From positions 71,796,001 to 71,860,000 of the forward strand of contig OX597821.1 of the NCBI GenBank assembly GCA_951406725.2: a stretch of 64,000 bases of DNA, given 5' to 3'. Under the pieces are notes generated by a model. The model saw only the letters and a program-made list of their open reading frames with translations, made no database searches and was not told where the DNA came from. This DNA comes from Octopus vulgaris. Taxonomy: Eukaryota. Shown in pieces: positions 1-64,000 of this stretch (within the stretch, counting starts at the first letter, position 1; each line of letters starts with the position of its first letter). Position numbers and translations under genes: made by a program.

Positions 1-116
1 GAGGCTTCTCGTATTTTCTATTTTCCGTCTCAATCATTTGTTATCTATTTAAGGCTTTCATGGACACGAAACCTTTAAAGACTCTATGACCAGAATTTAA
101 CTTTTTTGTGTTAATA

Positions 117-117
117 C

Positions 118-209
<92 letters not shown>

Positions 210-240
210 GTGTGTGCGTGTGTGTGTGTGTGTGTGTGTA
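117..240. repeat. compound microsatellite (TA)n-(TGTA)n-(TG)n
   Basis: Directly visible; explains ORF 184..390 together with (AGA)n at ~289-322. Confidence 0.95.
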
Positions 241-2939
241 ATCTCTAGCAAAAATGCTATTAATCAAGAGTACAAGACATTTAGCTCAAGAAGAAGAAGA
301 AGAAGAAGAAGAAGAAGAAGAAGGACAACCAATTTCGGAAAGGTTATCTTCCACCCAGACTGCACTCATTCGGTAGAAGTAAGTAGATAAACATGACAGC
401 CTTGATAACAGAATACAGCACGGTCTTCAGTGATGTCTGAGACTTTCAAGTAAGTGGTAGCAACCATAAATTGACGACATCTTATTTCAGATGAAAAATG
501 CAATGAACGCCAATACGTTGAATTGGATTAGTCTTGAAGTTCACTTATTACTTGTTTCTTTAAAACGGGATTATCATTCCTGCTTGGTGGAAATGTGTTG
601 AACAGTGAAAGTATTGTACAATAGAAGACAAGCATCTGGTTAGGTTTTCAATGCTGATTAAAAAATATTTCAAAAATGAAAATTAAGATAGAAGTGAATT
701 CAGAACTTGACCCTTATCGCAGGCCAAAACATTGGAGTGGATAACGAAGCCAAAACTCAATCCAGTGGATATATGGTCCACTTCAAACTAACTAACCTTA
801 TAAATCAGAAGCGGTATATTTTACAGAAGATCTCTCACAGGTTTTCACATTTGTCTGTGAATTCTGAGTTTTTTGAGAGTATCAATGATAGATTATAACT
901 GTAGAAGTGATCATGATATGACGACGCTGGTGTCTGTGGCAGTAATGAGGACTCAGATTTTTATATTCTGAAAGGAATAAAATTGGGAATGATAACTGAT
1001 ACACTTTTCATAGTGGTAATCATCTATGGATTCATTCCAGAAGTTTACAGTTCTCTAGAGGTTTATTAGAATGCAACTGGGCTAATTGGCATAATTAGTT
1101 ACATTTTTACTACTTTTGTTGGTTACACAGTTTTATTCTATTTGCATGTTTTGCTGTGACAGCTGTTTCAAGTTATTTCAGTCATAATGTTTTCCTGTTG
1201 TATTGAGTATTTTCTTTATAGTCAAAAGGTTAACAGCGTTAAAAGGATCTTTCTGGATTAGAATAATCTCTACTTCGTTGTGGTTCGACAGACGTCGGGT
1301 ACTTCATCGGTCAGCCATAAATAAGGGAAAGAAAGTCTTGACTTCTTACATAGACCCCTATGAGTGACTACGTTTTACGGAATGCACGATTTATATTAAG
1401 TACATTAGTGGTACTTAATTATCGAACCGGATGGTGATGAGTTAAAATTAACCACAGCTGATTTGTACTTAGGAATTCGAGGATCGAGCCGAAATACTAA
1501 GAATATTGAAATACTCTTTGCTGCATAAGTCCCCGCTTTCTCTCTAAAATGCAAAAATATTCTGGTATAAAGCTTTGAGGATATGTCCTTATGTTGTATC
1601 ATTGTCTGGGTTATGTAGCAGTAGGTGGACGTAGGCATGTGTACGTGTGTGTTTGGTGGCAAGCATGGCTTTCTGATTAAAACGTTTACAATTCAGTTTC
1701 AGTTTAAATATTACTGCGTGGAGTCCTTTGGCAAGTATCTTTTGTCATAACCTTCAGTGATTAATTATATTGTGAATAAACTTTGGGAGACGGAAATTCT
1801 ATGGAAACCCATCGAAGAAACTGTTCTATATATTTGTCTTCGATTTAATGGCACCAAGCTCAACACTGGTGCTTGAGTGCCTTTAGTGAGTGCATGTCGT
1901 TGCAAGTCTTAAATCTCTGATCTGTGTGCCATTTCTTCCTTTCCTCACACAAGTCTCAAGGCCATTAAAGAGAACATATAGTGTTCTTAGGGTTCTTCAA
2001 GTTTCAACGCCCAGAATATAAATACATTTAGAGAAAGGCGAAGTGGGAAGTGGTGGTGTATATGCCCTTCAAAAAACTATTACTGATGAATAAGTAGTGA
2101 ACATCGGTTGTAACTCGAAACCTGATTGCAATTTCCATTCGTTAGAGCTTACACCATGCAATGTGTGTCAAAATTTGCTTTCCGTTGTTCTTCTTTGAGC
2201 TAAACATAAATTCGTGGACACAGAAATTCTTGTCCGTCTGCTTGTATGCAAGATGAGTGTGAAGTGGTTAGACAGTAGTGTTGGAGTGGTAGTATTTATA
2301 ATTAGCAGTTGTAGTTAGTGCATGCTGCTTCTGCTCGCTACTCCTTGTTTTCAGCCTCAGCCACCAGGAAGCCTCTTTGCATAAGAATCCTTCCTCTGGT
2401 GCACAACCTTTCTATCCGGAAGAATCCTGCAGTGCATTCTCTTTGTCACTCATGGTAACTGAGTATCTGGCCGTCCTAAGTTAAACTATTGTGGACAGCA
2501 GAGAGCCAGAAGTGGGCCCAAGAGAGTAGGCGAGAGTAGCTTTGGGCTAATAGCAAAGGAAGACCGGTTGCGTCGTTGAATAACCCTTGAAAAGAAAATC
2601 ATTCCGAACGAAACTATAGGAGCTCGCACCTGTTTATGTATCATATGCCTAAAATGGTTGGAGTAAGGCTACAAGAGGTTTTGCCCCTCAATCCTTGAAC
2701 AGAATTGTAAAATTTCACAGAAAAGGAAAACAGCTATTGAAAGTCTTATCGGACTCGTCAGATGACGGCCTAAATGATAACATAAATCCATATATTTTAG
2801 AGTAAGACCTTTATGTGCAGTAGTGGTAAAATGAATTGGATTTGTATTAATCGCAGATTCAAACTCTGTTCTTACTCCTGCGCTTGGGATTCTGGCAGTA
2901 ATTATCAGAAGACACTAGTTTTCTGTTGAAGTGTTAATT

Positions 2940-3640
2940 GTTAATAAAAATATTAAAGAGAATTGTTCTTCGGTGGACAAAGTTACTGAATTTTGTTGAC
3001 CACTGCCATATTTACAAGAGTGTTTTTATGGCGTATTATACATACGTTCAATAATGATTTGCCTAATATATAAAAGTTAGTCCCCTTTCAGCATATATAC
3101 ACAAACTGCTTCCAATGGCAGAAAAGGGCCACTTCTCTACGTTTATAATTGTATATAAGAGAAAACTGATAAGCTTTATGTTGCAAATATAGGATGAAAT
3201 AATGGTGTATATAATATGATTACTTTTCTTTTTCACAAGTGATACAAGATCAAACTTTGCAAACTTCATTAATGATGAATAAATTAAAAGTTATTAAAGC
3301 AAGTTTAAAAGTACGAACGTAACTTTACTCGGAGTTGAAAGGAAATGTTCCATCTGAAATCTAAGTAGGGGTTTGGCAAAGTTTTCCACTCTTTTACGTT
3401 TTGTGCATCACACCGTTAAATTCAGATAAATTAATGAGAGAAGACTCCGAATACGCTGACTTGCACAACTGAACTGGCAGATATCTTAGTTTTACAGTTG
3501 AATGAATCAGAAAAAATAAGAACAATTGCTTCGATTATGGCAATCATTATTTCATTTATCTCAAAGAAATGCAACAATTGCCGAAGCAAATCTATTCATC
3601 AATGGATGATTAGTTTTATTGATTTGCAGGCAATGTAGAC
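2940..3640 (+). mobile_element. highly decayed hAT-like (SCAND3/Charlie-type) transposase remnant
   Basis: Short broken peptides (ELFFGGQ, SKFKSTNVTLL, YLKEMQ, QWMISFIDL) loosely recall this family; many stops and frameshifts; boundaries approximate. Confidence 0.25.
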
Positions 3641-4915
3641 GTAGAGAGGTTATGAATGTATATAGAGTAAACTAGTCATTACTATGGAATTCGAAACGTG
3701 ATCGTGAGAAAGGCTCCCCAGGGTCCTTTCATCTAATCCGAGGATATTTTCACTAAATTTAAAGGCATCCTATATAAGTGCCATTTAGTAGGCTAATCAT
3801 GTTCTGGTGAGGTGAACTTTTAAGCTTGACACTACTCCCAGCTGTGGCTACTTCAGTTCACTTATGCAGATAATGTCCGCGGCGAAAAGATTCAATGTTT
3901 ATACCCTCCCTTCCCCCCTCTTCCGAAAATAGCAAAGTTTTCCCACTGCACAAACATCTATACAGATTCTGTGTAGTCGTCTCAGCTGCTAGAAACAGCA
4001 GTTAAATTAGCTTTAAATCATATCTCCTACTTTCTCAAAACATGTCTCGAAAGATGGAAGACAATGGCCGTAACTAGAAATTTCTTAAAGTATGGGTCTA
4101 TCCAAACAGGGCTGACCAATGGCTACACAACAACAACAACAACAACAACAACAGCAACAACGACAACACCATTGTTTGCTACTTCAATCTCCTTATACCA
4201 ATATAACAATTATCTTTATAAAGCTCTCTGTATTAAATTATATTTTTTTTAGAAAAGAAATTCGTTGGTTTTCAGCTTGAACGGAAACTAATCATGTTTT
4301 TCATTAACTGTAAAGTTTAAGATTATTCAAAATGTTCCTGAAATTTAAAAATATAATTAGTACCACACTATTTTCTTCATTTTGTTCACATTAATTTCAT
4401 TCGCATTTTATTTAACATTATTTAAATATTTCCTTTAATTTTCTAAAGATCTCTAGATTTCCTTCTATATATCGTAGCATTTTTTTGTTCAAAAGTATTT
4501 ATATAAACAAATACTATAATATTTTTTTCTTTTAGTTGACTGGTTTCGCATTATTTTATTGCTTCAAGCATTAAACTGTCATCTTAATCTTTCAGCTCCA
4601 CCTGTCGTAAATATCTCGGCTTTTCATGAAAAACTTCTAAAACATCATAAATCAGTTATAAAAGACAATGATTTAAACATTCACTTTCATCTGCAGCGGG
4701 TTGCGTGGGCGGTGGGGGCGGGGTACGCGACGATATGAGAAAATGGTGTTTTATGGTTTTAAAAACCGTTAATGCCGAGTACGGAAGTGAAATCTTCATA
4801 CATCATTTAATACACTTTTAGAAATAACTCGGCCGTGACGAGATTTCTTGATATTAGACCGACTTACACTTACAACCGTTTCAGCATTTCAAAATTAATT
4901 AGAAAAAAACATAGA

Positions 4916-6570
4916 TTATTATTACTATTGCTGCTGATGTTGTTGCTGTCGTTACGCTGATATATGCTAATTTAGCTAGCAGGTATTTCATCTTGAGCTT
5001 TCGGGACAACAAATCTCCTCAAATCTTAAGAATTTTTTCTTAAGATTCTTGCAGAATATAAGATGGTACTTTTCTGCAGGTCAACAACTCCAATTTCAAT
5101 TCTAATTTCTTTCAATCTTTGAGGTAGAATTTTGGATGTTGTGCCAAGCGCAGCAATTAATACAGGAATTAGTGTGGTCTTGGTCTGTCAAAGTCTCCTC
5201 AGATCTCTAGCAAGATCCTGATATTTCTCATTTCTCCCCACCTCCATTTCTTTGGTATTGATTCTACTAACATAGAGAATTGAAAAATCTATGATTTTGC
5301 ATTGTTTGTCTATTTTGTTCTCTATAATCATGCCTTTTTTTCTTTTTCAATAATATGGTCAATCTTCTATGGCGAAGTTCCATAATATCCTATAATTCTC
5401 ACTTTTATCACAGTCATGCCTATACAGTCATGTCTGCGTTTATACTCGTTTTGCGCTAGTATACGACACTCTCTGAAAATGTAACTGATACCCTCGTCTC
5501 TTCTCTATATTTGCTGTCTGACTGAGTTTTATCGATCTTTGTTCTAAAGGCTTATACTTCAGCGACTATAATTAACATTCTTTTGTCTTGTTTCAAGTTC
5601 CTGTCTTTCAACCAAAGCCAGCGAGCTTCACTTATAAAATCTTGGTTTGTTGCATGAATTGGCCATGCAGTTCCATTTTTTTTTTCATTCTGTTGTTCTT
5701 CCTTTTCTCTTTGAATTCTCTTACTGTTTCTGTCACTTTTGGGGTCTCTCTGGCTGCTGAAAGAATTCTTTCTTTACCCCGCGCTCTATAACTTTCCAGT
5801 CCCAGCATCGCAGTGCCATCCGCGTCCAGTAACCCTCTACAAGATGCCCTTCTTGGCAGATAAAAATCGGTCGGTATTACTTTTAGGGTGGAGTGCATTG
5901 TGCATTGTTAACTGCTTTCTGGTTCTTCTATCTAAGTTCTGCAGCTCAATCTTTGCCCAATTCTGAAAGGGAGCAGAGTATCTCCAAACTGGCATTACCC
6001 ATGTGTTTGTGGCTTTAATGATGTTCCCTCCATTTCATTTTGCTCCGAGCATCCTCCTAATTCTCCTTTTCTACTCTTTATTGACTTTCTTTCTCATTTC
6101 TCTTTCCATTATCTTGTGGTATTGCAGTACTCCAGGGTATTTCTATTCCTCATTATTCTACAGTGATCGAATTATATTGTCGTGTGGTAATTTTATGCCA
6201 TCAGACATTATCTTCCAGCTTCCCTTCATAGATAGTACTGCGAGCTTATCTGCCTCAAACTGCATTCTAATTTCTTAACTGAATATTCTCACTGTTTCGA
6301 TCAGAGAATCCAGGCCTGCCTCACTTTTAGTATATATCTTAAGGTCATTCATGTAATGTAGGTGATTTATTCTCATCTTGGTTTTGGTAAACTCATAGGC
6401 AGGTTTTGATTTTCGCAGTATATTTGTCAAAGAGATTAGCGCAATGAAGAAGAGTAACGAAGTGAGCGAATCTCCTCGAAGTGAGCCCCAGCGTATTTTA
6501 CCGTTATTTATTGATTCATTTACACATGTAAAGTCTGTTTCCCATTCCCCCATGGCTTTCTTCACAAAAT
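4916..6570 (-). mobile_element. R4/Dong-clade RLE non-LTR retrotransposon, 5'-truncated and decayed
   Basis: RT motifs GDSLTSLLFFIAL and HLHYMNDLKIY (ORF 6275..6565); RLE C-terminus EKYQDLARDLRRL*QTKTTLIPVLIAALG and LQKSTILYSARILRK; ends in a short (AAT)n tail. Confidence 0.85.
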
Positions 6571-6579
6571 TGTTTATCT

Positions 6580-6590
6580 TATTCTTCTTC

Positions 6591-6622
<32 letters not shown>

Positions 6623-6642
6623 CTTTTTTTCTTCTTCTTCTT

Positions 6643-6704
<62 letters not shown>

Positions 6705-6710
6705 CATTAT
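6580..6710. repeat. (TTC)n-(TTA)n microsatellite
   Basis: Directly visible; the (TTA)n part doubles as the 3' tail of the next element. Confidence 0.95.
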
Positions 6711-6897
6711 TCAGTAGTTTTATTTTTATAGCGTGCTTTCACTTCACTACCGAGCGCAGCTCTGTGTGCCTTGGGTATGTGCTGTGATTTGTTGTGATGC
6801 TTTGATGGTTATTGTATGGAAAGTGTTCTGCGTAGGATGTGTGCAGTGCCTAGTAGTGCAATTTTCTGTATGTTATATGTGTTTGTAAGTCCTGGTG

Positions 6898-6900
<3 letters not shown>
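6711..6900 (-). mobile_element. 3' end of an R4/Dong-clade LINE inserted in (TAA)n
   Basis: Reverse strand encodes TPGLTNTYNIQKIALLGTAHILRRTLSIQ*, then a 3' UTR running into (TAA)n; (TAA)n on both flanks. Confidence 0.85.
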
Positions 6901-6993
<93 letters not shown>

Positions 6994-7033
6994 TTATTAT
7001 TATTACTATTATTATTATTATTATTATTATTAT

Positions 7034-7071
<38 letters not shown>

Positions 7072-7084
7072 TTATTATTATTAC

Positions 7085-7116
<32 letters not shown>
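6901..7116. repeat. (TTA)n/(CTA)n compound microsatellite
   Basis: Directly visible; explains the poly-I/T/N/S/L ORFs. Confidence 0.95.
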
Positions 7117-7119
<3 letters not shown>

Positions 7120-8140
7120 GCCTGCATAAATCTATGAATGTGTGTCTAGCAACGTATTTAATGAAATTATATATCTGAAATGAATTTCATTTCTGTGCGT
7201 ATGACCTATATTGTGAATTATTCCCAATGCAAAATGCAATTACCCTTTCGAATTGAAAGTGAGACGTCAGTCCATTTGCACTTTATCTTTGAGTCACATC
7301 ACATTCGGTAATATCATAAATGGAATTAGCGACCACGAAGTGAATGATATTTTCTTTCTTTCGACCTATATGTATTACATTTCGGGAACCTAATTAAAAT
7401 TTGATTAAATGAAATGCTTAAATAAATTTTGTTTGTATTCAAGACGAACCTTTATCTGCTGTCATATAACAACCTCTGGCCTGGCACCCAGCAGCTCCGT
7501 TTAGAAGAGTTTCATAAAGTGATGACAGTAGCTTTTCTTTCCTTCTACCCAGAATGCCATCGTTAGCCTGGAGACTCTCTCGCCTTACCAATGTATTTCT
7601 CCTTTCAATTATACGATTGCTCGTCAGATTCAGCACTAATGAAATACACCTTATAAATTAGTGACACCAACCACACCAACGAATTTTGACGTCCCTCGGG
7701 AATCGGAAGTCACAGTCCTTTCCATGTTTGTTCAGACAAAATAATAAATCAAACTGCGATATATCATCAGATTTTATATAATGATACCTAATTATATAAT
7801 AGAACAGTGATTTTTAACGCATTTTTATTCTACGCCCCTCTTGATGGTACGTAAGTACCCCCTCTTCTGAGGCGTCTAATCAAAAATTTAATATGATACA
7901 GCGCTTAATACAGTAGCATATATTTAAACAAATACACATAACAGGGATTTTCAACTTTACTTTTTATTTATCATTATTTTTTTTTTTGTATTACGCCTCC
8001 TTTAAATCTACGTAAACATCCCAACCCGTCAAATCTCAAATTCAAAACCTTATCTCTTCGAAAACATTTACCAACACTATACTGGTCACATTCAAACAGG
8101 ATCAGCTCTTCCTGGTGTAATTTCAACATTTTATTTCTGG

Positions 8141-8540
8141 AAGGCGGCGAGGTGGCAGAAACGTTAGTACGCCGGGCGAAATGTGTAGCCGTATTTCGTC
8201 TGCCGCTACATTCTGAGTTCAAATTCCGCCGAGGTCGACTTTACCATTCATCCTTTCGAAGTCGATTAAATAAGTACAAGTTACGCACTAGGGTCGATAT
8301 AATCGACTTAATCCGTTTGCCTGTCCTTGTTTGTCCCTTCTGTGTTTAGCCTCTTGTGGGTAGTAAAGAAATAGGTATTTCGTCTGTCTTTACGTTCTAA
8401 GTTCAAATTCCGCCGAGGTCGACTTTGCTTTTCATTCTTTCAGGATCGATAAATTAAGTACCAGTTGCGTACTGCGGTCCATCTAATCGACTGGCCCCCT
8501 CCCGTCAGAATTTTGGGCCTTGTACCAAATAGAATAGAAT
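8141..8540 (+). mobile_element. SINE family A, 2-unit form, with 13-bp TSD
   Basis: tRNA-like head with B box GTTCAAATT; internal 184-bp period (8191, 8375); TSD ATTTTATTTCTGG at 8128-8140 and 8541-8553. Confidence 0.9.
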
Positions 8541-8975
8541 ATTTTATTTCTGGTTTCGTTTTCCCATTATTTTTATATACAACTTCAAGTGTGAAGAGAT
8601 GTTTTATTTTTTTATTTTTCATTTCAAAATATAATAATTCCGTACATCACAAGTTATAATTATGTATTAATCTCCACTTTCTCTCTAACCCAATTAAGAA
8701 AGACTATTTTGTGGTATTATTACGTCGAAAAGGAATCCTTGAGTTGGTATTTCTCTCTTCTCAAGCAAAATATATCAATGATAGTAATGACTTTTCAAGC
8801 AAAAGAATAACCGTTCGTTGTGATTTTAAAGAAACTATATTAAACTAGGTTTTATATAACTATACTACACTTTCACTGATATGAGTTCAAGTCTTTAGAA
8901 AACCAAATTTTGATTTTATCCAGAGGGAATCTTACGAAATACTAGTAACATTCCGGATCAGCTGAATCAGTTATG

Positions 8976-9204
8976 CAGTAATCCCTCGATTATCGTTGGT
9001 GTTATGTTCTAAAACACTACGCGATAGGTGAAAATCCGCGAAGTAGAAACAGTACTGTACTGTATATGTTTTTTATTTTTATAATTTGTATATATTCATT
9101 TTATTATAAATGCAAAACAACACCACGGCGGAATCGATGAAAGCTTAATAAACCGTGATAGGTGAGCCGTGATTGGTGAACCGCGCGATGGCGAGAGATT
9201 ACTA
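8976..9204. mobile_element. Tigger-like MITE
   Basis: TIRs CAGTAATCCCTCG and CGAGAGATTACTA (2 mismatches); internal repeats of GATAGGTGA. Confidence 0.75.
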
Positions 9205-9823
9205 TATATTTAGTCACAAATTATGCACTGATTCAAGTAAAAGTTATAAACTAGTGTGGCACTCATCAAAAAATGACGTTTGCCTTTTTACTTTTGTATA
9301 AAGTATTTCATTTTAATATTAACATAAAACCATTTAATAAAATAATCTATTGATCGCAACTTAATCGTCAAAGTTAATTCGATGATTATATCATAAGCAA
9401 TTTCTAAAGCACATAACCCTATCATCATTTTCTACAATTTCATCGTTAATTTTTTTAAAAAACCACGTCGAGAACTAACGGCTTTTTATTTCTCAATATT
9501 TGAGGAATCGGTATTTGAAGCTCTTTCAACCACTTTCAATGTTCTTTTATAGATGTCTTCTCCAAGAATGCTCTTATCTCCGAACATCTTATAATTCCTC
9601 ATTATCTCTTAATGAGACTGTTAATTATTCAGAGAGTATTGGAAAATAACAGGAACACTTCATCGATTCTGAGGAGGTTATAAATATGGAGGATACCATT
9701 AGTGTCAGGGGAAGGAAGTTCCAAGTATATTGTTCATGGATAAAGTCGGATATTGTTGGATATCTTTGATGTAACCATGAGAGGAATACGAAGTCTGTAT
9801 TCGTCCTGTGCCTTTAATGCACC

Positions 9824-9997
9824 TACGAGATGGTATCAAAACATTCTCGGACTAATTCGCAGCGTGCCAACAGATGGCAGCACACGGTTGCATGAGCAGT
9901 GAGAGCTAGCAAGTGACCTTCACGAGGCAGTGTGCCAAGTGACATCGCTGTGTTTACTTCGCAAGTTGTGAAATTTATGTTTCTGTGCTCACGTGTA
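9824..9997 (+). mobile_element. mariner-like 5' terminal fragment
   Basis: Begins TACGAGATGGTATCAAAA, a mariner-type TIR after TA; no partner TIR seen. Confidence 0.5.
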
Positions 9998-10019
9998 AGC
10001 TGTAGTCTGCGATTTTTGT

Positions 10020-10140
10020 CATGGATTACATCGACCCCAGAGTTCAACTGGTACTTCATTTATCGACCCCGAAACTCAGAACTTAAAGACGGACGAAATA
10101 ACGCTAAGCATTTCCACCGGCATGCCTACAAGTCTACCAG
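10020..10140 (-). mobile_element. SINE family A fragment
   Basis: TCGACCCCAG...CTGGTACTTCATTTATCGACCCCGAAA matches the reverse complement of family A. Confidence 0.75.
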
Positions 10141-10144
10141 CTTG

Positions 10145-10450
10145 ATGGCATGCCGCGCCTTTCGGTCAGGGATGTGGAGTTCTCCGAAATGCCGATAACA
10201 GTTGAAGACATACTGGACGCGATGACGAGGTGCACACGGGAGAAGTCTCCGCGGGCTGGATGGTCCGCCGCCCTTCGTGCTTTATCTTCAAATGCCAGAC
10301 TTGTTCGGAGATGTCTTGGCAGCTGAACGGGAAAATACCCAGTGTTGTAAGCTGTGGCGTGGTGGTGCTGCTGATAAAGGACCCGAACAACGGGTATCAA
10401 ACAGATAATTTTAGGCCCATAACTCTGCTAAATGCAGATTATAAGATTAT
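10145..10450 (+). mobile_element. L1/Tx1-like LINE RT fragment
   Basis: Peptide GVVVLLIKDPNNGYQTDNFRPITLLNADYKIM is typical of the L1/Tx1 RT N-terminal region. Confidence 0.75.
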
Positions 10451-10878
10451 GTCTTGTTCATTCGATGTCTTTGTTCCAACCTCTATCATAGCTTTATATT
10501 TTGATAATTAGTAACATTGAGGTCTTCTACCATGAAAAATCATCAGCGAAGCTCAAGCATTCTTTTCAGGGAAGTTTTCTCTTCCATATAAAGTTGTATT
10601 TTTTTTAATATTTAGTACTTACAATGCACCCACTTTGATTCTGAAAACGTTTAGGTTCGCATTATGATTGATGTTAAAACATTTGTCGTTTAGCAACGTT
10701 CAGCCGGCGGCGACATGTTTGGTACGGAACCTCTTTTCCAAAGTAGCATAGGCTTGTGGTCCTGACTAGCAAATGATATCTTAAGAAATCAACCAGATGC
10801 AACATATCTGATGCGTACGTACATATAAACACACACACATGCACATTTCTGTATATGCCTATGTTTATCTACATATGT

Positions 10879-11204
10879 TGTGAGGGAGCGTGGCTGAGTG
10901 GTTAGGGCATTCGGCTCATGATCGTAAGGTTGTGAGTTCGATTCCCGGCGACGCGTTGTGTCCTTGAGCAAGACACTTTATTTCACGTTGCTCCAGTCCA
11001 CTCAGCTGGCAAAAATGAGTTGTACTTGTATTTCAAAGGGTCAGCCTTGTCACTCTCTGTGTCACGCTGATTATCCCCGAGAACTACGTTAAGGGTACAC
11101 GTGTCTGTGGAATGCTCAGCCATTTGCACGTTAATTTCACGAGCAAGCTGTTCCGTTGATCGTATCAGCTGGGACCCTCGTCGTCGTAACCGGCGGAGTC
11201 TTTA
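10879..11204 (+). mobile_element. SINE family C (tRNA head, Meta/V-like core), full length, with 12-bp TSD
   Basis: A box TGGCTGAGTGG, B box GTTCGATTC; core TCCTTGAGCAAGACACTT..CCAGTCCACTCAGCTG; TSD ATCTACATATGT at 10867-10878 and 11205-11216. Confidence 0.9.
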
Positions 11205-11475
11205 ATCTACATATGTACATGTCTGTGTTTGTACGTGTATCGGGACATGGGCATTTGTGTTCGACATTAAATTAATAAGTAAAAACGAAATACAAATACG
11301 TACACTGGATTTTAAACCAAAATTTCTGCAGGCACACAACTTTAAAATATGGACGCGAGATATGTTGGCACAAAAACAGAGACATCGAATGAACGAGACA
11401 TAAATTTTGTATTACCCTCTTCTATTTTCTTTAGTTACATCAAGAGGTGTTTCGAATTTGGCCTCATTTTCTGAT

Positions 11476-11477
<2 letters not shown>

Positions 11478-11529
<52 letters not shown>

Positions 11530-11599
11530 ATCTATCTATCTATCTATCTATATCTATCTCTACCTCTCTGTCTTTCTTTCTTTCTCGCTCTCTCTCACT

Positions 11600-11631
<32 letters not shown>

Positions 11632-11933
11632 AATGTGTGTGTGTGAGAGAGAGTGCAAGTGTGTCTGTGTGTGTGTGGTGTGTGCGTGCGTATATGCGTA
11701 GCAACGTTGCATTCGACACTTCCTCTCAGTTTATTTACACATCCAAGAACACCCAGAATGATTTCGATAAAATAAAGGGTAAAGGAGAGACACCACTTGT
11801 ACCCGCACACCAACATACACCATACATACTTTCAAGGGTGCGGGTGTTTAATCATTGTAGACATGTATACTACAACATATATACATATTTTCAGTCTGAT
11901 TTTGACTGTATACAAACACACACACACACACAA

Positions 11934-12000
<67 letters not shown>

Positions 12001-12250
12001 AATACGTACACGCACGCACGCACACTCATGCACGCGCGCACACCTACACATATATATATACACATACATGCATATACATATACATATATATACATATATG
12101 TATATATAATTATATGTAATTATATATAGAGAGAGAGATATATACGTACATACATACATTTGCACATATATATTTACATATATCCATGAATATATACATA
12201 TACATACATTTATACATATATGTATGTACACATAGACAGATATATACATA
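11478..12250. repeat. compound microsatellite field (CT, CTAT, CA, TA, GA, CATA)
   Basis: Directly visible; source of several spurious ORFs. Confidence 0.9.
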
Positions 12251-12849
12251 GATACTTGTGTAGTTATGAGTGTGAACGTACGTCTGCGACTAAGTCTGTG
12301 CGCCTGAGTGTCTGCGTGCCTGTACGTGTGTGTAACGCCATGTTAGTAAAATATACGAAAACAAATAAACAAAGCGATACAATACTTCACTGAGAATACA
12401 TATATCTGGGCTGCTGGTGGGTATTAAATATCTATCTTCCTACCACATGTTTTAAACGAGGACTAGATTTTTTTTCCGTCCGAATGTCGCTCTATTTTGC
12501 GATATAAAAGCTGGTTCGTATCCTTAGCATAACCGAAACATTTCGTTATCGTTAAATTTTTACAGTTTATATAAAAATATTTTTGCAGAGAATTAAAATG
12601 ACATCTGTCCCAGTTGACGTCCAACAAGACTCTGATATGACACAAGTTATGTGGAACATCTGTGGTCACGTTTTCTTTTTACATTCGACTGAAAGATTCT
12701 CTTTAAAATATAAGCAGCAAAATACCGTCTAGAAAGTCGTGCTGTGAAATATTTCAAAATTTATAACACTCTGTTTGTAGGAACGAAGCTGGTTCTTGTG
12801 TGCATTTAAAATCACAAGCAACTCGTCCTCTCTTTTTATGTGTTACATG

Positions 12850-13041
12850 TTTCATTCACTGTACTGCGGCCATGCTTGGAAATATGCCTTGATAGATTTT
12901 GCCAAAATAATTGACCTCTTCAATTTTTTCTTTAAAAGTCTGGAACTTATTCTATCGGTCCTTTTGCCGAACTGCTAAGTCTCGGGTACTTAAGCAAACC
13001 CACTAGCACCGGTTATCAAGCGGTTATCGCACAAAGGCACT

Positions 13042-13045
<4 letters not shown>
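12850..13045 (-). mobile_element. SINE family B, 3' half
   Basis: CTGCGGCCATGCT...ACTTATTCTATCGGTCCTTTTGCCGAACTGCTAAGT matches the other family B copies. Confidence 0.8.
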
Positions 13046-13108
<63 letters not shown>

Positions 13109-13140
13109 TATATGGTTGTAAAGAGAACATTTTAATCACT

Positions 13141-13300
13141 CAGCCTGTGCCTGTCACACTCTATGTCACGCTGAATCTTCCTCGAGAACTACGTTATGAA
13201 AATACGTGTCTGTGGAGTGCTCAGCCACGTTAATTTCACGAGCAGGCTCTTCCATTGATCGGATAAACTGGAACCTTCGTCGTCGTGCCACGACGACGAA
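13141..13300 (+). mobile_element. SINE family C, 3' part
   Basis: Colinear with 11042-11187. Confidence 0.85.
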
Positions 13301-14077
13301 TGTAATACATCTTAAAATTTATAATGTATATATTTGTAATACAAACAGTGGAATGTGACTTGAGATATAAATGTTGTTTTACAACTACAAACCTGAACAT
13401 TTCCTAACTGGCCAGAACATCAGAAATATGTTACATACTGATGCAGCACAATATGAAAGGAAGAAGAGAAAAATACGAGATATACTGTTCATATTAATCC
13501 GAGAGGCATTACCCACATATTAAGTAGGACAGACAGGCCTGTCATATTCTTGACATGATCACTTTTATGCTTCTTTTCCAGTATTTATGGTAAAATAAGC
13601 ATTAATTTTTACATGCTAATGTTTTGTTTTGTTTTTCTTTTTTTGCATTAGCACTATAATTTAACTGAAATGACTCCAACCATAAACAACGGTTGAAACA
13701 GCTGTATGGCGCGAGAGTGTTTCATTGAGTCAGAGTTGAATGTAATGCGGAATTATATCACAATGTCACCTCGACCGTTTCGACGAAACCAAAATTCCAT
13801 CAACACTTATATAATTAACAATTTGTATACAAGTTTTTTTCTTAAGTTTTATTTTCGTAAACACCATGTTTAATAATGAATTCTTGAGTACTTGAACGTG
13901 CCAAATTCTCAGTGATTGATTACACTGAAGAGAATTCGAGACTTGATTCTGGGTGTTTAATAATTGGTATCGGAGGAGGAAATTTCTAGTAAAACCTCGA
14001 GAGATTTTGCTTTGAGTTGATAAATTTTCAGTGACAAATACAAAAATACAATTTGTAACATTATATTATTATCACGC

Positions 14078-14199
<122 letters not shown>

Positions 14200-14393
14200 T
14201 TTTTTACTTGTTTCAGTCATTGGACGGCGACCATGCCGAGGCACCGCCTTGAAGGGTTTAGTTCAACAAATCGATCCCAGTACTTTTATTTTTCTAAGCC
14301 TGATATTTTTTCCATCGGTTTCTTTTGATGAATCGTTAATTTACGGGAACATAAACAAGCCAACACCGGTTGTCAAGGGCTGATGGGAGACAA

Positions 14394-14429
<36 letters not shown>

Positions 14430-14432
14430 CCG

Positions 14433-14495
<63 letters not shown>

Positions 14496-14630
14496 CGAGC
14501 TTCTTTTATTTTGTCTACTAAATCCACTCACATGGGTTCTGTCGACCGGAGGCTATCGTAGAAGATTTTTTTACCCAAGATGCCAAGCAGTGGGGCTGAA
14601 CCGAAAACCATATGGCTGGGAAGCAAAAGT
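14200..14630 (-). mobile_element. SINE family B, near full length
   Basis: Colinear with the reverse complement of 49477-49876, including the internal CA/TA microsatellite. Confidence 0.85.
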
Positions 14631-15309
14631 ATGTCTGTAGGTTTGCGTGCATATGTGTATTATAATGAAGATAATGCGTTTTATGTGGTCATTTTATTTT
14701 CGCAAATGTAACGCTATCTTTTTAATCTTTTTAATTAGCATTATATCTTTTTAATTAGCATTCCCGGTTAACTAAAAAGAAGTTGCAAGTCATTTAGAAA
14801 GCGCATACACACACGAACTTACACTCACATATGTGCATACACACACTCACACATATACACACACACTCACACACACATATACACACACTCACTCGCACAC
14901 GCACATACTCACACACATACACTCACACACACAAACTCACAAACACACACAACAGTTTTTCTTATAGTTTGACTTTTAACTTGCTACAAAGCAAAGCTGT
15001 AATTCTATTTACTCGGCAAACTGAGTTGTTCGCAGAACTTCTCAATGTGTTTTCAAACTGGTGACAGATATTACATGCATGTTACCACCATATGTTAAGA
15101 ATTACATTAAACTCTGATACTATATTCTTCAAATAGCTACAACCATATAATTACTGTCCGAAGATACATAGTACAGTTTATGTAATTATTTATTCCATTT
15201 CATACAAAACAAAAAAAAAACAGAAAGTGGCGCATTTAAATATCTCGTTTTGTAACGTATTTACAAGTTGAATGTTCTTTGTGGAACGAGGTCGTCTCGT
15301 CTAATTATA

Positions 15310-15517
15310 TTGGGTTGGTGCATAATTATTGCGGCTTTTTTGCAACAAATTTTATTCAACAAAAACAATAACAATATTTAATAAAAACAGTAATTGAAGT
15401 AGATGGTGAATATGCTCCGGAATAATCATTTAAAGATGTTTTTGTTATATTTTTTTATTGTTTTTGTTGAACAAAATTTGTTGAAAAAAAAGCCGCAGTA
15501 ATTATGCACCAACCCAG
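15310..15517. mobile_element. mariner-type MITE with ~60-bp TIRs
   Basis: TTGGGTTGGTGCATAATTATTGCGGC... and ...GCCGCAGTAATTATGCACCAACCCAG; TA on both sides; resembles Hsmar1/MADE TIRs. Confidence 0.9.
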
Positions 15518-15528
15518 TAACACCAATA

Positions 15529-15744
15529 CGAAGGGTGCTGAAAAGTTTTTGACCTTAAGGGTATCGCGAAAGGCTTGGTTCGAGGCCCAACTGGTCGAGT
15601 ACTTTCACAAGGTTTAGAAAAACTGAAGAACCGCTGCAATAAGCGTGTAAATCTGAGAGGGGAATATGTTGAATAAAATCGTAATTAACTGATCCTCATG
15701 TAGTTTCTTTTACCCAAAGCAAGGAACTTTTCAGCAGCCCCTCG
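15529..15744 (+). mobile_element. mariner internal-deletion derivative
   Basis: TIRs CGAAGGGTGCTGAAAAGTT and AACTTTTCAGCAGCCCCTCG, TA flanks; retains transposase C-terminus GLEKLKNRCNKRVNLRGEYVE*. Confidence 0.85.
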
Positions 15745-17350
15745 TATATTCTGTGACAGTAAACAAACGTTTAATAGACAGAAATGTTAACACATTGACA
15801 TGTTTAACTGTACATTCATTTCGGTTTCGATTCCAAATATCATGTTGATTAACTTTGAACTTCATAATTTCAAAAATGAGAATTTGATTTAATAGAATTA
15901 TATTCTATTCTCCACTATTTTAAAATGCTTTCTTTGAATAATCAAAGAATTAATTAACACCGAAAAAAGACTGGTACATCCTATGTCCACCGAGTTTGGT
16001 TGAAATATGTATATGAAAGAGATCTCCGTATAACTTAAAATTAGAACGTGGAAGTCGCAAGAAATGTATAATTCATTGAATGCCAGAAGGTGAGATGAAA
16101 TCTATCGTTTCGGGCACGGCCCTTGGCACTAGTGTTTTCGTCATTTTGAACCAAGCTTATATTTATCTTGGACATAGTGGTAGCGAATGGTAATATGGCC
16201 GAAATAAATGTATTATCACATTTAAGTTATTCTTTTTTTTAACCGACTTTCGATTTCATATTTTTGATTTTCCATAAACAGTTAAGGGCTTTGATGTACC
16301 CAGAAATGATAGAAGGCAAAGTCGACCTTGGCTGGATTTAAATAAAGAGTGCAAAGAGTCAGACCAAACAGTGCGCATTATTCTTATTGAGTGTTGTAAT
16401 GGCAGTCAACTCACTGCCTTAACGGGAACAGAAGAAAACAACTCCAATGACACACAATAAATTATGATGCTAAAACATTAGCAACATGTTTCCATATCGA
16501 AAATCCCGTAGAAAACCTCAGTCCAACATAACATTAATAGGTCACACAATATTCCACAGTGAACGGAGCTGGAGGCTGTAAAGCCAACAGGAAAAACATT
16601 GCGAATAATCAACAAATACACTTTTGTTCCTATAAAATGGCCATAAAATGTGTCTCTGTTTTATTTTTATGGAAAGCACAATACGTCGCTATAGTTAACA
16701 CCGATACCATTGGTATAACTAGTTTTTGAGATAAAATCCTGTGCCTGTGGTTTTTGAATTGTTGTCTGGTGGAATCTACTGAGGATACTTGGACTGCCAA
16801 AAGTTTCGACACTTAAAATTTAAACCAAAATGTAATACTCCAAAATTTGGTCTAAATATGAATTGTAATACATTATGAAGTAAAGAAATGTGTTTCCTTC
16901 AGACGAAAACGTCTCCATTTTCCCGATAACAATCTTACACGACTGAAAAATTCTTCAGCTGGGATATTTTCACAAGTAAATCACTCAAGCATCATTGCGT
17001 GAGACCCACGTGATCTGAGTTAATAAATATAAGAATATGGCTCTGTCTTAGGCTTTATGAGTGTTCTTGTTTTTATCATTATAAATCAGTACATGTCACC
17101 TGAAAGGCTGAATACACCGAGTAACGAAATATCGAATATTGTCATACTCTACATTTTGTATTGAGTACAAAATGTTCGGTACAAAGGACACTCACACACA
17201 CTTACACACACACACAAACACATATATATGTATATACATACATATAGATATGCATACATATATACATACATACATACATACACATACATACATACATACA
17301 TACATACATACATACATACATACATACATACATACATACATACATACATA

Positions 17351-18120
17351 ACTCACATCATAAGCAGTTGTCCAGAAATGTCATCACGGTATTATCTACC
17401 GATGAGACATCATGTTGTAGTTAGAACACTGTATAACGAGATCCATCGGAAGGATAACCCCGAGGACAAAGAAATAAGAATCCACAATATGGTAGAAGCC
17501 ATAGCCACTCATAATAAAAAGGAATACTGGTGGAATGTCCCAGTGAAGGCCCCAATAAAAGGTAAGCACAACAGACCTGATATGATGATAGAGAAGAGAA
17601 ACTGCACAGTTGTGGAAATTCGCGGCCCAGCTGATGTTAACATAAAACTGAAGATTTGTGAAAAAGAGAACACCTATGCTGAACTATTGAGAAATTTGCA
17701 GTTACTCTATCCAGATTACAAGTTCAGGTTAATATCTGTAATTACTGGGGCCCCGAGATATGTAACACACTGCCTAAATACCAATCTTGACAAATTAGGC
17801 TTCTCAAAACCAGAAAGGAGAAAGATAATTCGAAGAATACAGATCCAATCCAACACTGGAACTGTAAAAATCTGTAAAACTTTGCAAAAGTTTATCATTT
17901 AAATATATATGAGCATGTCTAGATATGCAAATATATGCGTAAGAATACAAATATAAAATATACAAATCTGCACATACATACATACATACAGACAGACAGA
18001 CAGACAGACAACAATATCCTGTTGCTGATGTTGAAATTCCAATGAAGGAACCTTGAAGCTGGGTTAGAAACCGGTTCTTTCTCTATTGGCAAGGAATCTT
18101 TAAATAAATAGAATAATGAC
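17351..18120 (+). mobile_element. R4-clade RLE LINE 3' end within (CATA)n
   Basis: ORF 17228..17902 after the repeat: zinc-knuckle end HIISSC, RH motif, RPD...VVE of the PD-(D/E)xK RLE; 3' UTR ends in (CATA)n. Confidence 0.9.
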
Positions 18121-18186
18121 ATACATACATACAAACATACATACATACATACATACATACATACATACATACATACATACATACAT

Positions 18187-18593
18187 GGTTCAAACAAGCG
18201 GTCATAGAGGTCAGCTGTCCTGCTGATGAGAATATCTCTTTGAAAATCATAGAGCAAGAAGATAACTGTGACAACTTCTTCAAAGTCTCCAGCTTCCACA
18301 TCCGGATTACAAATTTACATTAATGATAACTGGAGAATTTACTTTTGTAAGCAAATGCCTGACCAGCAACCGGGATAAGCTTGGATTTTCAAAAAAAAAA
18401 GTAATCAACCAACTGATTCGCACATTGCAAATACAATCTGTAAGCGGCACTGTAAAACTCTGCAAGACTTTTCTCATGTTTAAAATGTGACGTTGTTTTC
18501 GTTATCCACATTCCAACGATGGAGCTTTGTACCTTTCTTAAAAACCATCTCAGAAGAAGAATGTAAATGATTAAATACTGAAGAGACATACAT
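18187..18593 (+). mobile_element. second, older R4-clade RLE LINE 3' end
   Basis: VIEVSCPADENISLKI...DKLGFSK...LQIQSVSGTVKLCKTFLMFKM*, homologous to the upstream copy; ends at ACATACAT. Confidence 0.85.
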
Positions 18594-19168
18594 CACATAT
18601 GCATACATATATATTGACATTCTCTCACATCTGTGGTGGTGGTGGTGGTGGGGCATTACATATCCAAACAAAATTTGCTTAGAAAGGTTGATAATCGGCA
18701 ACAATTTCTTTCTTCGCTTCTCTTTTCAGTGTTCCCTTCTTTCTTGTTGTTTCTTTTCTGTGTTGTTCCTCTTTTCCCTACTTCTCTTCAATTAACTATT
18801 ACCCTCTTTATTTTCCCCCAAAATGTCTGCTGCTGTACAAATTTTTCCCTTGTGACCGTGCGTCAGTCGAATCTCAAGGAAATATTAACTGCCCATTCGG
18901 GTTATTGCGAGTTCATAAAATACATCCCTGGACGTCTAAAACATTAACGTCTATCCAGCCAACACCTGGCATAATTTAAAATTGTCCCAATACAATTCAA
19001 AAGAAGCGAGAAAGATCCTAAAAATAATATATACCAGATAGACGACTCTATAGTCTACTTAGAATAGATGACGGATTCATAAATTTGGTTGTTACTAATT
19101 GACAAAAATATATCAATGAAAGGAAGAAATTCACTCACACAACACACATGCATATACATACATACATA

Positions 19169-19211
<43 letters not shown>

Positions 19212-19699
19212 GTTCCCAGTGTATGGAAAACAATTCAGACGTTGGTGTTTATTTATATTTTCCTTACCATCCGCAGCAGTACTGAGACCTATCCAAAGCA
19301 GCTGCTATCTTTATCAGTTACTTAGGTAAATATCAACATTCATTCGAGAGCAAACTAAATATTTTCTTTACTTGACATATCAATTGATCCAGTATCACCC
19401 CCCACTAACCTCTTTTTTTTCCCCTTCTGTCTTAGCTAAAGACTTCTTCTGATACTAACCACTTTCTAGCATGTTATTTCGTCGTGAAATCGCCAATGGA
19501 CTAAACTATTAATGAAAATAACACATTTTTCTCGCCATTAAATTGCTAAATTATATTCTATTAAGCAAGATTGTTACAGGAATATTTAAATTGGAATTTT
19601 GATTATAATGTAAGAATTTCTTTCTTAAATAACTTCAAATTCAAACGAATCTACGTATGCGAAGGGAGAGACAGGATTACTGGGTATTATTAAAGCAAC

Positions 19700-20030
19700 G
19701 AGAAGGATTTCTTCCGACTTTACGTTCGGAGTTCAAATTCCACCGAGGCCTCCTTGTCCAGACTTGCCCCCTCCCTTTTACCTGTAAGTCGAAAGAATTT
19801 TTAAGACGGCGAGCTAGCAGAATCAGTAGCATGCCGGAGAAAATGCTTAGCGACATTTTTTCCGACATTTAAATTCCGAGTTCAAATGTTGCCGAGGGCG
19901 ACTTTTTCTTTCATACTTTCGGGGGTCAATAAGATAACTGGGATCAGTTGAGCATTGGAATCGGTGTAATTGACTTCCCTTTCTCATCAAAAGTTGCTGG
20001 CCGTCTGTCAATATTAGAAAGAGCTATTAT
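19700..20030 (+). mobile_element. two tandem decayed SINE family A copies
   Basis: GAGTTCAAAT..CCGAGG occurs twice; second head at ~19806. Confidence 0.75.
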
Positions 20031-20843
20031 TCAAATGCTCGTGATTTGTTTATTGAAATTTTATAAAAGAATTCGGAGATTCTTAAACCAAATTGAGCGC
20101 GCTGATTAATTTAAAATAATCTAAATAGAGTTGCTTTATTTCGTTATTGTATTTGGCTTGTAAGATTCTTGATGTGAGTTGAAAGAAATTTCTTTGCATC
20201 TCGGGAAGGTCATTATACAATAATAAACATACACACACTGGTTCTATTTAATTTCTTTTAGCATTATTCGTCAATTCGTTAAACATTTAACTAATTAACT
20301 CATCGATTGTTTGATTAATCATTCAGTTAATCAATCAATCAGCTATATTAGTCCTTTTGTTGCCATTATCGGCCGCATCAATAATGTATCCGCTCGGCAT
20401 TAAATTTTAATTTTAAAATAGTTGGTTACCAACAGTCAAACTCCAATTAAAAATAATGAGACATTGAACACTAAAAGTTAAGTGTTGACGAATATTTCCT
20501 GAATATGATTTGCAAAACAGGAAACCAAGTTGTTTGAAAGTAAAAGATGGTATCAGAGATCAGGTCAGGCGGTGGAATAAATCAGAAAGCTGTTGAGAAT
20601 TACTACTGTATTTAAAATACTGCGCATTTGATTTTTTTAGTTCTGAAATGGGTGGACGGAGTTTACTCAGATGCGAATGAATTGTAACGATTTTCGATCT
20701 AAACAAACTAAAACAGGTGAAATGATGTTCCCAGCCTTAAAACCAGAAAGCAAATTCAAAATTGCACTTGTACAAATATAGATACAAATACTTTATTGAT
20801 TGCTGTTTATACTGTCTTCTAACTAACGTAATTTATGATAAAC

Positions 20844-21223
20844 CTAGCAGTATCGCCCGGCGTTGCTCGGGTTTGTTTCGACCCTTTAGAATTGGAATTT
20901 TTGAAAAGTAAAACATTTTCATTATGTAGCTTGTTATTCTCTTTAAGTGAATATTTTTCTGGTTGAAATACACCGAAAAATGACGACACAGTAGTCAAAA
21001 AATCGTAAAAAATAGGGATTTTCATAGAAAAAAAAAGCATGTTTTTGATGTAAATAATTTTTGGAATCAACATGGTCCGATTTGAATTTTTCTTCTACGG
21101 AAGGAAGAGCAAGCCTTCTTCTATCATACTTTCAATTTTGGTCAACTTGCGCCGCAGGATTTCGGAGGAGATAGTGTTAGTTGAAGGCTACCAAACCTGC
21201 CATACACAGACTTCATAGAGAGA
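20844..21223 (-). mobile_element. non-autonomous Helitron-like element
   Basis: Reverse strand ends with hairpin CCCGAGC-AAC-GCCGGG, 8 nt, then CTAG; a plausible 5' A|TC at 21224/21223. Confidence 0.7.
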
Positions 21224-22378
21224 TATGTAAAACTAAATACTCCCCTATGTAAATTCTTTGAAACGGAATTTTCAGTCATTGCTGTTGGTGTGATTGTTGT
21301 TGTTGCTGTTTAATCTTCGATCTGGTTATGGTCATATGTCAGAAGACATAGGACTGCAGCCAATTCTTCCCTTCCCGAATTGGTTATCGGACAGAATTCT
21401 ACAATGCATCTATATTTTCAATACAGTGTGATTTGGTGATTTTCATTGGTGTTTCTAGTGGTTCCATCGACCAAATACCACCGAGAAATATAAATGGTAG
21501 CGAAAGTTACCTTCAGATTACTCTGCAGGGAAAATATAAATGGGGACAGCTATAAGTGAGGAGTGAGATAGATGTGTGCATATGTATGTATCAATGTATG
21601 TATGTATATATGTATATGTGTGTGTGAGCATTTACTTATGCACACATGCATATATACATATATATCTATATATGTGTATGTATATGAATATATGCATACA
21701 TACTTACAATCGCACACACACACACACACACATGTATCTCTATACCCGTAGAGAATTATGCATATCGGGTGAGGGTGGGGGTGATAGTGTACGCCACAAT
21801 CTTATCTAAATGTGGTTTTAGTTTACGTTATAAATAACTCCCGAATGTTCTGTGATTGTCAAACATCTATTTACAAGAATGGAATCTGGCAGTCAGAAAT
21901 CCAAACCTCGACACGAATATAATCCTTTGAAAATATTTCAGGTGTGTGTGTTTGTGACTGTCTCTCTGTCTGTGTGATGTGTGTGTGTGTGGTTGTGTGT
22001 GTGTGTGTTTGAGTTGTGTTCCCATTTAAGTTATTAAAAATACTGCCGAACGAAAGTTGCATATTTGCATACACACAACAATCATACACACACAACTCAT
22101 GCACACACACACATACATACATACATATATACACACACTCACACACACACACACACACAAACACACACATACACACATATATATATATATATATACGGCA
22201 TGAAGAAAACGGAGGAGACCCAGAGGTAGTATGCATCAACTGTTAGATATATGTCACTTATTATTTCTCTTCTTATACACTCTTTAATAGGAATATTGTA
22301 CTATACCTGTTAATAACGGATTCTTATGTATGTGTGTACATGCCTATATGTATATATATATATATATATGTGTGTGTG

Positions 22379-22422
<44 letters not shown>

Positions 22423-22723
22423 GGTGTGTGTGTGTGTGCGTGCGCCCGCGCTGTGTGTGTGTGTATACATAAATTAGCCCTCTGAACTCTTTAGACCGTC
22501 TTCTAAACTCTCTGATGAAGCCTAGGGGCACACCCAAAGTACCCTAATTTTATCTACCAATCACTACAGTACACTGAAAAGATGGAAATAATATGTGGGT
22601 TAATGTAACCTCTTGGCAGAAACAGCTGTAAAAAACTGTTCTTCTTTTTCCCTTGTATAGAAATTACTGGTATTTACGTATGTAAAAGATAATCATTACA
22701 TATATATATATTATTCTCAAAAT

Positions 22724-22942
22724 TACTCTTTTACTTGCTTCAGTCATTTGACTGTGGCCATGCTGAGTACCGCCTTTAGTCAAGCAAATTGACCCCCAGG
22801 ACTTATTCTTTGTAAGCCTAGTACTTATTCTATCGGTCTCTTTTGCGGAACCGCTAAGTTACGGGAACGTAAACACACCAGCATCGGTTATCAAGCGATG
22901 TTGTGGGGACAAACACAGACACACAAACATACACAAACACAT

Positions 22943-22981
<39 letters not shown>

Positions 22982-23153
22982 CATTTATACGACGGGCTTC
23001 TTTCAGTTTCCGTCTACCATATTCACTCACAAGGCTTTGGTCGGCCCGAGGCTATAGTAGAAAGCACTTGCCCAAGGTGTCATGCAGTGGGACTGAACCC
23101 GGAACCATGTGGTTCGTAAGCGAGCTGCTTACCACACAGCCACTCCTACGCCT
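22724..23153 (-). mobile_element. SINE family B, full length
   Basis: Reverse complement of the tRNA-like head GGAGTGGCTGTGTGGTAAG..GGTTCAGTCCC, internal microsatellite and 3' tail. Confidence 0.9.
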
Positions 23154-23420
23154 AAAATTGTTTAAAATAAATATATAGACATAATATTATGTCTAACAGT
23201 TGGTGCATACTACCTCTGGATCCCCTCCATTTTCTTCTTGCCGTATAAATTAAAGGTAAAACAACTTTTTACCCTCACCCATTTATTACATTCAGTAGTG
23301 TAAATGCCATGCATTGAAAAAACACTTGTGTATTAATAATTGGGTCTTCTACCAGCGGTATATTGGATAGATATTATCCCTTTGTTGGTTGGATTCACAA
23401 CCTCTATCTCTCTTTGAATA

Positions 23421-23452
<32 letters not shown>

Positions 23453-24303
23453 AGTGTGAACGGAATCGACGTGCGTTTTTCCTTACTTCTAATCATTTAC
23501 CTCCTTTCTCTTCTTTGTCTGCCTAAGTTTACCTGGACTTTTCTTTCGGATGTTCCAACAAACGCCAGGTACCAAACGTAATAACCTTTTACCCTTTCCA
23601 ATCGTCCTTTAGCATCAAACCAATGATATTTAGCGTCAATGTCTTATATACACCCGGCTTTCGATTTTGCATTTGGTTTTTGATATACAGACATACATAC
23701 ACGCATATATACATACAGACATACATACATACATGCATACATAGGATACACACACATATATATATATCTATGTATCCATGCATGCATGCATGCATACATG
23801 TATGTATGTATGTATGTATGTATGTATGTATGTATGTATGTATGCATACGCATGCGTACATTCTTACATAAATACACACGTACACATAAACATAAGCACA
23901 TATATCTCATACGAAATTTAGTACACTCAAATAGGAACAAGCAAGAAAACCTATCTAAATTGATATATGGATTAGGCTTATCTCGTATGTCTTGCCTGGT
24001 TTTCAGCAGGGTGTCAGCCTGTCTCGTCGAGAAATAGGTTAAAATTCGCTCATAAATATAAGGGGTTTTGTTCAGCAAAAATACTGCAGTGTGATAGGAA
24101 GGTACGCGGTGCCAGTTCAGTCTGTCATTTTCAGAAAATGTCGAGCTTATTTCGTGTGACGTGACGCGAAACATTTGGAAATCGTTTCTCATGAGAACAC
24201 TGCCACTGTTGTGTTATACGTTCGAATCCCTTGAAGTAAGGGGCTGATATAAACCAGGGATCGAATTTGAGTTCAAATCTAGATGAAGATTATATAGACA
24301 GTC

Positions 24304-24368
<65 letters not shown>

Positions 24369-24704
24369 TATTCATATATATATATATGTGTGTGTGTGTG
24401 TGTATTATGTATGCATATATATATGTCCGTATATGTTTCTATGCGTGGATGGGAGAGAGAGAAGGAGAGACGTGTGTGTGCATGTGTGTCTGCGTCTGTG
24501 TGTATGTGTGTGTATATGTATGTGTGTGTCTAAATAGCTGGTATATTGCTATTTAATACGATACATTCCATCTATTACGATAACCGGTTACTCAAAGTTA
24601 TATGTAAATACGTAGAAATTTATTTATATGAATCTAGAGATGTATATAAATAAATTCATTTTACGAAACGAAAAACATCAAAATAGTACACATACATACA
24701 TACA

Positions 24705-24738
<34 letters not shown>

Positions 24739-24756
24739 CATACATATATACATACA

Positions 24757-24815
<59 letters not shown>

Positions 24816-24915
24816 CATTATAACATTCTTCTGACATAATGACTCAAATATATATTTTTTAACCTTTTAAAACAAGCCTTCTGTAGTTTTTTCACTTTTT
24901 ACTATTTTCTATATA

Positions 24916-24966
<51 letters not shown>

Positions 24967-26337
24967 GTCCACATCGCAAAGTAAACCACACAATGATAGT
25001 TATTGTCTGAGTAAGGAGCAATGACCCATATTTTAAGTAAGATATGAAGGAGTTGTTACAACGTTAAACTATTTCCCACAATAACAACATATTTCTTGCT
25101 GCTGGTGTAAAATCTTCGAGTCAAAGAACTATATTTGCTTTAGAATTCATTTTACCACGATGACTACGAAGAACAACTAAAAGGGAGCAAACTCCTCTTC
25201 TAGTATCCCAGCACCATTTTATGGGTAGTGATTTCTATTTCTAGGTTCATAGAGTGTACATCTTAGATATCTTCTACTAGTATTCACCTTCCCCCTCTCT
25301 CTCTCTCTTTGTTCTTCTTCTCTCACGACGGCCAACCAGTTTCCTACACCTCCAGCTCCTAACCAATTTGACAAGGGAATAGCAAAGGACTATTAGGATC
25401 ATGTCAGGTGGTGGTGGTTTCACCTTCATCTGCTCCTGAGACCGGAAACCAGCTGCTTTCCTCTAAATTTCCGAAGCATTGACCAGTGCTAACGTTTCAC
25501 AATCTTTGCAATTTCGCTGTCATATTAAACACTTATAATGACATTTAGCACGCACATTCTTGGGTATACAGCAAAGGGTCGCGAGAATAACATATTCCCA
25601 AGACTAACCACAGAATGCCTGGGCAACGCGCTGCTACAACTTAATTCGAAACACCGTTTACATGATCAACCTTGAAGCCATCCATTAGTTCTGATTTATT
25701 AGTGTTTGGTAGAACGCTGAAAAATCGTGTCTTTCATTCATGTTTATATATTTGTGGCATTTCGATGAAATCATGTTCGATTTTCGTTTCGTACGGATCC
25801 GTAATCTTCCCATATTTCACCTGCTTAATGTACAGCGAAGTAAATAATTTAATTAACTACCAGTGTACTCACCAGTATTATGCAAACTGGTATTTCCGAT
25901 TCGATGAGAAGACCATGTTTGGAGAGGCTTATAAAGGCATTAGCTGCAAGTCAGCTATTTTTTTTAATTTTACGGATAGAATGAGGTGTGCCTGGCCTCT
26001 ATGAATAACTCCGATAAACAGTGAAACAAGAGAGATGTCGATAACTCTTTCCTTGTCCACGAAAAAGTACCTAAAAATGCATTGTTGCGTTTATAAGAGT
26101 ATAAATAAATGGCTTCGGTTAAATCATCTGCTATTTTCTCTGTATTTCTGTATATATACATATAAACCAGCTTAGAGAAGAAGAAGAAACGAAACCAAAC
26201 GAATCGAATCGAATCGACACGAAGGCGCTCAGTCATACAATAGTGTAATAAATAAAATATATGCATACATACAAACATATATGTACGTACCTACATCTAC
26301 ATGTATATATACATGCATATATAAATATATATACGTG

Positions 26338-26492
26338 TGTACAGGACACCACAAATAGACGTAGAACTCAACGAGAAACGAAAACGGACCATTTTTTTTA
26401 ACAACGAAAAAACAGAGTGCAAGACAACTACACAAGGAAAAATCCCCTTCATCAGCTGTCCCTAGTTCAACTCCAGCGTGTTTCGAGCGGGG

Positions 26493-26495
<3 letters not shown>
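26338..26495. mobile_element. short dispersed-repeat-like insert between microsatellites (possibly Penelope-derived)
   Basis: Unique A-rich block between TA/TG and (GATA)n tracts; carries CTGATGA and GAAAC on the minus strand but no valid hammerhead fold. Confidence 0.3.
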
Positions 26496-26583
<88 letters not shown>

Positions 26584-27345
26584 CAGATATATAGATAATG
26601 TACACAGAAAGGAATGTGTGTGTGTGTGTGTCTGTGTGTGCTTGAGGGCTTTTTTTACGGAGCTTGAAAGAGATGCTTTTATATGGCAGCTTAAGTATGC
26701 ACCACACGATATATACGAAGCCGGAGAGTAGTGCTACATGTAATTCGGGTTTTAAAACGATGACAGACTCGGCGACATATAAACTACGTCACTTCTTGAA
26801 CTCCTTTGAAACAACTTTCTCCTCAAATGTTTCTTTAATTCTTGGAATGAAGCTTCTAAAGGTTACAACCCTGGGTCGAAAGTACCACTTTCTTATCTTA
26901 TCGTCGCTTAGCAGTATACATTCACGTGATAAGGACGTAGTTTATTGAGTTTTCTTTTAGTTTCTTCATTTATATTTTCATAGCTAGGTGACAGGTTGAT
27001 AACCAGATGGAACAAATTGTAAAGGTTCTTCGTTTCTTTCGCTTTTCTCTTTATCTTCTCTTTATTTATTTATTCGTTATATTTTCTCTTTTTTGTAATA
27101 GCGGAGGAAGTCTTGAAAATGTCTTGTAATACATAAAAGACAACAAAAAGTCTATTTAGAAAATGAAGTTAGTCAATGTGTCAATGTCGCCATTGAGAAT
27201 AAATACCAACGCCAACAATAAGCTGTTTATTCGGTCAAAATCACCGAGCGACATCAGTAGAATGTATTTTTTTAAGGGTCTTTACGGTTGCAGTACTTAG
27301 TTTGTCTTTCATTTGTTTCTTGTTTTATTTGCTTTCCAGAGCATC

Positions 27346-27414
<69 letters not shown>

Positions 27415-28037
27415 ATATATGTGTGTGTACATATATGTGTGTATATGTATATTTCTCATTTTGTAATGTTCCCGTCTATAGATATGGCCGAGAAACGACA
27501 ACAGAGATAGTCTAAAGAATAATTCTCTTTACTGTCGTCGCAAACGGTTTCTAAAGAATTTCTGTTTAAAAGAGAAACAACAAAAAAAAAAAACTACAAA
27601 TATCTGTTTGATATTCATTCTGAAAGTTTTATAATTGTAGCCCGAAGATATTACCCAGAATTTGTTTCCTATAAAATAAAGAAATAAATATTTTTTCTTC
27701 TGTTTTTATTTTTCTATATTTTATCTAGTTTTTATTTTTCTTTACCCTTTTTTCTCTTTGGTCAAGGGTCAAGGTCTCAGGAATGTCTTCGAGTTCTACT
27801 TGGAAAAGAAGGTTATAGCAGAGAGGGAAGTATTGCCCTCTACTGAGATATTGGGTTGTCAGATAAATTCGCTCGTTTTTGCTGTGCGTGTCTTTTTTTT
27901 TTTACCTTCTTTATCTAAATCTTTCCAATGCTATTTGAATTCCCACGAGAACTATTTTTTATCGTAGTGTTTCATGGGTTTTATGGGTTTTATGGTCATC
28001 GTTTTTGAAACTTGTATGAATTTTTACCTCTTTTCAG

Positions 28038-28109
28038 ACATATGACGATGGATTGGGAAGCTGAAAGAAAGATACGAACGCATTTATCTGGCAAGCCAAT
28101 AGTTAAAAA
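28038..28109 (+). CDS. candidate 72-nt coding exon, (x)HMTMDWEAERKIRTHLSGKPIVK(x)
   Basis: Strong acceptor TTTTTACCTCTTTTCAG|, donor AA|GTGAGA, open frame, phase 2-2, non-repetitive; protein not recognised. Confidence 0.45.
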
Positions 28110-28139
28110 GTGAGAATGACGAAACTAACCGGAGTAAAT

Positions 28140-28330
28140 GAGCGAGACAGTAGGAGCATTAACACGCCGGACAAAGTGCTTAGCAGCATTTCGTCCGTCC
28201 TTACGTTGCGAGGCCGCCTTTGCCTTTCATCCATTCGGAGAGATGAAATAAGTACCAGATGAGCACCAATGTTAGTGTGATCGACTTACTCCTCCTCCGA
28301 AATTGCTGGCCTTGTGCTAAAATCTAAAAT
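28140..28330 (+). mobile_element. SINE family A, decayed
   Basis: TTTGCCTTTCATCCATTCGGAG..AAATAAGTACCAG core. Confidence 0.75.
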
Positions 28331-28504
28331 TATGACGAAATACCCAGCTGATGGAACCCTTACTCAATATGATGTTCCACACGCTTGGCTATTCTAGAAA
28401 CAGCTGTAAGAGACTCTGGACATCTATAGTCTTTATCTAAATTAAATGTTTTTTTCAAATGATGCCAAACGGCTTGCCTTTTCATTATCTTTATACACAT
28501 ACAA

Positions 28505-28579
<75 letters not shown>

Positions 28580-28585
28580 TATATA

Positions 28586-28932
28586 CACGAAGATATACCC
28601 AAAAGTAACCGGAAACGATCCCTGTGGGGCAAGCCAGTTGTAATTTGGACTTACGCCAGGAGAAGGCACTTGATGCAACCCTCAGGCATCAGTCTGCCGA
28701 GCACCGTCATCTGGTGCAGTAGTACTGTCACGTGTGCATCTTTGTCTTGCAGTGCTTCTCCCCTGGTCGTCGATTTTTGCAATGGCTGAAACGCAGGAAC
28801 GTGCTTCCGTGAATTTTTGTTTCCTACGAGGAAAGCGGCCGCCGAAACAGTTGTCATGCTTCAAACAGTTTAGAAGGACGCTGCCATGAGCAAAACAAGT
28901 TTACGAGTGGTTTTCATGTTTTAGGAATGGTC
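28586..28932 (+). mobile_element. mariner 5' fragment with transposase N-terminal HTH
   Basis: TIR-like start CGAAGATATACCCAAAAGTAACCGGAA; from ATG 28782, frameshifted MAETQERASVNFCFLRGK-AAETVVMLQTV*KDAAMSKT-VYEWFSCFRNG. Confidence 0.8.
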
Positions 28933-29429
28933 TTTGTAAGAATTTATCAAGTACTTAGCGTGAAAAACCTCATAAGAGAAAAAAATTATAAATTTTGCCG
29001 GAGTATATTCAGTATTGAATTTTTATTCCGAATAAACACGTTGTACCGAGATGCAATTCGAAAAAGCCCGCCTTTTACATAGATGTATAAAGGTTGAACA
29101 TTTCTATATGCTACGCTGGATACATTGGGTGTTCATCTGGTATGTTGATTTTTACCCATTCGTTATAGTCTTGAATTATGCTTGCACTGACGATTAAAAT
29201 GTGCATTTCTGCACTAAATATGAAATCATGATTTCATAATAACTTAGCATAGGTTTCAGGTCTATTATTGCTCTTAGCTATAGAGGCAACACATTAAACC
29301 TACTGGCCGCCTCCGGCTTACAGGTCTGTATTGCCATGAGTAATAACAGACGTGAAACCAATGGTAAATTTCTAATCGGCCATAAACACTGACCGACTAC
29401 AATTATACATAAATATATATATATATATG

Positions 29430-29522
<93 letters not shown>

Positions 29523-29833
29523 GTATAATCCTATTGTGGACAGCTGTTTATTTTTATCATTATTATTATTATGCACACATACACACACACACACACATAC
29601 ACACACACACACACATATACATATATATATATGTATATATATATATCATTGTATAAATAATAGAATATTTCTTCTATAATCGTTTTCTATACTGCTCTGA
29701 TTTATCTGTGATCTCTGTTGTATGAAGAAAAAATTACTGTACGAAGAGGGGGGCATTTTTTGATATCCAGCGTGGTAGAAGTTAATAAGTTCATGTTGAG
29801 CATTTGTTATTTCTTCAAGAATAAGTATGATAA

Positions 29834-29873
<40 letters not shown>

Positions 29874-30051
29874 GTGCACACATTTACACTCACACGTATA
29901 TACGCACAATATATATATATACATTCATACTTTAAAACACTTTAAAAACATACACACAGACGACAAACGTATACATAAATATATCAAATTGGAAATACAC
30001 ATGCATTTACACACATATGGCTATATTAAATATATATATATATGTGTGTAT

Positions 30052-30109
<58 letters not shown>

Positions 30110-30606
30110 TACTGAAGTTAGACAGAAATAGCCCGAAACCTGGCTGGTCTGCTTGTACCGTCGCTAGAAGGTGGAAGGGTTTCGCCAGCTAGAGGAGATG
30201 TCCTCTTGGGGTTAATATATCGCAGTAAGGTCCGTTTGAACGGATAGCCATGTTGAAGTGGCTACGAATATTATTTGTTAGTATAACCACTGCGCTGTTC
30301 TCTTAGAGATATTTTAGGAGTAGCATTTTTGTTTGTTGCAAAATCAGCGACCATGTATATTGCAAAGGGAATGAAAGGAACGGAAGAAAAACAGGATCTC
30401 GCCATCAAAAGAAAAAAATATTGCACTCGACGGAAGGAAAAATCAGTAGCGCCGATAGAGAGCTCCTTCAAATGTAGTTGCTATGTACGTGACTGCCACT
30501 TCCGTGTGGGCCTCTACAGCCACAACAGATGCTGCACTACCATCAGTAGCTGACATGATTTGTTTGGACGCCGATCCATGGCCCCTCGAGGCCGACGGAA
30601 GCCTAC

Positions 30607-30659
<53 letters not shown>

Positions 30660-32019
30660 GTGTATATGTAACTATTTGTCTTCGTGTGAAGATCACCAAA
30701 ACTGGAATATATTTTCAATGTATGGTTGATGCAATTTCGTCAGAAATGGTAAATCTCTTCAGAAAACTCTTAATACCTACGCATTTTAGGGCGAACAAAT
30801 CTAGAAGATTAAATGTCTGTTAAAACATACGTATTTGTATAAATATGTAAAACTATCGATTCCTATTTTAATAAAATTGGTAAGTACAAATTAGTTTTCT
30901 TTTCACAAATATACAAATGATTTTGAAAAGAAACTAGCAATTTCTTTGGCGCCTAATAATTCGTTATCACATATTCAATTGACCCCGGCAGGATGACTTG
31001 TGGACCTCAATACGACTTGAACGCAGAGGGTAAAAATTCAGACGTCACTCTGTGGTTGAGAAGATGTTTTGGCAAACACTTGATTCAAAGAAACTTTTTA
31101 AACGGACATAACTCTGGTAAAATCTACCTTTCGATAAAGTGCAATATATCGATAATGTTCAATATATCTACTTTTCTATAAGATTCGATATATCAGAACC
31201 TGATATCAATATAATTGACAAAGACTTTTGGAGTTTGTACCCGAGAATGGTTGCTGTAGAAGAATAGAGATATCTCTACATCACAGAAACTGTTTATCTC
31301 ATCGGTTCGAGTATTTTCTCTTGGGGTGGCGTTTGCTTTCTTTTTTTTTTTTTATTCAAAATTAGAGTATCGCTTTGAACACGGCATGTTATTGTTTATT
31401 TTACGTTTGAATAAATAACACCGTATTCTTTAGAGTACCCCGTGCACGCTGAAAGCCTTCATTTTCACTGAGATGCTGTCATCGGAGACGAGTGCATAGA
31501 TGCTTGCAACACGTAACTACTTGGAAAAGGTATGTAGAATTTCTTTCTTTTTTTTTTTTTTTGATAAATACTCCAAAATGCACCCTATTAGTCCAAAATA
31601 CTTTTGAAACCGTATCTTCAAAATACTTTTCACCATTTACCTAGTTTCAGATTTCCATATTGAAGACTCTGCTCTCTCTCTCTCTCTCAAGGGTATACGT
31701 TCAGGTGTATTGAAATATGGCTATCTGCGTTGTAACAACAAAGTGAATAAGGTGTGGCTCCTCGAGGGGAAGAGAGATGGATGGTTTTATGTCACCATCA
31801 CAACATAGAACCTCTGCTAGTTTATTGTTGTTGTTGTTGTTGTTGTTGTTGCTGCTGCTGCTGTTTTAACAGCTGATAACTTAATTTTCATTTCTTTTTA
31901 GATTAAACCCATTAGAAATAGTGAAAGGAGTCAGACTAAGATCGCAACAAAGGAAATTTAACTTAAAATGCTACTGGAAGTTTAAAAACAAAGTCAGTTT
32001 CGGGGGAAGTTTCAGATAG

Positions 32020-32055
<36 letters not shown>

Positions 32056-32089
32056 TGCAATTTACCATCATTCCAATTAGAAATAGGCT

Positions 32090-33072
32090 TGAAACAGAAG
32101 GAACTTTTCAAAATGTTCACAAGGAAAACCGTGGACATCGACTAGTTCCACAAAGCAAGAAATGGTTCTAGAAAAGTATTGCCAGAGTTCATGAAAATCT
32201 GTTGAGCAAATAAGTCGGGAAATAGAAATTTCAAAGTCAAGCGTCTATCGGAATTTTGAAGCGCTGTCATTGGAAACGTCACTGTTCCAAAATAGTCCAT
32301 GTTCTCAGTGAAAATGCTCCTGACTAAAGAGTGGTGTTTTGACAAGATGTGTAGATGCACACTTTCCAACAAAGATTGGTTGGAGTGATGAAGTAACATT
32401 TAAATGAAATGGTTCCACAGTTGCACCGACTGGAGGCCTGAAAACTCACATATTACATCATGTTAGTTAATTTATCAAGAGATACATTATGATGCAGCTT
32501 ATTCTCAAGAGAATTAACTGGACCATTCTTTTTGAAGGTATTGTGACTGGTTTATTTGAACTTGCTGCGACAATTTTTCGTGCCAAGCATTGAAGAGGAC
32601 TTTCAAGAAATAGAGTTTATAGAGTTTCCAACAATATATAGGGTTTCCAACACTACCATAATAATGTAAGGGACTATCTTCATTAGATTTTTGCCAAAAA
32701 GGTAGATTAGATGAAGAGGTCCAACAGAAAATGCTCCACGTTCAGCGGACGTAAACACTGCTAAACTTTTCATCGGAAAACTTAAAAGATCAATTTTATA
32801 ATGGAAACCAGCAACAGTTGACGAAACGAGGACAGTCATTGAATGAGAATGCTCACAAATACCGAATGAAATGTTTTTTTGCTTTTTTTTTATGTTTGCG
32901 ATTCTATTGCTTTGAGTTATGAGAAGTGTCCGAACCAGTTTTAAAACAGCCATTCATACAAAAATTAAATTCTATCCGTAGATTATATTAAATTTTGAAA
33001 ATAAGATGTCTTTCAATAGACACCAACTTTATAGTCAGTCAATGTATGTACACAATTTTTGGGAATACCCTG
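32090..33072 (+). mobile_element. Tc1-like transposon remnant (3' part and right TIR)
   Basis: Peptides WSDEVTFK*NG and PKR*IR*RGPTENAPRSADV (cf. RWIGRRGPxxWPPRSPDL); ends TTTTTGGGAATACCCTG. Confidence 0.75.
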
Positions 33073-33384
33073 TGTATATATGCATATCTATATTAGATGT
33101 ATGTATTTCATACTGTGTGAATTGAGTTCGTTGTTGACAGGCCCGTGGTAGCAACAACCATAGTTTGTTAGTCTAAGGATTCCAACTTGGACGCTTGCAG
33201 CTCTGCTACTGCCTTGATGCACAGCTTTACAGCAGGTAAAATGGTCGATTCCGAAGGAATGACATTTCAGGTTTCCCCTTTTAAATTGTATACATACGTA
33301 CATACTTGGGACATGTATTTTAAGATATACATATGTGTGTATGCACATATATATCCATGTCTATGTCTATCAATCTATATACTG

Positions 33385-33434
<50 letters not shown>

Positions 33435-33435
33435 T

Positions 33436-33467
<32 letters not shown>

Positions 33468-33491
33468 GCAGACAGATATAAAGGAGCTTTG

Positions 33492-33566
<75 letters not shown>

Positions 33567-33639
33567 CATATACATGTGTGTATATATGTATGTATGTATG
33601 CATGTATGTATGTATGTACGTATGTATGTATTCCGCTTA

Positions 33640-33775
33640 CCAAACTCATTTATTTACAAGACATTGGTCGGCCCAGGGTTTGAGTTAGAGGCGCTTGCTC
33701 AAAGTGCTGCACAGTGAGACTGAACTCGAAATCCCGTGGTTCCAAAGTGAGCTTCAGCACCGCGTAGCCATGACG
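33640..33775 (-). mobile_element. SINE family B, 5' half, decayed
   Basis: TTGGTCGGCCCAGGG..CTTGCTCAAAGTGCTGCACAGTGAGACTGAACTC matches the family B head in reverse. Confidence 0.7.
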
Positions 33776-34317
33776 CTAAATGTATTCATAATTTTGTATG
33801 TATGTATATATATATATACATAAGCGTTATTTGTTTTGTATCCGTATGTATTTCTATACCCGCCTGCCCGCCTGCCTGCCAGCCTGCCTGCCTACCCGCC
33901 TGTCTGCCTGCTTGCTTGTAGATGAATACATTCGTATCAAAATTAAAATGAGAAAACAATCCTTGGGGACCGAAAGCTATTATTTTGTAAGGGACAGCTA
34001 ATAAATACGAAATATCATTTCCTAGATAAACAAACTAAAAATCACAAGAAAAAAATGTTATGAAAATTGACCATGGTTTGATAATTATAATAACAGATGC
34101 CATAATAGAAAAGGATAGTTTTGTGTGTGTGTGTGTGTGTATGTGTGTGTGTGTGGTATTGTGAGGAGGGTACATACATGAATTACATTGAGGTCTTCAC
34201 TCTTCAATGAAAAGAGGAAGTAAAGGATGGTAAAGAAAATCAACACCAAAACTGTGTCAATTATATTATTATAAGTTTTATGTCCTTAATGTCGACGTTT
34301 GATGGTGTGAGCGTGCA

Positions 34318-34352
<35 letters not shown>

Positions 34353-34929
34353 AGGATTTTGTTTGTGTGTATGTGTGTGTTCGTGTGTGTGCAATTGTCT
34401 GTCTGTGTTTGTTGATAGATTCATCTACATTTGATGGCCTCCACAGCTGTCTCCATGCAATGGCTCAGTTCGTTTCTCCGCTGCTTCTAATATATTATAA
34501 CTATGTTTTAAAGAGTAGCGAATTAGCGAAAGTGATAAAGCGCCGGATTAAATCGCTACGGTGTTTAATTTCACACCTCGAGTTTCTAAGTTCAAATCCA
34601 TCTGTTGCTAATTTTACTCCATACGTCTCCAAAATCGATAACTTAAGAACCAGCCATGTGCCGAGATTGACTTAGCTCTTTTTACGAATCCCCTGTGAAT
34701 TTCTAGCTAAATCAAAAACGAATATGTCATGATCTCATTTTTCCTGGGAGTGGGTTATTGAGCTGAAAGACCTTATCAGCCCACCAGAGACATTCTATGA
34801 TTCAAACTTCCTGCTTTAAAGGGATCTAATTTAAAACTTCCAATCTAAACTTCTTGTTAATTTGCGCTCCAAGCAATTGTTTCTCTAATTTTTCATTATT
34901 TTAAACATTGATTGAAACAAAAACTCAAT

Positions 34930-35313
34930 GCTGTGTGGTAAGTAGCTTTGCTTACGAACCGCATGGTTCCGGGTTCAGTACCACTGCGAGGCACCTTGGG
35001 CAAGTGTCTTCTGCTATAGCCTCGGGCTGACCAAAGCCTTGTGAGTGGATTTGGTAGACGGAAACTGAAAGAAGCCCGTCGTATATATGTACATATATAT
35101 AAGTATGTGTGTGTTTGTATCCCCCCAACATCCCTTGACAACCGATGTTGGTGTGTTTATGTCCCTGTGACTTAGCGGTTCGGTCAAAATGGGCCGATAG
35201 AATAAATACTAGGTTTGCAATGAATAAGTCCTGGGGTCGATTTGCTCGACTAAAGGCAGTGCTCCAGAATGGCTACAGTCAAATTACTGAAACAAGTAAA
35301 AGAGTAAAGAGAG
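34930..35313 (+). mobile_element. SINE family B
   Basis: Colinear with 49477-49876. Confidence 0.9.
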
Positions 35314-36375
35314 ATATGACAGCAAAAGTCCTGCGCGTTCAAACCAAGTAGGACCTCTTTTTCACTTTTCCTTTTTTTTATCACTCAGTCACTTTCAATT
35401 TCCTTCTTCCCCTTCTCTCTCTCCCTTTCTCTGTCTCAGATAAACACACGTGCGTGCGCATACACAAACTCTCTCTTCCTCTCTCTCACATACACTGTTT
35501 CTCTTTCTTTCTCCCCCCTCCTTCTCTCTTTCCCTCTCTTATGACTAGGTGTAAGACCAATAGCTGTAGTAGAATTATCGATTCCACAGTATCTACACCA
35601 ATATATTACTGGTTGTAAATTTGATAAACTGTTGCAGTAAGACACAATTAAAGCCAGTTTCGAAAGAATTTGGTCTTAAAAGCTGTTGTTCCTTGATTAG
35701 TGGTAACTCAAGTGGGTTACCAATTGCTGGAACCATATTGCAGGGCGTGTCTGTGAAGTTAAGAATTTTGTGTCCCAATTTCGCGATTCTGAGTCGGGTC
35801 TAACCACGTGGTACTTTAAATATGTGTCTACTATAAATGTCACGCATAGACGCAAATCTGGGAGGGAGATTTGGTAAATGGAAACTATGCAGAAGCCCCC
35901 CGCCAGACGAATTGTATCTCTTGCTGAATACTGTGCTTAAACTGTCACTCGGATTAACACCGTCATTTGACCTATGGGCGTCTATGAAAGGCAATTCTTT
36001 CGCAAGCATTCGGTTCCCATATCCGGTTTGAAGATAGCATGATATCTTGATCCGTTGCTTCCTGCTGTAGCAATATATGAGTCTTGGTTTCAATCTCACT
36101 TCCGCCACCAGCGAAAAGGAGAACCTGTCCCACCTTCTCACATGAAAAAACGTCTTTCATTGAATCATATTCGATTTGAACCGGAGGTTACTTACGACAA
36201 GCATTTACGGATATATGTGTAGCACACACATACATCGGCCAATTGTTAACAGAGAGACGGAACGACACGTGATCACACCGAAACTTCTTTGCTAACATTC
36301 TCTTCATCAGCTTCATTTTCTGACATCGGAAGGTTTCCTTAACGCTATATCAATACATTTTGTGGCAACGATAAC

Positions 36376-36442
<67 letters not shown>

Positions 36443-36530
36443 GATGGATGGATGGATGGATGGATGGATGGATACATACATACATACATACATACATACA
36501 TACATACATACATACATACATACATACATA

Positions 36531-37081
36531 GTGGCTGCCCCCTCGTTATCGAGTATGGCCATTGCACGAAGCTTAATCAATGTTGATATCATGCAATGCC
36601 TGTGCAAGAAGATTTTTTTATAGTGAGGAAAGGCTGTGCACTGAGTCAATCCCACTCACTAAGCAACAGCAGCCATAATCCGAAAAGAAGAACAAGTCAA
36701 CATCATCGGTAATCACTGAGCCGCAGGTTTTATGTCGGAGTTATCCCAGTTTCCTGAGCTACCTTCTCCTAGAAGGATGCCCTGAGAAAGGCTAGGAGTC
36801 CTTCACTCCCAATGGTTTAACCGCGCGATCGGGTATTCAGTCCGATTATTTCTATGTCCCCGCGCATGATACAGCCTTAAGGCATTTATTGGATGGCCGT
36901 TGACTCTCTAGAGTTCCTCCGCCCTTTGACGAGTTTTGTTTTTCATCCTGCAGGGTGCCCAATAAACACCCTCCTCACCAAGCAATCTTGGTGGGGTTGC
37001 CGGTTTAGCCGCCAACGACCCGACCATGCAACAGGTTGTATTGGGTTACATGTTACCAGTAGCACTCGAAAATGACCTGAC
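36531..37081 (-). mobile_element. RTE-derived non-autonomous retroelement in (CATA)n
   Basis: Minus strand has an RTE-5'UTR-like GGCATCCTTCTAGGAGAAGG and a 3' end CTCGATAACGAGGGGGCAGCCAC-(TATG)n; no RT coding sequence. Confidence 0.55.
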
Positions 37082-37489
37082 ACATACATACATACATACC
37101 TACATACATACATACATACATACATACATACATACATACATACATACGTAGGTAGGTAGGTATGTAGGTATGTAGGTAGGTAGGTAGGTAGGTAGGTGGA
37201 TAGATAGATAGATATTATATTATATATTTATTATACAACTGCAGCCATGCTGGGGCACCATGTTGAAGAATTTTTAGCCGAATGAATCGACCCCGGTACC
37301 TTTTTTGTTCATACGATCCTTTCAAAATTAATGTTCTTATCAGTTATCTGGATCGTGTCCATCATCATCAGTTCCTGGACGTATTGTCTCGTGTCTGAAA
37401 ATTCAGGGGTCGGTTATTATGATATATAAATGACGGAGATGAAAAGATCAACCTTGGACAGGATATCACAGTACGTCGCAGGGTTAAAT

Positions 37490-37630
37490 ATTTGCAGCTG
37501 AGTGGACTGAGGTAACATGAAATGAAGTGCTTTGCTCAAGAACACAACACATTACCCTGTCTAGAAATCGAAACCAAGATCTTGCGATAGTGACGATCGT
37601 GAGTTTAACCCTAACCACTCGGCCACGTAT
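37490..37630 (-). mobile_element. SINE family C, 5' part
   Basis: Reverse complement of GTGGCCGAGTGGTTAGGG..GTTCTTGAGCAAAGCACTT..CAGTCCACTCAGCTG. Confidence 0.8.
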
Positions 37631-38617
37631 TTCCAAAATGTAACTCTCCTTTTGAAATCTCAAGTAAATCAGTTCGAAATAATGAACACACACAGACGCA
37701 CACAAACACATATAAACACACAGACAACACACAAACACATACACACTGCATACGTATATAACGTTTCTCTACGCACAGTTTGAAGATAGAACCGCGTATT
37801 TTAACAAAGACTCCAAATTTTCTTAACTTCCATATAAGGATAAAGTTTCGTATAAACATGCTTATGTCTAGGAATACACATATAATAAATGACGCACTGA
37901 ACATAATGCCCTATGAAGTTCGCATGCAATGAAAACCGTGTTTATAGACTGGAATGATTAAAATTTTTTAACAATACCCAAAAATATTCAGGTATATAAA
38001 CACATGTTGAATTATACTGCTGAATATATCTCGCTACATTACGACCTTTCTGTGAAACACTGCACTTTTATTAGGCAATAAAACAACTACACAACATCGT
38101 ATCAATTATAAAACGTTCTAAATTTAAAAGAAGTATCTTTCATAAAGATGCCAACTGCCATTTTACAGTGTTCTTCCGCTTGGCTGCGAGTCGTAACAAT
38201 AAAACGCCGACAATAAAATCCGCAGCAATGCAACACATTAAAACGAAACGCGTAACTGTGAACTTCCTATGAATTCCTAGAGAACTTGTTAGAATACAGT
38301 TTTACCGTAATGCCATCTAATTTCGCATCACCACAGGCAGCACAAAATATTAAATAAAAATGCCACCTACACATAAATTCTGTGAATAATGCTAATAAGG
38401 GAGCTTCTACGCATTTGTTTATTTAGATTAGCAACCAAATATTCGCACTCGTTCGATGATGTAGCCATAAATATAATGTGGCTGCGAAAAAGATGGCATG
38501 TTTCACGGTGGAAACACTTTTGATCATGGGATTATGAGATCAATCCTGACATGAAATTTAGGAACAGCATCAAGAACCAAGTACTATAAGCGAAGGTAGA
38601 ACCGATTGATATATATA

Positions 38618-40624
38618 GAGGAAGCTTGGGAGAGTTGAGTCATTTCTTACATTTCAATATGATACGGACTCTCTGTACATAAGAAAGAATTCTTTACCAA
38701 CTTGTAACATTCATGGACTTGTAACGTATATACGCCAGAGATATAGTTTCAAATGGGTGTAAACTGAAACGAGAGCATGCTTTATAAATGGTAATGATTT
38801 GATCAAACCCTCTCAGGGGGTGGTGAGAGTCGAGACATAGGGGGACTTCGGATAAGTGATATTTTAATTGATTGTACGCTAAAATGAAACACTTATATAA
38901 CCACATATAAATGATTTGAAGCATTTCGAACTGCACTTCGTTCAACATTCTGAGTAGCAGTTTCGGGGACGTTGACGGCTCCTGGGAAATGTTGGGTGAT
39001 TCTGTCATTGAATAAGAAACTGGTGTTTCTTTAAAACTTGATTGGAGAACATCTCCTTGGTTTTCATAAGAGACTGTTGGAAGATCTCAGTCTGTTACTA
39101 CTGCAGGCGCAAACTCTGTCTCACAGAAAACATCTTGGTTAAAGGGATAAATTCCCGTTCGTTGAACCCCAAAGATAATGTTTTGAGCAGTAAGACCATG
39201 TATCTCAGAATCGGAAACGAACTGAGGAATGTCATATTTTGTAATCGAATTTCCGGGATGGGAACGCATTCAGTTATCAACTGCTCGACTATATGCCGTT
39301 TTGAATGTCTTATAGCAGCTCACATCCAACGTTTGAAGCATATGGCTTGTATGAGGAGACATTGTTAATAATATCATCCCATTTTTATGGCCAAGTCAAT
39401 GGCTGCAAGAAACACATGAGTTTCGTGACTGTCCAAATTAACAACACTTTCTTCTCTTTCCTGCGCCTGGTGAAGGCTATAAAGTGTTTTTATAAAAGTC
39501 ATAAACAGATCTCCATTAATCCATCCACTGGAATTGACTCTTCCGATACACCCTGCAGGACCACTTCGATTAAATAATCCCTATTGTTTTTTCGTGGGAA
39601 GATCAGCAGTGATGGAACACCACTTCCTGCTGCATTACCTACATGCACAATTGTTACAAAGTGTCCTCTCTCGGCAGAAGTTATCGATCCTACTTTTTTC
39701 ACTCCCTCTGCAGCAACAACATTTTCAGGTTGCTTCACAGTTATGCATCCGGTTCCATTTGCATTATAAATGTCGTGGCATTCAAACTTGTGCAGACCCT
39801 TACCATCCTTTAAGTTGTCGTAAAACTTGTCAATGTTATAGCGATTGAACGCACTTGCTCTAGCAAGCTTCTGGTGTTCGAATTGCTTGATGGTTTCTTT
39901 CTTTAAAGGATATCCAAAATGCTTGCCAGTCATTCCGTTTTGTTGCCAGGAATCAGGGACCGTAACATTGTTTCTTAATGCGTGAGTCCGTGGAACTGCT
40001 CAGCCAATGTCTTTATGTGAGTCGATAACTCAGTTTCCATCTCCGATGAAAATGTCATATTTTTTTATCCTGCAATTTTCGTACCCAAACACTTCGTTTT
40101 GCTCGTCGTAATCATTTTAGTGTCATTCTTACGATACAGAAATCTTTGGCAGCAGCACGGATACTGCATCCTTCCCTGACGCAATCTCTCGCTCTTCGAT
40201 CTCAGCCCTACGATTGGTCATCCGGACATATTTCCGAGACATCTGAAAAAGTCAATAAATAGGAAAATTTTAGGTAGGTAGATCAAACTTTAATCTTTTA
40301 TGTTGAATTGAAGCCCTATGCAGTTTAGCTTCTAGGCACTTAAACTAGAAACCAAACACAACTCATTAACAGCTACCAGAATTTTTTCTCTTTATCACAG
40401 GAAGTAATAAAATCAACAGGTTAAAATTGTTTTTTCACCACGCATTAATAAAGGGAGAGTTGGGACACATAGCTGTCCCATCTATAGCTGTCCCAACTCT
40501 TCCCATTTCCTTCCATCTTAACTTCCGGCATCATTGTAACTGTAACGTTAGCCACACGGTTTTTTTAACGGCCAGTGATAGAGAAACGATATAGGTACAT
40601 GACAAAATGCATTCAATCAGAATG

Positions 40625-40682
<58 letters not shown>

Positions 40683-40888
40683 AGAAGTATGAACATGCTT
40701 ACCTTCAAATCCAACTTTTACTTTTTGGTGTAAAAATTGATTTTTTCAAGAAATAAACTACTTACGCCTGTTTAATGCATTTGATCAGCAGAAACGTTTC
40801 TAGAAGGGCTTCCAATAGGCAGTAATTATTTTTTATAATTTATAGATTTAGGCAAAATTGTTGTAGCTCAACTCTCCCAAGTTCCCCC
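38618..40888 (-). mobile_element. pogo/Tigger/Fot1-type DDE DNA transposon, both TIRs present, decayed transposase
   Basis: 23-bp TIRs (19/23 match) each flanked by TA; ATG at 40242 (MSRKYVRMTNR); DDE_1-type peptide IYNANGTG..KKVGSITSAERG..VTIV..GNAAG..P.LIFPR (ORF 39499..39933). Confidence 0.9.
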
Positions 40889-41725
40889 TACACAGATCAT
40901 ATGTGGTTGCTATGTAAGTTCCGACGGCCATTGTATCTAGGATTTCGGTTAGCACAAATCTGTAGACATATTTACAAAATCCTAAAGCAGAACCACAGCA
41001 ACATGCCTTGACCATTCCCTATCCGACCCAGTCTATACGCTGAGCGAGAGGAATGGACTCAAATATAGCAGCAGAATGAGCAACTAGAACAATCTCATTG
41101 GCGGGGAGGAAGCAGGGATGGCGGGTCATTTTAACCCGAAGTTCTCCCAAAAGTGAAGTTAAAGTTCGTACAGCATGTTTTTAAAAAAATGATATTAAAA
41201 ATAAGCCCGCCGTTATGTGCTGACAACGTTGAAATTGTAGCAGAGTGTGTCATTTTGTGAGGGCTAGGTGGATTCAACATTTCGGCATCCTGGTAGATGA
41301 TTGTCCTGTACCCAGGAGACTCATCTACCAACACCCCCTAATCTCAAAGTAGATTACATAAATGTACATCGATCAGATTTCAAGCGAGACTGACTGAAAT
41401 GAATATTTCGAACGGCTTATCTCATTACACACAACTACACTCGCACACATTTACACAATAGAACATCCGCTCACACAAACGTAAAATTAAAAAGCACATA
41501 CATAAAATAAAACTCCACAGTACGTCTGCACGCATACAAATGGATGTTTATATATATAACCACATATCTGAATACATGCTAACAAATAGACAACACGTGG
41601 ACGCGCCTACTTCCTTATATATTTTATATAAATGCAGAGAAGCACTAGCAAAAATCATGTGCGCACAAGCGTGTATATTTACACATGTATTCGTATATTT
41701 CATATACGCTTCTATGCTTGTGTGC

Positions 41726-41782
<57 letters not shown>

Positions 41783-41792
41783 CATATATATA

Positions 41793-41825
<33 letters not shown>

Positions 41826-41908
41826 ACTTTGAACGCGTAGTACTTATTCTATCGGTTCCTTTGTCGTACCGGTAAATTACGATGACGTAAACACACACAA
41901 ATACATGC

Positions 41909-41955
<47 letters not shown>

Positions 41956-41974
41956 CATACATACATACAGACAG

Positions 41975-42683
<709 letters not shown>

Positions 42684-42879
42684 AATTAATTTAGTGATTT
42701 TTCTGTCGCTTCTGAGACTACGAATGAATTCAACTGTTTTATGAATTGGGTCCTTTACGTACTCCATTTTGGGAGAAACTGCAATGTCCTTCATAGAAAT
42801 GTCTACTTCAATCTTTGCCATTTTACCAGTGGAAACTAATATTCATCTAATTCAGTAATTGTTCAAACTTAACTGAATT

Positions 42880-43855
42880 AAGAATATAAATACTGTTAAG
42901 AAAACCAAAGATTTTAGCTTCGCAGTGATGGATGTAAGTATACTTTTTTTATATGTATGAGAAATTGAAAAAGGAGAAACTGAAATATAGACATCAGTTT
43001 ATTAGGAAAAAATACTATTCTGAACAATATCAAACTCAATTTCACCTACAATTATTTCCATAACCAATTAAATCAATTTGAGAAATTAAATTAGTTGGAT
43101 CTTTATACAAACTATTTTCTAAACATTTTACTGAAGAAAATAGATATTATTATGTAATTAACTCCAGTTTTCTGCGTGTGGCTTTTTCTGTTTCGAAGAA
43201 TATGTCTCAGATTATTTCTTCCCTTGACGAGAGGAAATTATCAAAGTTTTATAACTATAATTATCCGATTAAATGCAACAATAATACTCTAGGAAATAAT
43301 GTTAGTGAAAAATGTATGAATAATTTTTCTAATGTACAAGGGGAACCAACCCACTTTAAATTCCATCATAACCCAAAGAATAGAAGTAACGCTTATCGTA
43401 TAAATCATAATAGTAATATGAATAGAAATGAAAATATATATTGTGATTGCAAAGATTGAAATAACTGTTTGTTTAATAATTATTGTAAACAAAAAAAATC
43501 TCGTGTATAGATGTAAAGTGAATTCTGAAGGTAAGAATTTCTCTTAGGTTGGTGCAACGCAAAACTATATCAAAAGATGCATCGCGAATCACAATTATAC
43601 ATTTAATAATAAAAATAAGTCGTCTTAAACCAATCTAAGTAAATTTATTTGGGACTTAAAGGAGAAGAATAAACTGTTTACTGTGGAGTTGAAATTAATA
43701 ATTGCCTATAAAATTGGCAATGACTTTTGTTTTCTTTAGTGGAAACATTATACCAAATCTTAAATTTCAAACGTAGACTCCTTAACACAAGTAGGGAGGG
43801 TGGGATTTCTTGTGTTCACGCCTATAAACATGTTTTCAAAACCTATCATTAAATA
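42880..43855 (+). mobile_element. Penelope-like element remnant with GIY-YIG endonuclease
   Basis: RVAFSVSKNMSQIISS, Asn-rich linker, CDCKD, NLVYRCKV...VGAT...IKRCIANHNYTF...LSKFIWDLK, terminal CVHAYKH; stops and frameshifts. Confidence 0.8.
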
Positions 43856-44183
43856 CAATGTAAAAGTTACCAGGACTATAGATTTAGGCGGTATGTAATA
43901 TATACGTTAATCTTTACGAATATATGCACCTTTTCATTGTATTCGTACCTCATGGATTCTCCTTTGGCGATCTGCTTCGTAATGATAAACATTTTCTTCG
44001 CAGTTTTAATGTCTTTCTAATCAGTTGTAGAGCACTCTCAGCGAAAAAGGCTTGGCTTCGACGAATTAGGATTCGTGCCAATTTTAAACACACCCATACA
44101 CCCACACATAAATACCCATAAGACACTCATACATAGAATTCTGTGTAAAGCTTATGTATATACGTTCCTATCTATCTATCAAT

Positions 44184-44262
<79 letters not shown>

Positions 44263-44524
44263 TACACGCAAAAAAAAGAATGAGAATAAGGATGTGTATG
44301 TATGAGAGAGAGGGAGAGGGAGAGGGAATATACAGAACAGGCTTTGTGTTAGGTTATATTCTATCAATTCGGGGGAATGGGAAAATTTTAATTTCATGCT
44401 TCTGATAACTCACAAAGCCGTTTGATATTGGTATTTCTCTCTATCACTCTTCCACACGTGCTCGCATTCTCTCTCTCTCTCTCCTTCTCACTTCTCTCCC
44501 TCTCTCTTTCTCTGTCTCCCTCTT

Positions 44525-44557
<33 letters not shown>

Positions 44558-44704
44558 CTCTATCTCACACACGCACTCGCTCTCTCTTCATCTCTTTCTC
44601 CTTCTCTTTCAATTTTATACATATATATACACACATCCGCGTGCATATGTGCGTAGATACACATACACAGACACAAATATTTTGTGTTTGTGTGTATAGA
44701 TAGT

Positions 44705-44776
<72 letters not shown>

Positions 44777-44852
44777 AGCATACATACATACCTATCTGTA
44801 CACATATACAGATATACATATATATTTGTGTGTGTTTGTGTGTGTATGTATT

Positions 44853-44921
<69 letters not shown>

Positions 44922-46111
44922 TGTGTGTGTGTGTGCATGTGTGTGTGTGTGCGTGTGTGTGCCTCCCTTTCTCGGCTTTCTGTATAACGTATCAACACTA
45001 AACCTAGAACCATTCTGCTGACTTTATATAATATAGAAAAAAAAACAATAAAACTATTTCTTTTCTTTTTACGGGAAATTTTAAAAAATTAAGCGACTTT
45101 ACGACAATTAATTAGACTAATGTGTTTTCCTGTTTTCTTTTTAAATAATGTTTTCAGTAAGTAAATAAGTAAATAAATCAGAATTTATTTTGCACTTCTA
45201 ATAATAGACCAACGAAAACAAATTATAAAATTCCATCTCGAACTTATTCGCGCCATTTCCCATTAACCTCAGACATATTTTTGTCTTTTACGTTCTTAAA
45301 CGTCACATCTTACACAAGAAACAGATCTTAAGAACCAAACATCTTCCCCGCCGTAAGGTTGCTGTATAAATTTCTCTCCAGTTTCTTGAGATTCAAATTA
45401 AATACAGACTAATTTCGCCTCAGATACAACCCCACGCCATTCAGTTAAGGGCCAGTCTCTTTAAGGCGGCAAAATGACAGTTGTCAAGCCACGTGGCGCA
45501 GGGAGATATAGCGTTGCACCTACGATCGCAAGATCGTGGGTTTGATTCCTGCACCAGCCATTGCGTTGTGTTCTTGAGCCAAACACTTCAATCACGTTGA
45601 CAGATTCGTCAGATAATTTGCTTAAATACTTTGAAGTATTTATTCCTGGTTCTTACGTTTTGAGTTCAACTCTTGCTCGGGAAAACTTAGCCTTTCTTCT
45701 TTCCGTAGTCGATAAGTAAAGTCTGAGGTAGCGGAATTAGCGGAAAAGTCACAGCATCGGAGGAAATACCATATGTTTGTTGTTCCAGCTCTTTGTGCGT
45801 TGTGTGTTGGATTACTTGGTTGGTAGGGTTGATCCGTGACCCAATTTAACACCACTACCTCGTGCCTTACGGGTTGGTGGGGAGACTTCAGTGGAATCAT
45901 ATATGCCACAAGCATTCAAGTCAGGTGTCCGGTTTAGAGAAAACTTCCTCTCTTCCTCTGCTTCCAACTCCCATACCCGGAGACCCTTGTAAAGGATCCT
46001 GAACAGTGTCCTTTTCCAGCTGACAAAAAGATAAAAAGAAAAACCTATTGAAAATATTTTCTTCTTGCTGTTGGCCTTACCATGGAAGCCGGCAAAACAC
46101 CAGTCAATATT

Positions 46112-46325
46112 CTTTTCTACTCTAGGCACGTAGCCCGAAATTATTGGGGGGGGGATGGGGGCAGTCGATTAGATCGACCCCAGTACACAACTGGTACTTA
46201 GTTTATAGATCCTGAAAGGATTAAAGGCAAAGTCGACCTCGGCGGAATTTGAACTCAGAACGTAGCGGCAGACGAAATACCACTAAGCATTTCGCGTGCT
46301 AACGTTTCTGCCAGCTCGCGCCTTG
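46112..46325 (-). mobile_element. SINE family A, single-unit form with TSD
   Basis: Reverse complement of family A; TSD AAACAC(CA/GC)GTCAATATT at 46095-46111 and 46326-46342. Confidence 0.9.
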
Positions 46326-46354
46326 AAACACGCGTCAATATTATATTACGACAA

Positions 46355-46565
46355 GGCGGTGAGCTATGAGAAATGTTAGCACGTCGGATTAACTGCTTAG
46401 CGACATTTCGTCCGTTTTTACATTCTGAGTTCAAATTCCGCCGACGTCGACTTTGCCTTTTATCCATTCAGAGTCGATAAATTAAGTATCAGTTGCGTAC
46501 TTAATTTCTTAATTGCGTACAGTTCTCCCCCGAAATTGCTGGCCTTGAGCCAAAATTTGAAATCG
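46355..46565 (+). mobile_element. SINE family A
   Basis: GGCGGTGAGCT..CTGAGTTCAAATTCCGCCGA..TTTGCCTTTTATCC core. Confidence 0.85.
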
Positions 46566-48091
46566 AAATTACATTATGACAACAAACCAATCCTACTCGT
46601 CCGCTACATTCAGATCTACCTTCCGCCATCTTGAAATTCTTACGGGTCAACGTAGGCCCCATGACGAGAGAGTAATACTGGCCTTTGACAACTCCCCCCT
46701 CACCTTATGCTTACATGTAAGTAATGATATGACAGATTTAAATGATACATGATCATCTTTGTAATGATGAGCAAACAAGATGAGACGAAAACCACAGGAG
46801 TGCCTATGAGGTGGGGAAGAGCTCTATCTGGTTACACCACCATAAAATCACACCTGCTGTTATAGAAAATAAGAGCACTAACTTTGGATAATGTAGCCCT
46901 AAATATATTATGTGTGAAAATAGAGTGGAATGTTCATGACAAGAACTCTGTTTCTGGATGGCTTAAACAACCAAAGCGACATCTGTTGGTTTTATTAATT
47001 TGGGGCGTCGAGCCGACAGAAGGACAAAATGCTTAGCGGCATTTATTCCGATTCTTTACTATTTAAGTTCAAATGACACCGAGGTCAGCTTTGCACTTTA
47101 TCCTTTCCTGGATCGGTAAATAATGGATCGATATAACTGATTTGCCTCTCCCCAGCAAAAAAAGAAAATTACTGGCCTTGCAACGGACCGGCGTTTCGTT
47201 CAGGGGTCAATCTTGTGATTTTGGTCACCATGCTATGGAAACCAGGTAATCAATTTTATGAGTCACAAGACACGAGGAGAAAACATACTAAAGCAGACTA
47301 ATGAAGCAGGCCTGAACGACCAGATCTGTTATTAAAGACGTTCCAGTTGTGATCACCCCTCATTTTTGTATTTCAGTGACAACATACACTGTTCTATCCT
47401 TCCTAATCAAGACAGTGGGTGAAATATGGCTGTTCTGTCTGCTAGGTCACATGACCTTGCTGGAAACAGTAGCGTCAATCATGTGACTGTATCTGCCTCC
47501 ATTAATAAAGAACAAATTCCTAGTGAGAAGAAATTATTATCATCATGTCTATTAAACAAACATTATTGAATTTCTGTTGTTGTGGTTTTTGTTATTGTTA
47601 GTGGTGGTGGTGGTGGTGGTGGTGGTGGTGGTAACTATTTATTTATTAGTTTGTGAATATCATTTTACCGAACGTGTCATATCAGTGAAAGCTGGTTCTG
47701 TAAGTGAAGCCAAGAGGTTGACTAAGTTATAAGCACGTGTGATGAGCTGATAGCTGTCTTAAAGTGATTGCCTCTGCTATCTAATCTTCAACTAAACTGG
47801 GAGAGTTTACATCCTGGACAGACAGCGTCGTTATGAATGGGAATCTCTCACTGAAAGGTTTCGCTCAGTGAACCACACGCACACAAACATATTTCTATAC
47901 AGTATATACGCATATAAAATGCAGACACATACACACACATACATATACACAGATATACACACACAGACACACATATCCGCACATATACATATATACACAT
48001 ATGTATGTATGTGCTTGTGTGTGTGTGCGTGTGTGTGTAGAAGGAGATAGAAGCTACTATTTCCGTGCATATTGCTTTAAAGAGACATCTA

Positions 48092-48538
48092 CAGTTCACC
48101 TTGATACGAATAAAAGCTCTCAGCGGACGAGACGAACAGAATAAGTATTTCAAAATTACTGAGTCAATAGTATACTATAGTTTCAGGTTTAACTTTCAAA
48201 TTAAATAAATCAATTTTAAAATAATTAATTTAATTTAAATTTAATAAGTTTGACTTCCCACAGCGCTATCGCTCCATATTTACGAAGAAACATGAATAAT
48301 TTTTAAAATATTAGCTTATTCGTCCACAGCCATTTAAAAAAAGAAAATTATTCATGTTTCTTCGTAAATATGAAGCGATAGCGCTGTGGAAAGTCAAACT
48401 TATTAAATTAGTTATTTTAAAATTGGTTTATTTAATTTGAAAGTTAAACCTGAAACTATGTAATTTAAATGTAATTTAAGAATATTTATCCTGTTCGTCT
48501 CGCCCCCTGAGAGCTTTTATTCGTATCAAGGTGAATTA
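48092..48538. mobile_element. foldback MITE with ~200-bp inverted arms
   Basis: Arms ~48092-48303 and ~48343-48538 are reverse complements; ~40-bp spacer; left end TA|CAG as in Tc1/mariner-Tigger. Confidence 0.8.
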
Positions 48539-48612
48539 CAAAATTTGCCGACAGGCAGAAGTATGCTGAAACATGTTAAGGAAGTTTAGCTTTCTTACAC
48601 TTTTGTTGTGTA

Positions 48613-48668
<56 letters not shown>

Positions 48669-48776
48669 AACCCCTTATTCGCAAAATTACCGAACTTAAC
48701 TATGGTCTGTCTATAGCACTTATTCAGCATTACCTGGCACCTTTGGGTCTCAGTAACACCATTATCTCTTATATAT

Positions 48777-49009
48777 ATATTTCTTTACTACCCACAAGGG
48801 ACTAAACATAGAGGGGACAAACAAGGATAGACAAAGAGATAAAGTCGATAACATCAACCCCAGTACGAAACTGGTAATTTATTTATCGACCCCGAAAGGA
48901 TGAAAGGCAAAGTCGACCTCGGCGGAATTTGAACTCAGAACGTAAAGACAGACGAAATATCGCTAAACATTTCGCCCGGCGTGCTAACGCTTCTGCCAGC
49001 TTACCGCCG
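48777..49009 (-). mobile_element. SINE family A (form ending GTAGTAAAGAAATA)
   Basis: Reverse complement of the head plus one unit. Confidence 0.9.
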
Positions 49010-49011
49010 TA

Positions 49012-49086
<75 letters not shown>

Positions 49087-49132
49087 CATACATACATACA
49101 TACATACATACATACATACATACATACATACA

Positions 49133-49163
<31 letters not shown>

Positions 49164-49202
49164 GTATACATACATATATATATACATACATATCTATACA
49201 TA

Positions 49203-50260
49203 TAAATAATGAGGGAGATAAATTGAATATTAATTTAATTAATATCAATTTAAAACCATTAGCCTAGCATACAAAAATCTGAAAAATCAGAGAAAATTCC
49301 AATACATGTGTATATTTTAAGAGCTAAAAACCACGATGTGGACAGCCATATGCTAGAAATAGATCACCCACGATCAAACTACAAAGAAAGAATGTTCTCT
49401 AGAGAAAATTCAGCGGACACCAGAACAATAGGCGGGCAAGGCAGTTGAAAATTATATAAAAAATCAAGAATTAATCGCAGGAGTGGCTGTGTGGTAAGTA
49501 GCTTGCTAACCAACCACATGGTTCCGGGTTCAGTCCCACTGCGTGGCATCTTGGGCAAGTGTCTTCTGCTATAGCCCCGGGCCGACCAATGCCTTGTGGG
49601 TGGATTTGGTAGACGGAAACTGAAGGAAGCCTGTCGTATATATGTATATATATATATATGTGTGTTTGTGTATCTGTGTTTGTCCCCCTAGCATTGCTTG
49701 ACAACCGATGCTGGTGTGCTTACGTCCCCGTCACTTAGCGGTTCGGCAAAAGAGACCGATAGAATAAGTACTGGGCTTACAAAGAATAAGTCCCGGGGTC
49801 GATTTGCTCGACTAAAGGCGGTACTCCAGCATGGCCGCAGTCAAATGGCTGAAACAAGTAAAAGAGAGAGTAAAGAGTATACCGGTTTCGACTATTAACG
49901 AATAAATCACTTACGTAATCCTTCGTCCGTAGGACTCATCAGTACGATCGTTCCAAAAGCAATATAATTTGTAAAACTAACCACCGGTTTTCTGTATAAA
50001 ACAGATACGTACTTAGTTCTAACTATTACATTGGGGTTAATTTCAAATGTCTGAGTTCTGGCGCGCTAAATTCCGGAAACAAAAACTGCAGCAAATAATT
50101 TACTGCAGTTAATGCTGCATATTAGAGAACATATTTATTTTAACATTTAAATAATGAGGGAGATAAATTGAATATTAATTTAATTAATATCAATTTAAAA
50201 CCAATAGCCTAGCATACAAAAATCTGAAAAATCAGAGAAAATTCCAATACATGTGTATAT
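49203..50260 (-). mobile_element. hammerhead-containing partial tandem repeat (Penelope pLTR/retrozyme-like)
   Basis: 113-bp direct repeats at 49203-49315 and 50148-50260 (1 mismatch); internal hammerhead motif; SINE B insertion. Confidence 0.75.
49477..49876 (+). mobile_element. SINE family B, full length, young-looking
   Basis: Head GCAGGAGTGGCTGTGTGGTAAG, B-box-like GGTTCAGTCCC, internal TA/TG tract, tail GCATGGCCGCAGTCAAATGGCTGAAACAAGTAAAAG. Confidence 0.95.
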
Positions 50261-50279
50261 ATACATATGTATTTTTGTA

Positions 50280-50369
50280 ATGAAGTACGATTGTTTCATG
50301 CTTCTCCATTTAATTGAACAATGAAAATATTACATCAGTTTTAAAATGTAGAGCAATCTTCAGCTCCAT
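50280..50369 (-). ncRNA. type I hammerhead ribozyme-like motif
   Basis: AUGGAG-CUGAAGA-(stem II)-GAAAC-AAUC-GUA-CUUCAU on the minus strand. Confidence 0.7.
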
Positions 50370-50497
50370 AAAAACATAGAATTTAGTTAAATTCAAAGGA
50401 TTCATTTGTATAGTTATTCTATTAACCAAAATCACAAAGAGGATAAGTAGATAGACAAAGGACATGTTTCTTCAACAATATCATAGTAGTAACTTTT

Positions 50498-50587
50498 ATG
50501 CAGCTGAAGATTGCTCTACATTTTAAAACTGATGTAATATTTGCATTGTTCAATTAAATGGAGTCGCATGAAACGATTGTACTGCAT
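50498..50587 (+). ncRNA. type I hammerhead ribozyme-like motif
   Basis: AUGCAG-CUGAAGA-(stem II)-GAAAC-GAUU-GUA-CUGCAU; perfect 6-bp stem I and complete core. Confidence 0.75.
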
Positions 50588-51221
50588 TACCTCTGGATAT
50601 CCTTGTTGCTTATTTTGATTGTAATCACCCCGTTTTGAATTATATGGATAATACCATACTAAATTCTGGTACCTTTAACTTAAGTACCATATTCAACTGA
50701 ATATATATATATATACATATGGTATGAACACACACACACAAATGTACGCGTGTATGTATGCATCGTTCTTTTTGTTCGAAACACATTTTGTAGTTGTTGA
50801 GTAGATGAACATATTAATATTAAGATAAACATTAATCAATGATTTCTTCGTGTTTATTTTTCATTCATTTCAAGAGAGTGCGAAGGAAGGAGCTTTCATT
50901 TTACAATATTGATTGTTTTGTTAATATAAAACATGACTAGCAACAACACCCTCGGTGATTTTATCTGTTTTTGTATTAGGACTTCCCATATTTGCTTACA
51001 AGAAGCGCTGAGTAAATGGGTGACTTGTCAAATAGTTTGTGTCGAATATTTATTTCATCGAGCAACAAAATGTCGTCAGTGGAAAATCGACCTTCAGCTC
51101 TACGGTGTTGTTTGCTGGTTCTTCGCACTATGAAAATAAAGAAGACGAAGAAAAAGAGAATCACATCAATAAAACTAAATGTAACTTATGGCAGTGTGTT
51201 TATAATATTCATTACAGGCGT

Positions 51222-51803
51222 AAGGGGTGAGCTGGCAGAACCGTTAGCACGCCGTGAGAAATGCGTAGCCGTATTTCGTTTGTCTTTACGTTCTGAGTTT
51301 AAATTCCGCCGATATCGACTTTGCCTTTCATCCTTTCGGGGTCGATAAATTAACCACCAATTACGCACTGGGGTCGATATAATCGACTTAATCCATTTGT
51401 CTGTCCTTGTTTGTCCTCTCTGTGTTTAGCCCCTTGTGGGTAGTAAAGAAACAGGTATTTCGTCTGCCGCTACGTTCTTAGTTCAAATTCCGCCGAGGTC
51501 GACTTTGCCTTTCATCCTTTCGGGGTCGATAAAATAAGCACCAGTTACGCATTGGGGTCGATATAATCGACTCAATCCGTTTGTCTGTCGTTGTTTGCCC
51601 TCTCTGTGTGTAGCCCTTTGTGGGTAGTAAAGAAATAGGTATTTCGTCTGTCGCTATGTTCTGAGTTCAAATTCCATCAATGTCGACTTTGCTTTTCATC
51701 CTTTCGAGATCGATAAATTAAGTACCAGTTACGTACTGGTGTTGATCTAACCGACTGGCCCCTCCCCCAAAATTTCGGGCCTTGTACCTAGAGTAGAAAA
51801 GAT
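51222..51803 (+). mobile_element. SINE family A, 3-unit form, with 16-bp TSD
   Basis: Units start at 51271, 51455 and 51639 (period 184); TSD TATTCATTA(C/A)AGGCGT at 51206-51221 and 51804-51819. Confidence 0.9.
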
Positions 51804-51814
51804 TATTCATTAAA

Positions 51815-52030
51815 GGCGTGAGCTGGTAGAATTGTTAGTGCGTCGGACAAAAATCCTTGGAGATATTTCTTCTTCCGGATTTACAGTCTGAGTGTTCATA
51901 TTCCGCCGAGGTCGCCTTTGCTTTTCATTCTTTTGATGTCGATAAAATAATTATCAGATAAACACCTGCGTCGATGTAATTGATTTACCTGTCCCATAAA
52001 ATATCAGGTGTTTTACCTTTTGTAGAAAGA
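51815..52030 (+). mobile_element. older SINE family A copy
   Basis: GGCGTGAGCTGGTAGAA..TTCCGCCGAGGTCGCCTTTGCTTTTCATTC. Confidence 0.85.
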
Positions 52031-52966
52031 ACTCATTCACGTATTACATTGTGATATCGATACAAGATCAAACATGATAGAGACGGATTTAATCGATTAG
52101 ATCATCCTCCATATTTAAATGATACATATTTTATCGATCTAGGAAACTTGCAAGGTAAAGTTGTCCCCACCGGTTATTGAACTCGTAACGTTCAGGTACA
52201 GTTTGTCAGAAGGCGACTCTCAGACAATTCAACCATTTTCCAAACTTTTTATTTCTTTATTTATTACAAAACTTAAGAAAAATATTGTGTTTCGTATTTG
52301 TGTGTGTCTGAGTCTCCCTTCCATGTTGTTGTTTGGCTTTCGCAAAACAGTGTCATACTACGAGTGACGAAGCTTTGTCACCAAATATGATTCGGTTATG
52401 TCACCAATATTCTATTCCCTTTCCATTACCTTCAACTTGGAAATATTATCTGCAGCTCCAGACTAACTTTTGGGACTTCCATCCTGTCTTTTTTTTTTCT
52501 TTCCGTTTCTTTTTCTTTTGTTTTCCTTTTATTATTCGTTGCTGTTTCATTCAATATTTTGTTTCCTTTACGCCTAACAGCACACTGAAGCTATAAAACA
52601 GACAGGCAATGGGGACTAGCAACACTTATTGATTAACTTTCTATAAGTCGTCGTCGCCGTCGTCGTTGTTGTTGTTTTACTATGATGAACATGGTTAGAC
52701 TACCAGGAATGGTAGGGAAACCAGTAAAATATATAATGATAATTAGCTACGTTCCTCTACATTTTAGGTTCAAATTTCGCCGGGGTTTCCTTCCCCTCTC
52801 CACTATCTTTTCATCGTGTACTTAATCGATTTAATTGGCTCTCCTCTGTCCCAAAATGTGTGGCTTTGTAACAACGCTAGGAATTATTAGCTTGAGGTGA
52901 GCTAACTTCTTTCTCTACAAAGTAGAGTAGGAGATGAGCTTTGAAAAGGCCGAGTGAAGTTGTTAT

Positions 52967-53160
52967 ATAGGGAGAGTTTACGAAAAAAACAAAAGACAAA
53001 GACAAGTAGTGTAGAAAACAAACATGTATTAGTATAACGCTCAGGAATAGAAAAAGTCTTTTACGTTTCGAGCCTACGCTCTTCTACAGAAAAGGACACA
53101 GAATAAAAATCAAGGAGGGAAAAAAATGTGTGTAGTGGCTAACGATCTATTATGGCGACG
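52967..53160 (-). mobile_element. Penelope-pLTR-like fragment with a variant minimal hammerhead
   Basis: Minus strand CUGUAGA-A-GAGC-GUAG-GCUC-GAAACGUA-AAAGAC at 53056-53097; boundaries approximate. Confidence 0.5.
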
Positions 53161-54373
53161 TTGTTATATATTTAAGTATGTTAATTTGAGAAATTACGAA
53201 CTTCACAATATTTTAACCATCCTAAATTATACGGGTTTGCGCCGAGTTAAAAATAAATTATTATCATTATTTATTATTTTACAATTTGTTTTCAGTAGAA
53301 AGGATTAAACTACTATTTGTTTAGCGCTGGATATATCTGTCTGTGAATAAACAAATTGTGAGAAGAGGAATTGTGAAAAGATGTGAGTGGATGTGTATAT
53401 TAATACATAAAGCGCGACGGGTCACAATCGTGGCCGTCAAGCACAGGTCGACAGGCCAGGATATGGCCCAGATAGATGCATTTAATTTATGGGCGTTTGT
53501 TGGGGTCTAATGTCACTCAAACACTCCGATATCCCCCAGAATGCAAGAGGATTACTAGTTCAACTAATGACTTTTCAGATTATGTAAAACTCTCATTTTC
53601 ATAAAATGTGCGCAGCAGTCCACGCTATGTAAGTGGAAATCCCAGCGCTTTATGGGTTAAGCTATTTCTTTCCCGAATCTGAAAGCAAAACTCTTGTACT
53701 TGTAACTCGAAACCCATGATGTGTATTCATGGTGTTCTATAGAAGCTAAGTATTCCTGCAAACGGCCTTTAAGCCGGTACGGTAAGCCAACGAAACACTC
53801 GTTAATTCTAGTGTGCTGCTGCTGTTTATTGTAATGAATCATAACTTTACTCGAGATGGACTCAGGATATGTTATGAGGATAGAGAGCAAAGCACCCCCC
53901 ACCACCTTTGGTTTTATCACCTTTACCATCCTCATTCCTGTAAACTAATGAAATGAATGTAATTATTTTGAATATTCTCTAAAATATCAAATTTGATATA
54001 AGACTAAATACGAAATCCTTGGCATCAATAAAATATTATGATTCAGAATACTCATTTCTGCACAATATAACCTACATGTTACAAAACCATAAACGTACCG
54101 AATGCACCCGGCATATCTTAATACTAAAAAGCATAACAATGATTCTTGATAATTTACATAATACAACTGGGCCGATAAGATTTCCCTATCTTGTCCACAG
54201 GCGCTTTGGCAATGCAGTGCAATTACGAGACCAGCACGACCGAAAAATACGTTCCAAAGTAGTTTCAGCTTTAGATTTCTCATTATTTGTGGAAACACTT
54301 GAACGAAGTTTTGCTTCGAAATCTAGAGGAAAATATTCTTGTTTTGAAAGCCTGTATTACTAGCTACTGTATT

Positions 54374-54409
<36 letters not shown>

Positions 54410-54412
<3 letters not shown>

Positions 54413-54601
54413 TTTAATTTAATTAGGCTGGTATGCCATTAAAAACATCGAAACAATGCATTGTCTAAAGATGAATAGGGTAAATGTTTTTTTAATTTTC
54501 CATTAATTTCTGAATTACTATTACTTGGTGGTTTGAGTCCTGGCTGCTCTTTCTAGCGGGTCGAATGGCCTATTTGAGGCCGCTCCTCAATTGTTGTTGA
54601 A

Positions 54602-54605
<4 letters not shown>
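54410..54605 (+). mobile_element. Penelope-pLTR-like fragment between (TA)n tracts
   Basis: Contains GAAAC-AATGCATT-GTC and a CTTTCTAGC motif; TTTCTAGC also occurs on the minus strand of the 49203 and 57695 units. Confidence 0.5.
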
Positions 54606-54639
<34 letters not shown>

Positions 54640-54656
54640 CACATATACATATATAT

Positions 54657-57186
54657 ATCCTTAATCCTTAAATCCTTAAAAATGTTTTAGCCCGAAGGCC
54701 GCGGCCATGCTGGGGCACCACCGCTGAATGAGCTACACTAGTTTGTGAATCCACCTCTGATACGTGGCACTTGATCAACAAGGGAGTTCGATGCTGCTGC
54801 CCGCATCCGCGTCTCCTGTCGTGAGGTAGGTTCATCTGGGACCCCCGACAAGAAGAGATCCAGTTTAGTTTTAAAGAAACCCACATCCGCACCATGTAAG
54901 TCTCTCAGGCATTTAGGGAGGATGTTAAAGAGCTGTGGTCCTCTGAAACCCAAGCTGTTGCAGTATCTGGACCTGTATTTTGATGGTGATGTTGGAATCC
55001 TTGGCACCACGCAGCGGCGCCCCGTTCTGCGGTTGGAGTAACTTTGAATCCCAAAGTTTGGGACAAGACCCTCCAGGATTTTCCAGATGTATATCACTGC
55101 ATATCTCTCCCGCCTCCGCTCTAGGGAGAAGAGGTTTAATACCTTCAGTCTTTCCCAGTAGCTGATATTTTGCATTGAGACGATTTTCTTTGTGTAGCTT
55201 CTCTGAATTGCTTCGAGTTCTGCTGTTTGTTTTATATTGTGTGGTGACCAAAGTTAGGAGCAGTAGTCCAAGCGGCTGAGGACGAATGTTTTCCATAGGA
55301 CCATCAGTGTCTCCTTCTCTCTTGTTCTGAAAGTTCGGAGAATCCATCCAGCTAGCCGTCTGCATTTTATCACCAGATTAGCAATATGCATTTGGAAAGA
55401 TGCATCATTGCTCATGTCAATGCCCAGGTCACGCACTGATTTTGACTCAGGGATTGCAATTCTTCCTGGGCCAGTGTATCCAGTCTTCACGTCATTTACC
55501 TTTGTGTGCCAGTAGCGCAGGGCCTGGAACTTACCTGCATTAAACTGCATGTTGTTGTCCTCAGCCCACCTGTATATTGTGCCCAGCTCATGTTGCAGAT
55601 GCGCAATATTTTCAGGGTTTTGTATTGTGTGGGAGACTTTTGTGTCATCTGCATAGCTAGCAAGGGTGGTCATCGTAGCAACTGAAGGCATGTCTGAAAG
55701 GGCCACTATGAACATCAGTGGCCCCAAGACAGTGCCCTGTGGGACACCGCTTGTTATTTGCGTTTCCTTGGAGGTGGCTCCATTGCTCACAACTGCCTGT
55801 TTTCTGTCTTTTAGGAAGTTGTGCAGCCACTCTCCAGGTTTCCCGCCTATGCTGAGACCACGCAGTTTGTGACAGATCATACCATGGTCGACTTTATCAA
55901 AGGCTTTTGCAAAGTCGAGATATATTACATCCACATTTGAGCCATTTAGTAGCTGTTTCAACACCCAGTCATAGTGTTGCTGGAGCTGTGTTAGGCAGCC
56001 TCTACCTAACACAGCAGCTGTGTTAGGCAGCCTCGAAATCCATGCTGGGTGTCAGACAGCAAGTCATTTTCTTCAAGGAACATGATTAGTTTCTTACGGA
56101 CTATTCGTTCCATGACTTTGCTGATGTGTGAGGTCAGAGAGATAGGCCTATAATTTTTAGCATCTGCTCTGCTACCTCCCTTATGGATAGGGCATATTAC
56201 CCCCTCTTTCAATTTGACTGGGAGCTTACCACTTGCAAGAAAGCTCTGAAAAGAAGCTGTAGCGGTTTTGCAAGGGCTCGTTTGCACGATTTGAGAAGGA
56301 TCGCTGGGAATCCATCAGGTCCAGCAGCTGAGTTTGTGTCAATCTCATCAATGGCTAGTGTGATATCATCATCTTCGATGTTGATGTACTCAATTTTTGT
56401 CTCTTTGGCCGTAGGTAAAGTGGCAAAGAATTCTTCTGGGTTGTTTACTTGCCTGTGTCCTAGAGGTGTAGTGAACACACTTTGGAACTGTTCGTTCGGT
56501 ATTTCACTTATCCTCGTGGGATTTCCTGTGAGAGAGCCATCTTTTTGGAAGAGAGGTCCTATTCTCTGGTGCACTGTGGCTGTCTCTTTGGCAAACTTAA
56601 AGAAAGCTTTAGGGTTTGATTTTATATTTTCTATTACCCAAGCTTCTTTATCTGCTCTCTCCTTTTCATGGGACTGATGTAGACTTTTCTCAGTTTCCAT
56701 TAGCATTCTTTCGAGCTGAGACTTCTCACCACTTTTGGTGTGCTTGCTCAGGCGGTTTGCAATCCTTGTCCGTCGTCTCATAAGAATCCTCCTTTCTCTA
56801 TGGATCCTGCTTTTGTTCTTGTGTGTACTGGCCCTGCACACTGGGACATATTTGTCACATATGGCTTGTATTATGGACATGAAGTGTTTGTGTTTCATGT
56901 TTATGTCCGGTGTGGAGAGACATTCAGGCCAATCCTGTTTCAGGATCTCTTTCTCAATCAACTTCCAGTTGGCTTTATGAAAGTTTAAGTTGGAGAGATG
57001 GTGGGTGCTTCGTATAGGCTGTGTGTCTGCGGGGGCTTTTGTTCCATACATAGACAGCTCTATTATGTTGTGATCCGAGATCATTGTCGGCATCACATTA
57101 ACATTATGGATAATATCCATATTGTTTGTGAAGCAGAGATCCAGTATATTATCAGCCCTTGTTGGTTGCAGAACTATTTGCTCAAT
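54657..57186 (-). mobile_element. CR1-group LINE (APE-RT ORF2), 5'-truncated, frameshifted
   Basis: EN end [15 protein letters not shown]; RT motifs YRPISLTS, YLDFAKAFDKV, GVPQGTVLGP, YADDTK; C-terminal LERRRERY; stop at 54738; short 3' UTR and (TTAAGGA)n tail; TA-rich tracts on both sides. Confidence 0.95.
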
Positions 57187-57229
57187 TATATATATACATA
57201 CATATATATATACATATATATATATATAC

Positions 57230-57268
<39 letters not shown>

Positions 57269-57417
57269 CTTACGTACATATATATATTCATACATATATA
57301 TATACATATATATACATATATATGTATATACATATATATACATACATATATACATATATATATACATACATACATATATATATTTATATATATATACATA
57401 CATACGTACATACATAC

Positions 57418-57463
<46 letters not shown>

Positions 57464-57635
57464 ATACATATATACATACATATATATACATACATTAATA
57501 TATATATATACATACATATATTTATATACACACATATATTATATATATATATATATATAAATATATATATAAATATATATATATAAATATATATATACAT
57601 ATATATATATATAAATGTATATATACATATATATA

Positions 57636-57686
<51 letters not shown>

Positions 57687-57690
57687 ATAT
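57187..57690. repeat. degenerate (TA)n/(CATA)n tract
   Basis: Directly visible; forms the spurious N-terminus of ORF 56209..57600. Confidence 0.95.
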
Positions 57691-57694
57691 ATAA

Positions 57695-57923
57695 TCATAT
57701 CGAAGGGAAATGGAAATTAATAGAAATTTTCACTTCCAATGGCCTAGCGTGTAAAAATTTAGTCCAAAAACTATGTATTGCGCATAAAATACAGTGTACA
57801 TTTAAACATATAAGGAATCCGCTCGTGGGATTCAACACGCTAGAAAGAACTCAGCTGTTCTTTGTATCGTGTTGAATCCCACGAGTGGATTCCTCATGCA
57901 TTTAAATGTACACTGTATTTTAT
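57695..57923. repeat. pLTR-like fragment ending in a 67-bp-arm foldback
   Basis: Inverted arms 57784-57850 and 57857-57923 with a 6-nt loop. Confidence 0.8.
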
Positions 57924-58479
57924 ATATACATATATATTTACATACATACATAACAGCAAGAAACCTCTAGAAAATAATGCCTCGATTCCTGAGTACATTT
58001 CAATTTATAGACATGTAGCAGTCTCGCATCGATGCAACTTCCTGTTCTGCACATCTGTGCATTTCATCTTTTATTTTATTGAAATCATGTTCCATTAGCA
58101 AACGTTTTGTGTATAATTGGAGTAATGCAGAAAGGTCAGACAAGCAGGAATGTGATACCCCCACTTTCGTCTACCTCCCACCATACTAAATATGTAACCA
58201 GTCAGCAAAAATAATATTAAGTTGTATATATTTTTTGCTGGCTTGCTTGATTAAATATCCACTCTGGTTTCTTACAAACAATTGAAGAAAACCCGACGGT
58301 TTTACAAGTGTGGTAAAAAAAAAACTAACAAAATACATTGTTTTGTTTTACGAAATCCTAACTTTTCTTTAGCAATCTCAACAGCGACGTAGTTACTAGA
58401 CAGATCGAAAAGAAGTAGAAATACGTAGAAAAACTTGCTCTGGAAACCAGTTTTGATATTCTAAGGTATATAAGTATAC

Positions 58480-58510
<31 letters not shown>

Positions 58511-58597
58511 CATACATACATACATACATACATACATGCATACATACATACATACATACATACATACATACATACATACATACATACATACATACAT

Positions 58598-60530
58598 CAT
58601 GATTAAATGCAATTGAGAGAGAATACTGTACCAACACTAACAGTAAAACATACAAAATTGATGCAGAAACCTTCGCTATAGCAGTAAGCAAACTGCAGAA
58701 TGGGAAGGCACCTGGAAGGGACCCAATAGTTGGATATAGGTACAAGAATCTGACATCTTATAGAAACCAGTTGATATCTATTTTCAAAAGGACTATGGAA
58801 GGTCAGACTGATATACCAAATTGGCTTGCTACAGCAAGGACAAATATTGTCACCAAAAATGAAATCGCCGAGATGACAGAAAACTACAGGCGCATTGTTT
58901 GTCTAAACATTATGTAAAAACCGTACACAAATTGCCACAACCAATTTCTCCAGGACCGTTGTGAATCGAACAACATTGTGACTGATGAGCAGGCTGTTGG
59001 AAAGAAGGAAGTGTGGGGATGTGCCGAGCAACTTTTAATAAACAAAGCTATACTGCCTGAAGTAAGAAAACAACGTAGAAACATTGTGACAGAATGGTTT
59101 GACTATAAGAAGGCATTCGACTCCTTCCCTCATTCATAGCTGTTGATGTGCCTACATTTAGCAAAGGTACCTACCACACTAACTGCTGCTATAGAGAGAG
59201 ACTCACAAAGACATGGACAATTCTCATCCTTCCAACTGAGAACAGAACAACTGTTTCAGATACTATAGGCATTTCAAAGGGAAGATTCCGGGGAGATAGT
59301 CTTTCTGTACTTCTTTTCATTTTGGCACTGAAACCATTATCGTTCCTACGCCACAAAACAAACTGTTACATGCTAGAATCTTCAACTGCCAGAAATATCA
59401 TTGTAACTCATAATTTCTTTGTAGATTTATGCTAAAAGTGTTAACAATACCAAAAAACAACTGGAATTAATAACAATATTTTCATCTGATGTAGGCATGG
59501 AATTTGTTTATAGAACGAAAATCAGTCCTCAAACCCAAAACCTGTGCATGATCTCCTTCATTCCACACAAGGAATATTACAAGTACCTAATAGGGGAAAA
59601 TGTATCATATGAGGGCACTGTGAATAATGATAGAGTGACTCGAGTATATTACACCAGACTTAGGAAAATATGGCAGTCGGAACTCTCCTCTTACAACAAA
59701 AAAATATCCCACAAGGCATTTGCAGTATCAGTACTGATCCCAACATTTGGGATACTTGATTGGTCTGCAGAGGAAATCTGCTCCATAGATATCAAAACCC
59801 GCAAAATCCTGACAACAACTGGGAACTTCCACAGAAACACTGATGTTGACAGATTCTACCATGATGGTGGTAGAAGCCTGAGATCAATGCCGCATATTAT
59901 CATTCAGGCAGCGCCTGCTGAACAACAGCAGCAAAAATAAATATATAAATGCAGTACTGAAAAGTGAAGAGAGCAACATTGTACGAGTTGGCAGTGAGAT
60001 CCTTCAGAAGCACTCTAGTCTGTTGATCCCCTATACAGCTCCAAAACAGCTGGGCTCTCTTACCTCAGAGAAGACTTGGATGGAGATCACTCAGCATACA
60101 AAATGTAAAAAGACTATGCATGGGTATGTTACCTGGAAGCTTGAAGAAGACAGTAGAATTGACATGGAGCACAGCCTCAATTGGACACAAGACCATTACA
60201 TCACATTACACTTTGAAGGCTATGCCACAAAGTACCTGGTGAACAAGGTACTTTGTAATCCCAAGAAGCAACCGGATATGTAGACTATGATATGTTTCTG
60301 TGGAAGACATCACGCATGTGATTAGCAGCTGTCCTAAAATGTCGTCACAGTACTACCTGCCTATGCGGCACAATGTTGTTATTAAAACATTCTACAATGC
60401 CATCCGCAAAAAAGAGTTTCCTGAAATAAACTAAGAAAACAACACTGTTATGAAATACATTCATAAACATCAGTGCAAGGAATACTGGTGGAATATTCCC
60501 GTCAAAACGTCTGTCAAATGTAAACATGAC
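58598..60530 (+). mobile_element. R4-clade RLE LINE fragment (RT to start of RLE)
   Basis: KAPGRD, NYRRIVCLN, EQLLINK, DYKKAFDS, GDSLSVLLF, then EDITHVISSCPKMSSQYYLPMRHN...EYWWNIPVK, homologous to the 17351 copy; preceded by (CATA)n; cut by a SINE at 60530. Confidence 0.9.
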
Positions 60531-60821
60531 AAAGTCGACCTCGGCGGAATTTGAACTTAGAACGTACGACCGACGTGCTAATGATTCTTATTTCTTTATT
60601 GCCCACAAGGGGCTAAACATAGAGGGGACAAACAATGACAGACAAATGGATTAAGTCGATTACATCGATCCCAGTGCGTAACTGGTACTTATTTAATCGG
60701 CCCCGAAAGGATGAAAGGCAAAGTCGACCTCGGTGGAATTTTAACTCAGAACGTAGTAGCAGACGAAATACTGCTAAGCATTTCGCCCGGCGTGCTAACG
60801 TTTCTGCCAGCTCGCCGCCTT
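60530..60821 (-). mobile_element. SINE family A (one full copy plus adjacent fragment)
   Basis: AAAGTCGACCTCGG(C/T)GGAATTT occurs at 60531 and 60720. Confidence 0.9.
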
Positions 60822-61904
60822 CAGCTGAGCAGAAATATTAATGTAATATCAGCTTACCATTAGTATATATCAAGGTACTTACGACGTGTTGTTTTATAGC
60901 GGGGCGTGGCGTTTTTATTTTATTATTTATTTTAAGCTGTCTGTTGCGCGTTCACTAAACTTTCTGAATAGTGTCAAAACATTTGGGAAAATTACCTCTC
61001 ATTTAAATACTCCGTTTTGTTAACTGATTCATGCGACAGAAAACACGAGTTAAGTAGTAGCTTTGTTGATGCTTGAGTTTTATGAAGAGATTAAACTTAA
61101 CTTCGTAACATTATAGATATATTCTATTACATTTGATTATTCATAATCTTCATCAAATCATTATAAGGATTCATATTACTCTCCGTTTCACTTCTGTAAA
61201 CGTAAATGTATCCATATATACCTCCATACAAATCATATTTATCGCGTAGTTTTACATCAAGAGGATACCCTACTCCCTAGTTTATACTATGTTACAGTTT
61301 ACGAGAGTTATGAGAGCCGTAATCTGAAATCTAGTAAAACACCCTCGTTGCATATCCTACATAAGGATATCTTATTTAAATATCTACTTATGTTAATCTC
61401 TACTACGACACACATATAGTCGTCCAAATATTGCAGGATTTAACTTGAAACACGTTCGAGTATTACAGCATTAATAAATTAGTCTCAAATTCATTCATTC
61501 AGTTGTTTATTTTTAAACACAAAACAAGTAAAGCCACGTAAAATAATGTCACTATGTTGTATTTTATTTCATATCTGAGATACCGCTCGATTCAAATTTT
61601 TATAACTATACAAAGTGTTTCTTTGCTTATAGACAGACATGATAAGTGGTAATACAGGAGGAGAAATTGCAACCACATTTTCAATAGTAGAACAGACGCA
61701 TGTATCAGTTAACAGCACATACAGAACGCAGACATATTGCATGCCGCGAATTGAGACAAAGCTCTGTGAAAGTAAAATATAAAACAGAAGGGTTGAGGGT
61801 TATTTTGAGATGATAATTATTTCTAACACAGAGAACAAGACCACCCATTTGAAGGCTAAGGAAACATTCGATTGTACAAACCTCAGTATCGTCTCGTTCG
61901 TGTT

Positions 61905-62030
61905 TTATCAACCCTCGTAAGGATGAAATGCAAAGTCGACGCCGTCAGCATTTGAACTCAGAACGTAAAAGCGAAATACTGCCAGGTATTTTACTCGGCG
62001 TGCTAGCGATTCTGCAAGATCACCGCCCCC
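61905..62030 (-). mobile_element. SINE family A, 5' part
   Basis: GGATGAAATGCAAAGTCGAC..TTTGAACTCAGAACGT. Confidence 0.8.
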
Positions 62031-62087
62031 ACTACACACACACACACTTATATGAATATGTGTAAGTATATATATATATATATATAT

Positions 62088-62690
<603 letters not shown>

Positions 62691-62851
62691 TTTGTGAAAT
62701 TTGATTTAGTATTTCTAAATTGAATTTTTCCCTGTAAGTTTGGAATAATATTCCCTCATATTATATATATATATATATATATACAAGCCAGGGATGGAGT
62801 AGCTGGTATTACATTTATTCCATGGATTACAATTGTTTTATCAATTTGCAG

Positions 62852-62914
62852 GGGACAAATGAAATACCATGGAGTAGACATGGATGAGAACAACAATACA
62901 GTCATGTCCTTTCG
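62852..62914 (+). CDS. candidate 63-nt coding exon, (x)GQMKYHGVDMDENNNTVMSF(R)
   Basis: Acceptor TTTTATCAATTTGCAG|, donor CG|GTAATG; only one frame open; phase 2-2; non-repetitive; protein not recognised. Confidence 0.4.
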
Positions 62915-64000
62915 GTAATGTCTTGCATAATTGCCTCCACAGACGCGCGCGCGTGCGCTCGCTGTGTGTACGTTGCGTGTGTGTGTGAGCGTATGTGTTA
63001 GCAGTAGTACTCAGGTAACACATGAATCAATTATACTTGAAATAAATTGCTTTAAAAAATTTTGTGATTTTTCCGTTGGTGCATAAATTGACACAGAATT
63101 ATTGAATCCCAGGAAAACTTTCAGGCTGAGCTTCATAAAAATGTGCAAAAAGTAAACAAAGCAATATAGACTTTAAAATATCAGTTTGCATTTCCATTGT
63201 ATGTTCTTGGAAAACATGCCTTTTTTTTCAAAATACTACACTCATTTAAACAATTACTGTTTCATTGTCCATGAAAATATTCCACAGAAATGAAAAAATG
63301 TGGGAAAAAGTATTAAAAAACATATTAGATTAACGTATAAAACAAAAAGAAATGCAAAAATAAGGTAACACGTATTGGTACTTTAGCTGCCTCAGCTGTA
63401 AGTTTTAGTTACTTAATATTTTAACTGGAGAAACAAAACAAAAACTAATCATTACTAAATTTCGTAGACCACCTAAAGTCTGGCAGAGAAAGATTATGTT
63501 TAACGCGGATACAGGAAGGAGAAAGATTTCTATAAGTTGAAACTGTCATAAAATGCCGACTGTTTGACGAAAAAAATATTTCGTAAACAATAAAGGAAAA
63601 ATATAAATAGCAACGAAACAGAAAATAAAAGAATTTCATAAACGAAGTCAACGAATTCAAGGCAGAAATGGCGGTTGTGAGACGAACGGAGAAATAGAGA
63701 AAGGGTAAGAAAATGCTACATGGTGAAAAAAGCTAAGAACTACGCTAATCATGTAACTACAGGAGAACAGGGTAAATAGAGAACAATGAATCTCTTACAG
63801 AGAAAAAACTGGACAGGATGCAGATATATAAGTAAACATCGCACTCCTTGTCAAGAAATCTAGAACTCGAATCAAAGACTGAAGTGTATTCTTATCTGCC
63901 TCATACCACAAACCATCGAAAGCGTGCCATTAAGCAGAATATCTTAAATGCAGAACGTATGGAAATTAGGAAGAAACGATTCGAACATCAATTTTGGTTT

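Follow-up and report, generated by a model that had tools for sequence, protein, structure and literature searches.

A SINE-split hammerhead motif in a 1.2-unit, retrozyme-like repeat of Octopus vulgaris

Hammerhead retrozymes and Penelope pLTRs have already been described from many kinds of animals, and it is common for SINEs to be nested in other repeats. For both reasons the locus described here is, as a whole, an ordinary fossil. Its one standout feature is an unusually long helix II.

The locus lies in a stretch of 64,000 nucleotides of Octopus vulgaris DNA, called the window from here on. Two nearly identical direct repeats (R) enclose a hammerhead motif on the minus strand, and inside this motif sits a dispersed repeat of about 400 bp, which we take to be a SINE. 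This raises the question of what the enclosed unit once was, and in which order its parts came together.

With moderate confidence, we read it as a solo copy of 1.2 units, resembling a non-LTR retrozyme, that Penelope-like enzymes likely made from RNA in circular or tandem form, and that the SINE split later. The copy is predicted to be inactive, and its long helix II would be native to the family. A first-pass annotation of this DNA had already proposed a partial tandem of retrozyme or pLTR type with a later SINE. The fold of the circularised monomer, the helices across the SINE and a candidate target-site duplication support that proposal, which needs amending, among other points, in the account of helix II.

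The unit and its hammerhead core

The two copies of R agree at 112 of 113 bases, so the single mismatch reported in the annotation is confirmed. Once the SINE is removed, the unit computes from R to R as a monomer of 545 nt, again as reported, and the whole is a 1.21-mer with one hammerhead motif at the locus (Table 1). The monomer has a GC content of 32.5% and is non-coding. Its six frames, which were read by eye, are broken by stops, the longest open stretch being some 60 codons, and no RT or GIY-YIG reading frame or remnant was recognised in the six frames of the unit. Near the unit there is no inverted copy, and elsewhere in the 64-kb window there is no homologue of it.

Table 1 Features of the unit in window coordinates; on the minus strand, 5' to 3' runs from high to low positions.
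Feature	Position	Strand	Remark
Target-site duplication (candidate, 9 bp) of the entire unit, left copy	49195-49203	unstranded	At the end of microsatellite 49017-49202
R, downstream copy on the hammerhead strand	49203-49315	minus	112/113 identical to 50148-50260
Unique segment U2, lying 3' of the predicted cut	49316-49472	minus	Predicted to pair with U1 (through 49392-49426) and R (through 49348-49357)
Helix I 3' strand, distal part	49473-49476	minus	Separated from the ribozyme by the SINE
SINE-like dispersed repeat, ~400 bp, with internal microsatellite	49477-49876	plus	Repeat comparison within the window
Helix I 3' strand, proximal 3 nt; also fits the SINE tail	49877-49879	minus	
Second core box GAAA (GAAAC, 49889-49885), palindromic helix III (ACCGGU, 49886-49881), GUA triplet (49882-49880)	49880-49889	minus	
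35-nt piece between CGAA repeats (49925-49922, 49890-49887)	49890-49924	minus	Predicted GUAA-capped hairpin
Short canonical helix II GUCC-UAC-GGAC, then GAA, then G	49925-49935	minus	
Helix I 5' strand (49949-49943) and first core box CUGAUGA (49942-49936)	49936-49949	minus	
Unique segment U1: local hairpins and three arms toward U2 (50055-50063, 50064-50074, 50123-50132)	49950-50147	minus	Predicted
R, upstream copy on the hammerhead strand	50148-50260	minus	Matches 49203-49315
Target-site duplication (candidate, 9 bp) of the entire unit, right copy	50260-50268	unstranded	

Other repeats surround the unit. Right beside it, at 50277-50590, lies a MITE-like inverted repeat with 97-nt arms that are 93% complementary and spaced 120 nt apart. 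Nested inverted repeats at 48095-48535 (arms of 58-66 nt, 89-97% complementary) form a long palindromic MITE-like element. A second SINE-like family is found as head-to-tail copies with a 184-nt period at 51226-51822, and as an inverted copy at 48773-49005, left of the microsatellite.

The two core boxes are separated by 46 nt, and cleavage is predicted between 49880 and 49879. If the long helix II is accepted, the CUGANGA and GAAA boxes, the NUH triplet and the G10.1-C11.1 pair are all present. Helix III is the palindrome ACCGGU, with a predicted duplex energy of -8.3 kcal/mol. As long as the SINE is present, helix I is left with 3 Watson-Crick pairs at a predicted probability of 0. Without it there are 6 Watson-Crick pairs and one G-U, followed by a small internal loop and some further pairs. 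The complete minus-strand core, the palindrome and the 6-bp stem I that the annotation obtained by deleting the SINE all hold up.

Among 126 pairs of breakpoints tried, the 6 pairs plus G-U occur on one diagonal only, which is that of the annotation. If the left flank is chosen at random, at least 6 pairs form at 1972 of 63851 positions, and 6 plus G-U at 867 of 63851; an equally stable arm duplex arises in 294 of 4993 cases. The joined helix I favours an original joining of the two flanks, with a chance of about 1-6% that was worked out post hoc, which is support and not proof.

The core descriptor, consisting of CUGANGAG, up to 60 nt, and then CGAAAC NN GUH, matches once in the window and not at all in 300 simulated windows. 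Rfam gives no match at gathering score in the window and no ribozyme at E-values up to 10 in 49150-50350, and ARAGORN finds 0 tRNAs. A covariance model made from 30 metagenome motifs (described below) puts 49910-49950 at the top of positions 1-50200, at 17.4 bits and a rough E of 0.007. This rank is not counted, because the search pattern behind the model was derived from the unit's own motif, which makes it circular. The unit is of value as a lead, since descriptor and Rfam searches miss it and it hints at a retrozyme-like family of octopus that is rather large and has yet to be described.

The window also holds partial hammerhead-like words at 2083 and 22512 on the plus strand and at 2761 on the minus strand, where CUGANGA is joined by a short stem or a later GAAAC. 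These may be decayed motifs of Penelope type; the model built from metagenome motifs gives them no score.

Pairing across the SINE and the order of events

Closed into a circle, the hammerhead strand of the monomer is predicted to fold at -135.8 kcal/mol with 67% of its bases paired; its z is -4.8, and none of 60 shuffles is as stable. The opposite strand reaches z -3.1. One of 61 microsatellite-free control segment-strands, drawn from the window up to 56.7 kb and given 5 shuffles each, folds as low.

This sole control is the segment at 55591. It lies inside a broken LINE-type retroelement on the minus strand (54738-57729), of which the frame 55254-56051 matches RVT_1 at E 1e-18.

The predicted circle is a branched rod. 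Three helices of 9-11 bp link U1 to U2 across the SINE, at mean pair probabilities of 0.87-0.99, and a 10-bp helix joins U2 to R (5 of 500 in the R-U2 pairing test). A first test of U1 against U2, on plain duplex energy, was null, with 219 of 1000 shuffles and 154 of 1000 random stretches doing as well. A strand test comparing G-U with A-C was null too (21 to 15, p 0.20). The gain of pairing over separate folding is -22.7, which none of 300 shuffles and 1 of 300 random stretches equals. As many as three strong U1-U2 helices are found in 18 of 400 shuffles. The tests with a positive outcome were chosen after the plain duplex energy had come out null. On balance, the modelled pairing makes the SINE's flanks look like parts of one structured RNA.

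The ends of the unit share a 9-bp word, the longest among 64 boundary pairs. It occurs once in the adjoining 187-nt microsatellite and 36 times in the window. As a candidate duplication it is weak evidence, because it lies in TA-rich, microsatellite-like sequence.

It could be asked if all of this is a chance assembly, in which a local duplication of 113 bp came to surround unrelated pieces, and a decayed hammerhead fragment is foreign to the left flank. The junction test by itself stands at 1-6%, post hoc, one pairing test is null, and a single copy has been seen. Against this, the core descriptor is absent from all the simulated windows, there are helices across the SINE, and the candidate duplication is present at both ends. 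We regard a chance assembly as very improbable indeed.

The SINE has relatives in the window. Two near-full-length ones, at about 22.7-23.2 kb and 34.9-35.3 kb, are 85-91% identical, and there are more decayed ones. Its own ends are ambiguous, by 1-2 nt at the head and 3 nt at the tail: 49476-49477 also suit the head of the SINE, and 49877-49879 also suit its tail. Because of this, the insertion point is given as 0-3 nt from the predicted cut. The annotation had placed it 3 nt from the cleavage site, which is more exact than the ends allow. It had also seen no obvious target-site duplication. That stands for the SINE, for which there is none of at least 4 nt, but likely not for the unit, given the 9-bp candidate.

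With the SINE present, the complete hammerhead fold is predicted to cost 12-14 kcal/mol. This copy of the unit is likely dead, because the SINE sits inside the predicted hammerhead motif. The earlier description of the unit as "inactivated" agrees with the predicted loss of helix I, and to that extent rests on a folding prediction. The description "young" agrees with only 1 mismatch in 113 bases, a count with a wide 95% interval, 0.02-4.8%.

The SINE carries 16 private differences in 330 columns, the repeats R carry 1 in 113 (Fisher p 0.002). Taken at face value, these counts would make the SINE older than the unit insertion. It would then have entered the source copy first, and a SINE-bearing RNA of 945 nt would have been retrotransposed, either uncleaved or by way of a discontinuous hammerhead, the SINE being looped out of helix I. 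The distal part of helix I is in fact predicted to pair across the SINE at a probability of about 0.47. However, the proximal pairs have a probability of 0, and the cost of the complete fold applies here as well. Moreover, the private differences run AT-to-GC at 9:4, against 9:22 in two other SINE copies (p 0.02), which points to differences of subfamily and not of age, with these two copies as the only comparison. We therefore retain the order in which the SINE came later, and consider a SINE-first order distinctly improbable. The difference counts nonetheless sit badly with the later SINE, unless many of them are subfamily differences.

Two further ideas on the SINE were dropped. A signature of A-to-I editing (6 A-to-G among the 16) involves few changes and is confounded by subfamily. 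Priming of the SINE by a ribozyme cleavage product, suggested by a tail that abuts the cut, is explained equally well by priming at a 3-nt microhomology.

A short helix II within a long one

The annotation gave stem II a region of 46 nt. This is the distance between the core boxes, but a short helix II nested in it was overlooked. The 46 nt open with a perfect GUCC-UAC-GGAC helix and a GAA, after which comes a G where the core needs an A. A 4-bp helix with GAA at this place is seen in only 257 of 100000 shuffles. With the 35-nt piece omitted, the motif shows the layout that is canonical for metazoans, with 6 bp in helix I, 4 bp in helix II, 2 bp in helix III and a palindromic loop. PMC4209133 gives 6, 4 and 1-2 bp and a palindromic loop for the canonical type I motif. 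The closing pair of helix II has a predicted probability of 0.998 without the piece, and of 0.25 in the SINE-free local fold with the long helix.

The short design is also found elsewhere. The pattern CUGANGA GUCC-loop-GGAC GAAAC CG GUH matches 135 times across 119 metagenome loci; in 114 of these matches helix I has at least 4 bp, which the pattern does not demand. A loop II of 3 nt, as in the octopus unit, is rare among these natural matches (2 of 135). More than one motif is present in 12 of the 119 loci, mostly 150-600 nt apart; as the loci are short, the true number may be higher. Among 124 loci compared with the unit, none proved homologous to it. The 119 metagenome loci have just the motif in common with it, their best blastn matches being 15-26 nt long.

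Some of these metagenome contigs (including L006, L009, L015-L017, L027 and L034) carry a large family of type I hammerheads with a 9-nt loop II, in part in tandem units of 150-306 nt, and one (L033) has four hammerhead motifs in a 792-nt repeat. They are likely retrozyme-like repeats of eukaryotes in the samples.

Because the nested short helix with its GAA matches a design seen in 119 loci, it is likely that a canonical hammerhead gained the 35-nt piece. The SINE may then not be the only lesion of the hammerhead. The element and the route could be just as described here, with a short helix II in the family and the piece as a second lesion private to this copy or its parent, which would have crippled the ribozyme ahead of the SINE or independently of it. 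The rarity of the short helix in shuffles, the metagenome loci, the CGAA on both sides of the piece and the firm closing of helix II in its absence all speak for this. But the 3-nt loop II that it requires is the rare one, and the piece is structured in a strand-specific way and pairs with its flank, which is rarely expected of foreign DNA. We consider a private lesion, the main rival to our reading, possible, if on the doubtful side.

A native long helix II is favoured, because strand-specific structure of this kind speaks against a foreign piece. The predicted fold of the piece is a GUAA-capped (GNRA) hairpin that contains three G-U pairs and turns back to pair with the short helix II, at pair probabilities of 0.90 and 0.96 in the circle. 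The fold is specific to the hammerhead strand (-11.8, versus -5.4 on the other), and is matched by 71 of 2000 shuffles of the insert and by 8 of 200 in a separate test. The piece thereby supplies a long, imperfect helix II, with a full GAAA beside a G-C pair and then a U-U mismatch.

In the circle, the hammerhead with the long helix and the fold with the short one come out at -129.5 and -129.8 kcal/mol, about 6 kcal/mol above the minimum. As the two are nearly isoenergetic and only one completes the core, it can be imagined that in 545-nt retrozyme circles of a cephalopod type, a long helix II atop an ancestral short one works as an on/off switch for cleavage, and represents an evolutionary intermediate. 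We offer this modelled switch as a tentative and rather unlikely idea. Should a long helix II with a nested short one prove family-wide and active, the hammerhead would exist in a variant that was not met in print in the searches made here. In the literature these covered, to which most subscription journals do not belong, no paper was found on a retrozyme from octopus, a variant with a long stem II or a hammerhead split by a SINE.

Route of insertion and kinship

As described in PMC3846280, Penelope insertions in rotifers come with duplications of 8-10 bp and with partial tandems. According to PMC8557442, some Penelope clades prefer microsatellite targets. A 1.2-mer with a candidate duplication of 9 bp fits a Penelope-type route, and it is by this analogy that we infer the route.

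On the preferred reading, events would have run as follows. Tandem transcripts of source copies would self-cleave after GUA, likely as dimers formed through the palindrome, and the cleaved RNA would be ligated into a highly paired circle of 545 nt. A Penelope-like RT would copy slightly more than one round of this circle, and a Penelope-like endonuclease would insert this copy where a TA-rich microsatellite ends, creating a duplication of 9 bp. By then the ancestral short helix II would have been lengthened by the 35-nt piece, likely through fold-back copying, so that the long form was already in the family's RNA. The SINE would have arrived later, in opposite orientation and likely primed where 3 nt of microhomology match its tail, so that 3 bp of helix I stayed beside the core. 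The unit is one dated insertion that retains its two ends and a candidate target duplication, and as such makes the model of more-than-unit copying testable on the ends of sister copies.

The unit shares much with animal non-LTR retrozymes (PMC7229834; 10.64898/2026.07.22.740005), whose solo monomer derivatives are included in this comparison. Both have a type I hammerhead with a 6-bp helix I (in the unit once the SINE is removed) and a short palindromic helix III. Both are non-coding, with a GC content below 45-50% and a monomer predicted to be highly self-paired, and both leave more-than-unit copies in the genome and duplications of more than 4 bp, the unit's being a candidate. There are also differences. 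An active retrozyme is defined by at least two hammerheads in tandem, whereas the unit has one in a 1.2-mer, with no dimer or array. Its 545 nt exceed the 150-450 nt of invertebrate retrozymes in PMC7229834, while falling within the 51-972 nt of 10.64898/2026.07.22.740005. Where a retrozyme has a helix II of 4 bp, the unit has a region of 46 nt with a short helix nested in it, and it is split by a SINE. The unit is filed as retrozyme-like and not as a member, because the tandem of two hammerheads is absent at the locus examined. To judge from these likenesses, it would work like an animal non-LTR retrozyme.

The single hammerhead, the size of 545 nt, the null pairing tests, the weak closing pair of helix II, the place of the hammerhead fold 6 kcal/mol above the circle's minimum, the microsatellite-like setting of the duplication and the one copy examined count against the preferred reading.

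The likeness to Penelope pLTRs suggests another origin. According to PMC4209133, PMC3846280 and PMC8557442, these too have partial tandems, a palindromic helix III suited to dimers and a longer helix II, and Penelope-like insertions have duplications and TA-rich targets comparable to the 9-bp candidate and the microsatellite here. The unit could be what truncation left of the 3' end of an autonomous Penelope-like element, arranged as a partial tandem of the usual kind, with R as a shorter truncated copy and no circular RNA phase of its own. Partial tandems, microsatellite targets and duplications of 8-10 bp are Penelope traits in PMC8557442 and PMC3846280, a longer helix II is reported for pLTR hammerheads in PMC4209133, and pLTRs are held to be the origin of animal retrozymes (10.64898/2026.07.22.740005). 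But the six frames, as read by eye, hold no recognisable remnant of a reading frame, there is no inverted copy nearby, and the predicted pairing covers the entire monomer. Minimal pLTR hammerheads have an unpaired base between 9 and 10.1 and a helix I of 4-5 bp; the unit lacks that base, and its helix I has 6-7 bp. A truncated Penelope end is thus unlikely, and the unit is not an autonomous Penelope element.

A likeness in detail is the axolotl hammerhead HHR_Amex2 (PMC7229834). Like the unit, it has a helix III of 2 bp, and it tolerates a U-U mismatch where helix II starts, as is also seen in the unit. Amex2 has an ordinary weak helix II and forms tandem repeats of 350 nt, whereas the unit has a long helix II and is solitary.

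Hammerheads and Penelope-like elements are also reported from cephalopods. The giant squid has 235 Rfam hits of type I hammerheads, according to PMC6962438. In the repeat annotation of Octopus vulgaris (PMC13282606), Penelope-like elements make up 6.8% and SINEs are abundant, and ribozymes go unmentioned in the text and the one supplement searched.

In sequencing runs, words of 49880-50260 are found at shares of 0.27-0.59 in 16 of 24 listed runs, from seven studies under four coded organism labels; these shares may include the source sample, and a repeat family and an orthologous locus look the same by them. Of the remaining listed runs, 4 have small shares and 4 are empty, which speaks neither for nor against the words being present. 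None of the 24 listed runs is an RNA run with words of the unit. Patterns specific to the family have 0 matches in viral, metagenome and prokaryote genome collections, as is expected for animal DNA. A looser pattern picked up 5 viral loci, with hammerhead-like motifs of the GUCC/GGAC kind that are unrelated to the unit.

Follow-up and report, generated by a model that had tools for sequence, protein, structure and literature searches.

Why should the two arms of a DNA palindrome coincide almost exactly with a hammerhead ribozyme, in such a way that a transcript of either strand would contain one? The palindrome in question lies in a stretch of 64,000 nucleotides of the Octopus vulgaris genome (assembly GCA_951406725.2, contig OX597821.1, positions 71,796,001 to 71,860,000 of the forward strand), hereafter called 'the window', whose own numbering is used below. 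We find it very probable that the palindrome consists of two 3' ends of a single Hydra-clade Penelope-like element (PLE) family of high copy number, both truncated at the 5' side and placed head to head beside a TA repeat, and that it is likely to have arisen in a single insertion and to be decaying now, with no function of its own.

Anatomy of the palindrome

The inverted arms (50277-50373 and 50494-50590) are 97 nt long each, with 120 nt between them, and 90 of the 97 positions are complementary. Each arm is a type I hammerhead, and both are oriented outward. An earlier note on this DNA, which had described an inverted repeat of about 97 bp matching a hammerhead on either strand, is borne out by these values. 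The features of the locus are as follows.

49184..50260, minus strand: family B hammerhead repeat, an unrelated flank; core 49942-49936, insert of 46 nt; interrupted by a SINE-like repeat
50277..50494, minus strand: minus copy, the inverted partner; 5'-truncated 3' end of the family, comprising the hammerhead and about 120 nt on its upstream side, without 3' tail
50277..50373, minus strand: left arm; type I hammerhead with 6 substitutions relative to the family majority; predicted cut after 50286
50374..50493, minus strand: spacer of 120 nt; family sequence upstream of the hammerhead, belonging to the minus copy
50494..50708, plus strand: plus copy; another 5'-truncated 3' end from this family, with the hammerhead and a 118-nt 3' extension, (TA)n at its end
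50494..50590, plus strand: right arm; type I hammerhead with 1 substitution relative to the majority; predicted cut after 50581
50701..50718, no strand: (TA)n tract; 3' end of the plus copy and likely target

In the plus hammerhead, the first strand of stem I (AUGCAG, 50498-50503) leads into CUGAAGA (50504-50510) and an insert of 59 nt with a U...U opening (50511-50569); GAAAC-GAUU-GUA (50570-50581, with GAAA at 50570-50573) and the second strand of stem I (CUGCAU, 50582-50587) complete it. The minus hammerhead has stem I AUGGAG/CUUCAU and the loop AAUC. These stems, and the CUGAAGA, GAAAC and GUA cores, all read as the earlier note had given them. The defining type I elements, CUGANGA, GAAA and NUH with stems I and III, were found in both arms and in the family majority. 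A covariance model search of the window scored the two arms and no other site, while an Rfam scan of the window gave no family at gathering score (0 hits), and neither arm folded better than its shuffles (z = -0.9 and -1.2).

The plus copy matches a family unit at another locus (L033) with 96% identity over 215 nt, and the minus copy matches the same unit with 93% identity over 218 nt, many genomic copies being at 92 to 94%. The arms end where the hammerheads end because the plus copy happens to be 5'-truncated there, and because the minus copy is short at its 3' end; at other twin loci, the arms extend differently relative to the hammerhead. The spacer has 4 differences from the majority of 72 matches. 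The substitutions of the left arm include a private double change in stem I (50366 and 50283) and a CpG decay in the palindrome of stem III.

The repeat family and its parent element

The repeat family has at least 1,415 copies: an exact 21-nt hammerhead motif gave 1,415 matches in the genome, and its reversed control gave 0. A search of the octopus's own genome returned 2,603 first-look candidates, 40 of which were scored. Most copies carry a single hammerhead, a variable 5' truncation point and (TA)n at the 3' end. The 3' ends adjoin (TA)n in the window and at most loci inspected, in keeping with an insertion preference for (TA)n.

Sixty-four arms, the best-scoring matches from 87 loci with partial arms dropped, were compared, and 51 were used in the alignment (A1). 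The family majority has a perfect core, a 6-bp stem I, a UGC/GCA stem II base and a perfect palindrome, its stem III being ACGAUCGU (58 of 64 arms have the C, and 57 of 64 the G). This supports ACGAUCGU, an 8-nt palindrome, as the probable ancestral stem III. The majority also bears out the earlier reading of the window's loops, GAUU and AAUC, as one CpG decay each from a palindrome.

Walking upstream from the hammerhead, an AT-rich 3' region of 1.7 to 1.9 kb was crossed, and then a decayed reading frame was reached. Three loci (L085, L086 and L087) have an endonuclease remnant, the 1.7 to 1.9 kb 3' region, the hammerhead and the tail, in that order, and loci L084 to L087 hold decayed fragments ordered thumb, linker, endonuclease. 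Copies L105 to L116, which are tied to the family by their 81 to 92% DNA identity to L084 and not each by its own hammerhead, extend into the reverse transcriptase (RT) core, where ADKTG, FIQFDI, MGSSDSAEV and LYRDD were read in related copies. From such decayed fragments, an RT followed by a C-terminal GIY-YIG in a single frame, as in PLEs of the EN+ type, could be recognised. The Pfam match to GIY-YIG was weak (E = 0.011, below the cut-off), and the RT fragment matched nothing in the Pfam RT search or among solved structures in the PDB. A protein database search restricted to the longer-protein class gave nothing at E 0.001, which is weak evidence. Among the copies examined, none was an intact full-length element or held an intact frame. 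A LINE or mitochondrial source of the AT-rich upstream sequence was considered and rejected, no such frame being found with translation tables 1 and 5.

The marks of the Hydra clade given by Craig et al. 2021 (PMC8557442) are DKT, CxCX5C, CxxC/CxH and (TA)n. DKT, a modified DKG, is present as ADKTG in L114 and L116 and as ANKTG in L115; the CxCX5C linker reads CNCRTKSHC or CNCRTRSHC (L065, L066, L069, L070 and L071); and CxxC/CxH, around a conserved E and N, reads CELC..E...N...CIH (L068, L071, L073 and L077). By inspection, a CCHH with two cysteines within the GIY-YIG core was absent. For the N-terminal RWK motif, RRVRWI was found in one diverged copy (L115), other pattern matches lying outside the frame. 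L087 holds another Hydra-like family, with which fragments of the palindrome's family also align (E = 1e-17, 5e-13 and 6e-20). Judged on these motifs, and not on an RT tree, the family appears to fit the Hydra clade of PLEs. Neptune and Nematis were rejected as parent clades: their CX2-5CxxC linker and CCHH were not seen, and the linker is CxCX5C.

With Penelope-5_HM, Penelope-13_HM and Hydra-1_Obim, as described in PMC8557442, the family shares the C-terminal GIY-YIG as well as the four marks, together with a 3' hammerhead opening CUGANGA-U-UGC...GCA-U-GAA. It differs from the Hydra-clade elements described there in its stem III, a perfect 8-nt palindrome, and in its tail, which is about 90 to 105 nt long compared to 30 to 40. 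The length of less than 3 kb, typical of the clade although not defining, does not hold either, since the RT-EN frame contains an Asn-rich insertion and is followed by a 3' region of about 1.9 kb. The hammerhead of Hydra-1_Obim differs from that of the octopus family. A motif search of the supplement of PMC8557442, in the part covered, did not find the family's hammerhead, and a literature search covering sources other than subscription papers and Repbase found no octopus report of the family. As far as this part of the supplement goes, the family adds to those listed by the clade-defining paper.

Two further observations were made on these frames. In L071 and L085 (L085:5486-6322), a long Asn/Ser-rich low-complexity insertion lies between the thumb and the endonuclease linker. 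A near-complete decayed RT and GIY-YIG frame of another Hydra-like family is found at L087:1200-3130, and a copy of the palindrome's family follows about 1.8 kb downstream; by eye, the frame resembles Hydra-1_Obim.

Stem II and ribozyme activity

The earlier note had also pointed to a stem II of 59 nt that opens with a non-canonical U-U. Both are present, but the U-U is not odd. It is family-wide, with U at position 10.1 in 64 of 64 arms and at 11.1 in 62 of 64, so that a paired 10.1-11.1 closing a short stem II is not what characterises these arms. It is also the usual state in the Hydra clade: 14 of 25 published families in the PMC8557442 supplement open with U...U, 8 of them with UGC/GCA (counted by eye). 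Natural hammerheads in which U-U is tolerated are described by Perreault et al. 2011 (PMC3088659). The minimal dimer-dependent hammerheads of metazoan PLEs (Cervera and De la Pena 2014, PMC4209133) are likewise of type I, located in pLTRs, with a short palindromic helix III and truncated copies genome-wide; they differ in having a helix II of 6 to 8 bp and a conserved G10.1-C11.1, in contrast to the U-U and 59-nt insert of the octopus family.

What stands out is the long stem II insert, which appears to be the palindrome's sole departure from the published Hydra hammerhead pattern (59 nt compared to 12 to 26 nt in the Hydra-clade hammerheads of PMC8557442). Three other families among the fetched loci have inserts of 46, 46 and 56 nt with intact cores. 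A long stem II (about 50 nt), flagged as non-canonical, is also described in the PMC8557442 supplement for two PLEs of the PLE-X1 type in spike mosses; unlike the octopus family, these are endonuclease-less plant elements that target 28S rRNA genes, and their sequence is unrelated. As side observations, one unrelated hammerhead on the minus strand of L065 (near 2988 from the end) has a 46-nt insert, a U-U opening and the palindromic stem III ACAAUUGU, and another on the minus strand of L085 (near 9299) has a 56-nt insert and the palindromic stem III ACGCGCGU.

In the parent element, the hammerhead would be the pLTR ribozyme, predicted to require a partner copy through the 8-nt palindromic stem III, perhaps together with the element's protein. 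The predicted dimer energy through ACGAUCGU is -10.0 kcal/mol, and that of the window's two versions is -5.8 and +0.3 kcal/mol; neither palindrome of the window is any longer perfect for dimerisation. The two copies of the window, being on opposite strands, cannot be partners within one transcript.

There is a real chance, somewhat short of even, that the motif is inactive in the family now, the 59-nt insert having disabled the ribozyme and the hammerhead-like sequence merely being carried along. The hammerhead fold lies 3 to 7 kcal/mol above the minimum-energy fold, and the stem II pairs adjacent to the core have a probability of at most 0.11. The fold of the insert is not significant in the palindrome's family (z = -1.2 and -1.5), being modest in the neighbouring family (z = -2.1). 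Moreover, copies extend across the cut site. Against inactivity, the family majority retains a perfect core, stem I, UGC/GCA base and palindrome, and the three other families combine comparably long inserts with intact cores. As to the uncut copies, the Poseidon element of Anolis likewise uses uncut RNA even though its ribozyme is active with protein (PMC11167929). This alternative concerns activity only, and is therefore compatible with an origin by head-to-head insertion. Conversely, it is rather unlikely that stem II, in several PLE families of this genome, has grown into a working domain of 46 to 59 nt that is not inert, for instance a grip for the element's protein in a protein-dependent cleavage. 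From the long stem II, present in four unrelated families among the fetched loci, one could learn how far a dimer-type hammerhead can accommodate additional structure, and whether this structure binds the element's protein.

The head-to-head layout and its decay

Family sequence was present on both strands at 29 of the 66 fetched loci, and complete hammerheads on both at 14, in a set that is enriched for such loci by the query. Among unselected matches, a count by eye gave 4 head-to-head pairs within 1 kb in the first 100 of the 1,415. The junctions of twin loci vary. Twelve of the 14 twin loci pair an arm ending at 121 to 132 with one ending at 215 to 233 (arm coordinates), the exceptions being the window (97 and 215), whose minus arm stops short of the usual 121 to 132, and one tail-to-tail locus. 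There are then two preferred 3' end points about 90 to 105 nt apart, one per arm. Truncation at the 5' end, an inverted 5' segment and a one-sided tail, all traits of PLEs, are found together, and this supports the proposal, made in the earlier note, of a pLTR with an inverted 5' segment, the pLTR end being Penelope-like and the inverted segment 5'-truncated.

The layout is already in print, as inverted truncated ends in PMC8557442 and as twin hammerheads on opposite strands in PMC4209133, where dual motifs lie 100 to 700 bp apart. An inverted truncated copy with a one-sided tail has been published for Penelope-like elements, and Penelope-13_HM, in the supplement of PMC8557442, has such an inverted truncated copy with hammerheads on both strands. 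A possible route to such pairs is offered by analogy with Poseidon of Anolis (Frangieh et al. 2024, PMC11167929), an element of another clade that has two 3' end points leading to a one-sided tail, AT-rich targets and copies whose RNA template had not been cut at the hammerhead; the mechanism was shown in vitro there, and its extension to the octopus family is by inference. The element's enzyme would nick both strands of an AT-rich target, and two internal sites, both downstream of a hammerhead that has remained uncut, would serve as starting points of reverse transcription. The two cDNAs would stop early and be joined at their truncated ends, which would give a head-to-head pair. That copies span the hammerhead cut site fits an uncut template. 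The locus of the window is one among the head-to-head remains of one family, which are estimated to number dozens to hundreds, and as a locus matters little.

It is very improbable that the twin cassette is itself the mobile unit, fold-back or MITE-like, spreading as a whole. One locus (L002, G000:C1:28791051) does have the window's junction to within one T, and such near identity is not obviously predicted by independent formation. However, only 2 loci of the genome match this junction, which largely refutes an amplified unit; the two differ in their subfamily letters at the junction and carry the long tail on opposite arms, and the other twin loci have different junctions. We also observed that ATATTTTT is common to L002 and the window, adjoining both break points. 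At L006, L045, L050 and L055, both arms share rare variants, pointing to one template, and at L002 and L008 subfamily sites distinguish the two arms, which hints at either a second template or conversion at a later time. Given L002 and L008, a single template for the arms of a twin is not certain.

The stem I of the minus arm (AUGGAG/CUUCAU) had been taken as covarying, its two changes keeping the pairing (C-G to G-U). The comparison across genomic copies did not uphold this: no covariation beyond chance was seen, the power being low in copies that are about 95% identical. The change occurs in 1 of 64 arms, the minus arm itself, and in another arm the C-to-G change stands alone. When the 48 distinct rows were shuffled 500 times, the observed count of one double change was reached in 172 shuffles, and a simulation of random substitution gave 0.5 double-change arms expected among 64. 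The chance for the minus arm's stem I alone is 0.9%, for an arm picked post hoc. Stem I pairs were altered in 24 cases, and pairing was lost in 19 of these and retained in 5. Core sites were not significantly better preserved, their rate of change being 1.4% compared to 2.5% at other sites (P = 0.11); the rate at CpG sites was 9.6%. Spacer, tail and arms taken together diverge by about 3 to 4% from the majority, as in other copies. As far as these data reach, the changes in the arms are neutral decay.

There remains the proposal that the antisense arm sequesters the ribozyme as a built-in or ADAR-tunable switch. Sequestration stands in silico: in a read-through RNA of either direction, a duplex of about -143 kcal/mol is predicted, and stem I pairing falls to 0. 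Palindromic repeats are strong ADAR targets, few animals are as hyper-edited as the octopus (PMC5625713), and any transcripts of such palindromes would naturally serve as double-stranded RNA and as substrates for editing. A long duplex and suitability as an ADAR substrate follow from any inverted repeat, and the switch itself is unsupported, because head-to-head pairs arise repeatedly as by-products of insertion and their junctions vary, both palindromes are damaged, and no sign of selection was found when divergence, core retention and junctions were compared across copies. Editing also turns A to I inside the motif, and would tend to damage its A-rich core. That a selected regulatory cassette masks the ribozyme in a host transcript until editing releases it is barely credible, in spite of a plus arm with 1 change in 97 nt. 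A scan of 12 of the window's 65 frames showed no host-gene domain.

The palindrome's insertion landed at the end of the family B repeat (49184-50260), a partial tandem whose segment 49184-49315 is repeated at 50129-50260. Family B has 1,068 first-look candidates, stem I AUCGUA/UACGAU and the palindrome ACCGGU; its stem II base changes from GUC/GAC to GCC/GGC in some copies, with 2 of 16 rows fully compensated and several half-changed. The SINE-like repeat that splits it (49477-49879) interrupts its stem I, a few bases from the predicted cleavage site. Tandem SINE-like units of 184 nt occupy 51226-52028, with an inverted copy at 48773-49005. A frame of 264 aa on the minus strand (55254-56051) matches Pfam RVT_1 (E = 1e-18), and is probably a LINE fragment unrelated to the palindrome.
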